Shown here: positions 1-64,000 of the stretch, piece by piece
How the letters are laid out: every line of letters begins with the position of its first letter
Numbering within the stretch: the first letter of the stretch is position 1
NCBI GenBank assembly: GCA_025594325.1
Contig: JANHCV010000003.1
Coordinates: 558,001-622,000 of the forward strand
Direction of reading: 5' to 3'
DNA length: 64,000 nt
Source of the DNA: Blastocladiella emersonii ATCC 22665
Taxonomy: Eukaryota > Fungi > Blastocladiomycota
The notes under the pieces: generated by a model
What the model was told of the DNA's origin: nothing
Databases searched by the model: none
The model's input: the letters and a program-made list of their open reading frames with translations, nothing else
Made by a program: the position numbers and the translations under genes

Positions 1-227
1 GTGGCGCTCTCAGGCGTGCCGAGCGGCCGCGGCGGCGGGGCGCTGAGCCGGCGGAGCTCGGTTGCGGTCGAGTCGTCGTCGGCGCCGGGCGAGGTGGGCG
101 GGGACACGGGCAGCGGCATGGCGGCGGCGGCCGACTGCGGGGAGGCCTTGTCGTCGTCGTCGGCGGCGGCGTCACCTTGCGCCGACGTCGTCAGTGCTGG
201 TGGCGGGAGCGGGTCGAGCTCGGTCAT
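1..227 (-). CDS. 5' end of an unidentified gene running off the left edge (low-complexity N-terminus MTELDPLPPPALTTSAQGDAAADDDD...)
   Basis: ATG at 227-225 opens a stop-free frame to position 1 with GC3-rich codons. No recognisable domain in the visible 75 codons. Confidence 0.45.
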   Translation of the reverse strand, partial: MTELDPLPPPALTTSAQGDAAADDDDKASPQSAAAAMPLPVSPPTSPGADDDSTATELRRLSAPPPRPLGTPESA

Positions 228-2040
228 GACGACAGCCGATGGCGAAAGGATTGATGGGGAAGGGATGACAGGGCGCGAAGATCCGTCCGTCCGCGAGCGA
301 GCTCACGAACGTGATCGAGCCGTGATGGGGGGCGAGGTTCAGGAGACGTGGTCCGCGCACAGGGCGATCCTGCGCAGGGATGGAGCGAGGACGCGGGAGA
401 CGAGTTCGAGCGGGAGCGAGGGGAGGAGGTCGCCGCGGGAGGGAGGGGAGGGGAGGGATGGGAGGGAGGGGAGCGCGGGACGGAGAGGATCTGGTGCGCT
501 GCGAGACCGGGGCCTGGCACAGCCACACTGATGTACGAGCAAACAAAGGATTGCGAAGATGCAACAGTGCGTGCAAGTCGCCCTGCGTGGATGAACGGGC
601 TGACCGAGCCCTTGGACCGGAGCGCGCGCGCACGGGTTGGAACGACGGAGGCCGTAGTCGGGGAGCGGTCCTGCAGGCGCGGTGCGGGTCGCCGCGATGG
701 GAGCGAGTGCTGGATCGGGGCACGGAGCGAGAGCAGGAGCGAGAGTGGGAGAGAGAGCGTCGACCACGGCGGGAGGCGATGTCAGCGACCACGGTCGGGG
801 GCGGCGCAGGTAGCTGCCACACTGACGGGCGGCCGAACAACAGGATCCCGCGGCTCGGATGAAGGCGAGGGATATCGACGACGATCACGCGGGGGCGTGC
901 GGGGGAGAGAGAGCGCGGGAGTCGTCGTGGGCGGCGATGGCGACGTCGGCAACGTTCGGGAAGGTCGGTGGCGACCTGACGATGTTACAGGTGCGGCAGA
1001 CAACGGTCAGTCTCGAAACGTGCGGGGAGAGCAAGATGTTGGGGCCCGCACGCGCGCATGCAGGAGAGAGGGAGAAGATAGCTGTTATCCGCGACCCTAG
1101 GCGAGTGTGGGGGAGGCGAGCCGATCACGTCGCCGTCCGCGACGACGGTTGGTCGATGCCTACGGCTAAGCTCGAGGCACCAAGCCTCGGTCCTGACCGC
1201 AGCCAGCCAGCCGCGGAGACAACGGCGACGGCGACGAGGTCGACACCGAGGACGAGGCGCTGCGCCGCACGCTGACGACTCGGTGGCCATGGTCGGCCAA
1301 TGACGTCTGCAGCAAAGCCTCGCGGCCTTCGATCCCGGCGAGAACGGTCGAATCTGATGGCCGCGGTCGTCGTCGACATCACCGCGCCCATCGCGGCGTG
1401 GGGCAGCAGCGCACCGAGCACGCGATGGGACGAAACCGCGAGAGCAAACCGTCGTGCCTGCTGCGCTGGGGCCAGCATGCGAGCTGGCTGCAGGGTGGCG
1501 CAGCGGCGCGGCGGCGTGAAAGCGTGCTCCTCCGAGCAAGCAGGGACCGCGCGGGCGGGGAACGGGGTCGCTGAAAGTCTGTGCGTACCGGTTATACTCG
1601 TGTTGGGGCGCTAGCGCAGGCCTCTATGAATCTAGCCAGTGCATCGGGCGACGTGCTGTTGCTGCTGGAGAGTGAGGGCCGCGCCGGGGTCGACGACGTA
1701 GTCCAGCTCGCGCGCGAAGTACAATGACGCTCAGCAACGGACGGAAGAGGAGAACAAGTCGTGTGGCTCAGCACGTTCCGTCGCGGGCTTGACCAAGCGA
1801 CTGCGCCGGCCGCTGATTCGTGGCGCGCGCGAGGAACAACGCCACGCGCACGTGCTGCGAGACAAAACGTGACCGGTGCGAGACACGCGTTGCGACGCGT
1901 TTTTTTGGGTCGCGAAGTGAGCAAACGTGCAATGTATGGATATTCGGATATGTGCGTGGATGTGGGTGCGTGGTGTGAACGAGAGCAAGGTGTGCAAGGT
2001 GGTGGGAATGGGTACAGGTTGGGCGGCGGCGACGCGGGGC

Positions 2041-3192
2041 TCAGCAGTCGCCGTCGTCGGCCGACGGGCGCCCGAGCTGGCTGTACCGGCCGAGCGCGCT
2101 CGCGGGTCGGCGCGGGAGCGACGCCGCGGTGCCCGCCTCGGCCGCGGGACATAGCAGCGGCGTGTCCGTGGCCGCCGACGCAACGGACGCGAGCGGAGGG
2201 GTGCGGTGCAGCTGACGCAGGGCGCGCTGGTACCCGGCCGCGTCCACGTCCGCGTGCAGGAACATGAGCTGGCGCTCCGTGACGGACCGCGGCGGGACGG
2301 CGGCGCTCGAGCCGGCCGCCACGCGCGAGCCGGGGCGCGAGTCGGACCCGGACTCGCCGAGCGTGCTCGGGACGCTGGGCGTGGTGGTGGACGCGAGCTC
2401 GGACTTGAATTGATAAATCCTCACAAGGACCATCGTCCAACCAGTCGCGTACAGCGCAGCGAAGGTGGTGATGCGGTACAGCACGAGGGTGAGGAAGGTC
2501 GACTGCGCGAGGAACGTGGTGGTGATGATGATGGCGAAGGCGATCCGGACGCGGTGCGCAACGACCGCCGACCGGCGTGCGCGCTTGCTGCGGCTCCCGC
2601 GGCCGCCGCCCGTGCTGCCCTCGCGGAACCGCGCAATGACGCTGGTCACGTACAGCTCGCTGAACAGCGCGTGCACCGCCGACCCGAAGTTGACGGTCGC
2701 GCGCGCGATCTGCTGTGCCTGGAACAGCGCCGGCGGGTCGCGCACGCCCGCGAGCAGGTTGAGCTCGGACAGGGTACCGGCGACGCGCACCGCGACCGAC
2801 GCGAGGACCAGGATCACGAGGAGCGCGGGCGCGACCCAGTTGGCGGCGATCGGCGAGTAGACCCGGATCGCGGCCGCGCGCCGGTAGCAGATGAACGTGG
2901 CGAAGACCATGGCGATGAACTGGCACCAGTTGGACGTGGTGCGGAGCGCAAAGGCGAGCGTCGGGTCGCCGGGCAGGTAGTAGTTGAGCTGCACGTTGAT
3001 CCCGATGGCGACGAGCTGGCACAGCGCCGCGACGTGCAGCGCGCCCTCGAGCCTGGTGCGTGGCCGCGGCGACGCGCACAGCGCGCTCACCATGCTCAGC
3101 AGCAGGGCGCCGCCGAACGCCGTGCCGGCTGTCACGGATGCGCTGATCGCGTACGGCGTCACGGGCGGGAACGGTCGCGACGTGGCGCTCAT
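2041..3192 (-). CDS. Intronless seven-transmembrane (GPCR-like) protein, about 383 aa
   Basis: Likely start MSATSRPFPP at 3192, inside ORF 2041..3531. Seven hydrophobic segments, a basic ICYRRAAAI motif after TM3, a basic Gly/Arg-rich third intracellular loop, and a Ser/Thr-rich C-tail. Confidence 0.7.
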   Translation of the reverse strand: MSATSRPFPPVTPYAISASVTAGTAFGGALLLSMVSALCASPRPRTRLEGALHVAALCQLVAIGINVQLNYYLPGDPTLAFALRTTSNWCQFIAMVFATFICYRRAAAIRVYSPIAANWVAPALLVILVLASVAVRVAGTLSELNLLAGVRDPPALFQAQQIARATVNFGSAVHALFSELYVTSVIARFREGSTGGGRGSRSKRARRSAVVAHRVRIAFAIIITTTFLAQSTFLTLVLYRITTFAALYATGWTMVLVRIYQFKSELASTTTPSVPSTLGESGSDSRPGSRVAAGSSAAVPPRSVTERQLMFLHADVDAAGYQRALRQLHRTPPLASVASAATDTPLLCPAAEAGTAASLPRRPASALGRYSQLGRPSADDGDC

Positions 3193-3566
3193 GGGACGAG
3201 CAGCGTGACGTGACGAGGAGCGAGAGGTGCGTGGTTTGCGGCAAGCGTTGCAGGGGTGTGCGATGCGGCGCGATGCAGCGAGGGGAACGGGGAAGCGATT
3301 CGATGGTGGTGGTGGGAGGGAGGGCCGAGCGCACCGAATTCGCGGCAGTTCCCGATTCGGCCGCAGCGCTCGTTCTTCTCGACGCGAACCACACGCGCCG
3401 AGAAGCTCCCCCTGCCCTTTCGCCCTCGATTCGCACCTCGCGAGAGAACACACGGGAGGGAGAAGATGTACGCTGTGATTCGCAACGGAGCGGAGGGTGC
3501 CAACGAAAAAGAGGGGTGATAGGAGGGTCAAAATAACTTACAAAACTCGGCGCGTCTCGCCTTGTC

Positions 3567-4329
3567 CTACTCGAAGACGCGGTCGCCGCGGATCCGGCGA
3601 GCCAGGTGCAGGTCCTTGGTCATGAGCGTGACGCGCTTGGCGTGGATGGCGCACAGGTTGCTACGGTGGTGGGGGGTGAGGGCGGCGGGTCAGTGAGCAA
3701 GTCATCGCCGAGTCAGGCACAGGTGAGCGATGGCGTACGCGTCCTCCATGAGATGAACGATGTAGCTCTCGGCAGCCTCCTACACGGGGGCAGACATCGG
3801 GAGTCAGTGGTCCGGGGCCGGGTCGATGGTGCCGCAGTGAGCGAGCGAGCGAGGAGCGAACCTGGAGGGCACCAAGCGCAGACGCTTGCCAGCGGAACTG
3901 CTGGGTCGGCATCAAGTCGTCTGTGATCTCGCGGACGAGGCGCGAGAACGGGAGCCTGCGGAGGAGCAGGTCCGTCGTCTTCTGGTACTTGCGGATCTCG
4001 CGCAGTGCCACCGTGCCGGGGCGATACCGGCGCTTGTGCTTCTCGGTCGTCTCGGCGGACGCTGGAGCTAACCGAGCGGTACGGCGGAGCGCGCCAGCGA
4101 TAATGAGTCACGATGGACGGTGTGCGGATCGAGCGTCTCGACGCGATCTCAGGCAACCGCCCACTGAACCGATAGATGGATGGAAGCGCGTCGCCGACGT
4201 ACGAGTCTTCACGGGCGCCTTGCGAACCGCGGCGCCCGCCGCCGGAGCCGTCTTCGCGGCAAGCGACTTTTTGGCGGCACTCTTGCCGGTCGACGAGCCG
4301 GCGAAGTTGCTCTTCTTGGTCCGCGCCAT
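3567..4329 (-). CDS. CENH3: Centromeric histone H3 variant (CENP-A/Cse4/Cnp1 type), 4 exons
   Basis: Exons 4329-4203, 4061-3862, 3779-3739 and 3660-3567 splice to MARTKKS...[84 protein letters not shown]. CenH3 hallmarks: LPFS instead of LPFQ, RWQ instead of RFQ, loop 1 two residues longer than H3, and a divergent N-tail. Confidence 0.88.
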
Positions 4330-4624
4330 AGTGATGATGGTGGTGGAGGGCGCAAAGGAGTCGCACGTGGATGCAAGCGGCAAGAGGCGTTGCGGTCAAG
4401 CGGTGCGCGTCGAGTCGAATCGAGGACCAAGAAGACGTTGCGCCAGGTTTCGGCGGTCAAGTTACATTTAGCGCGTTAAGGCGTCTGGTCGTTCGCTTTG
4501 TTGGTTCTCGAGAGAAGAAGATAGCGAACGCGGCGGTGAGGCGAAGAGGAGCGTGGCGCGCGGCTCAGCTGATGCCACGCGAGCTGACTCGCCCGCTTTC
4601 GCTCCACCGTCTCCCGCCGCGCCG

Positions 4625-4630
4625 TATAAA
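4625..4630 (+). promoter_or_regulatory. TATA box (TATAAA) upstream of PCF11, in the divergent CENH3/PCF11 intergenic region
   Basis: TATAAA about 150 nt upstream of the ACCACCATG start at 4776, in otherwise GC-rich DNA. Confidence 0.5.
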
Positions 4631-4775
4631 GAGCGCGCGCCCGCCCGTCGCCCGCCGACGCTCCCGCAACGCTCATTAAGCAACGTAATACCACCACTGC
4701 GGCCGCCGTCTACTGGCCCCGCGTCACCAAGCCCCGCTACCACCACCGCACCGCCCGCTCCACAACACCACCACC

Positions 4776-7644
4776 ATGAACGCGGCCCAACTCGACGTCG
4801 TGCGGCAGGACTACCTCGCGTCGCTCGCCGAGCTCAAGGACACGTCGCGCCCGGCCATCATGACCCTCACGTCGCTCGCCGCCGAGACGGCCGTGGCCGC
4901 GCCCGCCGTCGTCGCCGCCATTGTCGAGCGCAGCTTCTCCGTACGGCTTCCCTCGACGCCTGCCCCCTGAGCTCGACTCCGTGGGCGGGGCTCAGCGGGG
5001 CGCACTACCGTCTGGTGAGTGTGCACTAATGATCGCCCGAACGTTCTCTTGTATACCCCTTCTCCCTGCTACTATCGGCTATGCCATGCTGCTCATGCAC
5101 CGACTCGACCGACTACTGTTCCTCAACTGCCTCATGCTCATGCTCACGGCGCTCGCCGACGCACTACTACCACTACCGCTCGCCCGCATGGCCTCGTGGC
5201 GCGGCGCGACTCGACCGACCGACCGACTGCTTTGGAATGGACCTGTCGCTGCTGCTGCACATCACCACCACACTTGCCCTACCCCCCTCCCATCGAACAA
5301 TAAAAAACCTGCTCTCGACGACACGGTCGCGCGCCTGCGCTCGCTCGCCCGCCCGCTCGGTTCGGCTCCTGCATCATCATCGTCGCCACGTCATCCTGTC
5401 AACTCTGCACCATCCGCGCGGGGCGGCTGATCGGTCCTGGCGTGTCGCTGATGCTGCTGTCCGTGATTTTGTGTCTGTCGATGATCGCGACGTGTATCTG
5501 TCCTCGAATACTCGTTGTTCATTCATCGTTCCTCTCCCCGCTCGTGGTCGCTCGCCTCTGCTGCTCTCCTCGTCTACCAACGACTCGACTCGCTCGCCCG
5601 GCTTCTCGACCCTCAGGCCGCGCCGCCCACCAAGCTGCCCGTCATGTACCTGATTGACTCGATTCTGAAGAATGTCGGCGGCCCGTACCCCGACCTGTTT
5701 GCCAAGGTGATTCTCGGGGTGTACCAGGACGCCTTCCTCGCGTCCGACGACCGCGCCCGTCAGGCCTTCTTGAAAGTGCTGCACACCTGGCGGAACCCGC
5801 CGCCTCCGCCTCCACCGACCTCGGCCGCCGCCGCTCCCGCCCGCCCGCGCGGCCCACTCTTCCCGCCCGCCGTCCTCGACCAGATCGACGCCTTCGTGCG
5901 CTCGGTCCCACGGGTACGTCGTGCTCCCGCCGTCGACCGTCGCGTCGGCCAACCCGAGGACTCACGCAAAAAACTGCAGCCCGTGGCACCGACCACCGCG
6001 ACCACGGCCACGGCCATGACCTCTGCGTCGTCCGCGGCCGCGGCCATGGCCGCCGCTGCTGCCGCCTCGGCTGCCTCCGCCGTGAACCCCGCCGACCCGG
6101 GCCTCGTCGACCTCAACACGCTCATCGAGGCGCGCACCGTGCAGGCGCACCAGAACCCGCTCGACGTCGACAACATCCAGAAGCTCGACGCCCTCATGCA
6201 GGTACGCTTCCCCCGCCCTTCACCCCGCCCAACTTGCGCTCACCTCCCCACCCGCACCATGTAGCTCCGCTCCCTGATCCTCGCCGGCCACGTCCCGCCG
6301 CAGCAAATGGACGCGGTACGGCAGTCGATTGCGGTGCTCGCGCACGAGTTCTTTGCCGCGCTCGCGCAGCAGCAGCAGCAGCAGCAGCTCCTCGGCGCGC
6401 TCGCCGCGGGGCTCCCGCTGCCCGCCGCCGCCGCCGCAGGCCTCGGCGGCTACGCTATGCCCGCGGTCCCGCTCGTCGTTCCGCCACTCGTCGTCCCGCT
6501 CCCCGGCACGGCGGGCGTGGGCGCAGTCGCGCCGCGCGCAGCGTCACCGCCCGTGGTGCCCGCGGTGCCGCGGATCGAGATCAGTTTGACGCGGTACGGT
6601 CTCATCTCGTCGTCGAGGGTAGCTCACTCGGACTAACGCCCTGGCTGCGATGTCTGTAGCCTCGAGCCCGACGCGGTCAAGTACGTGTACCCGGCCGACT
6701 CGAAGAAGTGCACGCAGTGCGGGCTGCGGTTCCTGCGCAACGGGCCGCGCCGCATGGACGACCACATGGACTGGCACTTCCGCATGAACCGCAAGGCCCG
6801 CGACAACACGCTGTCGATCCGGTCGCGCCTGTGGCTCCCGGCGTCGCGCGAGGCACGGTTCTCGTGGCGTTACCGTCGTGTAGCGCGCGTTGCTGACTCT
6901 GTCCTGCCGCGTCGTGTGTGTAGAACTGGCTCAACAACGAGCGCCAGGAAGCCTCGGCCGGCCCGTCCTTCTTCGACCAGGTCAACGACGCCGCCGCTGC
7001 TGCCTCCGCCGCCTCCGCCGCGTCGACCGACGGCCCCACCAGCTCGGCGCTCGGCAACACCAGCAGCTCGTCGACGTCGACGACGGCCGGCGCGGCCGCG
7101 GGACTTGACCACCTGCACCTGCACCTGCACCTTCACCACCTCGACCGCGGGTCCGCGTCCGACAGCGACGACGGCACGAGCCTCGGCGGCGACGACGCCT
7201 CGGGCGCGCGGATCCTCGCGCCCGCATCGGCCGCGGCGCGCCACGCGCTCGCGTGCGCCGTGTGCCTCGAGAAGATCGACTCCGGGTACGACGCGGACGC
7301 CGACGAGTGGATCGTCAAGGACGCGGTCGCGGAGCCGGTCGCGGCGGGGTCGCACGAGGCGAGTGATGGCAGCGGGGGCAGCTGTGTGTACTACCACCGC
7401 CGGTGCTGGCGGTCGCGCGCCAAGCGGGTACGTTTTCGGCTTGTGGGTGGCGAGTGGTTGGACGTGAGAGCTAACAACGTGTTGGATAGTCGCGCAAGCG
7501 GACAGCGAGTCCCATCGACGACGCGAGCGAGATGGCGAGCGACCTTGGGTCGAGCCTGGTACGCTTCGCTCTTCGCTTGGTCCCCAAGTCTCCATCACTG
7601 ACCCATCGCCTCGAACGTAGTCGGCCAAGCGGCAGCGCGTCTGA
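4776..7644 (+). CDS. PCF11: Cleavage/polyadenylation and termination factor Pcf11 (CID plus two zinc fingers), 8 exons
   Basis: Exon 1 (4776-4940) joined to exon 2 (from 5617) gives the CID ...VERSFS|AAPPTKLPVMYLIDSILKNVGGPY. Zinc finger 1 is CTQCGLRF...HMDWHF, followed by SRLWLPASRE|NW across a GC-AG intron (6853-6923). Zinc finger 2 is CAVCLEKIDSGYDADADEWIVKDAV...YHRRC. Last exon 7621-7644 (SAKRQRV*). Confidence 0.93.
5299..5304 (+). terminator. Candidate intronic polyadenylation signal AATAAA inside PCF11 intron 1
   Basis: AATAAA followed by AAA, inside the 676-nt intron 4941-5616. A TGTA lies upstream (5050-5053) and a GT/T-rich tract downstream (about 5463-5530). Confidence 0.45.
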
Positions 7645-7705
7645 CGAGCCTTCTTCTGCTTCCCATTGATACAAATATATATGATACACGTCCTCAACCT
7701 CAACC

Positions 7706-8264
7706 TCACTTGCGCGACAGCATCCCAATCACGAGCCCCGCGGCGGCAATCGCGCCGCCGACAATCGCCATCCCCACGAGCCCGTCCTTCTGGACCTGCG
7801 CGTCGATCGCGTCCAGCAGACCGCGCGCCTGCGGGTCCTCGGGGTGGTCGCGCAGCACCTGCTGGGCGTAGTTGCGCGCGTCCGCGAACCGCGCCAGCTT
7901 GAAGTACCCCTGCGCCACGTAGTACCGCGACTCACGACGCAGGGACGGGTTGTGCGGGATGATCTCTACAGACGCGGATGGCGGGGTTAGGGCGGGGAAG
8001 GGAGGGGGAGGGCAAGGGGAGGAGCGTACGCTGGAACAGGGCGATGCCGAGCTCAATCTCGTGGTACACGTTCGAGTGCACCAGGCCCCACGCGTAGTTA
8101 AAGGTCGTCGAGGCTACACAGATGCCATGTCAGCGAAGTCGCAGATATCCAGCGGCGTCGCGTGCCGTACTCGACGGGTTGGGCTGCTCGGCCTCGTACT
8201 GCTTGCGCAGCGTCGCGAGCTCCTTCTTGTCGATGGTGATTTCGCCCTCGAGCGGCGTCGTCAT
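7706..8264 (-). CDS. FIS1: Mitochondrial/peroxisomal fission protein Fis1 (TPR plus C-terminal tail anchor), 3 exons
   Basis: Spliced: LATLRKQYEAEQPNPSTSTTFNYAWGLVHS...RRESRYYVAQGYFKLARFADARNYAQQVLRDHPEDPQARGL...KDGLVGMAIVGGAIAAAGLVIGMLSRK*. Confidence 0.92.
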
Positions 8265-8585
8265 TGCGGTTACTTTGAGGGTGTTCGTTTGTTACGTGGC
8301 GCTGTGGCAGCGGTGGGTGCGGGAGCGAGAGCCGAGAGCGGGCAGGCAGCGGGCCTTGAAGGGGCAGCGGAGCGGCCGAGTGACGTGGTTGGTGCTGGCC
8401 TCGGCGGCGGCGGCGCTTCACGGACGCGTGGCTCATCTCGAAAAGGAAGCGTGCTCGACGAGAGGAGGAAAGAAAATATACTAGTGCGAGGATGACATGG
8501 AGGCGGGCGTGCAGCGACGGGAAGGAAGCGGAAGAGGTGCAAGTGGAATATACAGGCGATGATGAGAGCGGCGGCGGACCAGCGC

Positions 8586-9609
8586 TTAGGCGAGCATGGC
8601 CACGGCCGCGACGACCACGGCGGCGGCAGCGGTCGTCCATGCGCCGTTCGCGAGCTGGGCGGGCGCGGCCGAGGGCGGGGCGAGCGGGAGCTGGACCTTG
8701 AGGTCGTTGGGCGTGTAGACGTAGAAGATGCCCGAGACGAGCGGCATGAGGCGGCCCTCCGTGGCGGTGGGGTCGACGGCCTCCGTGTCCATGAGGCGCA
8801 GCACGTAGTCGCGGCGGTCCTCGAAGTTGTTGGACGGGATGGTCCAGTTGAAGTTGGTCGCGGACCCGGGCAGCGTGGTGATGTTGGTGTAGGTCGTACT
8901 CGACTTGGTGCCCCACTGCAGCACCATGTTCTTGGGCTTGATGGACACGCCGTCCAGCGACCACGTCGCGTTCAATGGGTACCTTTCGCTGCCGCGCGCG
9001 ACGACCGGGATCTCTACAGGCGGGGTGCGGGCGTGAGTTGATGGTGCGCGCCGCGAGGGCGTGCGGAGCGAGCAAAAACGTACGCCACCACGGGTACTGG
9101 ACCTGCTGCGGGGGCCAGATGAACTTGGGGCCTACATCGCGGACGACAGTTAGTCCAGTTGCGCGCGGCGTAGGAAGCGAGCGAGGCGGCAGCGTACGGG
9201 CAGACGTGGACACGGAGCCGTCAATGTTGCCGTCGGCGGGAATGTCGTTCGGGTTGGTCTGGCCGCCCGGGACGATGAGGCCGTCGTTGTTGTTGGTGTT
9301 CCCGTTGCCGTTGCCGTTGCCGTTCCCGTTGTTGTTGTTCGTGTTGCCGTTCCCGTTCCCGTTCCCATTGTTGGTGTTGCCGTTGTTCGCGTTGCCGGCG
9401 TTGCCGTTGTTGGCGTTTCCGTTACCAGCGTTCCCGTTGCCGGTGTTACCGGTGTTCCCCGTGTTACCGGTGTTGCCGGTGTTACCCGTGTTGCCCGTGT
9501 TCCCGCCGGTCCCACCGTTGCCGCCGTTGTTGGCCTGGGCGTCGGCCGTGCCGAGGAGGCCGAGGAGCACGGCGAGGAGGAGGGCGAGCTGCACAACCGT
9601 CACGCGCAT
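8586..9609 (-). CDS. Secreted, probably GPI-anchored surface protein with a Gly/Asn-rich repeat and a small beta-rich domain, 3 exons
   Basis: Signal peptide MRVTVVQLALLLAVLLGLLGTADA, then (GNT)n and (GN)n repeats. Two GTACG introns. Aromatic beta-strand domain (FNWTIPS...YVLRL...SGIFYVY) and a hydrophobic C-terminal tail ending at the stop. Confidence 0.75.
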
Positions 9610-10476
9610 CGTGGAGGTGGAGGTCGAGGAGGAGGAGGCGGCGTGGCTGCGAGGCGGCGAGGATGGAGAGTGGCTGAGTTGAGACTCGAGTACCCACTAC
9701 ACGCAGGAGCGGGCGCCGACGACGAGGACAAGGATTCCCGCGACAGGCAGCGCAAGATGGTGAGCTCGCGCGCGGTTGAGCGAGAGGATGGCGGGTCTCA
9801 CACACCAGTGGTTGCGCGCAGAGTTGGGCCGGGCCGTGAGCGTCGGGGATGGGTCGCTGCGACAGAGCAAGAATGCGCGGAATGCGTTGCAGCGAGTGGC
9901 GACGCGGGCTCGGCGTCTGCAAGAAAGCTACGTGGTGGTGGGGTGCGTTTTGCGAGGAGCGAGAGAGAAGGGGAGGCGTTGGCCGTTGCGGCAGGCGCAC
10001 CGGCGAGCGGTGGCAGCGAGAAGGCAGCCAAAATGAACGTGCATCACCTGACGCTGGCTGACGCGAACGCCGATCGCGCCGCCACCGCTGCCGCGGCCGA
10101 CCCAGTTCCCTTCTCCCGCCGCCCCTCGTCCTAAAGACGGTCTCCAGGAGCTCACGCTGGGCCCATCTCCCAAAAGGTAGTCTATGCAACGTCTCATGGA
10201 TCTCGATCAGCTGCGGGATCGCCTACACGCCGGCGACTGCGCGTCCCGCTCAGCTTGACGATCGGCCCCTCTGCTCCTCCCTCGTCAACGCAAACTCACG
10301 CTCTCTCGATCGTTCAACCGCGCCGACCCTCCGTCGATCCCTTCCTTCGAGTCGCATCCCTGAAGCGCGCCAACTCATCGTCATCCGTGACCAACACCAA
10401 CGTCAGCAACAACTCCGCCGTCCCGCGACCGCTCGCCACCAACAGCAAGAAGCCCTGTACACGCGCACCCACCACC

Positions 10477-12273
10477 ATGACGACCTGGGCGTCCATTGCT
10501 ACGCCGCCTGCTCCCGCGAGCACCGCCGAGCAGCCGCAGAGTAGCGTGTCCGTCTCGGAGCCCGCCGCCGCCGGCGCGATCCAGGCTGAGCCCGTTGCTG
10601 CCGCTGCCGCCCACACCCCGTCGCCCGCGCAGATCGCGGAGCCAATAGCTCCCCAGCCCGCCGCGCATGCTCCCGAGTCGTCCTCCGCACCCGCCACCCC
10701 CGCTATCGCCGCCGCCGCGCCGCTGCACTACGGCAACCGCACCATCTACCTGAGCGGTCTGACTGCCGACATCTCGCTGCCGCTGCTGCTCGACCACGTG
10801 CACTTTGGCCCGCTCGAGTCGGCGCGTGTGGTCCCCGAGAAGGGGTGCGGGTTCCTGACCTTCCTCGACCCGATCGAGGCCGCCGGCTTCTACGCCGCGC
10901 ACCAGCACTCGCGCCTGACCGTCGCCGGCACCGAGCTGGCCGTGCACTGGGGCCGGACGGGTGCCACGGGCGCGTCGCCGATCCCGCTCAACATCGCCGC
11001 CGCCGTCGCCGCGGGCGCCTCGCGCAACGTGTACGTCCCCGGCGTGCCCCTCGGCACCACCGAGGCCGAGCTGCGCGCTGATTTCGGCCCGTTCGGCGAG
11101 ATCGACTCGATCCGCATCGTGCGCCCGCGCGAGGGACACCAACTCGGCATCGCGTTCGTCCACTTCGCGCACATCGCCTCGGCCATGAAGTGCGTCGCGT
11201 TGATTGCCGCCAGCGGCCCCAAGTACGCTGGCCGCCGCCTCGCGTACGGCAAGGACCGGTGCGCGCCGTCCCCGCGCCAGCAGTACTGGTCGCAGCAGGG
11301 CGGCGGCGATGCTCAAGCTGCGCCTGCGGCGCCCGCGTGGGGCACGCCCTTCATCGACCCGACATTCGCGCACTCGGACAACCTCGCGCTGCTCCCGGCC
11401 GACGCGCACGAGCGGCTGAACCCGTTCGCGACGCGCACCGTGTACGTCGGCGGGCTGCCCGACGGCGCCATCGCCGAGGACCTGTGCAACGTGCTGCGCG
11501 CCGGCCTCATTGAGAAGGTGTCGGTGCTCCCGGGCAAGCACACGTGCGGGTTTGTGACGTTTGTCGACCCGCGCGCCGCCACGCTCGTCCTGCACCTCGC
11601 CGAGACCCACGGGATCGTCGTCCGCGGCCGCCGCGTCAAGTGCGGGCTCGGCAAACCCACGCCGCCGCTCGCGCCCAACGTCGCGCACGCCGTCGTCGCC
11701 GCTGGCGCTACCCGGTGCGTGTACATCGGCCCGCTCACCCAGCTGTTCGCCGAGGTCGCCGCCGCCGTGCCCGGTGCGACCGTCGCGCCGACCGAGACCG
11801 GAAGCGTCACCGTGACGACCGACACCCCGACAGCCGCGGCGGCGCTGCAGTCGGGCGTCGCGGCCGTGCTCCTCGCCGATTTCGCGCCGTACGGCGCCGT
11901 CGAGGTGATTCACGTCATGCCGCACAAGCAGTGCGCCTTCGTCAACTACGCCAACCTGCGCGGCGCGATCCGCGCCGTCGCCGAGGCGCCCGCGGTCCTC
12001 CACGCAAAGTACGGCTACGTCCGCATCGCGTACGGGCGCGACCGCGTCGCCGCGCCCATCCGGCTCCCGCGTGAGCCCGAGCTCCCGATCGGCGGGATGA
12101 TCCCGCGCCGGAACAACGGGTCGTTTGTGCCGACCATCGCGCCGGCGCAGGGGGCGGGGCTCCCGGCGAAGCCCGTGCATGTGGCGGCAGCGGCGGCGGT
12201 GAACGAGGTCAAGCAGGAGGCGGTGGTGGGTGAGGAGGGCGAGGTGGTTGCCGAGGTCGCGGCGATGCACTAG
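10477..12273 (+). CDS. Four-RRM RNA-binding protein of the budding-yeast Mrn1 / fission-yeast Nrd1 (Msa2) type, intronless
   Basis: Start ACCACCATG at 10477. Two tandem RRM pairs: RTIYLSGL...EKGCGFLTF...VHWG; GASRNVYV...FGEID...IAFVHF...RRLAYGKDRCA; RTVYVGG...; RCVYIG...CAFVNY...RIAYGRDR. Confidence 0.75.
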   Translation: MTTWASIATPPAPASTAEQPQSSVSVSEPAAAGAIQAEPVAAAAAHTPSPAQIAEPIAPQPAAHAPESSSAPATPAIAAAAPLHYGNRTIYLSGLTADISLPLLLDHVHFGPLESARVVPEKGCGFLTFLDPIEAAGFYAAHQHSRLTVAGTELAVHWGRTGATGASPIPLNIAAAVAAGASRNVYVPGVPLGTTEAELRADFGPFGEIDSIRIVRPREGHQLGIAFVHFAHIASAMKCVALIAASGPKYAGRRLAYGKDRCAPSPRQQYWSQQGGGDAQAAPAAPAWGTPFIDPTFAHSDNLALLPADAHERLNPFATRTVYVGGLPDGAIAEDLCNVLRAGLIEKVSVLPGKHTCGFVTFVDPRAATLVLHLAETHGIVVRGRRVKCGLGKPTPPLAPNVAHAVVAAGATRCVYIGPLTQLFAEVAAAVPGATVAPTETGSVTVTTDTPTAAAALQSGVAAVLLADFAPYGAVEVIHVMPHKQCAFVNYANLRGAIRAVAEAPAVLHAKYGYVRIAYGRDRVAAPIRLPREPELPIGGMIPRRNNGSFVPTIAPAQGAGLPAKPVHVAAAAAVNEVKQEAVVGEEGEVVAEVAAMH

Positions 12274-12535
12274 GTCGAGGACAGTGGGTATCAATGGTGT
12301 GATTGATTGCATAGACGGATTATTCCCTTCACTCGGAACCGTTTTCTCGAGTGCGACGAGCGGACGTGGTCGGTCGGTGACGCGATGGTCAAGCCGGTGC
12401 GCGCACACGAGGTCGGCGCTAAGCCACCTTCGCTGCGCCACTCGTCCCGCCTCCTCGCCAGCTTGATAGTCGAGAGGCCGTGGCGCACCCGCGCTCTCCC
12501 ATTCCAAACGACCATCAAACGCGAATGAACCCACC

Positions 12536-13842
12536 ATGTTCGGCCTGACGCGCGTGTTCCCGGCGCTGCGGCGGCAAAAGCTCCTGCGGCGGTTCCTGTA
12601 CCTGCTGGTGCTCCTCGCAGCGTGGGTCGGCATCATCGTGCCAACGTACATGGTGTACCGGCACGAGATCACCGACAGCAACGTGCTGCCGTCGTCGGCG
12701 CTGCCCACGTTCCCGCACTACCTCAACGTGTCGGCGCGGCTCGCCAACATCGACCCGCTGCGCGGCACGTGCCGGCTCACGCTCGACCTGATGCCCGTGC
12801 TCGACGGGCCCGGCACCGTCACGCCCGAGACGGAGCTGTTCAGCCGTATCAACGGCGAGCGGCGGCTCAAGGTGCCCGTCACGCTGTTCCTCCAGGACGT
12901 GCGCAAGAGTTTTGCTGTTGATGACCGGCTTGGGTCGAGTACGTTCCTGGGGTACTTGCGAGGATGCGGAAGCTAACTTCGTGAGCACTCGTAGTCGACG
13001 TGACGCTCCCGTTCGAGGACGGCGACACGCGCGACTACCCGTTCGACCAGTACACGAGCATCGTCGACATCGTCGCGCAGGTCACGGTCAACGCGACGCG
13101 CGCGGTGCCGCTGCGGTTCACGCTCAACGGCGCGGTGCCCGGGTTCTCGCTCGAGAAGATCGGCGTCTTCGTCGACGAGGGCCAGGGGTTCGGCACCGTG
13201 CTGCTCAGCCTGACCATCGGCCGGTCCGGCACGACCAAGGGCTTCTCCATCTTCATCAACTTCCTCAACTGGTGCCTCGCCCTCATCATGGGGTACCTCG
13301 CGCTCCAGGTCGCGCGAAAGAAGCGGACCGTCGAGCCACCGCTGCTCGCGCCGCCGTGCGCGCTCCTGTTCGCGCTACCGTCGCTGGTACGTGGTCGCGG
13401 CTGTGGTGAGGTGCGAGGCGCGACGCTGACGAGAGGTTTGGCCGTGTAGCGCAACGTCCAGCCGGGCGTCCCGGGAATCGGCGTCACGGTCGACGTGCTC
13501 GCCTTCTTCTGGTACGCCCTTCTCGCTCCCCTGTCGCCGGCCGACAACTCACCTTACCCGCGTTGCAGGAACATGGCCATCGTCGCCATCTCGGCCATTG
13601 TCATCATCCTCTACTACATCCTGCGGTGGAGCAAGCCGAGCGCCGCGTCCTCTGATACCGCCACTGCGGCCGCCAAGTACCCCGAGCCGCACCGGTCGAG
13701 TGCGGGCAGCGGCAGCGGCGCTGCCGCCGGCGAGCTGCCCATGTATGCCAGCCCGGCGCCGGGCGACGCGTTCCCGATGAACTCGCTTGGTCACCGCCCA
13801 GAGCACGCCAGCGCGGTTGCAGGCGGCAAGGTGCAGTTTTGA
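12536..13842 (+). CDS. DUF4436-family membrane protein, 4 exons
   Basis: Introns 12939-12994, 13387-13449 and 13512-13568. N-terminal TM, a beta-rich ectodomain with GDTRDYPFDQY, then three TMs with LFALPSLRNVQPGVPGIGVTVDVLAFFW, which matches my recollection of the DUF4436 pattern. Confidence 0.7.
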
Positions 13843-14065
13843 TTGATACATTTCTCGATTCCACGACAGCAGCCGAGGAGGAGAGCAAAAAGAGCGACGC
13901 GGGTCGCGTTTCGAGTCACGCGACGCGTTCCGATCCGCGCAGCGACCGCGTTTTCACCGCTCGCTGGCTCCAAAGATGAGTCTCAGCGAAATGACCGTCC
14001 GCCGACGGCTCTCGCTCCCCTTTCGCGCCCCCCTCTCGAGCACATGCACCGCCGCGGCGACGGCC

Positions 14066-17000
14066 ATGAATCGTCGCAGTAACCCGGCGCAACCGCCGCC
14101 ACCACCGCCCGCCGCCATCATGACGCCCAAGCGCACGTCGGCGCACTCGACCGAGCACATCCTCCGCGACATCCTCGCCAACGTGTCGCGGTTCGGCGAC
14201 CGCTTGCCCGGCGCGTCGCCACGCAGCAAGCACCCTCGGACTTACGAGTGCGTGCTGCTCGAGGTGGCCATGGACGCGGACGCGACGCGCGTGATGCTGA
14301 CGGTGATCGCTTGGTAGCGCCGAGATGCTCCAGGCCGAGGCCACGGCGCTCGGGTCTAGGGTACGCTCCTGCTGCCCGCCTCTTTCTTTACAGAGGGCGG
14401 CGGTCGCTCATCCCGATTCGCGTATAGCTCGCCCAGGACGCGTCCGAGACGCGCGCGCGCGAGTTCCTCGACTTTGTGCGCGAGCTGCGGTCCCGCACCA
14501 AGGCGCGCGTGCAGGAGCTCACGTTGCAGGACGGCCGCGCGCACAAGCTCATCTTCGCGGTCCTCGGCATGCTGCGCATGGTCATCGAGGCGTGGGTCCA
14601 GGACTCGTCGCCGTTTGTCTTCTCGCGCCAGCAGTGGGAGGGGCCGTGGGGGATTGCGCTCGACGGCACCATCGAGCTGATTCACGTACGGCTCATCCTC
14701 TTCCCCGAGTGTACCGCGTATCTCCGCCAAGCTGACTCGACGCGGAACACGCGCGTGTAGGAGCTCGTCAACATGCCCGGCGTCGACGACTTTGCCGCGT
14801 ACCAGCTCATTGGCGAGCTGTGCGTGCAGGTCACGGTGCAGCACGACCTGCCGACGCCCGCAAAGTACCAGGCCGCCGAGACGCTCAACGGGCTCACGAC
14901 CACGTCGCGCGACCACGGCGGCAAGATCAAGCGCGCGCTGCGCCGCACCGCCCTCCACAGCATCGCCAAGGCCCTCGAGGGCGCCGCCGACAGCCAGCTC
15001 CAGATCGAGCTCATGGAGACCATCTACCGCGTCCTGCCCGCCCGCAACCGCGACTCGTACCTCGTGGGCCTGTTCCACGACCCCGCGTGGATCGATTTCT
15101 TTCGCGTCGTTGAGGGCGAGCAGTTTTCCGAGGTGCGTACTCTCGCCCGGCACTTTTCGATGGACGTTGCTGACCATGGCCGTGCGGCACCTTGTAGCTG
15201 AGCCGCCGCCAGTGCCTTGATATCAACGCCGCGCACACGGCCACGTCGCGCGACGTGTCCGACTACCCGATGACCCTGCTGCTCGCCGCCGCCGCCATGT
15301 TCGTCGGCCGCGACACAATCGCGCTCAAGACCAACGAGCCCATCTACTTTGACGCCGGCATCGACCGCGTCACTGTCGTCGGCACCCGCACCCCGTCGCG
15401 CCCGCGCGGCAGCCAGTCGGTCCCCGACGACATTGAGTTCTGCATCGATATCAGCTACTTTTCCATCACGGGGCTCGGCATGGACCGCGCGTCGCTGTGT
15501 ACGTGTTTCTCTCTCGCTGGTCGTGGTTGTCGTTGCGAAGGGGACTGACACCTCGCGCACCCGCGCGCGCAGCCGTCGAGATCAAGCAGATGTGGAGCCA
15601 GTCGCCGTTCGACGCGGGCACCCCGGGCCAGCGCCGCACCATGGTCAAGTTCCTCGACGAGCTTAGCATGAACAAGGCCATCGTCTCGCTGCGCACCCAC
15701 TGCCCGAGCCTCGGATGGGCCGCCAAGGACCTGTCGGCGCCCGACCGGCCCGTGTCCGTGGCCAACGGCGGCGGCGAGGGCGCCGTCGCCGACGGCATCA
15801 AGTTCTCCAACACGGCCGCCTCGCTCAAGCTCCACCCGACCGCCATGAGCCCGTCGACCTACCACGACCGCGCCTCCGAGTACATCCAGCCGTACACGGC
15901 AGACGCGGACGAGGTCGGGCCCAGCATCGTCAGCGCGCCCGCAGCCATGGGCAACGGGAACGGGCACGTGCACGCTTCGTCGGCCGCCGCTGCGACGTCG
16001 AGCCACGACGAGGGGTCCGATCTCGACCTCTCGCCGCACGACCTGTCGTCCGCGCCCGTCACGCCCGCGCTCGAACCTGTCGCTGGCCCGCACCCGCCGA
16101 GTCCCGGCGGCGCGTCGCGACCCGCGACGGCTCCTCGGCCCGCGCCCGCGATCCACGACGACAACGATGACGGGCGAGACTTCCACTACGCGGATCTCGC
16201 GGCGCCCGCGGCCGACCAGGACGTTGGCGACACGGCCGGCCGCATCACCGAGATCACGGGCGACGCGTCGCCCATCGTACATGCGCCGCGCGCAAAACGG
16301 CGTCGTCGTGGCAGCGGGTCTGACGTCGAGTCCGTGCCGCCGCCGAGCCCGCCTGCACCAACACGTACGCGGGCCGCGCGGGCTGCTGCTGCGGCCGCCT
16401 CCGCCGCCGCTGCATCGAAACCGACTCGCTCCTCGCCCGCAACTCCCGCCGTGGCTGCCGCGGCTTCGTCACCCGCGCAGCAGCAACAGCGGCGCAGCAC
16501 CAAACGCCGCGCGGCATCCCCGCCGCCGCCGCCTGCTGCGCCGCCGAAACGCGCTCGCGCGACCCACACCCCACCCGCCGCACCTCCTTCCCCGCGCGCG
16601 AGCAAGCCGACGAGCGCGCGGCCCGAGGTCGACAAGGCCGGGCTCATCGATTTCGCGTCGCTCGTCAAGCACCGCACCGCGTCGCGCCCAACGACTACGG
16701 GGTCGGTCCCGCGCCTGCACCCGCGCAGGTCGCCGTCGCCGCCGCCGGCGCGCGAGGACGACGCGTTCGAGATGGCGGACGCGGAGCCGATCCCGCAGCC
16801 GCGGCCACAGTCGCCGCGCGTCGTCGCGCACCACGAGCAGCAGCACCGAATCGGTGAGTTCACGTCGGCGGCGCCCGGTGTCACGACCGTCCCGCCCCCG
16901 CCGGCTGCACCTCCAGTTCCTGCGCCGCCGACCTCGACGGCCGACGAGCTCAAGCTGATCAAGGACCAGCTCAACCAGCTGTTCGGCATGATGCAGCAGC

Positions 17001-17866
17001 AGCAACAGCAGCAGGCGCCGCCTCGGTCGTCGTTCCTCGCCGCGCCGCCGCCCATCGCCGCTGCACCTGTCGCCGTCGGCGGCCCGCCCGCGTTCGCGAC
17101 CCCGTGGACCACGCGCAGCGAGCCCGAGACGCCGTTCCGCTTCCACCGCGGTCCCGCAGCGGCGGTGGGGGCCGGGCTCGGTACCGCGGCGCAGCTGCCG
17201 ACACCCGCGACGTCGTCCGTGTTCGGCGGTAGCGTCTCGGGCGCCGGCGAGAAGCGCGGGTGGTCGACTGCGTTCGGCGCTGCTGCGGCCAAGGAGCCCG
17301 CGACCGCTCCGCGACGTCCAGGCGGCATGTCGTTCCTCGCGACGCCCGCGCCGAGCCGCCGCGAGTCGCTCGCCGGTCCCGCGTCGGCTAGCCGCACCGC
17401 GGCGTGGACGACCCCGTCGCGGTTCGGCGCCGCCGCGGCGACGACGGCCTCGCGCTACCCGGCGACCACCCTGCTTCCCCACCGCCCGCTGCACGAGCTG
17501 TTCGCGTGGACCGCGCACCCGTCGCGGCCCGGGTCCGGCGGCGGGCTCGGCGGCTTCATCTCGGAGCACGATCGGCACGCGTACCCGCCGCTCCCTGTCG
17601 ACCCGATCGAGTCCGCGTTCGCGGCGGTCGCCGTCGACGCCGTGGACCGCGTGCACGACGAGTGCGAGGCGAACCGCGAGGAGTTCGCCGGGCTCACGGC
17701 GACCGTCGCCGAGTCGGTCCAGGAGTGGGCGGGCCGGTGGAGCACCGAGGTCGCGCAGGAGATTGCGGGGCACGTCCGCGAGGCGGGCGCCGCGGGTAAG
17801 GGCGGTGCCGCGGTGGGAGACGCGGTCGACAAGTTGCGCGAGGCGCTGCGCGCGAGCAAGCTTTGA
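14066..17866 (+). CDS. Probable meiotic chromosome-axis core protein (SYCP2/Rec10/Red1-like), about 6 exons; start at 14066 or 14120
   Basis: Introns near 14248-14317, 14361-14427, 14687-14760, 15132-15198 and about 15499-15571. Helical N-domain containing ALEGAADSQLQIELMETIYRVLP, then a beta-rich PH-like segment, RPVSVA, a long S/P/A/R disordered region and a helical C-terminus. The family call is inferred from motif memory and architecture. Confidence 0.5.
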
Positions 17867-17899
17867 TGGGTGATTGATGCATAGTTTTTCTGGGTTCCA

Positions 17900-20400
17900 C
17901 GCTGTGATCTGAGAGCGAGGGAGGCTGAGAGGACGTGATGGACGAGGTGCTGCGCCACCCGAGTGCAGTGACGGACCGCTGCCTCGACAAGCTCTGTTTC
18001 GGCAGTTGAAACCCACAACCGCCGCCCGCTGTTCGTAATCACTTCGCGCTGAGCCCCCGCCCTCCCTCTTTCCTGCTCAATGCGTAAAGTGCGGCGACAC
18101 GGTTCACTGTTTCCCAGAGTCTGGAGGTTCCGCCTGGCTATGCCGCTCCTCTGTCGCCCGTGTCACAGATCCACTCTTCCGACTTCGTGCCGTATACTCG
18201 AGTCCGGCGCCCTGTCCGGCCCGAGGGGAACGCGAGTTGGACATACTCTCCTTCGGAAGGAACTCTGTTTCCGCGATGGATGTGTTGCTACTTTCTGTGC
18301 GTCGAGCTTACTTTCGTCATCCTCAACTGTTTCCTCGCTCCGGCCGCCTTGCGGCGTCGCCTTACGGCGCCACACGTGCCGTGCAATTCGTTTTCCGCGT
18401 TGACGACGAACCGACAATGGCAACCGCACCGTTACCGTCCTGTCAACGAACCATTACGGTCCTCGGCTTGCCCGCGCTCGCCACGGTTGTGGCCGACGAT
18501 CAGCTCTTCGATCAACCCCCGCGTGAACTTTCGACGAATTATGCGTCGTGCTTGTGGAAGCCTCGTCGACGAACTTGATCGGCTCTCTGCCAGGGTCGCC
18601 GTGAGATCCATGGGAGAGCTGGGGCTGTCGAGTGACCTTAACTCAGCATAATCTCGGATCTCACCCGAGCGCATGAGCGCGGCGAGCGCTCTGCGATCCT
18701 TGGTCCTGCCGTAACGTCATCCTCGCCCTTGCTCACGCGTGCCGGGTTTTGGCAACGAAACGGCACGCCTTCTTGAGCGTCAAACACGTTAGTCGGGCCT
18801 GCGGCTGGCACTTGCAAGGCCCTCGTTGACTTCTGCACGACAAGCGTGGTATAAAGGCTCCCGTGCACGCTTTTCACCAGGCGGGTGGTCTCCCGGCACA
18901 GCTCACATCTCGACAGGCCAAGGAGTAGTCGTGGCTGCGCCACTCGCGTGATGTGGCGCGTCGCGTCGTTTTGACCACTCTCCCCCAGCGGTTTACGCAC
19001 CGCTGCGGTCCTACGTCAGAAAACTCTTCAAACGGAGGTGAATCCCGTGAACGGAGGCAAAACTCGAAACAGAGGATGATGAGGTTGAAGCCAAGCGCGG
19101 GAGTGGATCCCGTGGCCGCAGACTCACCCGGCCCTGTTGAGAGTTTGGACCGACCAGCCAAGGCCAATCCATACGACGTTGGGCGTCAAAAGCTGAATCG
19201 TCATTGCTGCGCTCATCACGACGCGGGCTTGCTGAGGTCCCGCGTCTCTCGCAACGTCCCAACCTAGCCGTTAGGTTCAAGGCAGAGATACGCGACCAGG
19301 AGGCTTGTCTTACAAGAGATGTCACTAGATTCATTCGACAGTAGTACGTAGTCAAAACCGACGAGGCGCGCCGCCACCCGCGTGTTCTTGCGCAACCGCA
19401 ACGCGTTCATGGCGTGAGCTTGAAGTGACGTTGAAGCTTGGAGACTTACTAGATTGGAAACAAGCAAAAGGTGACGATTCAAGTAATGATATTACATGGT
19501 GTTTTTCTCGGGGTTCACGCGGTCCAACTCGTCTTGCGTCCATAAACTGATGGTCCACAGCGACTCGATCACGCCAAGCTCTGCACCACGGTCCGCGCCT
19601 CGCTGCACGACAAACTCGTACTTAAGGCCATAGCGGGAGAAGTAATAGAGATAGGAATTGCGCGTTTGAGGGATGCGCTCCATTTGGGCGGTGATCCGAG
19701 GACTGATGGGCGTTAAATCCCGTCGAGACTTGACAAAACACTTGAAGTTAGCGACGAGCATACCGTGTTGGGTGAAATCGACACTTCTAACAAGTCTTTA
19801 CTCACTGCCATCAAGAGGACAGATCATACGAGTCCTTGGCCATGGACATACCAGTAACAGCCGTGCGAGCCTGCTGATCCCGCTGAGGTAATCCCAAAAG
19901 CAAGATCCTCGCGGTAACAGTACGATCGTTTTTTCTTGCTGGCCACGGAAACATCATCAAATTGAGCGCCGGACTCGGCGGTGATGGACTGCCCTCCAAG
20001 CGCATGGGCACTTGGCTGCCTCTGGGGCGGTCCAAGTACTTGGTTTCTTCTGTTTAGGCTCCACCTGAGTCTCGAGCGGCTGGATAAAGAACGACTTGTA
20101 CTCCTCAAGGTTGGCGTCCAACCGAGCCGCCCGTTCGGCATCCGACAAGTTGGACTCGCGCGAGAATCGGGAGCAGCCTTCGCGAGCGGATCGCATGGCT
20201 AAACAGTGCAACTTTTGGGTGTGATCCGGCCCGGTGGTGAGAGATCACACCTCATCCTTTCGTTGCGCGACAGCTCACGTCCGCTGAGACGGACGGCATT
20301 CGAAGCTTGAACAGACAGCGTCAAGTCTAGAGCACGCAGGATTCTCAACATCAAAGCGACCAGTTCGCGGACCGAGCACGCAACGAATGTATCTATCAGT
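17900..20400. other. Lower-GC island containing only short, unidentifiable ORF fragments
   Basis: Visibly more A/T-rich than the flanks, roughly half GC in places by eye. No GC3-biased long ORF and no recognisable domain. Confidence 0.55.
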
Positions 20401-20443
20401 TCCTCGTCGAATGGAGCGAAGACGCTCACACGCGCGCCACTCG

Positions 20444-21903
20444 CTACTGCGGGCTCGCCCGGCGCCGAATCGACGCCTTGAGCCGCACATTCATGAGGTA
20501 CGCGACCGCGTTCGCGAGGCCGGAGCAGCTCGCGGCGATCACAAAGCAGAAGCAGGTGACGGGCTCAAGCGCGCCAACCGCGTGGAACACGACGACGAGG
20601 AACGACGCGACGGCGAGCGGCGTGTTGACGAGCGCCGTGGTCCAGCTGAGGTTGTGGAGACACTGCGTGGCGACGAGGGCGCGGCGCACCGAGGGTCCCC
20701 GGTCGACTGCAACAGCGGTGCGCCACGTGGCGACCACGGTCCCGCTCGAGGACGTCGCGGCCTTGGTGGTGGGAGGTCGCGTCTCGCCGCTGCCGGCGTG
20801 CACGAGCTCGGGCGAGCTCCACCCGCGGAACCAGGGCGGCATGCCGTTGGCCGCGGGGATGTCGAGAGACGACGGCGAGCTGCTCGAGATGGCCGAGGAG
20901 ACGACCTCGAGCGTGCGCTGCCGCGCGATCCCGGTCTTGTCGCCACTGCCGCTGCGGGTGTTGCTGCCGATGAGCTTGCCCTCGCTGCCGCCGGCGCCGG
21001 CCACTGTCGCGCTGCTGGTGACGGACGCGGCGGGCGGCTCGGGGAGCTTGCTCGAGCTCATGAGGCACTCGCGGATCTCGCGGGTCGAGGCCGAGATCTT
21101 GCTCGCCATGGCGCGGTTGCACATGGAGGTGAGGACGGCGTTGGCGGACGCGACGGACCAGACGAGGACCGAGGCAACGATCCCGGCGGGCGAGTGGATG
21201 TTGCTCATTGACCTGTTCGAGTCCTCGCGAAAGTCAGTGTGTGGTCGCTTGCGGCAGCGAATGAAGCAGTACCAGAAGCCAGTCGGTCCGAGGCCGCCAG
21301 CGACGTGAAGCAGGAGCCCGATGGCCGTGCCGAGGCAGAAACATACGAGGTTGAGAACGAGGTCCCACGAGCCGAGATTGATGCGAGTCTTTCGGCACAC
21401 GCGGAGAAAGGTCGCGAGCGAGAGCGCGGCGCGGAGAAGCTGGCTATACCTATGTCGCATCAGGTCAGCGCACGAGTACGATTTCCGAAATCTTGCAGGT
21501 GGAGAATGATGTACCCGAAGCAGATCCACGACGCGAGCTCGAGAATCGTGCCGATGTCGCGCTGCGGAAACTCGTTGGACACGAGGAGCACAAGGTGGTC
21601 GGCGGCGGACGCGCAGCACCAGGCCACGTCGGCGAGCGCGGCAGAAAGGGTCATGCGGTCGGAGAGACTGCGGGACGGCCGGCTAGGATGTCGAGCGGCT
21701 TTGATCCCGAGCCATGTAGGAGTTGGGACGCGGTACGAGACAAGGTCGAAGATAACCGCGACCGACCCGAAAAACGAGAGGCCGAGGCCCGCCAGCGCGA
21801 TCGAGTGGACGGCGAAGAAGAGCGACGGTCGACCGAGGTCCGCGGGAGCACCGGGCTCGATGCGGTCGGCGGCCACGAGCCAGGGATGTTTGCAGGTGTC
21901 CAT
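20444..21903 (-). CDS. GPCR of the cAMP-receptor-like/Git3 type, probably 4 exons
   Basis: TM1 VHSIALAGLGLSFFGSVAVI; SLSDRMTLSAALADVAW; TM3 ...LSLATFLRVCRKTRINLGSWD; GLGPTGFW; long Ser-rich third intracellular loop; TM7 SGLANAVAYLMN. The third intron is 60 nt, in frame and stop-free, so retention is possible. Confidence 0.75.
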
Positions 21904-22614
21904 GGTTGGCGAGCGGGTTCATGGGGACGAGTGCGAACGCGCCAAGTTTTGATCGTGCGACAGTGGTTCGCGACCGCATCGGAGTTCTTGGTCGGGAGAA
22001 GACGTGTACGAAGGCGGCCATCCCGACGGAGCCCGCGGTGCGAGACACGCTATTTCGGGTGCCCTGGCGCGTGGAGCACATACCGGCTGTGCGACACACC
22101 CTTCTCACGCCTGTGCTGCGGGCCTCACGTAAGCGGGACAGCGAGAGTAAGAGGCGCGTGATCAAAAATAGCAGGGCGGTCGATGTGGGAAGCAAGCGAG
22201 CGCAGCAACGGCCGCTCCCACCTTCCGTCGGCGCACAGGTCCTGTCCACTCGATCCAGCTTCATCGTTGCATGAAGTTTGGTCGAGCATCTATTCTTCCG
22301 AGATCTGCGGCACCACCGAAGAGGCCCGGGTCCACCGGCCGGAAACGGCAAGCGGGTGGGGCTGGGACGCGTTGCGCCACAGTGACGCGGTGCGCACACG
22401 TGAGGCGCGTGGCGCGTGGCCGAGTGCCTCGCACCTTGCAACCGTCGCGACGGTTTTTCAACGCGGCGCGCGATCGTTCCTCTCTCCTCTCCCTCCGCCC
22501 CGTAAGCTCTATCGGCCCGCTTCATGTAACCTGCGCATACTCGCGCGCGCTCTTCACGGATCCCGGATCAACCCTCCCACCCGCGACCTCGAACCCCGCC
22601 CCCCGCCACCGACC

Positions 22615-24789
22615 ATGGGCGCGCTAGTCCCGCTCCTCATCGTGGCGGCGCAGGTCGTCATGGCGAACCCGCTGCTACAAGCCGCCGCGCTCTTCTGCAT
22701 GGCGGGCCTGCTCGCCGTGTCGCGCGCCGTGGCCTGGCTCCAGTCGCTCAAGGGCGCGCAGGCTCCGTTCCGCACCTCGGGGTCGGGCGGCCGCACCCCG
22801 CCGCGCCGCGCCATGACTTCCTCGATCAGCACATCCGCCGTGCGGTCCAGCGGCGGCGGCGCTAAACCGCCGCGTCCGGCGCGCCGCACACGGACCACGT
22901 CCACGGCCTCGACCGCGTCGTCGCTCTCCTTCGCCGCGGGCGTCGTCCCACCCTCGCCGCCGCCGATCGCGCGGCCCGTCAAGCGCACGCAGTCGCTCAT
23001 GTCGCCGCCGCTGTCGGCCGTGCGCCGTGGGAGCATCAGCAGCAGCACCGCGACAACGGGGGATTCGCCAGTCCTGTCGGTCCCGCGGTCCGAGTCGCCC
23101 GTCCCGCCGCCGCTCGACGACGCGCTCGGGCATCTACCCCCACTCCACCATTACGACGCGCTCCCGCTGCGCCCGGGCTCGCCGTCCTCCTCGTCGGCGA
23201 CAGCGATGACTGGCGGGCCGGCGCAAAAGTACAAGCGCGCGCTAGCCGACGTGCAGGCGTACGCGGCATCGGGGTCGGCGACCGCGAGCGTCGCGAGCTC
23301 GTCGCCCGGGTCAGTCGCGACGGCGCTGCCCGACGTCGCGCCGCTGTCGATCGTGCGCACGCCCGCGAGCACGTTTGCGGGGCTCGCGGGCGAGTTTGCG
23401 TACCCGGAGCGGTACATGACGCTGCCCAACGGGCTGCGCGTGCACTATATCGACGTTGAGCCGCCCGGGGCGGCGAGTCTCGGGAAACCCGTGGTCATGA
23501 CGGTCGTTCTCCTGCACGGGTCTATGGGGTGGATGTGGTCGTTCCGTAAGGTGATCCCGATGCTCCTCGACCTCGGGTACCGCGTCGTCGCGGTTGACTA
23601 TCCGGGGCACGGCAAGAGGTGCGATTGTCCTTACGCTCCGGCTTCACGACCGCTGACATTTGAGCGAGTGTGTAGCGACAAACCCATGCAGTCGGCCTCC
23701 ATCACGCTCGGCCTGTACGTCGCGACCGTAGTCGAACTCTTCGCCTCGATCCTGCACGCACCGGTCCCGGGCCGCCCGGGCCGCGGTACCGCCCCCGTGC
23801 TCGTCCTCGCGCAGGGCTTCAGCGCCGCCGTCGTTTCACTCGCGCTCAAAGAATCCCGGTCCGTGTCGCGGGCGATCGCGCACCTGGTCCTCGTCAACGG
23901 GTACGCGCCGCCGCACTCGGACGCGAAACTCCCGTGGCGCACGCACCTCGCACAGGCTGTGGTGCGGTCGGCCGCCGAGGTCGCGCACACGTGGCACGGC
24001 GCCGGGTGGGGCCGGTTCGTGCCGTCGCTGTCGACGGCGGCGGCCGTGGTCTCGCCGCGCGGTAGCACGAGGCCCGCGAGTCCATCGGGCGGTGCTGGCG
24101 CGTGGGACGTGCCGTTTGGCTCTCATGCGCCCGTCGCCCCGCTCGTGGCCGCCGCGCGGTTCCCGCTGCCGTGGATCGGCGAGGTGCCCGTCGAGCGGCT
24201 CGCGGCGCTCGTCGCGCCCGCGTGGCTCATCGGGCCTGCCGTCACGGGCACGGGCGCCGCGTCGTCCGTCACCGGTGGTGGACCGCTGCTCCCGCCGTCG
24301 CCGCCGCCGACGGCGACCTCGTCGAACGGGAGCGCGAGCACGCGCATGGCGTCGGCGTCGGTCTCGACGGCCGCGCCGTGGGAAGCCGCGCTGCTACGGT
24401 CAGACCTATCCTCCGCGGCCCTCACCGCGTCCTCGTCGCCCGCGGCCGAGAAGTGGGCACACCGGATCCACCGCGTCGCGCAGGCGCTCGACCGGCCGAC
24501 GGCCGTGGATCTCGAGGCGGCTAAGCTGCACCTGCGCGAGTGGGCACAGACGCCGGTCGTGCCGCCCGTGTTCGGGTTGGCGGCGACGGGGCAACCGAGG
24601 AGCCGCGTGCTCGTGGTGTGGGGCGCGGCGAACCCCGTGTGGCCCGTCGAGCTCGGCGCGTGGTGGGCCGACCTGTGCGACGCGCGGCTCGTCGTGGTGC
24701 CTGGCGCCGGGCAGTACCCCGCCGAGGACGCGCCGGTGTTGTTAATGGACGCGGTGCGCGACTATGTCGAGGGCGGTGCGGCGGTTTAG
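22615..24789 (+). CDS. Alpha/beta-hydrolase of the haloalkane-dehalogenase-like family with an N-terminal membrane anchor; catalytic residues appear lost
   Basis: FAYPERYMTLPNGLRVHYID...VLLHGSMGWMWSFRKVIPMLLDLGYRVVAVDYPGHGK|SDKP after removing the in-frame 57-nt intron 23619-23675. C-terminal VLVVWGAANP...VVPGAGQYPAEDAP. Confidence 0.75.
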   Translation: MGALVPLLIVAAQVVMANPLLQAAALFCMAGLLAVSRAVAWLQSLKGAQAPFRTSGSGGRTPPRRAMTSSISTSAVRSSGGGAKPPRPARRTRTTSTASTASSLSFAAGVVPPSPPPIARPVKRTQSLMSPPLSAVRRGSISSSTATTGDSPVLSVPRSESPVPPPLDDALGHLPPLHHYDALPLRPGSPSSSSATAMTGGPAQKYKRALADVQAYAASGSATASVASSSPGSVATALPDVAPLSIVRTPASTFAGLAGEFAYPERYMTLPNGLRVHYIDVEPPGAASLGKPVVMTVVLLHGSMGWMWSFRKVIPMLLDLGYRVVAVDYPGHGKRCDCPYAPASRPLTFERVCSDKPMQSASITLGLYVATVVELFASILHAPVPGRPGRGTAPVLVLAQGFSAAVVSLALKESRSVSRAIAHLVLVNGYAPPHSDAKLPWRTHLAQAVVRSAAEVAHTWHGAGWGRFVPSLSTAAAVVSPRGSTRPASPSGGAGAWDVPFGSHAPVAPLVAAARFPLPWIGEVPVERLAALVAPAWLIGPAVTGTGAASSVTGGGPLLPPSPPPTATSSNGSASTRMASASVSTAAPWEAALLRSDLSSAALTASSSPAAEKWAHRIHRVAQALDRPTAVDLEAAKLHLREWAQTPVVPPVFGLAATGQPRSRVLVVWGAANPVWPVELGAWWADLCDARLVVVPGAGQYPAEDAPVLLMDAVRDYVEGGAAV

Positions 24790-25018
24790 CGCGGCTGAGA
24801 GGAAGAGAATTCATTTCGTATTTGATATCCTGTGTGGGTCGTGCGGGGCAGGCACGGTGGCCGTGGTCGCGGTCGCGGGCCGTGCATGACTCGGACGCGT
24901 CGGCGTGTGGCGTCACGCTCGCGCTCCGAGTCTTGCCGGCGACCTCTAGACCAGAGCCTCACCTCCTCTCCCTCTCCCTCTCCCTCTCCCCTTCATCTCA
25001 ACAACACTCAATATTGCA

Positions 25019-25726
25019 ATGGATCCATCCGACTTTTCCGCGCTGCTCGGCGGCGGCCGCAAGGGCGGGCCTCCCGCTTCCAGCGGCGGCGACTGGTCGA
25101 CGGCCTTCGAGTCCTCCTCCTCCTCCTCCTCCTCCTCGTCGTCGCGCCAAGGTTTCCAGCGCGACACGCGCCACCCGTCCGACGTGGCGCACGCGCTCGC
25201 AACCTCCGAGGCGACGTTCCACGCGTTCGCGACCGACGGCGCCGCGGTCCTCTCCCTCCTCGCGGCGCACCCGGGCGAGTGGGATCTCGACGAGCTCGCC
25301 GACGACCTGGCCGCTGGCCCGCTACCCACGCAGCAACCCGCGGGCGCGCCCGGGTGGTCGGTCCTGGACCCGCCGCAGACGAGCGCGCGCGCGCGCGACC
25401 ACTGGAACCACTGGGCGCGCGACTTCACCCATTTTGGGAACGGTGGAGTCGACGACGGCGCGGCGGTCGTGGCCATGGCGCGCGGGGCGGCCGGGGACGG
25501 GTACATGAGCGCGGTGTGGGGCGAGACGTCCGTGGACGCGTGGGACCGCGCGCTCGACCAGTGGGACGCGGAGCGGCGGGCCAAGGCGGCCACCTCGAGT
25601 GCACCAGCAGAAGCAGAAGCGTCGCCGCAGGTCAAGGAGCGCGCGCAGGAGGCGGCCGTCGGGCGGCTGCGGCTCGTGCTCAGCCATCTCAAGCTGCCCA
25701 AGTTGAACAAGGACGACGTGGTGTGA
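25019..25726 (+). CDS. Uncharacterised fungal-type protein with WxxxF motifs, intronless, 235 aa
   Basis: GC3-biased ORF. Motifs DGAAVLSLL, YMSAVWG and AVGRLRLVLSHL recall a conserved fungal hypothetical family. Diaromatic WSTAF and WARDF pentapeptides. Confidence 0.65.
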   Translation: MDPSDFSALLGGGRKGGPPASSGGDWSTAFESSSSSSSSSSSRQGFQRDTRHPSDVAHALATSEATFHAFATDGAAVLSLLAAHPGEWDLDELADDLAAGPLPTQQPAGAPGWSVLDPPQTSARARDHWNHWARDFTHFGNGGVDDGAAVVAMARGAAGDGYMSAVWGETSVDAWDRALDQWDAERRAKAATSSAPAEAEASPQVKERAQEAAVGRLRLVLSHLKLPKLNKDDVV

Positions 25727-25804
25727 GGCGGATTGTATTACGATTTCTTCAGCGATCAGATTCCAGTTGTGCGAGAGGACAGCGGGCGGGTATAGTGAGC
25801 GCGC

Positions 25805-26411
25805 TTACAGCTTGGGGGCGAGCGACTTGTTGGAGCCCTTGATGTACCAGACCATCTCGACCTCCTTGCGCTCAAACTGCAGCTTCTCGTAGAACTTGAC
25901 GTTCTTCTCGGCGCAGTCGAGGATGATCTTGTAGGCGCCCGCGTTCTTGCCAATCGACTTGAGCCCGTCGATAATGTACCGGCCAAACTGCTTGCCGCGG
26001 TAGTCCTCGTGCGTCACGATGTCCTCAATGTGGCCGACCAGCCCGAGGTTGCGGATGAACTTGCGCTCGACGAACACGGTACCCGCGGCCGCGATCCGCT
26101 GCTTGGCCAGGTCCTCGATCACGATCGTAAAGTACTCGTGGTTGTGCGCCTTGAGGTACGCGAACCGGTCCACGAACGCCGCCTTGGAGATGTCGCCGAC
26201 CACCGTCAGGTGCGACAGCGCGTGCAGGAAGCCTGTTCGTCGGGGGGAGTGTGTGAGCGCCCACCCGCTCGCGCGTGGATCAGCGGTAGCCCAAGGCAAG
26301 CGCACCCTTGTCGTAGTCGGTGACCTCGAGCGGGCGCAGGACAAAGCCGGCGGGGAGCGCGCTGGTCACAGCGCGGTCGATGAGGGAGGCGTCGAAGAGC
26401 GGGGCAGCCAT
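25805..26411 (-). CDS. GNA1: Glucosamine-6-phosphate N-acetyltransferase (GNAT), 2 exons
   Basis: LPAGFVLRPLEVTDYDKG|FLHALSHLTVVG...GTVFVERKFIRNLGLVGHIEDIV...YRGKQFG...YKIILDCAEKNVKFYEKLQF. Confidence 0.95.
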
Positions 26412-26634
26412 GGTCGTGATGATGATACGTTGCAATATGAGGTGCGGTCAAGGAGAGCGCGAGCGGTTGGGCGGGGGCCTCGAAGCTTTTGAAGGGGGAG
26501 CGCTCTCCGCAACGCTATTTTTCGCTGCGGTCGGCCAGCCGGTCGGTCGCGGAACGCGTTCTTCGGGTTCCCCCACCGCCACACGTGCGCGTTATCATCG
26601 CGCCACCGCTTCTCCCTCCCCTTCAACGATCACG

Positions 26635-27023
26635 ATGAGTGCGAGCCCGCTCCCGTTCAAGAACCAGTACCGGCACCGGCGCGCGGCGGGCGACCGCGCG
26701 TGCTGGGTGTGCGGCAAGCCGACGTTCGAGGTGCTCACGCACGACGACGTCGACTTTTTCTTCGTACGCGCGGTTGCGGGTCTCGCTCTGGACGCCACTC
26801 ACCGCGGCCAAGGCGTGTGTAGGTGTGCATGAACCACATCCAGGACCCGGGGTTCTGCACCGCCACCGAGGGCGGCGTGCCCAAGCAGTACGCGCTGCAC
26901 GCGCGCATGTTCGCGCTGCGCGAGGCCAAGCACCGCGAGAAGAAGCGGCAGGAGCGCACGCAGGCGGCGCTGGCCGGGCTGCCCGCGGCGCCGTCGCGGC
27001 TGCCGCCGAAGCGTGCTGGATAA
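26635..27023 (+). CDS. VFA1: Vps4-associated protein 1 (Vfa1/DUF1742)-like, compact form, 2 exons
   Basis: FKNQYRHRRAAGDRACWVCGKPTFEVL...DFFF|VCMNHIQDPGF...YALHARMFALR...KKRQ. Intron 26764-26822. Confidence 0.72.
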
Positions 27024-27392
27024 TATATAGCAGGAGAGACAAAAGTGTCTCGCGCGCGGGGGCGGCGGAGGCGCAGGCGCAGGCGCAGGCGCGCGGAGTC
27101 GGCCCGCGACGGTCACGTGACGCCGTCAACAACGAGCGGCGTGGCCGATCGTGCGTCAGAGTGAGCGACCGAATTGCCGCTCTCCCCTCGCGGTCCCCAT
27201 CCTCGCCATCAACAAGAAACTCTGTGAGCTGTGCCACCCAACGACCAACGCAGCAGACGCATCGACCCAACTCTCGCGCCCCGATCGCCGCCCCCGTCGC
27301 TGCAACGTATGCCTGGGCCCCGGCACTCTGCTCCTCAGCTGAGCCGCTGCTGACGTCCCGAGCAGCGTCTAGTCCTCCCCATCATACCCACC

Positions 27393-29123
27393 ATGGCCTC
27401 TCGCGCACTCCAGGGCCCCGCGGCCGCTGCCGCCGCGGCGACCCGCACCGTCCTCTCGTCTTCGGCCGCTTCCTCCGCCGCGGCATCGCACCAGCAGCGC
27501 AGCCTGTCGGGCTCGCGCCCCGCGGACGCGGGCCTGCAGCAGGCGGGCTCCATGGGCAAGTCGGCCGAGGAGGTGATGGCCATGATCTCGTCCATCACGG
27601 CCAACCTGACCAAGAACGCGGCCTCCGCTTCCTCCTCGGGCTCCTCCTCGTCCACCTCGGCTTCGGCGCCGCAGACGCTCGTCCCGCCGGCCTTCCCGAC
27701 GACGCGCGCCTCGATTGGCCTGTCGGGCCGCGCCCCGCCGGCGCCCGCGTCGGCAGCGCACGCGCACGCCCCGAGCCTGCCGTCCTTCACCCCGGCGTCC
27801 GCCGCGCTCGACCCGGGACTCGTCGCGCACCCGCCCACGGCACCACGCAAGTCGCAGGCGCTGTTCAAGCTCAACAGTTTCGCGCCCGGCGCCGCCTTCG
27901 CCAGCCCGCTCGCCTCGGTCGCCACCCCGTCGCCGTTCGCCCTCGGCGCGGCGGCGTCTGCGGTCGCGGCCGGCGGCGTCGCCCGCAACGCGGGGTTCCC
28001 GCGCGCAGGCGAGAAGATTGACTTGTCGTTCCTCGACTCCCCGTCGACGCCGGGCGTCGGCGGGCGCGGCAGTCCGAAGTCGCTCACGGAATCCGCGGCG
28101 GCGTCGCCGTCGGCTGCGGGCGCGGTCGACTGGGACTCGCTCATCTCCGAGTTCCAGCAGGCCCCCTCTAAAACCGCTCCCGCTCCTCCATCTTCGTCCC
28201 CCTCGCCCCTCGACATCCCGCGGTCCGTCGCCGCTGCCGTCGCCAAGCCCACGGCGCCGCACCAGCTGCCCGACTTCTCGGCGCTCTCGACGCACCTCGC
28301 CGCGGCCACCGCCACGGCGCGCGCGTCGGCCGCGTCCGCGTCCCCCTCCGCGCGCTCGGCCCTCGCCCTCGCCATGCAGTCCGCGAGCGACTCGAGCGCA
28401 GCAGCCTGGACGCTGGCCCCACGGCTCGCGCGCGACGACGTGACGGCTCTCCTGGTCCAGCTCCGCGCGGTCACGTCGTCGGCGGTGCACCTGCGCGGTT
28501 TCCTCGCCACCCTGTTCCGGTACCTCCCGCACCCGCCGGCGGCCGTGATCGCGGACGCGGTGCGCGCGGCCGGCGAGCTCGGGCAGCCGCACCTTGCGTA
28601 CGCGATCTTGGCGCAGGTCCGGCGCCAGGGTCTCTTGGCCATGGTGCGGTCCGTCGACGCGGGCGTGTACGAGGCGCTGGTGCGCGTCGCGTGGACCAAC
28701 GAGCGCAGTATGGCCCGCGTGATCCGGTACCTCCGCGATATGGCGGGCATCGGCGTCACGCCGTCCCGGTCCATGGTCCTTGCGCTCGACCAGATCCTCG
28801 CGGCGCGGAACTCGAAGAGTAGTGTGGCGGCCGCGTGGGAGGCCGAGGGGAAGAGTGGGCCGGCGGCGGCGAAGGCGCTCCCAGCGGCGTCCAAGGCCGA
28901 CGCGGACCTCCTGTGGCGCACGCTGTGCGAGCTCAACCTCACGCGCTTCTTCCAGACGCGCGTGCGTGCCCCCGCCGCGCGGATGCCGACGGCGACCGTG
29001 GCGGAGTCGCTGCCAGAACAGTCCCTCGCGGTGCTTGCGGGCAAGTCGCGCGCGGGGACCGGCGGCGCGCTCCTGTCGGGCCAGGGGCTCGCGGACCTGG
29101 TGCGGTCGACGGGCGCCGTGTGA
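27393..29123 (+). CDS. Mitochondrial Mtf2/Nam1-like protein with a PPR-like C-terminal domain, intronless
   Basis: Arg/Ser/Ala-rich presequence-like N-terminus. C-domain [14 protein letters not shown]...[33 protein letters not shown] resembles the Mtf2 C-terminal domain. Confidence 0.62.
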
Positions 29124-29236
29124 GGCAAGTAGTGTGAGGGCGTAGATTCCTAATAGCATAACTGATACTCCTATCCTACTACTGGTGCTACAGAAGGGAC
29201 AGTGTATTGAGGGCGAGAGGGGGGGAGGCGGAGCGC

Positions 29237-29927
29237 TCAGTAGCGGCGCGCCTTGGCCTCGTGGTCGTCGTCGCCCTCGTCGTCGTACCGCCTCCGCTTG
29301 ACTGAGGGCGCGTGCACGGGGTGAGTGGTGGAATCGAGAGCAACGCAGAGAGCAAAACGTACACTCGGAGCGGTTGTACTGGTTGCCGTAGTTGCGCTCG
29401 GTGCGCTGCGGGATCGGGTCGCCGATGATCGCGCCCACGGGGCCCCACCCACCACGGCCCGAATCAAACTCGGTGCGGTACTCGTCGCGGACCTGCCCAC
29501 CATGACGCCCACGGCCAAACTGGCGACCCTCGCGGAACCCCGGGTCGAGGTCGACGCGGATGAACCGGTCGTCGAGCTTGGAGTTGGAGATGTAGCGGAG
29601 GCAGTCGAGGGCGTTGGCGTGCGAGTAGTACTCGACAAAGCAGAACCCGCACGGCGTCATGCGGACCTTGTCGAGGCCCATGATGATGCGCTTGATGTCG
29701 CCGCACTTGGCAAACAGCTCGTGGATCTGCTCCTCGGTCGTGTAGAAGGACAGGTTGCCCACGTACACGGTCGTCGACCGCGCCAGCGTCGCGTACCACT
29801 GGTCGGGCGTCCCGTCGAACGACCGGTCAATGTAGTCGGACGGGCGCGCCAGGTCCGGAATCACAATGTTGGCGTCGCCCAGGCGCGTCGCCTCGGGCAG
29901 GTACGGCGCGGTCGCGGCGAGGGACAT
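29237..29927 (-). CDS. CBC2: Nuclear cap-binding protein subunit 2 (CBP20), 2 exons
   Basis: [37 protein letters not shown]...[10 protein letters not shown]...[34 protein letters not shown]. Last exon encodes [20 protein letters not shown]. Confidence 0.96.
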
Positions 29928-30883
29928 GGTGCTGGTGGTTGCGGGGAGTTAATGCGTGTGCTTCGTGGGGTGGCTCCGTGCGCCGCGAGGGAGAAAGAGG
30001 AGACGAACGGAACGCGATCTCGACGACGAGGAGGAAAAGTGAAATGAGAGAGCGTCACGCGACATCACCTGACGCCGCGGCGCTTCTCGCGGCAGGCGTT
30101 TCAGCCCGCTGCAAGAGGCAGAGCGTGTCCGCCGCTCGTTGAACCGCAAACGTGTTGGCAGCTCGGAAGCGATTAGGCTCGCCATCACGGTGGCCACGTC
30201 GAGCACGACGACCATGGACGTCGCTGAGGAGCGCGCCAGAGACGATCCGGAGCCGCACGCCAAGAGTCGGCGCGGTAGTGGGAGACACGCGCTGAATCGA
30301 TGAGGAGGGGTGAGGCCCGCGGCGCCTTGGGTCATGCGGCGGCGCAGTGCGGCGCGGCGCGCAACACGGGTCGGCGCGGGGCATCACTGCTGCCTCTGCT
30401 GCTGACGCCCAGGCTGCGTGCCACGTCAAGCGCCAACCATTGGGCGTGGGCCGAGGTCGACGCGCGGCGCCATCGCGCTCCCTCTCCCCGCACTCGTCCC
30501 CTCCCAGAAGCGACAGCACCCCCGGGTCCGCGAACGCCCGCCTCACCGCTCTCAACCGCGCGCTCCCAACCACTCTCCGCTCACCGCTCACCGTGGAAGC
30601 CGCCCATCGCGCATCGAAGCGTCGCCGCGCCCTTCCATTTTGCTCCCCTCACCTCGCGCTGCGGCTGCGACCGCGCCCGTGGCTTTCGAACCCTTGCGAC
30701 CTCCACTGCGGCCGAGTGGTGCCCGCATCGCATCACCGAGTCCATCAATCCGTCCGGATGCCGGTCCGCTGGCGTCGCTCCGCCGGCGACCGTCGCCGTG
30801 CGCCGCGCGAGCGGTCCCTCTCTCCCGCCGCTCCTCCGCGTCGTGATGAAGCGGCCCTGCCATTGCCGACCACGTCACGGTCT

Positions 30884-31972
30884 ATGTCACCGGGCTGCTT
30901 CTCGTTCGTCTCGGCGTGCTGGCCGCGCTCCTCCTCCTCCTCCTCCTCCTCGCCCGCCAAATCCTCGCCCAGACCCGCCGCGCTGCGGCGCAAATCCCGC
31001 GACACGACTCCCTGCAACGCGCTCTCCCAGTCGCCCGCCATGCCCGCCTCGGCGCAGTCCGCGTCGGCGTCGTCGCGGTCCACGTCACCCGCCCCATCCC
31101 CGTCGTCGTGGATCGCGTGCTGCATCGCCCTCCCGCTCGCGGGCCCCGCCGAACCGCTCGCCGTTCGCCGCACCACCGCCCGCCCGCGCGCGATGATCAA
31201 GGACCCGCCCTCGACGACGACCGCCTCCCCCACACCCACGGTCCCGGCCAACATTGTCGCGGCCGCGCTGCGCCGGCACCAGGCCATGCCCGACGCATCT
31301 CCCCCAACACGGCCCGCCCCCGCCGCCGCGCGGTCGCGGTGGACCACGGTCTCGCGGCTCGTCCGGTCCGTGGCCGCGTTCCAGTCCGCGGGCGCCGGCG
31401 CTGCTGGGTCATCACCGCCAACCGCCGGCACTCGGATCCCGCGCACCGCGACCCCGTCAACCCCCGCCGCCCACCCGATGCTCCTCCCCGACGACCCCGC
31501 CGACCGCGAGTTTGCCGCGTGGCGGGACCGCCGCGCCGCGCGCGCGTGGCTCGCGGCCGCGCTCGCCGAGCTCGGGCTCGACGCCGACTCGCCCGCGGGC
31601 TCCGCGCTGGCTTCGCGGCGGCACGTCGAGCCCGCCGCGGGGACGTGCGCGTGGGGCACGACTGCGTCGCTCGCCAGCGTCCTCGTGCACCTCGTCCTCG
31701 ACCCTACCGGGTGCGGGCCCGCGTGCGCGCTGCACGCGAACGCGGCCGACGCGGTCACCCCGCCGCCGTCGCCCGGGATCGCGCCGCCCTCGGCCCATGA
31801 GCTCGCACGGGTTGCGGCCGCGACCGCGCCCGTTGACGCGGTCCAGGCGCTCGCCGAGTACTACGCGCACGCCGAGCACCTGCCGGCAACGGTCGCGCGT
31901 GCGCTCGGCGATGTGAACGCCGCGCTCCGCGATCTCGCGCCCCCGCCGCCGCCGTACGCCGCCGTCGAGTGA
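30884..31972 (+). CDS. Orphan protein, tandem paralog 1 (WIxCC motif, calmodulin-binding-like helix, C-terminal PPPPY)
   Basis: Likely start MSPGCFSF at 30884, inside ORF 30347..31972. Shares SWIxCCIA, [15 protein letters not shown], [17 protein letters not shown], [19 protein letters not shown] and [11 protein letters not shown] with 32692..33723. Confidence 0.75.
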   Translation: MSPGCFSFVSACWPRSSSSSSSSPAKSSPRPAALRRKSRDTTPCNALSQSPAMPASAQSASASSRSTSPAPSPSSWIACCIALPLAGPAEPLAVRRTTARPRAMIKDPPSTTTASPTPTVPANIVAAALRRHQAMPDASPPTRPAPAAARSRWTTVSRLVRSVAAFQSAGAGAAGSSPPTAGTRIPRTATPSTPAAHPMLLPDDPADREFAAWRDRRAARAWLAAALAELGLDADSPAGSALASRRHVEPAAGTCAWGTTASLASVLVHLVLDPTGCGPACALHANAADAVTPPPSPGIAPPSAHELARVAAATAPVDAVQALAEYYAHAEHLPATVARALGDVNAALRDLAPPPPPYAAVE

Positions 31973-32691
31973 TTCGGCCAAGACCGGTGTGAAGAAGCCG
32001 TTGTTTATCCTCCTCGTTTTGTACCCATCCTCGAAACCCACTGCTGCCCGACCGCATACAATGTATACCCCGCCTTGTAAGAACGCGCTGACCTGATGAC
32101 CAACCATCATGGCGGGAGCAGGCGATGTGTGTGGCGCAACGCGTCGATGGCGCCTGCATGCAGCCACGCACGGAGATGCCTCTCCGCCATCGCAATGTTT
32201 GCTGTGTCCGCGAACAGGATGCGGCCCTGGACCCGTTCATGAGGCACCCCGATTGACCTGGTACGGAAGTCGCGCCGCGTTCTGCGTCGAAGCATCGCCA
32301 TCCCCCCGGCGATGCAACGCGCCCCTGCCGTGCGTCGAGCTCAACCGCCTCAGTCTCGTCATCACCCACGTTGAGCGCGAACGCGCCGCTCGCGCGTCGG
32401 ATGGCGAGCTGCTGACGCGAGCGTCGTGCGCGTCGCGGGAACCACTGAGGAGGACCCTTGCGCGGCAGCTGACCCGCCGCGGTCGGGCTTGGCCACGGCT
32501 TCGTCGCCGCCTGACTCGGTCGCCGTCGACTCCTTCCTTCTCGGCAGGGACGGGTCAAGTTTAGACGGAGTCCCTGCACCAGAACGGCTCTGTCCTCGAC
32601 GTCGCTCTGCACCCCCGCCCCCGTCGGGCTTCTTCCAACAACTCAACGGAGCTTCACACATACATCGCAACGCAGTCCTACCGGCCATACC

Positions 32692-33723
32692 ATGACCACG
32701 CTCTCGCGTTCACCCCCGCCATCGCGGCAGTCGCCCGGCTCGCGCGCGTCGTCGTGGATCCCGTGCTGCATCGCCTTCCCGCCCGCTCCCGCCGCTGAGC
32801 CAGCGATGCGAAGCGCTCGACCGCGCATACCGATCAGCAGTCCACCTGCGCCGACGTTCGTGTCCCCGCCCGCTTCGGCCAGAACGACGCGCGACGTTGC
32901 TTCTCCACCTGCGCCATCACCCCGACCATCAGTTCTTGCGACTGCTGTCCACGCCGACATCCACGCGGCCGCGCTCCAACGGCATCGCGCCATGCCCGAC
33001 GACGACGCGTCAACTTCCACGGTCCCGAGGCCAGTCGGCCCGCGTGCGCGCTGGACCACCGTCTCGCGGCTCGTCCGCACCGTGGCCGCGTTCCGCTCCG
33101 CCGCCGCTGCCGCCGCCGCTGTCCGGTCAGCGACCGACCTCCCACCCCCTCCGGCGCGTCCCATGCTGCTCCACGCGACATCCGCGCACCCGATGCTCCT
33201 GCCCGACGACCCCGCCGACCGCGAGTTTGCACGGTGGCAGGAACGCCGCGCCGCCCGCGCGTGGCTCGCCTCGGCCCTGCACGACGTCGGGCTCGACGCC
33301 GACGCACCCGTCCGGTCCGAGCTCGCGCTCGCCGCGCGCCGGCACGTCGATACCACCGGCGGGTGCGCGTGGACGCCGAACGCCGCGGCGCCTGCGTCGC
33401 TTGCGAGTGTGCTCGTTCATCTCGCTGTCGAGCCGGACGGGTGCAGGTCCGCGTGTGCGCTGCACGCGTTGCCCGCAATCGCGCCGCCGCCCTCGACGCA
33501 CGAGCTCGCGCGGATCGTCGAGGCAAGCGGGCCCGTCGACGCTCTGCGCGCGCTCGCCGAGTACTACGCCCACGCTGCCGTGACGAGGTCGCTCCCGCTC
33601 GTCGCGACGCGTGCGCTTAGCGACGTGTACGCCGTCCTGCGCGACCTTGCCCCGCCGCCGCCGCCGTACACGGCCACGGCCGTCGCGTCGGATGCGGCCG
33701 AGGACGCTGCTCTAGCGTCGTGA
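32692..33723 (+). CDS. Orphan protein, tandem paralog 2
   Basis: Intronless 343-aa ORF with the same conserved blocks as paralog 1 and indel-rich linkers between them, a pattern consistent with selection on the protein. Confidence 0.78.
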
Positions 33724-33972
33724 ACCTATCGTATTCCCGCTGCGCCAACTGGCTACAATACATTCCCCTCGTGTCGTCCATGCCACCATAGATTTGCCGG
33801 TCAACGGAACGAGCAGGTCCGGCGAGATCACCCAGCAGCACGCGCGCCCCGACGCGTTGGGGCCACCGACCTCGCCTGTCCCTGTGATACGATCGGGATT
33901 CCCTGTGATCTCGGGCCCACACGGGTCTTGGCGCTGTTGGTCGTCGTGGTCGCCGCGGTGGCGGCGGTGGGG

Positions 33973-33978
33973 TATAAA
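33973..33978 (+). promoter_or_regulatory. TATA box upstream of the THI20-like gene
   Basis: TATAAA about 75 nt upstream of ATG 34052. Confidence 0.5.
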
Positions 33979-34051
33979 GCGCGTGAGGGTTCCAGCCTCC
34001 GACCCTCGCTCTCTCCCTCCGAGCTCCTCATCGATGCAGCAGCACCGGACC

Positions 34052-36012
34052 ATGGCCCCGTCGACCACCACCACCTCCGCCAACGGCCTCCCGCTGCCGC
34101 CGCCGCGCGCACTCACCATCGCCGGGTCCGACTCGGGCGGCGGCGCGGGGATCCAGGCTGACCTCAAGACGTTTGCCGCGCTCTCGGCGTACGGCATGTC
34201 GGGTACGTCGTGTTCTCCCGGAACCCCCAACCTCGACGCACGCTGACCCTCGCCTCGCTCCTCGTAGTCGTCACGGCGCTCACGGCGCAGAACACGCTGG
34301 GTGTCGACGCGATCCACCCGGTCCCCGACGAGTTTGTTGCCGCGCAGTACGAGTCCGTGTCGTCGGACCTGGGCGTCGACGCCGTCAAGACGGGCATGCT
34401 GTTCTCGGGCTCGCTGATCCGCACCGTTGCCAAGTGCCTCTCCTCGTCCGACGACGAGGACGACGAGGTCGCCGAGTCCCGCCGCCCGTGGCTCGTCGTC
34501 GACCCCGTCATGGTGGCCACGTCGGGCGACGCGCTGCTCGCAGCCGATGCCGTGGGCGCGCTCGTCGACCACCTCCTCCCGCTGGCGTCGGTCGTGACGC
34601 CGAACCTGCCCGAGACCGAGCTCCTGCTCGCGCAGTACCACGAGCGGTTCCCGGACCGCCCCCGTGTCGCCACGCCCATCACCAGCGTCGCGGGGATGCG
34701 CGAGGCCGCGCGCGCGATCCACGCGCTCGGCCCGCAGTTCGTCCTCGTCAAGGGCGGACATCTCCCGCTCGACGCCATGTCGCTCGCCCCGATCGAGGTC
34801 GACGCCAAGGGCGACCTCGTGGCGCGCGGCACCAAGGCGGCGCAGAACGCCGTCTGCGTCGACGTCCTGTACGACGCGAAGCGCGACAACTTCACCGTGT
34901 TCCGCAGCCCGCGCGTCGACTCGACGTCGACCCACGGCACCGGGTGCACGCTGAGCGCGGCGATTGCCGCGCACCTCGCGCGCACGCCCCGTTCCGCGGG
35001 TAAGGTCGGTGGCGACGTGGTCGTCGACGCGGTGCGCCGCTCGATCGCGTACGTCCACCACGCCATCGTGTACGCGTCGCCGTCGCTCGGCATGGGCCAC
35101 GGCCCGCTCAACCACGGGTTCGCCATCGCGCCGTGGAACCCGACGGTCGTCGGCGACGCGCCCGTTGTGGGCAACGGCGGTGTCGAAGTCGACCTCCTGC
35201 CCGGCCCCGTCGGCGGGGTCACCGACGCGCTCGCCAAGGTGAACGTCGACGAGGCCGACACGGCCGAGCCCATGGAGATCGTGACGCTGACGGAGCTCGG
35301 GTGGCGGCGCGAGGCGCAGCTGGTGCCGACGCCGCGGTCGTTTGTCGCGCTGCTCAAGAACGCGTGCGCGGCCGAGTGGCGCGCGTACACGCACCACGCC
35401 TTTGTGCAGGGGATGGCCGACGGCACCCTGCCGATCGCCTCGTTCAAGCACTACCTGACCCAGGACTACGTGTTCCTGACGCACTTTGCGCGGTGCAACG
35501 CCCTCGCCGCGTACAAGTCGCAGACCATGACCGACATCGTCTTCTCGGCCGACATCGTGTGCCACATCGCGCGCGAGGCGCAGCTGCATGTCGGGTACTG
35601 CGCCGAGTGGGGGATCGACCGCGCCGCGCTCGCCGCCACGCCCGAGGCCCGCGCTAACATGGCGTACACGCGGTTCACGCTCGACCGCGGCATGGCCGGC
35701 GACGTCATGGACCTCCGCGCCGCCCTCGCGCCCTGCCTGTTTGGGTACGGCGATATCGGCACCCGCCTCGCCGCTGACCCCAAGACGGTCAAGGACCACG
35801 ACAAGAACCCGTACTGGCGCTGGATCAGCAACTACGCCGCCCCCGACTACCAGGCCGCGTGCCGCGACGGCGAGATCCTCCTCGAGCGGCTCGCTGTCGA
35901 GCTCGGCGTCTGGCACGCGCCGGCTCGTGTTGCCGCGCTCGTCGAGACGTTCCGTAAGGCGACCCGCCTCGAGATCGGGTTCTGGGACATGGGCCTCAAC
36001 GTCGAGTGGTAG
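34052..36012 (+). CDS. THI20: HMP/HMP-P kinase (ThiD) fused to TenA/thiaminase II (THI20/21 family), 2 exons
   Basis: [31 protein letters not shown]|[53 protein letters not shown], then TenA ([12 protein letters not shown]...YLTQDYVFL...LAPCLFGY...RLEIGFWDM). Intron 34203-34267. Confidence 0.95.
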
Positions 36013-36387
36013 ATCACGGTCGCAGGTCCCTCAACGTCGTGGCCGGAACCCCTGGTCGCGATCACGGACGCGGCGTGTCGGTTCCCCTGCTCCTCATGCT
36101 TTCAGTGCAAGTTGTAACAATACAATCGCATCCTCTACATCCACCATCATCATTCTCGCGCTCGAGAGAACATTTACACCTCGTTCCATCCATAGGAGGC
36201 CTCGAAAACCACGCGGACAGGTTTGGCATAGCGTCAGGTGACCTCAAACTCTGTTGCCGACCTCGTCCTCCCGTGCCGCTGCCGCCACCATGCACAACCT
36301 TGTGTGCCGCCGTGCCAGTCTGCCGTCTCCTCCGCTCGGTCAACCGCACGCAGAACGCCCTGTAACTTGCCCGCAACCGCATTCACC

Positions 36388-37110
36388 ATGTCCGAGTCCG
36401 ACGTTAAGCTGTACGCAGGGCCTCCCCGTGCTGCTGCGCCGTCGCGACCGCTGCCGTCGCCACCACCGACTGCGGGCCCCCGTGGGTGGCTCAGCCCTGC
36501 GACCGGGACAGGGGCCGAGCGCATTATGGCCATGATGATGAAGATGGAGGAGAGGCCGACATCGCGGTGGTGGTGGCGGTGCTGCGACGGCGCGAGGATC
36601 AGGTCGCTGCCGGGCCAGACCACTGACGACGCATGAGGCATTTTCCCTCTGCCCTACCACGACCCTCGTGTATATCGTACCGTGACGACGACAACTACCG
36701 CGCTACGCTCGCCGCTGCTGATCCCGGCCATGCAGCAACACCATCGGCTTCGGTACGCCAGCTCAGTCGGACCTGCGCTCCCCACGCACGATCCTAACCA
36801 CGGACCCGCTGCCGCCGCTGTGCAGACGCCCGCTTCCCCAACACCAACCAGACCAAGCACTGCTGGCAGAACTACGTCGACTACCACAAGTGCGTCGAGG
36901 CCAAGGGTGAGGACTTTGCCCCCTGCAAGCAGTTCGCCAAGGCCTACAAGTCGCTCTGCCCCTCCATCTGGGTACGCCGCTCATCCTCGCGCTCTCTGAT
37001 GATCTTCCTGCTTACCCGCACCTCGCCGCTACTTGTAGATGGAGAAGTGGGACGAGGCCCGCGAGGCTGGCGTGTCGCCCCACTTTGGCCGCCCCGCTGC
37101 CCACCACTAA
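36388..37110 (+). CDS. COX12: Cytochrome c oxidase subunit 6B (Cox12), 4 exons including 23-nt and 17-nt coding exons
   Basis: Exons 36388-36410, 36736-36752, 36826-36971 and 37039-37110 give [73 protein letters not shown], with the twin CX9C/CX10C pattern. Confidence 0.93.
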
Positions 37111-37313
37111 GGTCGTCCTCTTCACCGACCCAGCGTGTGTGCGCACGACGTGCCCGTACCCCCCTTGCATGTGCATGAAATTGTAAGCGTCTTGTCCTGA
37201 TTGATCTCTACCCCACCCCTCGCGCCGCGCGCCGCCCGCAGCTCCCCTCGCTCGCTCGCTCGGACTCTTTTTTCTCTCCTTCGAACCCAATATGAATTGA
37301 TTATCTACTACTG

Positions 37314-38485
37314 CTACGCCCGTTCCACGCGAAGCAGCGCGATCGGCGCACCCACCTCGTCGGGCGGGAACCACCCGCTCCCGCCGAGCTCGGCGCACTC
37401 GACGGCGTACTTCATCCCGCGCGACCGCAGGTGCTCCCCCAGCGCCGCGTACGTCGAGTCGCGCCGCACCGCCGTCGCGAGGTACACGACCGGATCTTTC
37501 GCGGGCGCCGCCGCCGACGCGCCAAAGAATGCCGCGAGGCAGCTCGTCAGGCCAGGCAGCAGGTCCGGGTCGTACGCCGTGTCCGCGCACAGCACCACGT
37601 CCGGCACCGATGCGGGGACCGGGTCCGCGGACGTCGCCGTGAACCAGTCGACGCACGCCACGTCCATGGCCGGCGCATCAGTGGTGCTGGACTGGAACCG
37701 CTTTACGTTGGCCGCGAGCAGCCGCAGCACGTCGCCGTGCACGTCCGTCAGCGTGACCCTGCGCGCGCCGACGGCGGGCGACGCGAGGACTAGGCCTAGC
37801 ATCCCCGCACCGCTGCCGAGCTCGACGACGTGCTGCCCGCGGACCAGCGAAGGGTGACGCAGCAGGTACTCGGCGAGCGCGAGCGATGCCGGCCACGACT
37901 TGAGGCCCGTTGTCCCGCCTGAGATGGTCCGCTTGTGCTCCATGGTCGACACGTAGCTGTCGGGCGAGCCGGTCAGAGAGGTGAACCACGTCTTGAGGGT
38001 GAAGTCGGGCCCGCGCTCTAAATACGGGAACGGTTAGCGAGGCGATGGACGTGATGCGGGTGTCCAGGTACGTACCCCACGGCGCATCGGGATCCGGCAC
38101 CACGCTCGCGGCTTCGCACCGGAACATGACAAGCTGCTCGTCGACCTCCTACATCTCCTCGCGTCAGCGCCGTCGCACCATCCATCACCTCGCCGTCGTC
38201 GCGACGCACCTCGAACGCCGCCTCGATCCGCCGCATGTACAGCCGCAGGAACGTGCCCGTGTACTCGGCGCACGGCATCACGTCGCGGTCCGCCGCCCAC
38301 TGCAGGACGTCGGCGGCCACGGCGGCCTGGAGCTCAGGCGTGACCCACGGATCGGCCGTGCCCTCGAACCCCGCCACGGTCCCCAGCCACGCGAACAGGT
38401 GGTGCGGGCAGTTGCCGAGAAACTGGCGGCGCACGGCGTGTAGCGCTTCGGGGGGTGTGAGCGCGGCGGTTGCAATAGGTTCCAT
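37314..38485 (-). CDS. EFM3: Protein-lysine methyltransferase of the FAM86/EEF2KMT (Efm3) type, 3 exons
   Basis: FAM86-like N-domain (VRRQFL...PCAEYTGTFLRLYMRRIE). Methyltransferase motifs ISGGTTGLKSWPASLALAEYL, VVELGSGAGMLG, VTLTDVH, DVVLCADTAYDP. Confidence 0.8.
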
Positions 38486-38849
38486 GGGCTACTGGGTGTG
38501 CAAAGGTGCGAATTGGGAGGACGGAGGAAGGGTGGGAGGGGAGGGTGGCGAAGTCGGCCACGACGGAGGGCGGTCGGCGACAACGAGTGCACACCACGGA
38601 CACAAGTCTTCCACCTCCTGGCGCTCCTAGTGCATGGCCATCGACACGATTAAACAGAGATCACAAGTGTGATCACGGCCGCGAGGGTGATGGAGACGGG
38701 TCAGGTGAGGTTCGCGTACACACGGGCGCCACGCCGACGGCGGCGACTCACTGCACGTCTCACGCGCGCGTCCTTCGTCTCCGCTCCCCCGCCGCGACCC
38801 ACTGCCCATGAAACGCTAGACACCGAAACCCACACCACGACTTTGCGCA

Positions 38850-41800
38850 ATGCCCGAGTACTCGATCGAGGGCGTCTCGGTCAAGTTTCCGTTCGACGCG
38901 TACCCGTGCCAGATCGAGTTCATGGCCAAGGTGATCCGGGCCCTGAACAACGTACGCGCGGACCCTGTGACAGCTCTCTTCGGACGGGACTAGTCCTGAT
39001 ATGGTGTGAGCGAGTAGAAGACGCATGGCCTCCTCGAATCGCCGACAGGGACGGGTAAGACGCTGTGTCTCCTGTGCGCGACGCTCGCGTGGCGCGAGCA
39101 CTACATGCGCACCAACGCCTTTTACCGGCCGCGCGTCGAGGTCAAGTACGAGAGCCCGTTTCCCGGCGTCAAGAGCGGTACGCTGTCTAGGTTGGGTGTT
39201 GGCATGCGCATGCTGACATCGAGTCGCCCGACAGAGTCCGGCACCCGCGATAGGGAGGACGAGGAGGGACCCAGCGCGCCGCGCATCTACTACTCGTCGC
39301 GCACCCACTCGCAGCTGTCGCAGGTCGTCAAGGAGCTCAAGCGCGCCGGATACAAGTACGCGGTGCTCTGCCAGTCCCCGCGCTCGACCTCAACTGACCC
39401 TTCCTCGACGCACGTGTAGTGTTCGATCCGCTGTCATCGGCTCGCGCGACCACCTGTGTCTTGTCGACGAGGTGCGCAAGCTGCCCACGTCCGCCGCGCA
39501 GGCGCGCATGTGCCGCCGCAAGGTCACGACGCGCAGCTGCGCGCACTACAACGCGACGGATCGTACGTTGCGCTCATTGCCGAGCATGGGTTATGCGGCT
39601 CACCACAGATCGCGTAGGCATGAAGACGGACGAGGGCATCTACGATATCGAGGAGGTCGTGCAGTACGCACAGGACCGACGGTACGCTTCCTCGACCGCG
39701 TAGCCGAGCAGCACCGCAGACTGACGCCGAAGAATGTGTAGCGCGTGCCCCTTCTTCGTGTCGCGCAACTCGATCAAGGCGGCCGACATCATCTTCCTGC
39801 CGTACAACTACCTCATCGACCCCGTGAACCGCAAGCAGCAGAACCTGGACCTGAGCGACGGCATCATCATCTTCGACGAGGCGCACAACCTTGAGAGCAG
39901 CTGCACCGACGCAGTCTCGGTCGAGTTCAACGAGGCCGACCTGACGGCGTGCCTCGACGAGATCAAGACGTGCATCCCGCTCGCCGCCGCGTCCAAGGAC
40001 GCCGAGCCCGCCGACTTCAAGATGCTGTACGACTCGCTCGAGACCATGGCGCTGCACTTCCGCACCCTCGAAGTCCCGCGCACCGGGTACCGCATCGAGC
40101 CCGGCCGGTTCCTGTACGACTTTTTCCAGCAGTTCCAGATCACGCAGAACTCGGTCCCCGCGCTCCTCGCGACCCTTGAAACGGGCGCCGAGCTCATCGT
40201 CAACGACCAGTCCGCGCACCGCCGGTCGCGCGGCGCGCTGTCCAAGTTCAACACCCTGCTCAGCACCGTGTTCCGCGACGCGCTGCGCCTCGACTACGTC
40301 GGCACCATGCGCGCGTTCAAGGTGCACCTGTGCTTCGAGCCGATCCCGGCGCCGCCCGGCGGCAGCACGAGCGGCGGCGCCGCGGGCAACCGGCCCACGC
40401 AGCAGCGCGTGCTGCACTTCTGGTGCTTCCACTCGGGCATCGCGATGCGCGACCTCGTCAACCAGGGTGTGCGCACGTGCATCCTGGCCTCGGGCACGCT
40501 GAGCCCGCTCGACAGCTTCGCGCAGGAAATGGGCGTCCCGTTCGCCGAGACGCTCGAGAACTCGCACGTCATCAAACCGTCGCAGCTGTTCATCGGGGTC
40601 GCCGGCCGCGGGCCCAACGGGATCACGCTCACGTCCGCGTTCGCGACGCGCAACAGCCCGGAGTACCACCAGGACCTCGGCAACGCCGTCACGGCGCTCA
40701 TGCGCATCGCGCCCGAAGGGTCGCTCGGGTTTTTCCCGTCGTACAGCGTCATGGACCTGCTGCTCGGGCAGTGGCACCACAAGGGCATGATGGACCTGAT
40801 CACGCGGCAGAAACCCGTGTTCGTCGAGCCCAAGGACCGCCGCGAGCTCAACGGGATCATCGACGAGTTCACGGACGCGGCGTGGACGGGCCAGTCCAAC
40901 GGCACTTTCCAGGGCACCGTTAACCAGAACAAGGGCAGCCTGCTGTTCGCCGTGTGCCGCGGCAAGGTCAGCGAGGGCATCGATTTCGCGGACCACCGCG
41001 GCCGGCTCGTCATGGTGCTCGGGATCCCGTACCCGAACGCCAAGGACCCGCGCGTCGAGCTCAAGCGCCAGTTCCTCGACGAGATGCGCAGCGCCGGGCT
41101 CGGGCGCCTGTCGGGGCAGGACTGGTACCAGCAGCAGGCGGCGCGCGCCATCAACCAGGCCGTCGGCCGCGTCATCCGCCACCGCCACGACTACGGCGCG
41201 ATCATGCTCCTCGACGAGCGCCTCGGCTACGCCAACATCCGCAACCAGATCTCGAAGTGGCTCCGCCCGCACGTCCGCTCGTTCAACAACTTCAACGACG
41301 TGCTCGCCCCGCTCGCCGAGTTCTACCGCGCCAACCAGGCCGAGCTCGGAAGGCTCGTCGAGCAGCCCGACCTCCAGGACATGCAGCGCCGTAAGCTCGA
41401 CCGGAACGGGATCGCCGGACCGGGCAGCCGACCCGAGATGCGCGCGCGCGCGTTGCCCGAGCCGCCGCGCAACTCGGCGTTCTCGATCTCGCGGTCCATG
41501 GCGGCCGGCGGCGGTGGCGGTCGGTCCGTCGCGGGTGCATCGGCCTCGTCCTCGTCCTCATCGACGGCGGTCAGCGGGAACATGTTCTCGTCACTCCGCG
41601 AGACTGGCGCGTCCACTGCCCCAAAGGGCAGCGGGCTCAAGCGCGCGCACTCGGCGACCGTCGCGGCCAACCCCGCCCCGCCTCCCGCACGCGGTTCCGC
41701 GCCGTCGTCATCCTTCTCGCAGCCCTCCGCGAACCGGTTCGCGCCGGCGCCGCCCGCACCCGCTCCCGCGCCACCCTCGGCCGCCCAGGTCAACAAGAAG

Positions 41801-42720
41801 GCGTCCATCTTCTCCAAGTACGCTGCGTACACGCCCACGGCGACGCCGTCGGCCGCAGCCAGCGCAGTGCTTGGCGTCAACGCGGCCCCGCAGGACGGCC
41901 CGGGCGCCGCGAAACGCGCGCGGCTCAGCGTCATCGACTCGTGCGCGCAGGCGACGCGCGGGACCTCCGCCGCCGGCACCTCGTCAACGGCGCCGCCCGT
42001 TGCGCCCGCGGACATGTCGCTGAAACGCAAACCCGTCGCAGACCCGGCGGCGTTCAAGGACCTGGTGCGGGCCAAGCTGCAGTCGGCGCACGGCGAGTTC
42101 CAGAAGATCCTGCTCGGGTACAAGCAGAAGACGATCTCGGTCACCGAGATGATGGACCGCACGCTCGCGCTGTTCGCGACGGCCAAGTCGGCGGACCTGT
42201 TCAAGGGGTTCACGGCGTTCGTCCCGTCCGAGCATAAGCACGCGTGGCTGCGCATGTACACGGAGCACAGTACGTTTGCGGGTCGCGGAGAGGGTGCATG
42301 GGCGGATGCTGACCTTGAGCGTGATCGTCGTGTAGTGCGCGCGCATCCGAAGGACTACCCTGCGGGTACCACGGCGCCGAGCGGTACGCTGGTTACGAGG
42401 TCGCTACGTCGGGTTCGGACTGACACCTCGACGATAGGAAGCAGCTGACGCGGCGCCGACCCGCGAGTTCGACCTGGCCGCGTGCTTCGTGTGCCGCCGC
42501 GGCCACGACACGCCCTTTGACCACCGCCAGTGCCGCCACCGGCTGTGCTACCGGTGCTGGTTCGAGCCGCGTACGGTTTCTCGGGCTGCACGCCATCGTG
42601 GCCATCGACTGACTCTCCCCCAACGTAGCCGGCGCCCAGCTCCGTGCCGCCTGCCCCGTCCCCGGGTGCACGGCCGCTGTCGTGTCGCGCAACTCGCTCC
42701 GCCAAATCCACTTTACCTAG
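38850..42720 (+). CDS. RTEL1: RTEL1-type Fe-S DEAH helicase with a harmonin-N-like domain and a C-terminal RING
   Basis: FPFDAYPCQ, LLESPTGTGKT, IYYSSRTHSQLSQV, Fe-S cysteines (GSRDHLC...MC...SC...ACPFF), DEAHNLE, ILASGTLSP, AVCRGKVSEGIDF, QAVGRVIRHRHDYG. Helical LFKGFTAFVP domain near 42050-42260. Spliced C-terminal CxxC...CxH...CxxC...CPVPGC; stop at 42718-42720. Confidence 0.85.
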
Positions 42721-42734
42721 CAAACAACGCCATT

Positions 42735-44916
42735 TTACTGTATATACACTCGTGCCGCCTGTTCCGTCGCCGGCGCGGCTGCCTGCAGCCGGCCCTTGAC
42801 CCAGTTCTCAAGCCCGCCCTCGCGCACGAGCTCCTGCGCCGCGAGCCCGACGGCCGGGATCGCGTACGCGCGCACGTCGCCACCCTCACGGGTCACCACA
42901 ACCTTGCCCTCAGCGAGCCGCACCTCGGCCGTCCACCCGGTCGGCACCGTGAGCACGTCCGCGCCAAACGCCTCCCGCGCGTCGCGCACGAGCGCGGGCG
43001 CCTCGAGGACCAGCAGCCCGTTGTTGAGCGCGTTGCGCTTGAACGTCTCGGACGCGGACCCCGCGAGGACGAGCCGCACGCCGGCCGCCAGGAGCGCGGT
43101 CGCGGCCTGCTCGCGCGACGAGCCGGTGCCGAAGTTGAACCCCGCGAGCAGGACGTGCCCCGGCCCCACGTGCGAGGTGAACGCCGGGTCGTAGTTCTCC
43201 ATGACGACGCGCGCCATGGCCGACGCCGACATGCCGTCTTGGTACGTGTACTTGCCCGGGTAGATGCCGTCGGTGTTCAAGTTGTCCTGCGGCACGTACA
43301 GCAGGCCGCCCGTCAGCGTGCCGGGGAAGCCCGGGAGGAGCTCGCCCTGCGTCTCGGCAGTTGAAGAGGAAGCGGCGGACGTGAGGTCAAACTCCTCGCC
43401 CGCGAGCTCGCCCTCGCCCTCGCCCGACACAAACGCCGCGTACTCGGTTAGCCGCGGCACCGCGATCTTCCCCGCGAGCGCGGACGCGGCGACGACGGCG
43501 GGCGACGCGAGGTACGCGAGCGCGTCGGGCGACCCCATGCGGCCCTTGAAGTTGCGGTTGGTCGCCGAGATGCCGACCTCGCCGTCCTTGAGCAGCCCCG
43601 TCCCGAGCCCGACGCACGGACCGCACCCGGCGGGCAGCGCGATCGCGCCCGCGCCCAGCAGCGTCTGCCAGTGGCCCGCGGCCTCGGCCTGCTGCTGCAC
43701 GAGCTTCGACGCGGGCGCCACGTAGAACTCGACGCCCGGTGCGACGCGGGCGCCGGGACCCGCGGCGCGGACGACGTCGGCCGCGAGGGCGAGGTCCTGC
43801 AGCCGCGAGTTGACGCACGAGACCAGGTACGCCTTGTGGATAGCCACGTCGCGGCGCGCGATGGCGCCCACGGGCTCGGCCACCTTGACCGAGTTCGGGC
43901 CTGACACGTACGGCTGCAGCCGCGTCAGGTCGAAGGTCAGCCGCTTGGCGTACCGCGCGTCGGCGTCCGCCGCGAGTGAGGCGGCGCTGCTGGCGAGCGC
44001 GTCGACGGTCTCGGTCGTCAGGCGCGGCGTCGGGCGCCTGACGGCCATGGCGCGCAGCCAGTCGAGCGTGCGCGCGTCGACAGGGAACACGCCGGCGAGC
44101 GCGCCCCACTCGGTGGTCATGTTGGCGACGGCGAGCCGCTCCTCGGGCGACAGGTGCGCGACGCCGGGCCCGGCAAACTCGATGGCCGTGTTGAGGACCT
44201 GGTTGGCGCGGAAGTGCGCGCACAGCGCGAGGATCAGGTCCTTGCCCGTGACGCCGCGCGGCAGGGCGCCGTCCAGGACGACCTGCACGACGGGCGGGAC
44301 CTGCCACCACGTCTGCCCCGTGGCCCAGATCGCCGCCGCGTCGGTCCGCACCACGGGCGTCCCCAGGCACCCGATCCCGCCGTACATGTTCGAGTGCGAG
44401 TCGGACGCGACCGTCAGGGTCCCCGGGAACGCGTAGCCCTCCTCGACCATGACCTGGTGCCCGATCCCGCGGCCCGCCGGGTAGAAGTCGACGCCGTGGG
44501 CGCGAGCGAACGCCTCGATGCGACGGTACTTGTCGAGGTTCGCCGGCGTCGTGTTCTGCACGTCGTGGTCGAGCGCGAACACGGGCTGCCGCGGGTTCGC
44601 GAACGACGTGGCGCCGATGGCCTTGAACCTGGTCCGGGCGAGGCGTTAGAGAGGGTGTCGGAGATCAAGGAAGTGCGACGTAAACGCACTTGGACATGAC
44701 GGCGCCCGTGTTGTCGTGGGTCAGGATGTGGTGCGGCTGGATGTAGACAAAGTCGCCGCTGCGCACGCGCTGGCCGCGCGACAGACCGACGGCGTAGCGC
44801 TGCGTGATCTTCTCGATGAGGTTCTGGCCCGGTGCGGAGGCGACGGTCACGAGGGACCGCGCGCAGAGGTGGGCTCGCATGGCCGCGGGTCGGGCGGTGT
44901 GCATGGCGCGTAGCAT
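42735..44916 (-). CDS. LYS4: Mitochondrial homoaconitase (alpha-aminoadipate lysine pathway), large and small subunits fused, 2 exons
   Basis: Presequence, then GQNLIEKITQRYAVG...HDNT...|ALDHDVQN...GIGHQVMVEEG...ASDSHSNMYGG...YLVSCVNSR...GCGPCVGLG...ISATNRNFKGRMG...DNLNTDGIYPGKYTY...NFGTGSSREQA. Confidence 0.96.
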
Positions 44917-45378
44917 GGTGCTAGTGGTGGCGGATCAAAGCTGCATGTGGAGAGAGCGGGGTTGCTGGAGGAGCGCAGGCAGGGATTTATAGTCCGGGAT
45001 TCAGGGTTCCGCGACGGATCCACGCGGGCGATGCCGGGACGGTGACGCGAGAGACGCGGGCCACGTGCGCGGCGCAGATGGGCGCGCCACGCCACACGGC
45101 ATCAGCCGCGCGCCTGATCATCGGGATCACCATCAGTGGCGCGCAAGATAGGCCCGATAGCTCGCGTGAGCCGGTGTGCCGATGGCCGGCACGTCGGCCC
45201 GTTCCGGTGGGCGGGCTCAGCCCCGCGACGATGTATCAGGTGCACCCAGTACGATGCCATCGCCATCGTCATCGCGCGCGCACCGCTCGTGCCTTGTTCC
45301 CGTCCGCGCGCTCTTAATGTTCGTGGTCCCCTCCTTGACGGCTCTCTCTCCCGCCCATCGCTCGCGAAACCACCCCAG

Positions 45379-45957
45379 ATGCAGTTCCACCACCACCAGC
45401 TCGCCACCGTGCACCCCATCACGCCCGTCGTCCAGCTCCCGCCGCCCGTCGTGGTCCAAGTCGTGCGCCCGGGCGCCGCGCCGTACCTCGCGCACTTCAT
45501 CCCGCTCGGCAACGTGTTCCCGGCGCCACTCCCGCCGCCATCGCAGCCGGCCCTGCGCGTCGAGCGCGTCGACATGCCGATGACCCCGTGCTCGGTCCCT
45601 GTCTTCTACCTGCCCGCGCCCGCCCCCGCTACGCCCGCCCTCGTCGTCCACCAACTCGCGTCTCCCCCGACATCCCCTTTTGACGGCGCGGCGGAGCAGA
45701 TTTCGCGAAAGCCGGTCGGCCGAAAGCCGAAACGCGCCGCCGCCGCCGCGCGAAAACTGTGCGCCGCCGGCATCTCCATCAACCGCACGATGGGTCCCAG
45801 TCGCGGCGCAACTCGCCCGCTCCGGATCCCGACGACGATGCAGCAGCTGCCGGTGGCTTCTACTCGAATGGCGCGCAACAGCAACCGCGGGTCGCTCACG
45901 CTCGCGCGGCGCCGTGCGTTCAAGCGGTGCGGCGTGGCCAAGAAGAAGATTTGGTGA
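45379..45957 (+). CDS. Hypothetical Pro/Val-rich protein with a basic C-terminus (about 192 aa)
   Basis: Likely start MQFHHHQ at 45379, GC3-biased codons, NLS-like RKPVGRKPKR and KKKIW. No known domain recognised. Confidence 0.55.
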   Translation: MQFHHHQLATVHPITPVVQLPPPVVVQVVRPGAAPYLAHFIPLGNVFPAPLPPPSQPALRVERVDMPMTPCSVPVFYLPAPAPATPALVVHQLASPPTSPFDGAAEQISRKPVGRKPKRAAAAARKLCAAGISINRTMGPSRGATRPLRIPTTMQQLPVASTRMARNSNRGSLTLARRRAFKRCGVAKKKIW

Positions 45958-46472
45958 ATGATTGGAGCAAAGGAGCGCGATATCTATTCCATTCTGTTGT
46001 TGATATGTACATACAAACGCACGATTCTTGTGTCGAATCAACTGGTCATATCAACTGGTCATGGATCGAGAGTGACGCGAGTGAACCTTCGTGGCTGTGG
46101 CCATGGCCACGGTGATCAGACTCTTCCTACTGCGCTGCGTCAAGGCCAACGTTGTCGAGGTGCGCATTGTCAATCAAGCCCACGGAGCAGAGCTTGCGTC
46201 GTAACGTGAAAAGAGCTGCGACGCGAGGACAACCAAGAGGTCCGTCACGGAAGCGAGTCAAGCAAGTCCATGGACGCTTCGTCGCCGCAAACTCGACCAC
46301 GCGCTGCTGAACTCGGCTCATGTCCACCGCGACAGGTCAAAGGTAGCGAATTGGTATGATTGAGTTGAAGGATGAGAGACGATGGAGCGGAGGACACGCG
46401 AGAGTGAGGAAGTGAAGGCAGTTCGAGGGTATCGGGACGAAGCGCAGCGAGCAGCAGCGAGAGAACGGAGGA

Positions 46473-47292
46473 TCAGATGAGAGCGCGAGCTTGGAGCGAG
46501 TTCATGATCTCGGAAATGACTTGGGCGAGGACCTCTGGATTGCGCGAGCGTCCGGCGAAGCTGGACTGCTACACGCAGGGCGTCAGCATCGCGAGGCACA
46601 ACACGATCCAGGGATGAAAGCGTACCGAAGAAACGTGGCCCGTCGGCAGAGTGTTGTCGCTGTCGGCCGACTTGGGGAAGTCGATGGTGGACTGCTACAC
46701 GCGATGAGATCGCACCGAGTCAGTCTAGGAATCCGCACTGCGACACACGGCGGGGAGCGTACCGGGGAGTTGTTGCGCGCCGGCGAGGCGTCGTCGCTGT
46801 TGGTCGACTTGGCGGCGGTGGCGGTGGCGGTGATCGTCTCGAGCTCAGGTGCGGCGGAGGTGGGCGACAGCGGGTAGGCTACGGTCGGAATGCCCATAAA
46901 CTTGAGCAGATCCGCGACTGGTTTCGATGTAGTAGTATACAACGTACTACATGGGAGGATATGTCAGTCCCGTGGGATACACGCGCAAATCGCCAAGCGC
47001 GTGTGGATGGGCCAGACGCGGTCGGTCCGTACAAGAGCTCCCGCTGCTGCACGACCCTATCCTGCCGTACCTCCAAAGAAAGCTCTTCGAAGGCGTCACT
47101 GCCGGCTGCATCCATGGTCGCATTGACTTTCGCCTCCGTTGCAGGGTTCGCCGCGACAAGCTGCTGGAGTGCCCCTATCTTGCTGTTCATGGCCGGAAAC
47201 CGGGTGTCTGGCACCTTGAGACAGTCGTGGAACGCGGCGGTCGCGATCCCGGGTGTAGCAGCGATGGCGGGAACGGCCGGTTGTTGCTTCAT
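46473..47292 (-). CDS. Orphan protein, tandem paralog A, 4 exons
   Basis: MKQQPAVPA...RFPAMNSKIGALQQL...AGSDAFEELS...QQRELF|TLYT...; three canonical GTACG-AG introns keep the frame open; ends GRSRNPEVLAQVISEIMNSLQARALI*. Confidence 0.65.
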
Positions 47293-47861
47293 GTTTGCAT
47301 GCATGGGCGGAGTAGTGCAGGTGGTGCGAGCAGCAGCGCGGAGTTGCGGCCGGCGGTGCTTCAAGTCAAAGTGAATACAAACTGAAAAGACGAGCGTCGG
47401 GATGCCTCGAGCGCTGCCGGCACTCGGCGACCAGTGCGGCGCGGCGCGTCCCGAAAGCGAGTTGCGCCACGGCGTGACACGCACGTGATGTCTCGCAGCA
47501 AGTCTCGCGTGCTTCACGTCGCGTTTGTGCAACCCTCCAACGAAGGGCGCGTGGAAAAAGACGCGTCGCACCGTTAAAAAAGCTGAGGCGCAGCGAAGGC
47601 ACTGACGAGTTCAGCGCGGAAACGAGAGGAACACGCCCACGCACGCTTTGTCGCCTCAAACTCGACCACGCGCTGCTGAACTCAGCACACTCACCATAAA
47701 CAGTCGTGAGCAAGCGAGTCGGTATGATTGAGTTAAAGAGTGGGAGGTAACGAGGCAAAGGATGCGAGAGCGTGCTGGCGGGAGGGAAGGGGGGGGTGGT
47801 TCTAGGGTATCAGGACGACGCGCAGCGAGTTGGTCGGCGGGAGCAGCGAAGGGACGGAGGA

Positions 47862-48607
47862 TCAGATGCTGGACGAGGTGGTATCGAGAACGCGAGCTTG
47901 AAGCGAGTTCATGATCTCGGAAATGACTTGTGCGAGGACCGCTGGATTCCGCGAGCGGTCCGAGAGGTGGCCCTGCTGCACGCACGGCGTCAGCGTCGCG
48001 ATACACAGCAAGATCAGGGAATGAGTGCGTACCGAGGAGATGCGGCGCATCATCGAGTTGTCTTGCGTGTCGGCCGACTCAGCGGTGGAGGCGGCAGCGG
48101 CGGTCGTCTTGGACTCAGGCGCGGCGGAGGCGGCGGACGGTGGCGGGTTCACCTCGCTCTCGAGCTTTTGCGCGGCGGACGCGAGGAGCGCGTTGAGCGC
48201 ACCCGCGTCCAGGCGCGACTCGGGCTTGGAGGGGTTGTGTAATGCAGAACACAGGGTGCTAGACGATGCGGAGTGTCAATAATATAGCGTCCACGCACGC
48301 GCCGAACCGCCGGTCGAGTCCGTATCGCGGAACGTGATCCGTACTTGAGCTCCTGCTGTCGCGCGACCATAGCTTGAAAGACATTCGAAAACATTCTCTT
48401 GAACGCGTCGCTGCCGGCATTGCCATCGTCTCCGGATTCGGCATGCTTTGCCGCGTTCTCCTTCGTAAGCTGACTGAGCGCCTTCAGTTTGCCGTCCACG
48501 TCCGGAAACTGAGTGCGCAGCTTTCGGAGGGGGGTAAGGACCTCGGCATTCGATAGCGCAGGCGCGGCAGCGGCGGGCGAAATGGATTGACGACGCTTTC
48601 GCTTCAT
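47862..48607 (-). CDS. Orphan protein, tandem paralog B, 3 exons
   Basis: MKRKRRQS...QFPDVDGKLKALSQL...AGSDAFKRMF...RQQELN|TLCS...; two canonical introns at positions shared with paralog A; ends DRSRNPAVLAQVISEIMNSLQARVLDTTSSSI*. Confidence 0.65.
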
Positions 48608-49275
48608 GTTTGCGTGCATGTGCAGAAGTGCGAGGGTGGCGCAAAGCAGCAAGTTAGCGTGAGGATGAACCAACGAGGGTTGCGTCGGGATGCGCCTCCT
48701 CCATAACACTGAGTGGCCAGCGGGGGCGTGTGGCGCAACACGAAAACAAGCTGCACGTGATGTCTCGCAGCAAGTCTCGCGCGTTTCACTTCGCGCGTTT
48801 TCTTGGCCGTGGACCGGCAGGCGGCGAGCCCGGACACGCCTGACAACGACGTCTATACGCACAAGAGTAGTTTTGTGCGGCAAACGACCGATCCTTGTAG
48901 GCGCCAAGCGTGGTCCTCCTGGATATTACTGCTTCCAAGAGCTCGCAGAGTCTCTCAAATCGCGCTGTCGGGCCGTACTCGCGCGGGCGCCGTGAAAGGT
49001 CTGTGCCGCCCGCGCGGGTGCGGCCCTCTGTGCTCTCATGTCGCAGCGCGGGATCAGAAGTTGATGCGAGTCTTAGAATGTGATCACGAGCGGGATTGCT
49101 GGTTTGGATCTGTATAGATTGCACAGTTTTGCGTATCGTGGATGCATTGCGCCACCCACGTGTAGCAGAGTCGCGCGTTCCCTCGGTTCGACAGTTGGAA
49201 AGTAAAGTGCGTGCCATTTATGGGAAAAGGGTATGTCAGTTATGCTGTTGCCATCTCCTCGCGCGACGCCGTCCA

Positions 49276-51163
49276 CTACGCCCACCACGCCGCCACGTCG
49301 CGCCAGACGTGCGCCGCGCCGACGACCACGTACACGCGCCACCACACCGTAAGCCACTCGCGGACCCACGCCGTGACGCCGTGACTACTTACGACAACCG
49401 ATCCGGCCTCGGTGTCGCGCGCCATGGGCGCGAGGATCTCGAGCGCCTCGAGCAGCCACGCGACCCACCCGCGCATGGGCCGGTGTCGGCCCATGACAGC
49501 GTACCACGCGTGCTGGCGAAACTTGGGCAGGTTGGCGCCGCCGATGGCGCGGTGGACGCCCGAGACGAGGTTGATGGTGCGCATGACGAGCAGCATGTCG
49601 CGCGGGAGGCCCTCGAGAAAGTCCATGGCGGCCTCGAGCGTCAGCTGGTGCTCGTCGCGCATCGACGCGCGGATCGTGGTGCGGTGCTCGGGCGTGATCG
49701 AGTCGCCGAGGACCATCTGGTTCTTGGCGTCGGGCGAGTTGGACCGCACGAAGCCGGCGAACATGAGCGGGAACAGCGACCAGTACTTGGCGGCGCCTGG
49801 GCCGAGGCGCTGGCCGACCGACTGCAGCAGGTCGTCGTCGCCCGTCAGGATGCCGACCCACAGGTCGCAGTAGGTCTGGCGGAACGCCGTCGCCGGGTCG
49901 AGGGTGCGGTACAGGCCGTGGTCGAGCAGGACGAGCTGCGTGACCTCGCCCTTGGGCCGGTCCGGGTCCCAGCGCACCAACATGTTGCCCGGGTGCGGGT
50001 CGCAGTGCACGATGCCGTGGACGAAGACCATCTCGGAGAAGACGTCAATGAGCGTGTGCTGCAGCGCGGGGAGATCGAACCCTTGCCGCGCGAGCTCGCC
50101 GACGTCTGTGATGCGGGTGCCGTGGATGTACTCCATGGTCATGATGCGCTGCGACGTCAGGTCCCAGAAGATGCGCGGGATGTGGAAGTCGCCGTGGGCC
50201 TCGCGGTGCGCGAACCGGCGCCGCGTCGCGTCGGCGTTGTGGGCCTCGACGCGGAAGTCAAACTCCTGGACCAGGTTGGCCTCGAACTCGCCGACGATCC
50301 ACCCGAGCTGGAACTCGGGGAACACGGCACCGACCAGGTCCGTGAGCGTCGCCATGCACACGAGGTCGATGGCAAAGTTGCGCACCACGTCCTCGTACTG
50401 CACCTTGACGGCGCACTCGCGGCCGTCCAGCGTGACGGCATGGTGCACCTGCGCGAGCGACGCGGCGGCGAGCGGCGTCTCGTCGAACGAGTGGAAGAAG
50501 TCGGTCGGCAGGCCGCCGAGCTCGCGCTGGAACACGCGGCACACCTCGGCGTAGTCGTGGAACGGCGCACGGTCCTGCAGCACCGCGAGCGTGTCCGTGT
50601 ACTCTTTCGGGACCATCTTGACGAGCGATCCGACGTGTTGCGCGGCTACTCTTCCGATGAATCAGTCACGGTCGCTTCGCAAGAGAGAGTGACATGAGGG
50701 CACCCTTGTTGTAGATCCCGCCATGGTTGCGGCACAGCCACAGCAGCGACTCGGCGCTTCGCAGGTGCACCCTGCTGCGGAGCGCGCGGTACTCGTCGCT
50801 GTCGACGCCGAGCGTCGCGCCGTGACGCCAGTACAACCACTTGTAGTCGGCCATGATGGACGCAGTCACGGCAAACGTGCACGCCGACCGCACCGCGCCG
50901 CGCACCACCGTGTCGATGCGTGTTCCGACCGTGGCGCCAGGTTCGGCGGGCACGAACGCGGCCGCGGCGCCGAGCGCGGTGCCCGCGACGACGGTCGCGA
51001 TTGCGAGACCGCGCACGGCGCGAGATCCCGAGGCGGCGGCGCGGCGGACCGCGGATCGAGAGTGCGTTGGGTGTGTCGGCGGGACGCGGCTGTACGGTCG
51101 CGCGAGGGCGGCGGGCCATATGCTCCGCAGCCCGCTGCTTCGTATAGTCGGTAGCATGAACAT
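49276..51163 (-). CDS. ABC1/UbiB-family atypical kinase (ADCK1/ADCK5/Mcp2-like), 2 exons
   Basis: Presequence and TM, then HLRSAESLLWLCRNHGGIYNK|AAQHV...LQDRAP, AAASLAQVH, AVKVQY, QEFDFRVEA, VHCDPHPGNMLV, LLDHGLY. Confidence 0.9.
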
Positions 51164-51503
51164 GGTGTTGCGTTGCGTGTAGTGTATACTATTGCGTGTA
51201 GTCGGGTTTCATGAGAGTCGGGGTTGCGGGAGGGAGGGAGGATCAACAACGGGACGCGCGCGAAAGGCTGACTGAGCCACGAACGCGTGACCGCGCCGCG
51301 GACACACGCGTCGGTGTCTCGCGGCGGGTGCGAGACACGGCCGACGTGGCGGTCAAGGACCCGTTCAACACGCATCGCAGAACCACATGGCGACGCACGC
51401 GACGCGGGCAGCGGACACTCGATCGCTCGCGACAGCGTCCGGTTCCCAGGCATGCTCCGGTGATCTTGCTCAACGCATGCAGCGCCAATGAAATCTATGA
51501 TAA

Positions 51504-52577
51504 CTTCTCGTGATTACACGGCAACATGACGAACCACCGCTACCGCTGGGCCACACACTGGTCCTCGCCGCGACGGTCCTCATGTGGGTGGCATGGGCGC
51601 AATGCTACGCCGTCGTTCTACGCTACCACCCGGACACGGACCCGGCCAGCCCGAACGCTCTGCCAAGGGCGACGCAGTAGCTGCTCCAGCGTTGGTCAAT
51701 CTTCGTCGTACTCGGCACCGTGACCGAGCTCGCGGACCTGTTCCTGCACATCCGCGAGCTGCGCCGCATCCTCGCCATGCCCAAGACCGAGGACCTGCTG
51801 CGCATCCCGGTCACGGCCATCGTCGCGCACCTGCGGCTGCTCGGCAAGTCGACGGCGCGCCGCCTGTTCATGCTCGTCACGCTGGTCCTGCGCGAGCTGC
51901 TGACCATCGGCGTCGTGATCGAGCTCGTTAGCGACGGCGGGTTCGCGCGGTCGGTGCTGGTGCTCCCGCTCCACGACGCCAACGCGCACACGAGAGACCG
52001 ACCCGCCGCGCTTCTGGCCCTCGCGCTGCTCCTGTACGGGCGCGTCGCCGGGCTCAAGTTCGCCGCGGTGCTCGAGGTCCCGAGCGTCATGGGCGAGCTC
52101 GACCGCATCCAGACCGTCTTCACGTACGCCACACTGCACGGGCTGTCGGAACTCAAGCGTGTCGAGTACGGCGCCGAGGCCCACGCGCCGGTCCTGCGCG
52201 AGCGGCGCGTCAGCACCCTCCACGGCAGCAGCACCAACGCGTCGAGCGCCGCGAGCAGCACGATCGGCCACGTCAACGAGTCGGTGATCCACAAGTCGCG
52301 CTCGAACAGCTCAGCCTCGCTCAGGCCCATGGCACCAGCGTGGGCGGGAGCGACCACGGCGGCCTCGCGCGTGACGGTGGTACTACGAGCGAACAGGACG
52401 TGCGGGCCGCGAGCGCCACGGCGGTCCCTCGATCGCCACGCTTCGGCCGCCATTCGCCGGTCCTCGTCGGCATCGGGCCTGATTCATACTTCTGGCACGT
52501 CGTCGCCATCGGGTGTCGCCGCGCCGGGCCAGGCAAGTCCGTGGCAGCAGCAGTTTGGCGGAGACCAAGCAGGTTGA
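51504..52577 (+). pseudogene. Multi-pass membrane protein remnant (last TMs of a 7TM-like protein) with an in-frame TAG
   Basis: The frame of ORF 51720..52577 continues upstream through TAG 51678-51680 into another hydrophobic helix (TLVLAATVLMWVAWAQCYAVVL). No start codon precedes that helix in frame (TAA at 51501). Strong GC3 bias downstream. Confidence 0.5.
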
Positions 52578-52812
52578 GCGTGTGAGCAACAGATTCTAAT
52601 ATACCTTTAGTCCTCCCGCATCATGCAGGCCGTCGAGTGTGAGCATATCCGTCAGTCGAGCTCAGACCGCAGCGCGGCGCGCCACGCACGTGCAGATGAG
52701 CGGCGCCTCGCTCGACCACGCGCTGAACCTCGAGTCAGAGAGCAGGTAGACCAAAAACGAAAGCTTAAATAGTAGTGGGTACATCAACACGCAACCCCTC
52801 CCGCCTTCAACC

Positions 52813-55800
52813 TCACTGGATCGCGGCAGGGTTATCCTGGCCGAGCTCAACGAATCCCATAGCGTCGTCGCGCGAGATGGCCTGGATCTTGGACGCCTTG
52901 TCCTTGAACGACACCCCATAAAACTTGTCTGCGTGGGCGAGCAGCTCGGCGCGGAACGTGGTCGTGATGAACTGCGCGTTCTCGGCGAGCGTGTGGATCT
53001 TGTTGGCGACGGCGGTGCGGTACTGCGCGTCGAGGTTGGCGTCGATCTCGTCGAACAGGTAGAAGGGCGCCGGGTCGCACTGCTGGATCGCGAAGATGAG
53101 CGCCAGCGCGACCAGGGACTTTTGCCCGCCCGACAGCTGCGACATGTGCAGGCCCTCGTCCACCTTGCTGTTGAACGACACCTGGATCGCCACCCCGCGG
53201 TACGTGTCGACGTCCGACTTGGCCGCCGCCGCCGTCTTCTTCTTCTGCTGCCGGCGCTGGCGCCGCTGCCGCTGCCGCTGCGACGCCGACGTCGCGGGCG
53301 ACTCGCCGTCCACGTCCATGGCGTCCTCGTCGCTCTCCTCCTCCTCGTCGGACAGCTCCTCGTCGTCGTCGTCGCGCGCCTGCGACTTGGCCGCGCTCGG
53401 CGCACGCATCATGACGAGCCGCCCGCGTCCGGCAGGCACGAGCTCCTCGAATACCTGCTCGAAGTTGGCCGAGACCTGGCCGAACGTGCGTTGGATGGCC
53501 TCGTCCTTGTTGCGGTCGAGGCTGGTGATGAGGTTGCGGATCGACTGCTCCGACTCGTCGAGCTCGCGCTTGCGGGCAACGAGCACGTCCTGCTGCTTGG
53601 TGAAGTTGTTGTACTGGTCGAACGCCTTCTTGTTGACGTGGGCGTACTTTTTCAGCCGGTCGTTGACGGACCGCAGCGCGCGGACGAGCGCGTCGAGGCT
53701 CGTGTCGGCGTGCTTCTGGAAGTCGTCGGGGAGCACGCCGAGGTCGCGGATGTGCCGCGCGGCCTCGTCGCGCTTGTCGGCGAGCAGCTTGCGCGTCTGC
53801 AGGAACCGCGACAGGTGCAGCTCCTGGCCCTCGACCGCGCGCTGCCGGTCGTGCAGCGTTGTCTTGAGCCGGTCGATGCGGGTCACGGCCGCGTCGACGG
53901 CTGCCGCGAGCTGCGTCACGGACTCGGCCACCTCGCGGTGCGCGGCCTGCGCCGCCGCCAGAGCGTCCTGCGCGGAATCCAGGTCGGCGCGGAGCACCTC
54001 GACGTTGTGCGCGCCCATGGCCTGCTCGAGCGCGAGCGCCTCGCGCTGCACGCCCATTTCTTTTGGCAGCAGGTGGTTATCGAGCTGGGCGCGCGCGGAC
54101 ACGACGCGGGCCTCGAGCTCGGCGGCGTCGCGCGCGGCAGCCTGCGCGGCGGTGCGGTTGGCGGCGACCTGGGCCTCGAGGCTGGCGAGCTCGGCGCGCT
54201 CGTCGGCCGAGAGCCCGCCGGCGTGGCCCGTGGCGCGCTCGGCGTCGAGCGCCTGGACCGCGACCTCGTGGTCGTGGATATCCTTTTTGAGCTGGTCGCG
54301 GCGCGCGGCGAGCTCGGCGCGCTCGCGGTCGAGCAGGTCCGCGGCGCGGCGCCGCGCCTTCCAGTCGTCGACGGCCGACGCGTCGTCGCGCTGCCGCTGC
54401 ATCTGCATCTCGAGGTGCTGCATGGTGCCGAGCGCCGCCGTGATCTGCTGCTCGAGGGTGCCGAGTTGCGCCTTGGCGTCGGCGACGGCGGCTTCGGCGG
54501 CCGCCACCGTGGCCTTGGCCCGCGTGTACGCGAGCGCCGTTTCGAGCCGCGACTTGCGCTGGTCGAGGAACCCGCCCGACAGCGCGCCCTTGCGGTCGAC
54601 GCGGTCGCCGTCGAGCGTGACGGCCGTCAGGTTCGACGCGCGCGCCACGGCCGCGGCCTTCTCGAGGTCCGAGCACACGACGGCGCGGCCAAACACCTGG
54701 GCAAAGGCGGGCTGGAAAAGTGGGTCGTACTCGAGCTTGGACAGCATCGGGACGACGTCGGGGTCCGCCGGGTACACGGCGTGCTTGACGCGGAGGCGGT
54801 TGAGCGGCATGAGGGTGACGCGGGCGGACCCGTGGACGCGCTTGAGCTCCTCGAGGACGCGCGTGGCGACCTCGTCGTTCTGGACGACCACGTCGTAGAT
54901 GGAGTTCCCACCGACGACCTCGACGGCGGTGCGGAACAGCTCGGGCACGTCGACGAGCTCGAACAGCGGGCCGTGCACGCCTTCGATGCCCTTGGCCTGG
55001 ACGAGGTCGCGCAGCACCTTGATCCCCTGCGCGATGCGCTTGTCGCACGACGAGAAGAGCGACTCCTCGAGCTCACCCATGTGCTTGCGTGCCGCCGCCA
55101 GCGTCGCCTCGGCCTTGGCCTCCTCGCGCCAGCACTCCTTGCGCTGGTGCGCGAGCCGGTCGCGCGTGCGGCGGGCCTCCTGGAACTTGTCCTGCATCTC
55201 GCGCGCGGCCTCTTGCGCGCCATCGAAGGTCGCCTGGAGCGCAGCCGCGGCAGCCGTCGCATCGGCGTGCGCGGCGGTAGTCGCGGCGAGCTCGGCGTCG
55301 GCAGTCGCGAGCGCGGCGCGCTCCGAGTCGAGGAGGGCGCGCAGCGTGGCGGTTTCCCGGTCGAGGAACGCCGTGTGGTCGGCGGCGGTCGCGAACTGGC
55401 CGGCGCGGCCCTGCTTGGCGGCGAGCGCGCGGCGGCGCGCCTGCAGGTCGGCGTGGGCGCGGTCGAGGTCGCGGACCTGCTCGGTGCGGGCCTCGAGGTC
55501 GGGCTCGGTGGCGCGCAGCTGGTCGCGCAGGGAGGCGATCTCGGCGCGGACGGCGGCGAGCTCGGCCTCGATGGCGGCGCGGCGCTCGGGCTGGTGCGCG
55601 GCCTCGGCGTCGGCGAGCAGCAGCTCGAGGTCCGTGACGGCGCGGGCCTGGCTGTCGAGGTCGGCGGCGCGGGCGTCGCGGTCGGCGGTGGCGATGTCGA
55701 GGCGGCGGCGGGCGTCGTCGAGTTCGCGCTGGGCGGCGTCGAGGTCGCGGGCCGTGTCCTTGATGGCGTCGCGGTCGGCGTGCGTGTCCTGGAGGGCGGC

Positions 55801-56799
55801 GAGGCGTTTGGCGTCGAGGTCCTCGAGCTCCTCGGAGACCTGCTGCAGCTCGCGGTCGTACATGGCGTACTCGAGGCACCGGCGGTCCTTGTCGAGGCGC
55901 GAGTACTCGGTGAGCTCGCGTTTCTCCTCCTCGAGCTCGCCGAGGCGGTCCGTGATGAACTCCATGAGCGAGGTGATCTTGTCGCGCTTGAGCTGGGTGT
56001 CGTCGAGGATCTTGACCGACTCGGCGCGCCGCGCCTCGTACACGCCGGTGCCGGCCACCTCCTTGAGCAGCGTCAGGCGCTCCGCGTCCTTGGCGTTGCA
56101 CAGCGCCGTGATGCGGCCCTGCGGCACAATGTAGTACGGGTTGGCCGACGAGAAGCCCGCCGACTCGAGCAGGTTCACGACCTCGGTCTTGGTTGCGCTC
56201 TTCTTGTCAAGCGAGTATTCGTCCTTTTTCAGACCGATGGTGCGGCGCAGGACCACCTCGTCCTTTCCTGTCTGTTTGTGGTGGGGCGTCAGTTGAGCCG
56301 GAGATTGGGCGGCACACAGCGAGAACGTACTGGGAACCGGTGGTCGGCATTGTCGAAGATGATCTCGACGAAGGCGGACATGGACGCGGGACCGGAACCC
56401 TCCTACACTCGGCGCGCGCCGTGTCAGGTCGAGTCTCGCCGCACTGCAACAGTTCATGAGCGTACATGGAGCAGCGCCTGGCGCTCCTCGCGCGAAAGAC
56501 TCGTGTACGCGTCGTTGAGGACGAACCGGATGGCTGTGGGACGGGCGCCGGGTCAGTCCTCGTGCTCCTCGCGGGCCGCAGCGCCAGGAAACGTACCCCA
56601 GAAGAAATTCGACTTGCCCGATCCGTTCCGACCCACTATACGGGCGGTAGGGGAGTGTGTGAGCGAGGGGTCGCAGAGCGCATACTCGCATCTGTAGGGA
56701 AGACCCACCGATGACGTTGTGCCGCGCACTGAACGGCTCCATGACGGTCTGGTCCTTGTAGGACTTGAACCCCTGGATGATGATCTGGCGAATGTGCAT
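52813..56799 (-). CDS. SMC3: Cohesin subunit SMC3, 5 exons with four short 5' introns
   Basis: [17 protein letters not shown]; spliced [12 protein letters not shown] (Walker A); IGLKKDEY (Eco1-acetylated KK); [12 protein letters not shown]; hinge [10 protein letters not shown]; [36 protein letters not shown]. Confidence 0.97.
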
Positions 56800-57077
56800 C
56801 TTGTTGTACGTTGGGGGGTTTTGGAGCTAGCGTGTAGTAGTGGTTGCCGTCGTTGGTCTCGTCGCCGCCGCGGCGGGGTGATACATGGAAGTGTGAGCGG
56901 GAGCAGCAGCAGCGGCAGTTGCGCGTGGTCGTGGAGTGTGCAAGGGTCGCTGCTGCGTGCTGTGCGCTTGTCAAGGGAGCGGGGAGGAGAGCGGGGAGAT
57001 GAGGAGGCGGCTGATCTTCAAGACGGACGTCACGCTCTGCTCGCAGCATGCACCAGTGACTCGCTCGAGACGCGTCC

Positions 57078-57107
57078 ACGACGACGACGACGACGACGAC
57101 GACGACG
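57078..57107. repeat. (ACG)10 trinucleotide microsatellite in the SMC3/ORC2 divergent intergenic region
   Basis: Ten perfect ACG units read directly, ending 46 nt before the ORC2 ATG. Confidence 0.9.
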
Positions 57108-57153
57108 TCTCACGGATTACATAGACCCTGCAACGCATCGGCACCCGCTCGCC

Positions 57154-59217
57154 ATGGCACCGACACCCGCGCGCACGCCCAAGCGCAAACGCGCGCCCGC
57201 CGCGCCGGCGTCCCCCGACGCCGAGCAGCAGCCGGCACACCTGCGCTCGGCGCGCCGCATCTTCCAGACCGCGCTGGCCGAGACCAACCGCGCGTCCTCT
57301 TCCTCCTCCTCATCCGCCGCAGCGTCGCCCTCGCGCGCGGTCCCGAAACGCCCCGAGGACCTGATTCTCGACGACGACGAGGACGACGCGCTACCCCGTT
57401 CGTCGCAGGCGCAGCTTCTCGCCGAGCAGGCGACGCCGCGGGCCACGTCCGCGCGCGGATCGACCAAATCCGCCGCCGCCTCGCCGGCGCCGTCGTCGCA
57501 GCCGGGCGCCGCCGACGATGACGACGCGGACGAGTCGGACCTCCTCGCGCGGCACCGGCGGCGGCACGGGCTCGACGGCGGGTTCGGGCCCGCACGGACC
57601 CCCGGCAAGGCGCGCGTGCGGATGCTGCACGCGGCCGGGATCAACACCGACGAGGCCGCTGCGTCGCCGCTGCGCAAGCAGGTCGTAGCCGACGACGACG
57701 ACGACGACGACGAGGTGCCGGATACGCCCACGAAACGCGTCGCATCGACGCGGAAACGCACCGCCTCGGTCGCCGCGCTCGACCAGACCCCGCCGACCAA
57801 GCGGGCCGCGACGCCCAGGGTGCCGCCCAAGACCCCCGCCAAGACGCCCGCTGCGCGCACCAAGACCCCGCGTACCCGCGCCGTGTCGCCGTCGCCCACG
57901 CCCAAGCGCGTCACGCGCAGTGGAGCGGCGAGCGCGGCGGCGTCGGCCCGCAAGACGCCGGCGCGTGGAAGTCGTGCGCGCGTCGAAGCCGAGGTGGAGG
58001 AGGTGGCCGAGTCCGAGGAGGAAGAAGTGGAGGAAGTCGAGGAGGACGAGCTCGCCGGGTCGCCGAAACCACCACGGGCCCGCACCGGTAACGCGGCCGC
58101 CAACATCCTGTTCACCGCCGCGGCTGCCGAACGGCGCGAGGCCGCCGCTGCCGCCGCCGAGGAGCACGATGACGGGGACGGCGGCGTGGACCGTTTCTTC
58201 GAGGAGCAGTCGACGACAAAAGTCCTGACGTCCGACAACACGCTAGCGTCGCTGCCGTCGCTGACACACCGCGAGTACCTCGAGGCCGTGGACGCGCTGG
58301 ACGCCGACACGCACTCGAATCTGCACGCCGGCGCGATCGCCGCGCTGCACGCGCTGCACCGGCGGTGTTTCGCGCAGTGGACCTTCGAGCTGTCGCAGGG
58401 CTTCAACCTGCTGTTCCTCGGGTACGGCTCCAAGTACGCGCTCGTGTCCGAGTTCGTGTCCGCGGCGCTCGCCGACACCCACGACGTGGTCACCGTGACG
58501 GGGTTCCACCCGCTCGCGTCCGCGAAATCGCTCCTCGCGACGCTATCAACGGCGCTCGAGTGTCCCGCACCCTCGGGGCTCGCGGACCACACGCTCGCCG
58601 TGACGGCGGCCCTCGACACGCACTACTCGCCCGCGGACCCGCTGGTCCTCGTCGTCCACAACATCGACGCGCCCGCGCTCCGGTCCGCGGACCGCGCGCA
58701 GCCCGTGCTGGGCGCGCTCGCCGCGCACCCACACGTGCGGCTCATCGCGACGGCCGACCACATCCAGACGCCGCTGGCGTGGGATTTCGCGCAGCTCGCG
58801 CGGTTCGCGTGGGCGGCGCACCACGTGGCGACGTTCGCGGCGTACTCGCGCGAGACGGCGTTCGAGAACGCCCTCATGGTGCAGAAGGGCGCGACCACGC
58901 CCGCCGCCGTCGTCACGGTGCTCGCGTCGCTGCCGGCCAACTCGGCCGCGTGTTTCGCACTGCTCGCGCGCGACCTGCTCGCCCAGCATAAGCAGGATGG
59001 GCAGGTCGCGGGGATGGCGTACCCGACGTGGTTCGCGCGGTGCCGCGAACAGTTCCTCGTCAACGAGGAGGCGAGCTTCCGCACCGTCGTCGCCGAGTTT
59101 CGCGACCACCACGTCGTCGCGGCGCGTCGCGTCGACGGCGTCGAGATGCTCACCATCGCGCTCCCGCCCGCCGCTATCGAGGCCGTGCTTGAGCGGATCA
59201 ACCAGCCCGCCGCTTAA
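57154..59217 (+). CDS. ORC2: Origin recognition complex subunit 2, intronless
   Basis: Start GCCATGG at 57154. Disordered TP-rich N-half, then FAQWTFELSQGFNLLFLGYGSK, VTGFHP, LVVHNID, LIATADHIQTPLAWD, HHVATFAAY...E, FLVNEEASFRTVVAEFRDH. Confidence 0.93.
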   Translation: MAPTPARTPKRKRAPAAPASPDAEQQPAHLRSARRIFQTALAETNRASSSSSSSAAASPSRAVPKRPEDLILDDDEDDALPRSSQAQLLAEQATPRATSARGSTKSAAASPAPSSQPGAADDDDADESDLLARHRRRHGLDGGFGPARTPGKARVRMLHAAGINTDEAAASPLRKQVVADDDDDDDEVPDTPTKRVASTRKRTASVAALDQTPPTKRAATPRVPPKTPAKTPAARTKTPRTRAVSPSPTPKRVTRSGAASAAASARKTPARGSRARVEAEVEEVAESEEEEVEEVEEDELAGSPKPPRARTGNAAANILFTAAAAERREAAAAAAEEHDDGDGGVDRFFEEQSTTKVLTSDNTLASLPSLTHREYLEAVDALDADTHSNLHAGAIAALHALHRRCFAQWTFELSQGFNLLFLGYGSKYALVSEFVSAALADTHDVVTVTGFHPLASAKSLLATLSTALECPAPSGLADHTLAVTAALDTHYSPADPLVLVVHNIDAPALRSADRAQPVLGALAAHPHVRLIATADHIQTPLAWDFAQLARFAWAAHHVATFAAYSRETAFENALMVQKGATTPAAVVTVLASLPANSAACFALLARDLLAQHKQDGQVAGMAYPTWFARCREQFLVNEEASFRTVVAEFRDHHVVAARRVDGVEMLTIALPPAAIEAVLERINQPAA

Positions 59218-59257
59218 TACAAGGTCGCTTGATTTATATTGCACACAATGATGACCG

Positions 59258-62207
59258 CTAGACGGCCTCGGTCGCATGCGCCACGCGCTGCTGCCGCGCC
59301 GCGTACCCGGCCACGAGCCGCCGGTGCACGGGGTCCATGCAGCTCGACGCGACGAGCTCGTCGAGCAGCCGCTCCGCGCCGGCTGCTGCGCCGCGCGCCG
59401 CCCACGCCGCCGCGACCTTGACGGCCGCCAGCCGCACAAACGACTCGGGGCTCCGTAGCGTCGTGCGCAGGACCGACTCGAGCGCGTCGCGGGTGTCGCG
59501 GGGTAGTGCCGACGGGGAGGAAGAAGATTCGAGCGCTCGTGCAATGTACCCGAGCAGGTTGGCGTACGCCGGGATCGCGTCGGACCCGGTCTCGGGCGTC
59601 GCGGCGGACGCGACGGCGGCGGCCGTGAACCGGACGATCTGGTCGAGGAACGCAGCCCCCGCGCCGCCCGGTCTTGGCGGGACCAGGAGCCCGGCGACAC
59701 ACTGGTCGAGCCAGTACGCGATGGGCGACGCGGGCGCAATTTGCGTTGCGGCGGCGAGCAGGACGGCGAGCGCGTCGGCGGCGTATTCAGGTGGGACGGC
59801 CGCGAGGACGTGGTGGGCTGCAAGGACACACTCGGCCGCGAGATCATCGCCTTCTCCCGCACCCGCGCCCTGCGTCGCCGCGTAGTGCAGGAGCCCCTGG
59901 AGGTGCTCGACGAGCGCGCCGGCGGGCGGCGGGGCGGTGCGCACGTGCGCGGTGAACCGGTACAGCTCGACGAGCGTGACGCGGGCGTCGGCCATGGCGA
60001 GGACGAGGTCCTCGACGGGGTCTTCAGGCGCGGCGGCGTCGGTGCTGCGCGACGCGAGCCAGATCGGCGACACGACGGGCCGCGCGGGCTCGTCAAGGTC
60101 CTCGATCGGCGGCTCGATGATGAGCCGCTTACCGCGGGCCCCGCTACCTGCAGGCGCGGCCGTGGCCGGCCTTGGTGGGCTGGTACGGTGCATCGAGAGG
60201 TCGCCGATATCCGCAAAACTCGCGTCCCCTGCCCCACCATCGTCGTCGTCGTACTCGTGGTTCGGCGGCGTCGGCGGCGCGAGCTCCTGGATCCGCTGCG
60301 CGAGCCGGGCGCCCTCGTCGTCGTGGCGCTCCATCCAGTCGGCGATGGCGTCAGGGTCCTCGGCCTCGATCCAGTGGCCGAGGAACACGGACGAGTCGAC
60401 GCCCGCGGCCGCGTCGAGGGCGCGCGCGAGGAGCGAGATCCACCGGTCGCTCGGCAGCGTGCGCAGGGCCTCCTCGCGGGTCTCGGCGACCACCGCCGAA
60501 ATCTCCCCGCGCGGGAACATGGCGGACGCGTCGGCGAGCGCGACAACGAGGTCGACGGCGTCGTCGAGGTCGGCGAACGCGGCCGACCACAGGAGCGCGG
60601 GGTCGTCGAGCGCCGCGGTCGTCAGCGGGACATGTGCCGAGGCGAGCGCGGCCAGCACGGCCTGGCGGACCGCGGGCGCCATGGCGTCGAGGGCGTCTTC
60701 CGACTCGGGGTCGCCCGTGGCGCGCCGCGCCGACGCCTCGGCCAGCATGTGCAGCATGTACGCGAGACACTGCGTGGCTGTCTCGTACTCTTGCCCCGCG
60801 AGCGCGTCCTCGTACGCCTCGAGCCACACGTGGATGTTCTCGTCGTCGGCCTCCTCCCCGTCCTCTTCGGCTGCCGCGGACCCGCTGCCGCTCTCCGAGC
60901 TCGGTGTCCGGTCGCGCGCGGGCGCGGGGGACGGCGGCGACTGCCGCGGCGCGGTCCACGCCGAGGACGCGGGCGTCGAGGTGATGGTGGCGGTGCCGCC
61001 GAGGGCGCTGGCGGGCATCGAGACGGAGAGGGCGGAGCCGAACAGACCGCCCGTGATCTCGCTGCTGTTGGACAGCGGGGACGAGACGCCGACGTTGTTG
61101 AGGCTCGAGCCGCGCGCGGGCAGGCTGTTGGAGCGCGGTGGCGTCGACGCACCCAGGGTCGGGCTGGCGGCAGCGGGCGTCGTCGGCGTGCCCGCTGCAC
61201 TCCCGGGCGAGGCGCCGGCGGCGGTGACGAGCGATGGGCGCGATTTGCCGGGACCCTTGGCGAGGATCTTGCGGACGGCGGGTTCCATTTTGTTGAGGAT
61301 GCTGCAAACACGAAAAAAATCAGTCGCTCGTCCCATCAAGCGATACCAGCGCGAACGTACGTGCTAGCGCGCGAGGGCGCGATCCGCTCAAACTCCCAGT
61401 AGCAGTCGCGGGCGACCTCGCGGACCTGGGCGTTGGAGTCGGAGACGGCCTTCTTGATCGCGCGCTCGAGCACGTCGAGGAACTTGGCGACGCTGTCGGG
61501 GGTCGCGACGGCGAGCACCTCGTAGAGCAGCTGCATGGCGTAGGACCGGACCTGGGTGTTCTTGTCGTCGACAAGGGTGGCGACGCGGTCGAGCACGCGC
61601 GGCTTGAGCGAGCAGTGGACGAGGACGGTGGCGGCGGTCGCGGCGCCCGACGAGTGCACGAGCTTCTTGGTCGAGCCGATCAGCTTGGACATGGTGGTGA
61701 TGATGGGCTCCGAGACGGGGTCGAGCAGGCGGCCGAGCGTCGCCACGACCTCGGCGAGCGCCGAGCACGCCGTGACGACGAGCGCGGTGCGCAGACTGAG
61801 CGACTACGGGTGTCGTCGGAGCAGCAGCGTTGAGTGAGTGCGCACAACGGGTCCCTCCACTCGGGCCGTACCGCAGTCAGAACGTCGTCCAGGATCCGGC
61901 GCACGCCCGCGACGACCGAGTCGACGGTCGCGGGATCCTCGGCCCAGCCGAGCGGGCCGGGCGCGCTGCGCATGAGGGCGCGCAGGCGGCGCAGGGCGTC
62001 GTCGCGGCGCTCCCAGTTGTCCTCGGTCTCCTTTCCCGCAAAGACGTGGGCGAGCGCGGCAAACTCCTGGTCGGCGTCGCGCGGCGAGTTGATCGGGATC
62101 GAGTCGCGGCCGAGCGACGACGCCGCGGCGGGCCCGCCCAGCTTGGACGGGCCGACGCGCGGCGACCCGGGGGCGCCCGATCCGGCGCGGCGGCGGGCAG
62201 CGTCCAT
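59258..62207 (-). CDS. STU1: CLASP/Stu1 microtubule plus-end protein (CLASP_N TOG domain), 3 exons
   Basis: FAGKETEDNWERRDDALRRLRAL...|SLRTALVVTAC...LIGSTKKLV...DKNTQVR...AVSDSNAQVREVARDCYWEF, followed by an S/P-rich linker and helical repeats. Confidence 0.85.
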
Positions 62208-62570
62208 GGTGTGCGGCTGCGGCAGGGGTCGTGGTTGCGTTGCACCGGGTCTGGCTCGCCGGCGTGGGGTTGCTTGATACGTTGGTGCGTGCGGCGAGGG
62301 GAGGGGAGAGGAAGCGAGGGGAGGCACACGAGCGACCGCGTGGGCCGCGCTGTGTGACCGCCGCCACTCGACCAGCCAGCGCGCCTCAAAGCGGACTCTC
62401 GCTCCCGCAGCCTGGGCGATCATGGAACAACGCAACTCAACTCAACCACGAAAGCAGATGCATCACATTGACGCTGGTGAAGCGTGAAGAGGCTCATTTA
62501 TGATCGCGTCACACGGCTGCCCGCCTCCAAACCCCTCACGGTCGGTGCTGTCGTCGCTCACGTTGCTCGA

Positions 62571-63304
62571 TCATCGCGCGCGAGGCCTGAGTCGTGAGTG
62601 CTTGATCATGTCGCGTACCTTCCGCGTTGTGCGAGCGCCGGCCCGTTTTTCTGCTCGACTTGTTGTGTGGATGCTTCGCTGGCGCCTCGCTGGCGCCTCG
62701 CTGGCTGACCGACGCGCCCTCGCGAACTCGGCACCGTGGCCCGACTTTGGATCATCTGTGTCTTCGACTGCGCCGCTTTACCACTGCCCTGCTCAGTGGT
62801 TCCTCAGGCGCTCGCGTTGACGGCTCTGAAAGCTCACAGCGGCGCAGCGAGGCAAGGATGTGCCCATCGCCATGCACGGCCCTGGCGAGGCGAAGCCTGA
62901 TGACGGGGTATCTTCGGCCCAAGTCAGGAAAATACGGTACAACAACAATTCACGTCGAAATTGGCTTGGAGCTCTGAGTATGTAGATTCGCACACCTCGC
63001 GGCGTCCATGGCTCGCCGCTTGGCGTATCGCGAAGCCCCTGCCCGGTACCTGGCCTCGATCTCGGCCTGCTCCACAACTCATCGCGCACGAGGCCTGAGC
63101 CGTGAGTGTTTCATTGTCACGCGTCTCTTACGCGTTGTATGATACGAGGCCCGCCCCGTTCGTCGGCTCGAATTTGTCCTTCCGGGCTACGCCGATGCTT
63201 CGCTTGCTGGTCGAGGGGCCCTCGCGAACTTGACTGCGCTGCTTTTCGTCGTGTGATCACAGCCCTGATCAGCGGTTCTTCAGGCGCCGCGTTGACTGCT
63301 CTGA
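62571..63304. repeat. Degenerate direct repeat pair (62571-62829 and 63079-63304) in a lower-GC island
   Basis: Shared blocks TCATCGCGC.CGAGGCCTGAG.CGTGAGTG, GCCCTCGCGAACT and CAGGCG..GCGTTGAC.GCTCTGA. The second copy carries a deletion of about 33 nt. Confidence 0.75.
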
Positions 63305-64000
63305 CGCATCACACAATTGTGCAACAAATCAACCGAAGAGAGGATCTATCAGGAGAAACGCGAGAGAGGATACAAACGAAAGATCTAAGTCGTGATGACC
63401 GTACCTTGGCCACGCCGAGGATTTCCCATCGAGCGTCTGATTCCATCAGCGCCCGCTCGTAGTCTGCCATTAGCTTGGCATACTTCTGGTCGATCTCCGC
63501 AGCCGTCCTTGTCGATGCACGAGTGTCCGCTGGCTTCGTCTTGCGAATGGGTCAAGTTCGCGACTTGGACGCCAGAACCGCGTCGCGCCACTTGCGTCAC
63601 GTCTGTCCGTCATCGCTCATGTTGGAACTCGTGAAAGTACATGAGATCAAGGGGTATAACTTTGCTTGCGTCACCATCCGCTCGTAACTGCGAGGGGCGG
63701 GCGACGTATCGTGAAGTCTTGTCTTCGATTTGCTTCGCCGCGTGACTAGAGCTCAGTACGCAAGCCATCACAGAGCCTTCCACTTCTGCGCGCGCTCGAG
63801 AAGCTGCGGCTATCTTCAGCAATCAATTGCGGAAAGCGCAGAACGTCAATCCAGAACGGTGCCGTGCGGTGCTCAGCTCCCCAGTCGACTTGCTGGCACC
63901 GCGTCGCACCGCCCATCGACGCGGTGCTCATGCACTTCCCTACGCCACGTACTGTTCGAGCTCAACGAGAAACCTTGAACTCGCTATAAAACCCCCTCGA

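What the first reader, a model, noticed from the sequence alone, without database searches (positions are those of the whole stretch)
4941..5616. PCF11 intron 1 looks like an autoregulatory intronic-polyadenylation switch at the same position as in vertebrates
Seen: intron 1 is 676 nt while almost every other intron here is about 50-140 nt. It is phase 0, six codons before the K of KLPVMYLIDS, and contains TGTA (5050-5053), AATAAA (5299-5304, the only perfect one I noticed in the window) and a downstream GT/T-rich tract. Read-through ends at TGA 4968-4970, giving a 64-aa CID fragment. Established: vertebrate PCF11 is autoregulated by premature cleavage at a poly(A) site in intron 1, and budding-yeast PCF11 is attenuated through the Nrd1 pathway. 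From memory, the human intron falls at ...QTAK|APSSEKLPVMY, which aligns exactly with ...RSFS|AAPPTKLPVMY here. Inference: this feedback circuit may be ancestral to opisthokonts and retained in an early-diverging fungus; I know of no report of that. Caveat: the normal 3' ends in this window do not obviously use AATAAA.
Basis: partly seen in the sequence, partly recalled or inferred. Interest (0 to 1): 0.85.

Follow-up and report, generated by a model that had tools for sequence, protein, structure and literature searches.

The report
PCF11 first intron: huge AG-free zone
The unusually long first intron of the Blastocladiella emersonii PCF11 gene sits at exactly the same codon as the self-regulating intron of vertebrate PCF11, but the sequence gives no support for a poly(A) switch; it shows instead a 596-base stretch with no AG, the mark of a far-upstream splicing branch point.

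Summary
The window is Blastocladiella emersonii ATCC 22665. The gene is its PCF11 orthologue.

**Observation: confirmed.** Intron 1 (4941-5616) is 676 nt and phase 0. The gene's other six introns are 62-71 nt.

**Position: confirmed.** The same phase-0 junction, five codons before the K of KLPV, occurs in a teleost, Limulus, a chytrid, a Mortierella relative and an uncultured blastoclad.

**Poly(A) switch: not supported by any sequence test.**
- The single AATAAA is what chance gives (0.9 expected in the window).
- Its flanks are C- or GC-rich, and the GT-rich tract lies 160 nt away.
- The 5' splice site is the local consensus, not weak.
- Catenaria's intron has no hexamer and no conserved block.
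- The intron is 111-139 nt in three other fungal lineages and absent in Allomyces.
- No RNA run was listed, so 3' ends are untested.

**What stands out.** Positions 5020-5614 hold no AG, where about 19 are expected (0 of 200,000 shuffles). The zone opens with a branch-site-like CACTAAT followed by a pyrimidine tract. Catenaria's orthologous intron has the same layout (237 nt AG-free). Other long fungal PCF11 introns and other non-coding stretches of the window do not.

**Best reading.** An ancient intron, enlarged here and spliced from a distant branch point. Any regulatory role is inferred. Another first-stage note on this same stretch also flagged the AG-free zone.

The parts
4776..4940 (+). 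PCF11 exon 1: first 55 codons of the CID domain
   Evidence: ORF and splice model. Identical to annotated protein P0001 residues 1-55.
4941..5616 (+). Intron 1: 676 nt, phase 0, GTACGG...CTCAG
   Evidence: It is about ten times longer than the gene's other introns and twice the longest of 105 EST-verified introns of this species.
4968..4970 (+). In-frame TGA reached if the intron is retained or the transcript ends inside it (64-aa product)
5015..5020 (+). GTGAGT, a donor-like hexamer that holds the last AG before the AG-free zone
5020..5614 (+). AG exclusion zone: about 595 nt with no AG dinucleotide
   Evidence: The longest AG-free run in the window by threefold. About 19 AG are expected. No shuffle in 200,000 reaches it; the analytic estimate is about 4e-10.
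5024..5030 (+). CACTAAT, a branch-site-like motif at the 5' edge of the AG-free zone (candidate branch A at 5029, 587 nt from the 3' splice site)
   Evidence: The other six introns each have CTNAC about 16-30 nt upstream of their AG (read by eye from the sequence).
5041..5070 (+). Pyrimidine tract (80% C+T) just downstream of the branch-like motif.
5296..5308 (+). A-rich element AACAATAAAAAAC with the only AATAAA of the window (5299-5304)
   Evidence: The flanks are C-rich upstream and GC-rich downstream.
5464..5530 (+). GT/T-rich tract with a second TGTA (5493), 160-230 nt downstream of the hexamer
5575..5581 (+). TACCAAC, the only near-consensus branch-like motif close to the 3' splice site (36 nt away, one mismatch to CTNAC)
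   Evidence: Read. There is no CTNAC within 470 nt of the 3' splice site.
5615..5616 (+). 3' splice site AG, the first AG after 5019
5617..7644 (+). Rest of PCF11. Exons: 5617-5913, 5980-6201, 6265-6593, 6660-6852, 6924-7427, 7490-7558, 7621-7644.
   Evidence: Pfam CID and zf_PCFS4 are recorded on the product.

Best explanation
**What it is.** Intron 1 of B. emersonii PCF11 is an ancient phase-0 intron shared with animals and other fungi. It was enlarged in the Blastocladiella/Catenaria lineage and is built as a distant-branch-point intron.

**How it most likely works.**
- A normal 5' splice site (GTACGG) is followed after about 85 nt by a branch-site-like CACTAAT and a pyrimidine tract.
- The AG that would normally follow about 20 nt later is missing. 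The next AG is the conserved exon-2 boundary, 587 nt downstream.
- Inferred: the branch forms near 5029. The first splicing step can happen soon after that point is transcribed. [quoted passage not shown]
- Selection keeps the whole interval free of AG, because any new AG would become a wrong acceptor.
- Inferred, more weakly: the long unstructured gap delays or limits productive splicing. Unspliced or prematurely ended transcripts stop at TGA 4968 and yield only a 64-aa fragment. This would make the intron a place where PCF11 output can be tuned.

**What the sequence does not show.** Nothing in it indicates a dedicated poly(A) site.
For: **Shown.**
- The AG-free run 5020-5614 is the longest in the window by threefold. 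No shuffle in 200,000 reaches it.
- Only AG is depleted: GA is 26 against 19 expected, and CT is 73 against 57.
- Upstream of the zone, AG is at normal density (3 in 79 nt).
- CACTAAT lies 4 nt inside the zone's 5' edge and is followed by an 80%-pyrimidine tract.
- There is no CTNAC within 470 nt of the 3' splice site. All six other introns have one about 16-30 nt from their AG (read by eye).
- Catenaria's orthologous intron (265 nt) has the same layout. CTGAC and a T-run sit about 50-75 nt from the donor, followed by 237 nt without AG, the longest run in that locus (56 of 200,000 shuffles reach it). Its sequence cannot be aligned to the B. emersonii intron.

**Controls.**
- Long PCF11 introns of Allomyces, Actinomortierella and the chytrid have near-expected AG counts, with AG-free zones of 43-177 nt.
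- All 15 other non-coding gaps of 150 nt or more in the window have observed/expected AG of 0.7-1.2.

**Match to the known class.** This is the published hallmark of distant branch points: an AG-free zone with the branch site and pyrimidine tract at its 5' end, and selection of the first AG downstream (PMC1431707).
Against: - No lariat or RNA data exist. No RNA run was listed, and the three runs laid were DNA.
- A near-consensus TACCAAC lies 36 nt from the 3' splice site and could serve as a proximal branch.
- CACTAAT departs from the local CTNAC consensus at its last base.
- Verified distant branch points lie up to about 400 nt from their acceptor, and in mammals; 587 nt in a fungus with 60-79-nt introns would be extreme.
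- The zone contains low-complexity repeats (CTG, CAT and CAC runs, and CGACTCGACCGAC twice). The positions are therefore not fully independent, and the P-values are somewhat optimistic.
- A regulatory role is purely inferred.
Confidence: 0.55

Rival explanations
1. One reading: a cleavage/polyadenylation site inside intron 1, at or after the A-rich element 5296-5308, competes with splicing. High Pcf11 would favour the short, non-functional transcript, giving negative feedback as in vertebrates.
For: - The intron position is identical to vertebrate intron 1, where a site in intron 1 (PAS1) autoregulates PCF11 (PMC6458999; PMC6428223).
- The intron is exceptionally long, which gives time for a competing reaction.
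- It holds the window's only AATAAA, one of its 9 AAAAAA and one of its 9 TGTATA.
- TGTA/TATA motifs do occur in the 3' UTRs seen here.
- Budding-yeast PCF11 is also attenuated early in the transcript (PMC3197677).
- The short product would be a 64-aa CID fragment.
Against: - The AATAAA count equals chance, and none of the window's ordinary gene ends has the hexamer.
- There is no UGUA/UAUA within 60 nt upstream. The 60 nt downstream are GC-rich with 17% T. The TGTATA is 245 nt upstream and the GT-rich tract 160 nt downstream.
- TGTATA also occurs in promoter-side intergenic DNA.
- The 5' splice site is consensus, unlike the very weak vertebrate one (GTTTTT in the teleost).
- Catenaria's intron has no hexamer and no conserved block.
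- The intron is 111-139 nt in three other lineages and absent in Allomyces.
- AG avoidance is not explained by a poly(A) site.
- No RNA evidence is available.
Confidence: 0.12
2. An ordinary, functionless long intron spliced from a proximal branch (for example TACCAAC at -36). On this reading the lack of AG comes from something other than branch-to-acceptor scanning. One possibility is growth by duplication of AG-free simple repeats. Another is general selection against decoy acceptors in a species whose spliceosome expects 60-79-nt introns.
For: - Short direct repeats and trinucleotide runs fill part of the zone.
- A near-consensus branch motif lies 36 nt from the acceptor.
- The B. emersonii and Catenaria introns share no sequence.
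- The intron is dispensable in Allomyces.
Against: - The 86 A residues in varied contexts are never followed by G, while GA is above expectation.
- The same architecture recurs in Catenaria, with a different sequence and a different base composition.
- Other long introns of related fungi and other non-coding DNA of this window keep normal AG density.
- The zone begins exactly at a branch-site-plus-pyrimidine-tract unit.
Confidence: 0.2
3. Alternative 5' splice site or poison micro-exon. GTGAGT at 5015 is used as a donor, either extending exon 1 or, with the AG at 4994-4995, defining a 19-nt exon (4996-5014). Both produce frameshifted or stop-containing mRNAs as an unproductive splicing switch.
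For: - GTGAGT is a strong generic donor and sits exactly where the AG-free zone starts.
- An extended exon 1 meets TGA 4968, and a 19-nt exon shifts the frame (own reading).
- The idea was raised in another first-stage note.
Against: - All other donors in this gene are GTACG-type or GCACGG.
- No branch motif precedes the AG at 4994.
- The proposed upstream intron (4941-4995) would be 55 nt, at the bottom of the species' range, and has no CTNAC.
- No transcript data are available.
Confidence: 0.06

Closest known systems
Vertebrate PCF11 intron-1 poly(A) site, called PAS1 or the IPA site (Kamieniarz-Gdula et al. 2019, PMC6458999; Wang et al. 2019, PMC6428223)
   Same: Same gene and the same phase-0 intron position inside the CID domain (teleost checked). 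The intron is large for its genome. A transcript ending inside it would encode only part of the CID.
   Different: Vertebrates have conserved tandem AATAAA, high sequence conservation of the intron and a very weak 5' splice site. Here there is one chance-level hexamer in a poor context, no conservation with Catenaria and a consensus 5' splice site. The teleost intron has normal AG density (111 observed, 133 expected; AG-free zone of 14 nt).
Distant-branch-point exons marked by AG exclusion zones (Gooding et al. 2006, PMC1431707), such as alpha-tropomyosin exon 3 and PTB exon 11
   Same: A long AG-free interval ends at the acceptor. A branch-site-like motif and a pyrimidine tract sit at its 5' end. 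AG density is normal upstream of it. The acceptor is the first AG downstream.
   Different: The known cases are mammalian, with branch points up to about 400 nt away, usually in front of regulated cassette exons. Here the gap is 587 nt, in a fungus with 60-79-nt introns, in front of a constitutive, conserved exon. The branch has not been mapped.
Nrd1-dependent early attenuation of S. cerevisiae PCF11 (Creamer et al. 2011, PMC3197677)
   Same: Negative control of PCF11 acting near the 5' end of the transcript.
   Different: The yeast mechanism uses Nrd1/Nab3 sites in the 5' UTR of an intronless gene. This intron has one UCUUG and no GUAA or GUAG.
Yeast introns with long branch-to-acceptor distance that rely on RNA structure (PMC3239191)
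   Same: A branch-to-acceptor distance beyond the usual range.
   Different: No such structure is predicted here. The intron folds less stably than its shuffles (z = +2.57). The structure-shortened branch-to-acceptor path (43) equals that of shuffles (43.5 +/- 19).

Membership tests
Vertebrate-type PCF11 intron-1 poly(A) autoregulation | The regulatory intron is the first coding intron, splitting the CID at the same codon | tested here: met
   B. emersonii has ERSFS|AAPPTK and the teleost has AQISK|APSAEK, both phase 0 and five codons before the K. Human itself was not checked.
Vertebrate-type PCF11 intron-1 poly(A) autoregulation | A strong, conserved poly(A) signal (tandem AATAAA) inside the intron | tested here: not met
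   There is one AATAAA where 0.9 is expected by chance in the window. Its flanks are poor. Catenaria has none.
Vertebrate-type PCF11 intron-1 poly(A) autoregulation | Intron sequence conserved among relatives more than other introns | tested here: not met
   No conserved block between the B. emersonii and Catenaria introns (alignment A1). Only the architecture is shared.
Vertebrate-type PCF11 intron-1 poly(A) autoregulation | Very weak 5' splice site combined with a large intron | tested here: inconclusive
   Large intron: met. Weak donor: not met, because GTACGG is the same as intron 4 and matches the GTACG pattern of the gene's other introns.
Vertebrate-type PCF11 intron-1 poly(A) autoregulation | A polyadenylated short isoform exists and its use follows PCF11 level | not testable with these tools
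   No RNA run was listed. The runs laid were DNA. No record exists of the 64-aa product.
Distant-branch-point intron with AG exclusion zone | Extended AG-free region immediately upstream of the acceptor, beyond chance | tested here: met
   A run of 596 nt; no shuffle in 200,000 reaches it.
Distant-branch-point intron with AG exclusion zone | Branch-site consensus and pyrimidine tract near the 5' end of the zone, with normal AG density upstream | tested here: met
   CACTAAT at 5024-5030, an 80%-pyrimidine tract at 5041-5070, and 3 AG in the 79 nt upstream. This rests on sequence only.
Distant-branch-point intron with AG exclusion zone | No usable branch site near the acceptor | tested here: inconclusive
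   No CTNAC within 470 nt of the acceptor, but TACCAAC, with one mismatch, lies at -36.
Distant-branch-point intron with AG exclusion zone | Branch nucleotide mapped experimentally, and an inserted AG captured as acceptor | not testable with these tools
   Needs lariat mapping or a minigene.
PCF11 orthologue (the gene itself) | N-terminal CID, Pcf11-type zinc fingers, and best matches to PCF11 of fungi and animals | tested here: met
   Pfam CID and zf_PCFS4 are recorded on the product, and a source names it 'mRNA 3' end processing factor'. Its relatives are PCF11 proteins.

The most novel reading that the evidence does not exclude
PCF11 intron 1 is an old regulatory node that different lineages use in different ways. 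In the Blastocladiella/Catenaria lineage, the first splicing step would be committed at a branch about 90 nt into the intron, while the acceptor lies about 590 nt further on. Productive mRNA would then depend on RNA polymerase II surviving that AG-free window. Pcf11 is itself a termination factor. It would lower its own output by ending transcription there, with or without polyadenylation near the A-rich element. That would be a functional analogue of vertebrate PAS1, built from a distant-branch-point intron.
Probability: 0.12. Interest if true: 0.85.

Novelty: new variant of a known kind. Interest (0 to 1): 0.58.

Why it matters
**If the branch point really lies about 587 nt from the acceptor.** This would be one of the longest branch-to-acceptor distances proposed for any intron, and it would occur in a fungus whose introns are normally 60-79 nt. 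It would show that selection of the first AG downstream can work over such distances without help from RNA structure.

**Why the location adds interest.** The feature sits in the one PCF11 intron that is autoregulatory in vertebrates, and its architecture is shared by two genera whose intron sequences cannot be aligned. That makes it a concrete, testable candidate for lineage-specific control of a core 3'-end and termination factor.

**What it does not show.** The data argue against a simple story of a poly(A) feedback circuit inherited from the opisthokont ancestor. The intron position is ancient. The long length and the hexamer are not.

Tried and rejected
- **RNA evidence.** The look-up of sequencing runs listed no RNA run. 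A second search of any kind listed only three DNA runs of one sample. Laid on 4000-8000, they are contiguous genomic contigs with no splice joints or poly(A) ends, so this was uninformative. An exact-product lookup for the 64-aa read-through ORF found nothing.
- **Known RNA families.** An Rfam scan of 4300-6000 gave only sub-threshold chance hits, with no snoRNA or other known RNA in the intron.
- **Repeats.** The intron has no other copy in the window. Internally it has only short direct repeats.
- **RNA structure that collapses the intron.** The intron folds less stably than its shuffles, and its structure-shortened branch-to-acceptor distance equals that of shuffles. The 11-nt inverted repeat 4981-4991/5620-5630 and the 8-bp helix 5201-5208/5619-5626 were treated as chance in GC-rich sequence.
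- **TGTATA as a 3'-end marker.** Of 9 sites in the window, several lie in promoter-side intergenic DNA by a rough coding map, so the motif is not diagnostic.
- **Nrd1/Nab3-type motif cluster.** Absent.
- **Alternative in-frame start inside the intron.** No ATG lies in frame with exon 2 after the last in-frame stop.
- **First vertebrate search.** It returned only arthropods. A second search reached teleosts.
Full report
**Identity**

The window matches assembly GCA_025594325.1 (JANHCV01), which is Blastocladiella emersonii ATCC 22665. The gene at 4776-7644 (+) is its PCF11 orthologue. Pfam CID and a Pcf11-type zinc finger are recorded on the product. A source names it 'mRNA 3' end processing factor'. 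Its relatives are fungal and animal PCF11 proteins.

- Exon 1 (4776-4940) encodes 55 residues.
- Intron 1 runs from GTACGG at 4941 to the AG at 5615-5616. It is 676 nt and phase 0.
- Exon 2 begins with AAPPTKLPVMYLIDS.
- The deposited annotation uses the same junction.
- The other six introns are 62-71 nt.
- A published set of 105 EST-verified introns of this species spans 55-333 nt, with most at 60-79 nt and a CTAAC branch consensus (PMC2773782).

I mapped proteins onto their own genomic loci. A phase-0 intron lies exactly five codons before the K of KLPV in each of the following:

| Organism | Intron length |
|---|---|
| B. emersonii | 676 nt |
| Uncultured AT-rich blastoclad (keeps the PCF11-Fis1 neighbourhood) | 139 nt |
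| Chytrid Polyrhizophydium stewartii | 111 nt |
| Actinomortierella wolfii | 122 nt |
| Horseshoe crab Limulus | about 21.3 kb |
| Teleost Clinocottus analis | 2296 nt (donor GTTTTT, three AATAAA) |

- Catenaria anguillulae has the intron shifted by a nucleotide or so (265 nt as annotated).
- Two Allomyces species and two unassigned contigs encode this stretch without interruption.
- The position is therefore an old opisthokont intron position. It has been lost more than once, and the intron is short in most fungi that keep it.

**The poly(A) reading finds no support in the sequence**

Conserved tandem AATAAA in a conserved first intron, a very weak donor and a short isoform encoding part of the CID mediate autoregulation (PMC6458999; PMC6428223). 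Here:

- The one AATAAA is the only copy in 64 kb on either strand, but shuffles give 0.9 on average. The gene ends in the window manage without it.
- The four 3' regions I read carry TGTA/TATAT-type elements instead.
- Around the hexamer, the 60 nt upstream are C-rich with no UGUA. The 60 nt downstream are GC-rich with 17% T. The TGTATA lies 245 nt upstream and the GT-rich tract 160 nt downstream.
- AT-rich hexamers such as TGTATA also occur in promoter-side intergenic DNA.
- The donor GTACGG is the local consensus.
- Catenaria's intron has no AATAAA or ATTAAA and cannot be aligned to this one.

No RNA run was listed, so whether 3' ends map in the intron remains untested.

**What is really unusual: the AG-free zone**

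A lead from another first-stage note on this same stretch held up when I tested it.

- Positions 5020-5614 contain no AG. AG occurs 3120 times on this strand of the window, and the next longest AG-free run is 203 nt.
- Base composition predicts about 19 AG. GA (26 against 19 expected) and CT (73 against 57) are not depleted, so the effect is specific to AG on the transcribed strand.
- No mononucleotide shuffle in 200,000 reaches the observed run.
- The zone starts immediately after the AG of a GTGAGT (5015-5020). Four bases later comes CACTAAT (5024-5030), followed by an 80%-pyrimidine tract (5041-5070).
- Upstream of the zone, AG density is normal (3 in 79 nt).
- No CTNAC lies within 470 nt of the acceptor, although each of the six short introns has one about 16-30 nt from its AG, as read by eye. 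The nearest approximations are TACCAAC at -36 and CTGAT at -165 and -186.

This is the published signature of a distant branch point. In that class the branch site and pyrimidine tract sit at the 5' end of an AG exclusion zone. The first step is independent of the AG. The acceptor is then taken as the first AG downstream. Verified cases lie up to about 400 nt away (PMC1431707).

**The architecture is shared with Catenaria but not the sequence**

Catenaria's orthologous intron has CTGAC and a T-run about 50-75 nt from the donor. These are followed by 237 nt without AG, where 7 are expected. That is the longest run in its 7.8-kb locus, and 56 of 200,000 shuffles reach it.

**Controls**

- Long PCF11 introns elsewhere keep near-expected AG counts, with AG-free zones of 43-177 nt. 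These are the Allomyces introns of 420-573 nt, the Actinomortierella introns of 348 and 745 nt and the chytrid intron of 225 nt.
- The teleost intron 1 has 111 AG against 133 expected.
- All 15 other non-coding gaps of 150 nt or more between same-strand coding segments of this window have observed/expected AG of 0.7-1.2. This intron has 3 against 21.

**RNA structure**

RNA structure does not bridge the gap. The intron folds less stably than dinucleotide shuffles (z = +2.57). The structure-shortened path from 5029 to 5616 equals that of shuffles. Other first-stage notes propose that long introns of this genome are closed by long-range stems (unverified). This intron does not fit that pattern.

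**Mechanism, with its status**

- *Shown:* an enlarged, positionally ancient intron; a highly significant AG-free zone that begins at a branch-site-plus-pyrimidine-tract unit; the same layout in a second genus; and a stop nine codons into the intron.
- *Inferred:* branching near A5029, an early first step, and acceptor choice by the first downstream AG.
- *Weakly inferred:* the 587-nt unstructured gap slows or gates productive splicing and so offers a control point.
- *Speculative:* because Pcf11 ends transcription, premature termination inside this window could feed back on its own mRNA.

**Verdict**

The intron-position claim is confirmed on a teleost and extended to other lineages. The claim of an ancestral poly(A) switch is not supported by any sequence feature I could test, and it remains untested at the RNA level. 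The stretch is still worth a bench follow-up because of the conserved giant AG exclusion zone, which is a new variant of the known distant-branch-point class.

Noticed in passing
window 6853-6923: A GC-AG intron (GCACGG...TGTAG, 71 nt) gives ...LPASRENWLNNE..., which aligns without a gap to the Allomyces and other PCF11 proteins. The deposited model instead reads 27 nt further and uses a 44-nt GT-AG intron, which inserts ARFSWRYRR. The GC-AG model looks better.
   Followed up: partly
L002 (Catenaria anguillulae) 3001-5999: The Catenaria PCF11 gene seems to be annotated as two genes (428 aa with the CID, then 283 aa with Pcf11_C). It also has an implausible 32-nt 'intron' at 3716-3747, so the model probably needs repair. 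Two overlapping donor-like sites, GTGCGT (3250) and GTACTT (3254), sit at intron 1, and only the second keeps the frame.
   Followed up: partly
L003, L004 (Allomyces) and L009, compared with window 7706-8264: The neighbourhood PCF11 followed by convergent Fis1 is kept in B. emersonii, two Allomyces species and an uncultured AT-rich blastoclad. That contig is filed as a JGI metagenome record with prokaryote-style gene calls.
   Followed up: no
L003 3523-3942 and 4590-5162; L004 2023-2491 and 3129-3624: Allomyces PCF11 lacks intron 1 but has two long introns (420-573 nt) at other positions, with AG-free zones of about 100-180 nt. Fairly distant branch points may be common in long introns of these fungi.
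   Followed up: partly
window 7645-7705: PCF11 and the convergent Fis1 gene have stop codons only 61 nt apart. They share a palindromic AT-rich element (ACAAATATATATGATACA) that could serve as a 3'-end signal for both strands.
   Followed up: no
window 3567-4329 (-): A histone H3-like gene with a divergent N-terminal tail ([13 protein letters not shown]...) lies head-to-head with PCF11, about 450 nt between their start codons. It may be a centromeric H3 variant.
   Followed up: no
window 5201-5208 with 5619-5626: A perfect 8-bp GC helix (GCGGCGCG/CGCGCCGC) in the minimum-free-energy fold pairs the middle of the intron with the first bases of exon 2. I treated it as chance in GC-rich sequence.
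   Followed up: partly

What the first reader, a model, noticed from the sequence alone, without database searches (positions are those of the whole stretch)
5020..5614. An AG-free zone of about 595 nt in PCF11 intron 1, with a possible distant branch point
Seen: reading base by base, there is no AG dinucleotide on the sense strand from 5020 to the acceptor AG at 5615-5616, although A and G are both common there. A branch-like CACTAAT sits at 5024-5030, at the very start of the zone, and no clear CTGAC/CTAAC lies in the last 50 nt. CTGAT occurs at about 5427 and 5448. Established: long AG-exclusion zones mark distant branch points and are associated with regulated splicing. Inference: slow or scanning-dependent 3' splice-site selection would widen the window for the intronic poly(A) site to compete, so AG depletion could be part of the switch.
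Basis: partly seen in the sequence, partly recalled or inferred. Interest (0 to 1): 0.7.

Follow-up and report, generated by a model that had tools for sequence, protein, structure and literature searches.

The report
AG-free first intron of fungal PCF11
The unusually long first intron of the PCF11 gene in the water fungus Blastocladiella emersonii has no AG dinucleotide for 595 bases before its splice acceptor, most likely because its branch site lies far upstream, but no RNA data were available to confirm this.

Summary
The + strand has no AG from 5020 to 5614, against about 19 expected from composition. The next longest AG-free run in 264 kb of this genome, both strands, is 294 nt.

The window is from Blastocladiella emersonii. 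The zone fills the last 595 nt of PCF11 intron 1 (4941-5616, 676 nt), whose junction is fixed by intronless Allomyces orthologues. Typical introns here are about 65 nt, with a CT[ACG]AC branch site 8-36 nt from the acceptor.

Four other long introns of this genome (246-697 nt) carry 4-12 AGs each and a consensus branch site 27-86 nt from the acceptor. PCF11 intron 1 has no consensus branch motif within 165 nt of its acceptor, is not repetitive, and folds no better than shuffled sequence.

The orthologous intron of Catenaria anguillulae has the same layout on a smaller scale: 236 nt AG-free, with its only consensus branch motif 214 nt upstream.

Best reading (about 0.55): a metazoan-type, unstructured AG-exclusion zone imposed by use of a distant branch site.

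The proposed link to an intronic poly(A) switch is untested and weakly supported. There is one AATAAA in this intron, the hexamer is not enriched in this genome, and Catenaria has none.

No RNA runs were listed.

The parts
4776..4940 (+). PCF11 exon 1 (55 codons, start of the CID domain)
   Evidence: Database protein P0001 (B. emersonii 'mRNA 3' end processing factor', 609 aa) maps residues 1-55 here.
4941..5616 (+). Intron 1, 676 nt, phase 0, GTACGG...CAG
   Evidence: P0001 residues 55/56 flank it. The junction is colinear with intronless Allomyces orthologues. Chytrids and Sphaeroforma have an intron at the same position.
4941..5019 (+). 5' segment of the intron, holding its only internal AGs (4970, 4994, 5018)
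5015..5020 (+). Internal consensus 5' splice-site-like GTGAGT. Its AG is the upstream boundary of the zone. Use as a donor would leave an in-frame TGA (4968) in the mRNA.
   Evidence: function inferred only
5020..5614 (+). AG-free zone (595 nt; 63% pyrimidine; normal sequence complexity; unstructured)
5025..5030 (+). Branch-site candidate ACTAAT. Branch A is at 5029, which is 89 nt from the 5' splice site and 587 nt from the acceptor. It sits at the 5' edge of the zone.
   Evidence: 'actaat' is a published B. emersonii branch variant.
5046..5075 (+). Most pyrimidine-rich tract of the intron (80% Y), just 3' of ACTAAT
5142..5147 (+). Branch-site candidate GCTCAC, the best match to the species' consensus, 470 nt from the acceptor. 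GCTCAT, CCTCAT and GCTCAT lie at 5091, 5130 and 5136.
5299..5304 (+). AATAAA, the only copy on either strand of the 64-kb window. A poly(A) signal role is unproven.
5426..5452 (+). Two GCTGAT branch-site candidates (5426-5431 and 5447-5452), 186 and 165 nt from the acceptor. These are the nearest consensus-like motifs.
5511..5570 (+). Second pyrimidine-rich tract (73-80% Y), 45-105 nt upstream of the acceptor
5576..5581 (+). Degenerate branch-like ACCAAC, 36 nt from the acceptor. It is the only conventional-distance candidate and is a weak one.
   Evidence: Read. It is one mismatch from the published minor variants atcaac and ctcaac.
5615..5616 (+). Acceptor AG, the first AG after 5019
5617..5913 (+). 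PCF11 exon 2 (99 codons, core of the CID domain)
   Evidence: Pfam CID, E = 1.7e-6. P0001 residues 56-154 map here.

Best explanation
The zone is an AG-exclusion zone. PCF11 intron 1 is spliced from one or more branch sites far upstream of the acceptor, at least 165 nt and possibly 470-587 nt. The second splicing step takes the first AG downstream of the branch, so any AG in between would create a premature, frame-breaking acceptor and is removed by selection.

The likeliest geometry is an ordinary short-intron front end: the 5' splice site, then 51-89 nt to a branch motif followed by a pyrimidine tract. After that comes a long, unstructured, AG-free spacer.

Shown: the AG absence and its statistical excess, the lack of a proximal consensus branch site, the unstructured nature of the zone, and the parallel in Catenaria.

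Inferred: which branch is used, that selection maintains the zone, and any regulatory consequence.
For: (1) The zone has 0 AG against 19.1 expected. Using P(G|A) = 0.125 from four other long introns of this genome gives P about 1e-5. Using their AG density of 0.0185 per nt gives P about 1.6e-5.

(2) The other long B. emersonii introns (RPS10 630 nt, RPL20 697, RPS21 334, RPS30 314 or 246) each carry 4-12 AGs and have AG-free tails of only 29-112 nt. Their consensus branch sites lie 27-86 nt from the acceptor. The other PCF11 introns have branch sites at 15-24 nt. In 35 short introns found de novo the distance is 8-34 nt. In all eight introns whose acceptor I fixed by protein homology, the acceptor is the first AG after the branch motif.

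(3) PCF11 intron 1 has no CT[ACG]A[CT] within 165 nt of the acceptor.

(4) ACTAAT lies 10 nt after the last AG and is followed by the most pyrimidine-rich tract of the intron.

(5) In the Catenaria orthologue the AGs are only at +24 and +26, then 236 nt are AG-free (6.8 expected). Its single consensus motif TCTGAC sits 51 nt from the 5' splice site and 214 nt from the acceptor, followed by a run of nine T. The two introns share no alignable sequence, so only the layout is shared.

(6) The zone is neither a repeat nor of low complexity, and the intron occurs only once in the genome. It is not structured: z = +2.15. This matches what is described for human AG-exclusion zones, in contrast to the structured distant-branch introns of yeast.

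(7) Upstream branch-like motifs followed by AGs at +42 and +65 are tolerated in the RPL20 and RPS10 introns. Generic avoidance of decoy sites therefore does not explain a total absence.
Against: No lariat or RNA-seq evidence exists: no RNA runs were listed.

A degenerate proximal branch (ACCAAC, 36 nt upstream) cannot be excluded. About 10% of published B. emersonii introns use non-consensus branch sites.

The lack of a consensus motif in the last 165 nt is not improbable by composition alone. By my own estimate about 1 is expected.

A branch-to-acceptor distance of 470-587 nt would exceed the maxima I found in the literature: about 400 nt in human and 471 nt in Candida glabrata.

Only 264 kb of the 32.65 Mb genome could be sampled. 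Extrapolating the empirical tail of AG-free runs does not exclude one run of this size somewhere in the genome by chance.

The Catenaria case alone is only moderately significant (P about 0.001-0.03).
Confidence: 0.55

Rival explanations
1. The branch site is proximal and degenerate (for example ACCAAC, 36 nt upstream). The AG-free, pyrimidine-rich stretch is kept for another reason: a binding platform for a CU-rich RNA-binding protein, or an element that times splicing against premature 3'-end formation.
For: Degenerate branch sites exist in this species. A pyrimidine-rich tract lies 45-105 nt upstream of the acceptor. The intron sits at the ancient first-intron position of PCF11, which is the longest intron of the gene in several lineages. 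In vertebrates that intron carries an autoregulatory poly(A) site. One AATAAA lies at 5299.
Against: With a proximal branch, upstream AGs are harmless, so strict exclusion of AG alone (GA is enriched) has no obvious cause. No motif or sequence is shared with the Catenaria intron. AATAAA is not enriched in this genome and is absent from the Catenaria intron.
Confidence: 0.17
2. A by-product of composition or growth. The intron expanded by slippage of short AG-free motifs (CGAC, CTCATG, CGCT, GCT, CAT) in a pyrimidine-skewed strand, and the AG absence is not itself selected.
For: Small tandem arrays are present. 6-mer diversity is slightly below a Markov simulation (0.776 against 0.824 ± 0.023). 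A coding Gly/Asn repeat in the same window is AG-free for 274 nt on its strand with 28 AG expected, so repeats can produce this.
Against: The tandem arrays cover under 15% of the zone. Overall complexity is within the normal range for this window (mean 0.80, 5th percentile 0.70), unlike the Gly/Asn repeat (0.46). Many AA, GG, AC, AT, CG and TG steps are one mutation away from AG. An independent, unalignable orthologous intron shows the same feature.
Confidence: 0.13
3. Pure chance: the extreme tail of AG-free run lengths in a 32.65 Mb genome.
For: Only 0.8% of the genome was sampled. The empirical tail (271 runs of 100 nt or more, 61 of 150 or more, 14 of 200 or more, 5 of 250 or more in 528 kb of strand) extrapolates to roughly 0.1-1 run of this length genome-wide. 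That extrapolation is my own estimate.
Against: The long runs in the sample are A-poor coding stretches with only 4-11 AG expected, or a codon repeat. This zone is non-coding, has 19 AG expected, ends exactly at a homology-verified acceptor, and has a parallel in Catenaria.
Confidence: 0.05

Closest known systems
Human AG-exclusion zones with distant branch points (Gooding et al. 2006, PMC1431707; e.g. PTB exon 11, AGEZ 381 nt, branch at -351; nPTB AGEZ 438 nt)
   Same: A long AG-free stretch lies directly upstream of the acceptor, and there is no good branch site at the usual distance. A consensus branch motif with an adjacent pyrimidine tract sits near the 5' edge of the zone. The zone is unstructured and its layout is conserved in an orthologue. 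It occurs in a gene whose product regulates RNA processing.
   Different: This is a fungus whose introns are normally about 65 nt. The zone is longer (595 nt) than the examples cited in that paper. The intron separates constitutive coding exons, and no alternative exon is known. The branch is unmapped.
Distant-branch-point introns of Saccharomycotina (Gahura et al. 2011, PMC3239191; COF1, UBC13; distances up to 166 nt in Saccharomyces and 471 nt in C. glabrata)
   Same: A fungal intron in which the branch site may lie far from the acceptor.
   Different: The yeast cases depend on a stable stem between branch and acceptor, which shortens the distance and masks internal AGs. Here there are no internal AGs at all and the RNA folds worse than shuffled sequence (z = +2.15).
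Vertebrate PCF11 intron-1 PAS1 autoregulation (Kamieniarz-Gdula et al. 2019, PMC6458999)
   Same: The same gene, and a long first intron. The intron position is shared by chytrids, an ichthyosporean and, within one codon, a beetle. One AATAAA lies inside the intron.
   Different: The vertebrate element is a conserved tandem AATAAA with proven use and proven PCF11 dependence. Here there is a single hexamer that is not a general signal in this genome, it is not conserved in Catenaria, and there is no evidence of use. No vertebrate sequence was compared here; this rests on the literature only.
Other long introns of B. emersonii (RPS10, RPL20, RPS21, RPS30)
   Same: The same genome, similar length (246-697 nt) and similar base composition.
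   Different: In those introns the extra length lies between the 5' splice site and the branch (261-611 nt). They carry 4-12 AGs and keep a consensus branch site 27-86 nt from the acceptor.

Membership tests
AG-exclusion-zone / distant-branch-point intron (sensu Gooding et al. 2006) | [quoted passage not shown] | tested here: met
   595 nt, 5020-5614
AG-exclusion-zone / distant-branch-point intron (sensu Gooding et al. 2006) | Excess over what composition and comparable introns give | tested here: met
   0 AG against 19.1 expected. P is about 1e-5 using AG rates of four other long introns. The next longest run in 264 kb is 294 nt.
AG-exclusion-zone / distant-branch-point intron (sensu Gooding et al. 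2006) | No credible branch site at the conventional distance | tested here: inconclusive
   No CT[ACG]A[CT] lies within 165 nt and no NNT[ACG]A[CT] within 80 nt. A degenerate ACCAAC at -36 cannot be excluded.
AG-exclusion-zone / distant-branch-point intron (sensu Gooding et al. 2006) | Consensus branch motif with adjacent pyrimidine tract near the 5' end of the zone | tested here: met
   ACTAAT 5025-5030 is followed by an 80%-pyrimidine tract at 5046-5075. GCTCAC lies at 5142.
AG-exclusion-zone / distant-branch-point intron (sensu Gooding et al. 2006) | Same layout in an orthologous intron | tested here: met
   Catenaria anguillulae: 236 nt AG-free, and the only consensus motif TCTGAC lies 214 nt from the acceptor. 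This is not seen in the metagenome blastoclad contig L024, the two chytrids or Sphaeroforma, which have proximal branch motifs and/or ordinary AG content.
AG-exclusion-zone / distant-branch-point intron (sensu Gooding et al. 2006) | Lariat branch mapped to the distal site; an inserted AG becomes the acceptor | not testable with these tools
   No RNA runs were listed. Bench work is needed.
PCF11 intron-1 intronic-polyadenylation autoregulation (vertebrate PAS1 type) | Intron at the homologous first-intron position of PCF11 | tested here: met
   The same phase-0 position occurs in Fimicolochytrium, Thoreauomyces and Sphaeroforma, and within one codon in Nicrophorus. Vertebrate sequence was not examined.
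PCF11 intron-1 intronic-polyadenylation autoregulation (vertebrate PAS1 type) | Conserved poly(A) signal(s) inside the intron | tested here: not met
   There is a single AATAAA (5299) and none in the Catenaria intron. The hexamer is not enriched genome-wide: 20 observed, 15.7 expected.
PCF11 intron-1 intronic-polyadenylation autoregulation (vertebrate PAS1 type) | Transcripts ending in the intron, responsive to PCF11 level | not testable with these tools
   No RNA runs were listed.

The most novel reading that the evidence does not exclude
PCF11 self-regulation through its first intron predates the split of fungi and animals. In the Blastocladiella/Catenaria lineage the switch would be built from a distant branch point plus an AG-free spacer of about 590 nt. 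The spacer would delay exon ligation, so that premature 3'-end formation (around the AATAAA at 5299) or use of the internal GTGAGT donor (5015) can compete with productive splicing.
Probability: 0.12. Interest if true: 0.85.

Novelty: new member of a known kind. Interest (0 to 1): 0.55.

Why it matters
If the branch point really lies 165-587 nt from the acceptor, this would be among the longest branch-to-acceptor distances known. It would also be an unstructured, metazoan-style AG-exclusion zone in an early-diverging fungus whose introns are normally about 65 nt. That would show that first-AG selection over long unstructured distances is not an animal peculiarity, and that it is a second way, besides long-range folding, for a short-intron spliceosome to tolerate a long intron.

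The intron sits at the ancient first-intron position of PCF11, the site of a proven autoregulatory poly(A) switch in vertebrates. It therefore gives a concrete, mutable test system for whether that regulation is older than animals.

Tried and rejected
RNA evidence: the look-up of sequencing runs listed no RNA run.

Other long introns were therefore fetched through the genome search on ribosomal-protein Pfam families. The Stm1 family search found nothing.

Structured RNA or known RNA family: Rfam gave only sub-threshold chance hits. The intron folds worse than shuffles (z = +2.15). The RPS10 intron, folded as a comparison, gave z = -0.86, so the folding contrast between the two is modest.

Repeat or transposon: the intron matches only itself in the genome. 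TRF found only four arrays of 16-22 nt inside the zone.

Sequence conservation between the B. emersonii and Catenaria introns: the local alignment score equals the shuffle mean.

Coding potential in the zone: the GC-periodicity spread is 0.08, and no frame is continuous with exon 2 beyond about 100 nt.

AATAAA as a general poly(A) signal in this genome: rejected, 20 observed against 15.7 expected.

Decoy avoidance as a general rule: rejected, because upstream consensus branch motifs followed by AGs are tolerated in the RPL20 and RPS10 introns.

P0124 (beetle isoform) was not on record, so P0155 was used instead. A findings search by words gave nothing. A paper search for B. emersonii RNA-seq gave nothing useful.

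Exon 2 was searched by reference, and the full-length protein used afterwards is the database's own record P0001. No human or vertebrate sequence was fetched or compared.
Full report
OBSERVATION. Reading 4400-6200 and scanning the window confirm that the + strand has no AG between 5020 and 5614.

- The last AG upstream (5018-5019) lies inside a consensus donor-like GTGAGT (5015-5020). The next AG is the acceptor at 5615-5616.
- The zone holds 86 A and 132 G, so 19.1 AG are expected. In 20,000 shuffles the mean was 19.0 and the minimum 6.
- No other dinucleotide is close to absent. GA is enriched (26 against 19.1), so this is specific to AG.
- In the window the next longest AG-free run is 204 nt. 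With 200 kb more of the same genome, both strands, it is 294 nt.
- In 600-nt tiles the lowest observed/expected ratio elsewhere is 0.19.
- The other long runs are A-poor coding stretches with 4-11 AG expected, or a Gly/Asn codon repeat.

WHAT THE LOCUS IS. Exon 2 (5617-5913) hits Pfam CID.

- A search of 1.84 billion representatives with exon 2, given by reference, returned a 609-aa protein identical over residues 56-154. Its source names it mRNA 3' end processing factor of Blastocladiella emersonii ATCC 22665.
- That protein maps exon 1 to 4776-4940 and exon 2 to 5617-5913, so intron 1 is 4941-5616: 676 nt, GTACGG...CAG, phase 0.
- The junction is independently fixed by the Allomyces javanicus and A. 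arbusculus orthologues, which encode the same stretch without an intron.
- I did not build or search a joined exon model.
- The window is contig 15 of a 32.65 Mb assembly, and the intron sequence is single-copy.

WHAT IS NORMAL IN THIS GENOME.

- A published EST study of 105 B. emersonii introns found lengths of 55-333 nt, most of them 60-79 nt. Donors were mostly GTACG or GTGCG, and branch sites mostly [AG]CT[GCA]AC.
- My 35 de novo short introns agree: median 65 nt, branch A 37-65 nt from the 5' end in all but two, and 8-34 nt from the 3' end. Their AG observed/expected ratio upstream of the branch is 0.65.
- The four other PCF11 introns analysed (62-66 nt) have consensus branch sites 15-24 nt from the acceptor.
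- Earlier notes of this scan pointed to long introns in ribosomal-protein genes, and I fetched four: RPS10 630 nt, RPL20 697, RPS21 334, RPS30 314 or 246.
- These four carry 4-12 AGs each (pooled 36 against 77.7 expected, ratio 0.46) and have AG-free tails of 29-112 nt. Their consensus branch sites lie 27-86 nt from the acceptor, so the extra length lies between the 5' splice site and the branch.
- With their P(G|A) of 0.125, the chance that 86 A's all avoid a following G is about 1e-5. With their AG density it is 1.6e-5.
- The refuting condition 'AG-free runs of this length are common in this genome's long introns' is therefore not met, within the limits of the sample.

ANATOMY OF THE INTRON.

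- The three internal AGs all lie in the first 79 nt.
- Consensus-like branch motifs are ACTAAT (5025; 587 nt from the acceptor), GCTCAT (5091), CCTCAT (5130), GCTCAT (5136), GCTCAC (5142; 470 nt) and GCTGAT (5426 and 5447; 186 and 165 nt). There is none nearer, not even a relaxed NNT[ACG]A[CT] in the last 80 nt.
- The only conventional-distance candidate is a degenerate ACCAAC at -36.
- The two most pyrimidine-rich tracts are 5046-5075, just 3' of ACTAAT, and 5511-5570.
- The zone has normal sequence complexity: 6-mer diversity is 0.776 against a window mean of 0.80, while the Gly/Asn repeat scores 0.46.
- It contains only four short tandem arrays and matches no Rfam family. The intron folds worse than dinucleotide shuffles (z = +2.15).

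ORTHOLOGUES. The intron position is old.

- It is shared, in phase 0 and at the same residue, by the chytrids Fimicolochytrium (123 nt) and Thoreauomyces (90 nt) and by the ichthyosporean Sphaeroforma (953 nt). A beetle has it within one codon, and a metagenomic blastoclad contig has it at 139 nt. Allomyces has lost it.
- The two chytrids have a consensus branch motif 15-25 nt from the acceptor, the blastoclad contig has an ACTAAG-type motif about 30 nt upstream, and these three short introns contain internal AGs. Sphaeroforma has 58 AG against 60 expected.
- The exception is Catenaria anguillulae, the closest relative found. Its 265-nt intron has AGs only at +24 and +26, then 236 AG-free nt (6.8 expected). 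This is the longest AG-free run in that 7.8-kb locus.
- Its only consensus branch motif, TCTGAC, lies 51 nt from the donor and 214 nt from the acceptor, and is followed by a run of nine T.
- The two introns are not alignable, so the shared property is the layout, not the sequence.
- Long Allomyces introns at the next intron position (420 and 469 nt) have 13-15 AGs and ACTAAC 34-40 nt from the acceptor. Long blastoclad introns are therefore not AG-free as a rule.

MECHANISM.

- In all eight introns whose acceptor I could fix by homology, the acceptor is the first AG after the consensus branch motif.
- Under that rule, AGs upstream of the branch are harmless and AGs downstream are harmful. A stretch with no AG at all is therefore what selection would produce if the branch, or several usable branches, lay far upstream.
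- The front end of the intron looks like an ordinary short intron. The donor-to-branch distance is 89 nt in B. emersonii if ACTAAT is used, and 51 nt in Catenaria, against 37-65 nt for all but two of the short introns. The extra length would then lie after the branch.
- This is the opposite of the ribosomal-protein introns, where the extra length lies before the branch.
- The literature describes two ways of coping with distant branch points. Human AG-exclusion zones are unstructured, with examples of 381 and 438 nt and branch points up to about 400 nt away. Yeast introns use a stem that shortens the distance and hides internal AGs, with distances up to 166, 185 and 471 nt in three species.
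- This intron is of the first type.
- Which branch is used, and whether the arrangement slows the second step, are inferences.

THE POLY(A) IDEA.

- In vertebrates the first PCF11 intron holds conserved tandem AATAAA signals that autoregulate the gene.
- Here one AATAAA lies at 5299. It is the only copy on either strand of the 64-kb window.
- The hexamer is not enriched in the genome sample (20 observed, 15.7 expected), so it is not evidently the usual signal in this organism. Catenaria's intron has none.
- That PCF11's first intron is the longest of the gene in B. emersonii, Catenaria, Sphaeroforma and the beetle is suggestive but not a test.
- No vertebrate sequence was examined.

LIMITS.

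- No RNA runs were listed, so splice-site use, the branch point and 3' ends are untested.
- Only 0.8% of the genome could be sampled.
- A degenerate proximal branch cannot be excluded.

VERDICT.

- The AG-exclusion / distant-branch reading is the best supported (about 0.55).
- The link to intronic polyadenylation is unsupported speculation (about 0.12 as part of the wider novel case).

Noticed in passing
window 3661-4383 (- strand): An intron-containing histone H3 variant is transcribed divergently from PCF11. It has a long divergent N-terminal tail ([13 protein letters not shown]...) and an H3-fold core ([15 protein letters not shown]...), which looks like CENP-A/Cse4. The two genes share a promoter region of about 390 nt.
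   Followed up: no
window 7706-8056 (- strand); L023 6598-7111; L026 5217-5750; L024 6819-7025: A Fis1 gene lies tail-to-tail just downstream of PCF11 in B. emersonii, both Allomyces species and the metagenomic blastoclad contig. The synteny is conserved across the phylum.
   Followed up: partly
window 9261-9534 (- strand): The Gly/Asn repeat coding region is AG-free for 274 nt on its sense strand, although 28 AG are expected. This comes from GGC/AAC codon repetition and shows that repeats can mimic AG exclusion.
   Followed up: partly
L032 588-1284 (RPL20 first intron, G000 contig 2): This 697-nt intron has its last consensus GCTGAC 86 nt from the acceptor, at the start of a 96-nt AG-free, pyrimidine-rich tail. 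It is a moderately distant branch-point candidate in a second gene.
   Followed up: partly
L026 2023-2442 and L023 3523-3991: The first PCF11 intron of the two Allomyces species, at the position of B. emersonii intron 2, is long (420 and 469 nt) and 85% identical between them. It has a near-perfect block around AAAAAAATACACTTGTTGGACTCGCTCGTCGC. With only two close species, the meaning of this block is open.
   Followed up: partly
L022 3716-3747 and 4623-5999: The public Catenaria PCF11 model looks broken. A 32-nt 'intron' reads through as conserved coding sequence in another frame (GPVFPAQVLDQLDAFVRSVPRP), and the C-terminal Pcf11_C part is called as a separate 283-aa gene.
   Followed up: no
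L024 3826-3885: In the metagenomic blastoclad, PCF11 intron 1 has an upstream ACTCAC 29 nt from the donor, followed by an AG 27 nt later. This is a potential alternative 60-nt intron that would shift the frame into a stop.
   Followed up: no
264-kb genome sample (window plus L002-L021): GTACG is by far the commonest donor (26 of 35 de novo introns), well ahead of GTGAG or GTAAG. This raises the question of whether the U1 snRNA 5' end of this fungus is adapted to it.
   Followed up: no

Follow-up and report, generated by a model that had tools for sequence, protein, structure and literature searches.

Pentameric ligand-gated (Pro-loop) ion channels (pLGICs; PF02931 plus PF02932) form a large superfamily of receptors, among them GLIC, ELIC, sTeLIC, ZAC, GABA-A beta3, and GluCl. 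Their subunits consist of a beta-sandwich ectodomain followed by membrane helices, of which M1, M2, and M3 come directly after it and M4 follows a long M3-M4 loop. The ectodomain fold is also found in AChBP, a soluble protein without membrane helices. Inventories of the superfamily have reported no pLGICs in Fungi (Jaiteh et al., 2016; PMC4795631); the same study tabulates seven hallmark pLGIC residues, and its table is the one used for comparison here.

The gene described below is from Blastocladiella emersonii ATCC 22665, a blastoclad, and lies in a 64,000 nt window of the genome assembly (contig JANHCV010000003.1, positions 558,001 to 622,000, forward strand), to which all coordinates refer. 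Its product belongs to DUF4436, a family without assigned function; a literature search found no paper tying DUF4436 to pLGICs. A first-pass annotation of the window, made from the sequence alone, had read the protein as a divergent homologue of pLGICs. The predicted fold, the top structure matches (pLGICs only), and the placement of invariant residues on hallmark positions all point the same way, and DUF4436 is probably a remote, hitherto unannotated branch of the superfamily.

Gene model and family assignment

The DUF4436 gene occupies positions 12536–13842 on the forward strand, as do all of its parts, and encodes a product of 376 aa in four exons, with a TGA stop codon at 13840–13842. The three introns have GTACG donors, AG acceptors, and the branch sites CTAAC, CTGAC, and CTCAC. 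Exon 1 (12536–12938; residues 1–134 and the first base of codon 135) includes a basic, cytoplasmic N-terminus, a signal-anchor helix designated TM0, a linker, and the predicted ectodomain from beta1 to approximately beta5. Intron 1 (12939–12994; 56 nt, with a GTACGT donor, the CTAAC branch site, and an AG acceptor) is followed by exon 2 (12995–13386; residues 135–265), with beta6, the Pro-loop, beta7–beta10, the pre-M1 Arg, M1, the M1-M2 loop, and most of M2, all as predicted equivalents. Beyond intron 2 (13387–13449; 63 nt), exon 3 (13450–13511; residues 266–285 and two bases of codon 286) opens with the invariant R266; its M2-M3 loop has a P-x-x-P formed by P270 and P273, and G276 and D280, both invariant, follow, together with the first part of M3. 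This short exon corresponds to the most conserved segment of the DUF4436 family. Intron 3 (13512–13568; 57 nt) separates it from exon 4 (13569–13842), which includes the last part of the M3 equivalent, ending at residue 304 (nt 13623), a cytoplasmic tail (residues 305–376) that is unconserved and modeled with low confidence, and the stop codon.

The exons were searched one by one before the full-length analyses, which used a database record (P0001). This record, hypothetical protein H9P43_003031 of B. emersonii ATCC 22665 (376 aa), was found with exon 2 alone and agrees exactly with the translation of each of the four exons. The DUF4436 model of Pfam (PF14494) matched exon 2 with an E-value of 5e-15 and residues 95–301 of the whole protein with a score of 107.9 bits (E 7.1e-31), above the gathering threshold of 23.2 bits, confirming the family assignment made in the first-pass annotation. 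No Pfam match was found for exon 1 by itself; an NCBIfam search returned nothing, and PDB searches with the single sequences of exons 1 and 2 yielded only noise.

DUF4436 comprises at least 312 clusters at 50% identity. The same architecture is seen in chytrids, Zoopagomycota, Dikarya, cyanobacteria, Acidobacteriota, and Actinomycetota, with the helix layout unchanged in the bacterial members. The first-pass annotation had set its proposal against a supposed lack of such channels in Dikarya; this context was misplaced, B. emersonii as a blastoclad being outside the Dikarya, although DUF4436 does occur in Dikarya as well. The gene bears introns, has orthologues across the Blastocladiomycota, and is resident in the blastoclads. 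A quick tree places it beside Catenaria, with five rows labeled bacterial in one clade, but it is unrooted and its sample query-biased, so that no direction can be read from it. Some longer family members include F-box/FBO_C, p25-alpha, or DUF5092 parts, which were taken for merged gene models giving no functional clue. One sequence of 5,434 aa (P0044) is a filamin-repeat giant with a spurious, repeat-driven match, and was excluded from every alignment.

Predicted fold and conserved residues

An AlphaFold2 model was generated without templates from an alignment of 71 sequences (pLDDT 88.3, pTM 0.77). Its ectodomain is a beta-sandwich, with three helices after it. A Foldseek search of the PDB with the whole model gave at least 500 matches at E ≤ 1e-3, the top 50 of which were all pLGICs (E 4e-9 to 4e-8, probability 1.00, about 300–340 aligned columns). 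In a Foldseek-independent search of 48,161 chains, ranks 1–19 were again all pLGICs (Z 10.7–8.7; GABA-A, ZAC, GluCl, RDL, sTeLIC, GLIC, ELIC, DeCLIC, nAChR, GlyR, and cephalopod receptors), covering residues 58–306, that is, beta1 through M3. Matches to other proteins in this search covered the three-helix part only; both domains together were matched by pLGICs alone. In a VIA-align superposition on GABA-A beta3, residues 58–306 of the model align with residues 35–307 (Z 10.8, rmsd 5.2 Å, 211 residues). When the ectodomain was folded by itself (pLDDT 93.5), ranks 1–29 among the 48,161 chains were all pLGIC ectodomains or AChBP (Z 9.0–6.5, 123–141 residues), other sandwiches reaching Z-scores of at most 6.1 over shorter alignments, and the Foldseek top 50 were all pLGICs. 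A model of an actinobacterial DUF4436 cluster from the ESM Atlas, made by a different predictor, agrees to 2.8 Å over 279 residues that take in TM0; beyond it, the first structural neighbors with a Pfam family are Neur_chan_LBD clusters. These structural scores are moderate (Z 9–11, rmsd 4–5.5 Å, TM-scores 0.3–0.46), and all of the query-side structures are predictions. The fold had been named beforehand as the point on which the proposed homology could fail: a beta-sandwich and M1–M3 are predicted, and the structure searches are topped by pLGICs only. By prediction and comparison, residues 58–306 take the architecture of a pLGIC subunit in the same order, with a ten-strand-type beta-sandwich outside the membrane and then M1, M2, and M3.

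Hydropathy and the AlphaFold2 model agree on an N-terminal helix (residues 15–47) and three C-terminal ones (213–242, 249–266, and 278–304), with no helix past M3, which is the layout the first-pass annotation had described. The hydrophobic core of the N-terminal helix, TM0 (12593–12661; residues 20–42), is preceded by six Arg or Lys residues and is modeled with a pLDDT of 92–94. Its predicted orientation is in-to-out, the same direction as pLGIC M4. Almost all full-length members, bacterial or fungal, have it; of the helices it is the least conserved. No hydrophobic segment follows M3 in the B. emersonii protein or in any unfused family member, and a C-terminal M4 is missing. The earlier suggestion that TM0 may stand in for M4 fits with its predicted direction, its retention in both bacteria and fungi, and the low conservation of its sequence.

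The motifs on which the first-pass annotation was based (a beta1-beta2-like stretch in exon 1; DTRDYPFDQY, 13024–13053; VPGFSL; LSLTIGR; and RNVQP…TVD, 13450–13494) are all found where it had placed them. The predicted beta1-beta2 hairpin (12719–12799; residues 62–88) includes a sequon, N64-V-S, and has an acidic residue, Asp73, at its membrane-side turn that is near-invariant as well. The Pro-loop equivalent, Y149-P150-F151-D152 (13036–13047; [F/Y]PxD), lies between strands 134–140 and 153–164. A YPFD tetrapeptide is estimated to be expected by chance in roughly 7% of similar-sized proteins. Of 71 full-length family members, all have the Pro at this position and an aromatic residue before it (67 Tyr and 4 Phe), and 68 have the Asp. 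Because it is near-invariant across these members, YPFD is not a chance feature here. In pLGICs, the pre-M1 Arg pairs with the loop Asp in a salt bridge. Its equivalent here, Arg211 (13222–13224), is at the end of the last ectodomain strand, in LSLTIGR; it is kept in 70 of the 71 members and, by the ends of the structural alignments and published numbering, maps onto GLIC R192, GABA-A beta3 R216, and 5-HT3 R218.

In the membrane part, the M1-equivalent helix (13228–13317; residues 213–242) has near-invariant F218 and W227. The proline kink found in M1 of 77% of pLGICs has no counterpart, there being no conserved proline within residues 213–242 of the 71-member alignment. The M2-equivalent helix (13336–13386; residues 249–265, with residue 266 as the first codon of exon 3) is flanked upstream by a basic RKKR loop and a conserved V-E-P-P, and has a conserved LLFALP inside. 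It is short, very hydrophobic, and proline-rich, which would be unusual for a pore lining, and has no conserved polar stripe; charged residues are conserved at both of its ends, in V-E-P-P below and as the invariant Arg266 above. In the M2-M3 loop, between helices 249–266 and 278–304, P270 is kept in 70 of 71 members and P273 in 66, and the pLGIC M2-M3 loop proline has its counterpart here, with spacing as the guide to which of the two would be the exact equivalent. The pLGIC hallmark in beta9 is a buried aromatic residue (Trp). In the alignment columns of the corresponding region (residues 185–194), there is no conserved Trp; hydrophobic residues, in many members Phe, stand at positions 187 and 191. 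The chemosensory role proposed in the first-pass annotation would be conjectural: the loop-C region is short and variable in the 71-member alignment, and a conserved box of aromatic residues was not seen.

The near-invariant residues of DUF4436 (Y-P-F-D, the pre-M1 Arg, and the P-x-x-P of the M2-M3 loop) account for five of the seven pLGIC hallmarks; judged from alignment columns, the M1 proline is not kept and neither, apparently, is the beta9 Trp. By segment, conservation is highest in the M2-M3 loop, followed by M2, the Pro-loop, M1 and M3, and, far below these, TM0. By prediction and comparison, DUF4436 conserves what pLGICs conserve where the two domains meet: [F/Y]-P-x-D at the tip of the beta6-beta7 loop, the pairing of the Asp with the pre-M1 Arg, and one or more prolines in the M2-M3 loop.

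A link to neurotransmitter-gated channel families in profile searches was the other check named in the first-pass annotation. Three profiles each rank a pLGIC first among 177,635 PDB sequences, but with E-values of only 0.12 for the whole protein, 0.014 for the core, and 0.032 for the ectodomain; the whole-protein profile aligns YPFD with the Cys-loop YPFD of the octopus chemotactile receptor CRT1, and Arg211 with the pre-M1 RR of the same protein. Among the 71 members, the Pfam Neur_chan models had no match at E ≤ 10. When the membrane part was used as a profile, the PDB yielded no pLGIC, just a non-significant GPCR, and language-model features gave no named neighbor outside DUF4436. Taken by itself, the sequence link to pLGICs is marginal and not statistically significant, with 0.014 as its best E-value.

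Possible channel function and alternative readings

If DUF4436 proteins act as their predicted fold suggests, subunits would assemble around a pore lined by M2, most probably five to a ring. A change in the ectodomain upon some stimulus would travel by way of the Pro-loop/pre-M1/M2-M3 junction, and the pore would open or close; TM0 would be the outer, lipid-facing helix, doing the job of M4. That these are indeed working pentameric channels, a sister or permuted branch of the Pro-loop receptors with an N-terminal signal-anchor helix at the outer M4 position, is a tentative proposal, which we consider a serious possibility somewhat short of an even chance.

The fold could instead have come down from pLGICs, or from an ancestor shared with them, in a protein that is not a channel: a non-conducting membrane receptor, scaffold, or sensor, monomeric or of some other stoichiometry, with a junction conserved for folding or for signaling to a partner rather than for pore gating. 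A hydrophobic, proline-rich M2 with no conserved polar stripe would be understandable in such a protein, as would the missing M4, M1 proline, and long loop C and the middling structural scores. Conservation peaks, however, in M2, the M2-M3 loop, the Pro-loop, and the pre-M1 Arg, which is the pattern expected if coupling of the ectodomain to a pore is the selected function (PMC4795631). The charges conserved on either side of M2 also speak against this reading, and the tandem DUF4436 paralogues found on a cyanobacterial contig recall the subunits of heteromeric channels. This non-channel reading is considered unlikely. Much less likely still is that DUF4436 is unrelated to pLGICs, with AlphaFold echoing a memorized pLGIC shape on the cue of YPFD and the pattern of helices, or with a sandwich-plus-helices layout arrived at independently. 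Such an artefact or convergence would account for sequence links that do not reach significance (E 0.014 at best), for TM-scores below 0.5 with rmsd values of 4–5 Å, and it is the case that no DUF4436 member has a solved structure. It would not readily account for a template-free model reaching high confidence from the 71-sequence alignment, for the helix-free ectodomain giving the same fold and the same exclusive list of pLGIC and AChBP matches, or for the 2.8 Å agreement of a different predictor on a bacterial member; five hallmark residues that are conserved, colinear, and at structurally matching positions, and the first rank given to a pLGIC in the PDB by each of three different profiles, weigh against it as well.

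If DUF4436 is a true branch of the superfamily, then fungi and several bacterial phyla do carry pLGIC-type proteins; if its members are working channels, early-diverging fungi, Dikarya, and many bacteria would hold pLGIC-type receptors missed by every sequence-based inventory. With DUF4436 as a true branch, the superfamily would include a form with three C-terminal helices and one N-terminal helix, which bears on the long-standing question of the purpose of M4, and the Pro-loop/pre-M1/M2-M3 junction would predate the ligand sites and the four-helix bundle and be more general than either. DUF4436 itself would gain a concrete, testable mechanism, and zoosporic fungi, as well as Dikarya such as Aspergillus, a candidate surface sensor or channel. 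The small, intron-free cyanobacterial members from Tumidithrix are well suited to structure work.

Comparison with pLGICs and AChBP

The B. emersonii protein has all of the motifs conserved in DUF4436 (PF14494), and nothing structural sets it apart from the family. DUF4436 and pLGICs have the same order and predicted fold, a beta-sandwich and then M1–M3, with a predicted topology that puts the ectodomain outside and the M1-M2 loop inside. Both have an [F/Y]PxD loop tip with an invariant Pro, an Asp/pre-M1 Arg pair, and a proline in the M2-M3 loop, and in both conservation peaks at the junction of the ectodomain and membrane domain. Unlike pLGICs, DUF4436 proteins are without M4 and a long M3-M4 loop, having an N-terminal signal-anchor helix instead; they also lack the N-terminal ectodomain helix, a conserved proline in M1, and, apparently, a conserved Trp in beta9. 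Loop C corresponds to a short stretch that varies among members, M2 is a short helix rich in hydrophobic residues and prolines, and the family goes undetected by the Pfam Neur_chan models. The ectodomain here has ~155 residues, and that of pLGICs roughly 200.

AChBP shares its ectodomain fold with the DUF4436 model (Z 7.2–5.9) and differs from the family in being soluble, with no membrane helices, and in having a long loop C and an aromatic ligand box. Among the pLGICs proper, additional parts ahead of the ectodomain are also known from DeCLIC (Z 9.5 over model residues 58–306) and other prokaryotic members. The DeCLIC-type additions are soluble periplasmic domains in proteins that keep M4, whereas the addition in DUF4436 is a predicted membrane helix, in proteins from which M4 is gone.

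The DUF4436 gene, its relatives, and its origin

A single + strand gene fills positions 12536-13842, in four + strand exons (12536-12938, 12995-13386, 13450-13511, and 13569-13842) separated by three short introns (56, 63, and 57 nt). All three introns have GTACG donors and AG acceptors, and their branch sites read CTAAC, CTGAC, or CTCAC. The exons were searched one by one; exon 2 alone retrieved a 376-aa database protein, here P0001, which is identical to the four exon translations plus the two split codons. All later analyses, and the residue numbers used here, are based on this full-length record, to which Pfam assigns DUF4436 (PF14494; E 7e-31). The motifs quoted for the gene in the first-pass annotation were all found where it had placed them. 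Its reference to Dikarya does not apply to the host: word search identifies P0001 as hypothetical protein H9P43_003031 of Blastocladiella emersonii ATCC 22665, which is a blastoclad and does not belong to Dikarya. The same strand has a 672-aa open reading frame (10255-12273) whose end lies ~260 nt before the start codon of the DUF4436 gene.

The exon 2 search yielded 312 clusters (50% identity) at E <= 1e-3. Orthologues were identified by word search in Allomyces, Catenaria, Sorochytrium, Coelomomyces, and Paraphysoderma, and the B. emersonii genome has a paralogue, H9P43_005861 (P0155), which is 33% identical and retains YPFD. Fungal DUF4436 proteins occur in Blastocladiomycota, Chytridiomycota, Zoopagomycota, Basidiomycota, and Aspergillus flavus; bacterial ones in Actinomycetota, Cyanobacteriota, Acidobacteriota, and Pseudomonadota. 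In a quick tree the P0001 gene adjoins Catenaria (SH-aLRT 96) and the five rows labelled bacterial form one clade. Together with the three introns, this placement favors a resident blastoclad gene over a recent horizontal transfer.

Some relatives are atypical. P0011 (631 aa) has two DUF4436 stretches according to Pfam, reflecting either a tandem duplication inside a single reading frame or the merging of two gene models. Four other long proteins (P0030, P0058, P0112, and P0023) combine DUF4436 with F-box plus FBO_C, p25-alpha, or DUF5092; these are probably merged models of neighboring fungal genes and no clue to function. A 5,434-aa protein with ~50 filamin repeats (P0044) was rejected as spurious, its E of 2e-11 to exon 2 being made up of six weak repeat matches. 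One bacterial metagenome contig (L003) carries a head-to-tail pair of DUF4436 genes (8001-8885 and 8993-9898), 61% identical to each other; the first shares 85-86% identity with genes of Tumidithrix, a cyanobacterium. Both encode YPFD, the Arg preceding the first C-terminal helix, and the motif between the second and third; such tandem paralogues would fit heteromeric assembly. Another bacterial contig (L001) has a DUF4436 gene (8001-8909) at the edge of an apparent integrative element, with a phage-type integrase, HTH regulators, and a RepSA replication gene directly beside it and a CLC channel gene ~5 kb upstream.

Predicted topology and fold

Hydropathy and an AlphaFold2 model (71-sequence alignment, no templates; pLDDT 88.3, pTM 0.77) give P0001 a basic N-terminus (residues 1-19), a long helix (TM0, 15-47, hydrophobic core 20-42), about eleven strands (62-211), three helices equivalent to M1, M2, and M3 of pentameric ligand-gated (Pro-loop) ion channels (pLGICs; 213-242, 249-266, and 278-304), and a low-confidence tail (305-376). 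The basic N-terminus and the RKKR separating the M1 and M2 equivalents indicate that these two segments are cytoplasmic and that the strand-rich domain lies outside; both N-x-S/T sequons (N64, N167) are within the outside domain. This layout is repeated in almost all full-length relatives, including those on contigs with bacterial-type gene neighborhoods and the genome copies of Tumidithrix (cyanobacteria) and one Blastocatellia (Acidobacteriota) genome. No further helix follows the third C-terminal one in P0001 or in these relatives, bacterial members included.

The first-pass annotation had proposed that DUF4436 is a divergent pLGIC homolog. Foldseek returned at least 500 PDB matches to the P0001 model at E <= 1e-3, the best 50 of them all pLGIC subunits (nicotinic, glycine, GABA-A, GluCl, GLIC; E 4e-9 to 4e-8, 300-340 columns aligned). 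By VIA-align, model residues 58-306 superimpose on 35-307 of GABA-A beta3, from beta1 through the end of M3 (Z 10.8, rmsd 5.2 A, 211 residues). In a Foldseek-independent search of 48,161 representative chains, pLGICs hold ranks 1-19 (Z 10.7-8.7), among them bacterial GLIC, ELIC, sTeLIC, and DeCLIC; in the unrelated chains below, only the three-helix part of P0001 is aligned. The ectodomain folded separately (48-214; pLDDT 93.5, pTM 0.87) matches exclusively pLGIC ectodomains or acetylcholine-binding proteins at ranks 1-29 (Z 9.0-6.5, 123-141 residues), with other sandwiches at Z 6.1 or less over shorter alignments, and its best 50 Foldseek matches are all pLGICs. None of these scores is more than moderate, and the query structures are all predicted. 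The ESM Atlas, an independent predictor, offers a structure for an actinobacterial cluster of DUF4436 that superimposes on the AlphaFold2 model (2.8 A, 279 residues), spanning 9-309 and thus the N-terminal helix; after this cluster come two bacterial clusters without a Pfam family, and then Neur_chan_LBD clusters, the first neighbors with one. The pLGIC beta-sandwich and helix bundle, whose absence had been named as grounds for abandoning the proposed homology, are both present in the predicted fold.

Sequence links and hallmark residues

Profiles were searched against 177,635 distinct PDB sequences. The best matches were octopus chemotactile receptors, which are pLGICs, for the whole-family (E 0.12) and core (E 0.014) profiles, and GluCl for the ectodomain profile (E 0.032); none is significant alone, although a pLGIC is unlikely to have ranked first by chance in all three. 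The other stated ground for refutation, profile searches with no link to such channels, did not arise: pLGICs ranked first, below significance. In the octopus receptor alignment, YPFD falls on the Cys-loop YPFD and R211 on the pre-M1 RR. Pfam Neur_chan models did not match DUF4436 members, the membrane-part profile found no pLGIC, and NCBIfam and language-model features gave no match for DUF4436 proteins. These negatives explain the family's absence from sequence-based inventories. Within an incomplete literature coverage, DUF4436 was mentioned once, in an expression table, PF14494 and IPR027948 did not appear, and no link of the family to pLGICs was found; it may have been noticed earlier, for instance in a structure database.

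Jaiteh et al. (2016; PMC4795631) catalogued the seven most conserved pLGIC residues: F/Y, P (100% conserved), and D of F/Y-P-x-D; a beta9 Trp; the pre-M1 Arg, salt-bridge partner of the motif Asp; an M1 Pro; and an M2-M3 loop Pro. DUF4436 keeps five of the seven; the M1 proline is not kept among the 71 DUF4436 proteins counted. The beta9 Trp may or may not have a counterpart: residues 185-194 hold no conserved Trp, and positions 187 and 191 are hydrophobic, often Phe. In these 71 proteins, position 149 is Y in 67 and F in four, P150 is invariant, and D152 and R211 are found in 68 and 70. In the stretch from M2 to the start of M3, R266, G276, and D280 are invariant, with P263 in 69, P270 in 70, and P273 in 66; D73, in the beta1-beta2 turn, is conserved in at least 90%. 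In the model, YPFD is in the loop joining strands 134-140 and 153-164, R211 is the final residue of the last strand, just ahead of the first helix, and 266-280 form the loop joining the second and third helices. From the ends of the ectodomain alignments and PMC4795631 numbering, with the last three positions assumed ungapped, R211 corresponds to the pre-M1 arginines GLIC 192, GABA-A beta3 216, and 5-HT3 218. Of the 138 proteins retrieved with a length of at least 250 aa, 117 carry a colinear [FY]Px[DE] ... R ... PxxP, which is also kept in the B. emersonii paralogue and both members of the bacterial tandem pair.

Proposed mechanism and conserved core

Predicted fold and hallmark residues both support the proposed homology, and the DUF4436 protein probably belongs to the pLGIC superfamily; prediction and comparison agree on a pLGIC-type subunit architecture with conserved junction residues. 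If so, subunits, most likely five, would form a ring with the pore lined by the second C-terminal helix, and a shape change in the outside domain would be relayed to M2 via the Pro-loop, the D152-R211 pair, the beta1-beta2 turn, and the M2-M3 loop. TM0, with 22-23 hydrophobic residues after a 19-residue basic start, may be an uncleaved signal anchor, and could replace M4 as the outer, lipid-facing helix, as first suggested from the sequence; this hypothesis fits a helix that runs in-to-out, occurs in bacteria and fungi alike, is poorly conserved in sequence, and keeps a fixed place in two independent models. A working pentameric channel in which TM0 takes the place of M4 is a more tentative proposition, somewhat short of an even chance.

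Channel and sensing roles are likewise hypotheses. The loop-C-equivalent region (195-201) is short, gapped, and variable in the 71-protein alignment, where no conserved aromatic box is evident, so the labels "ligand-gated" and "chemosensory" are not supported. M2 of P0001 is hydrophobic and proline-rich, which leaves room for a non-conducting role.

By segment, conservation is highest in the M2-M3 loop (0.68), followed by M2 (0.60) and the Pro-loop (0.56), then M3 and M1 (about 0.47) and the N-terminal helix (0.27). The conserved core of DUF4436 is therefore the junction where the outside domain meets the helices on the pore side, as has been reported for pLGICs.
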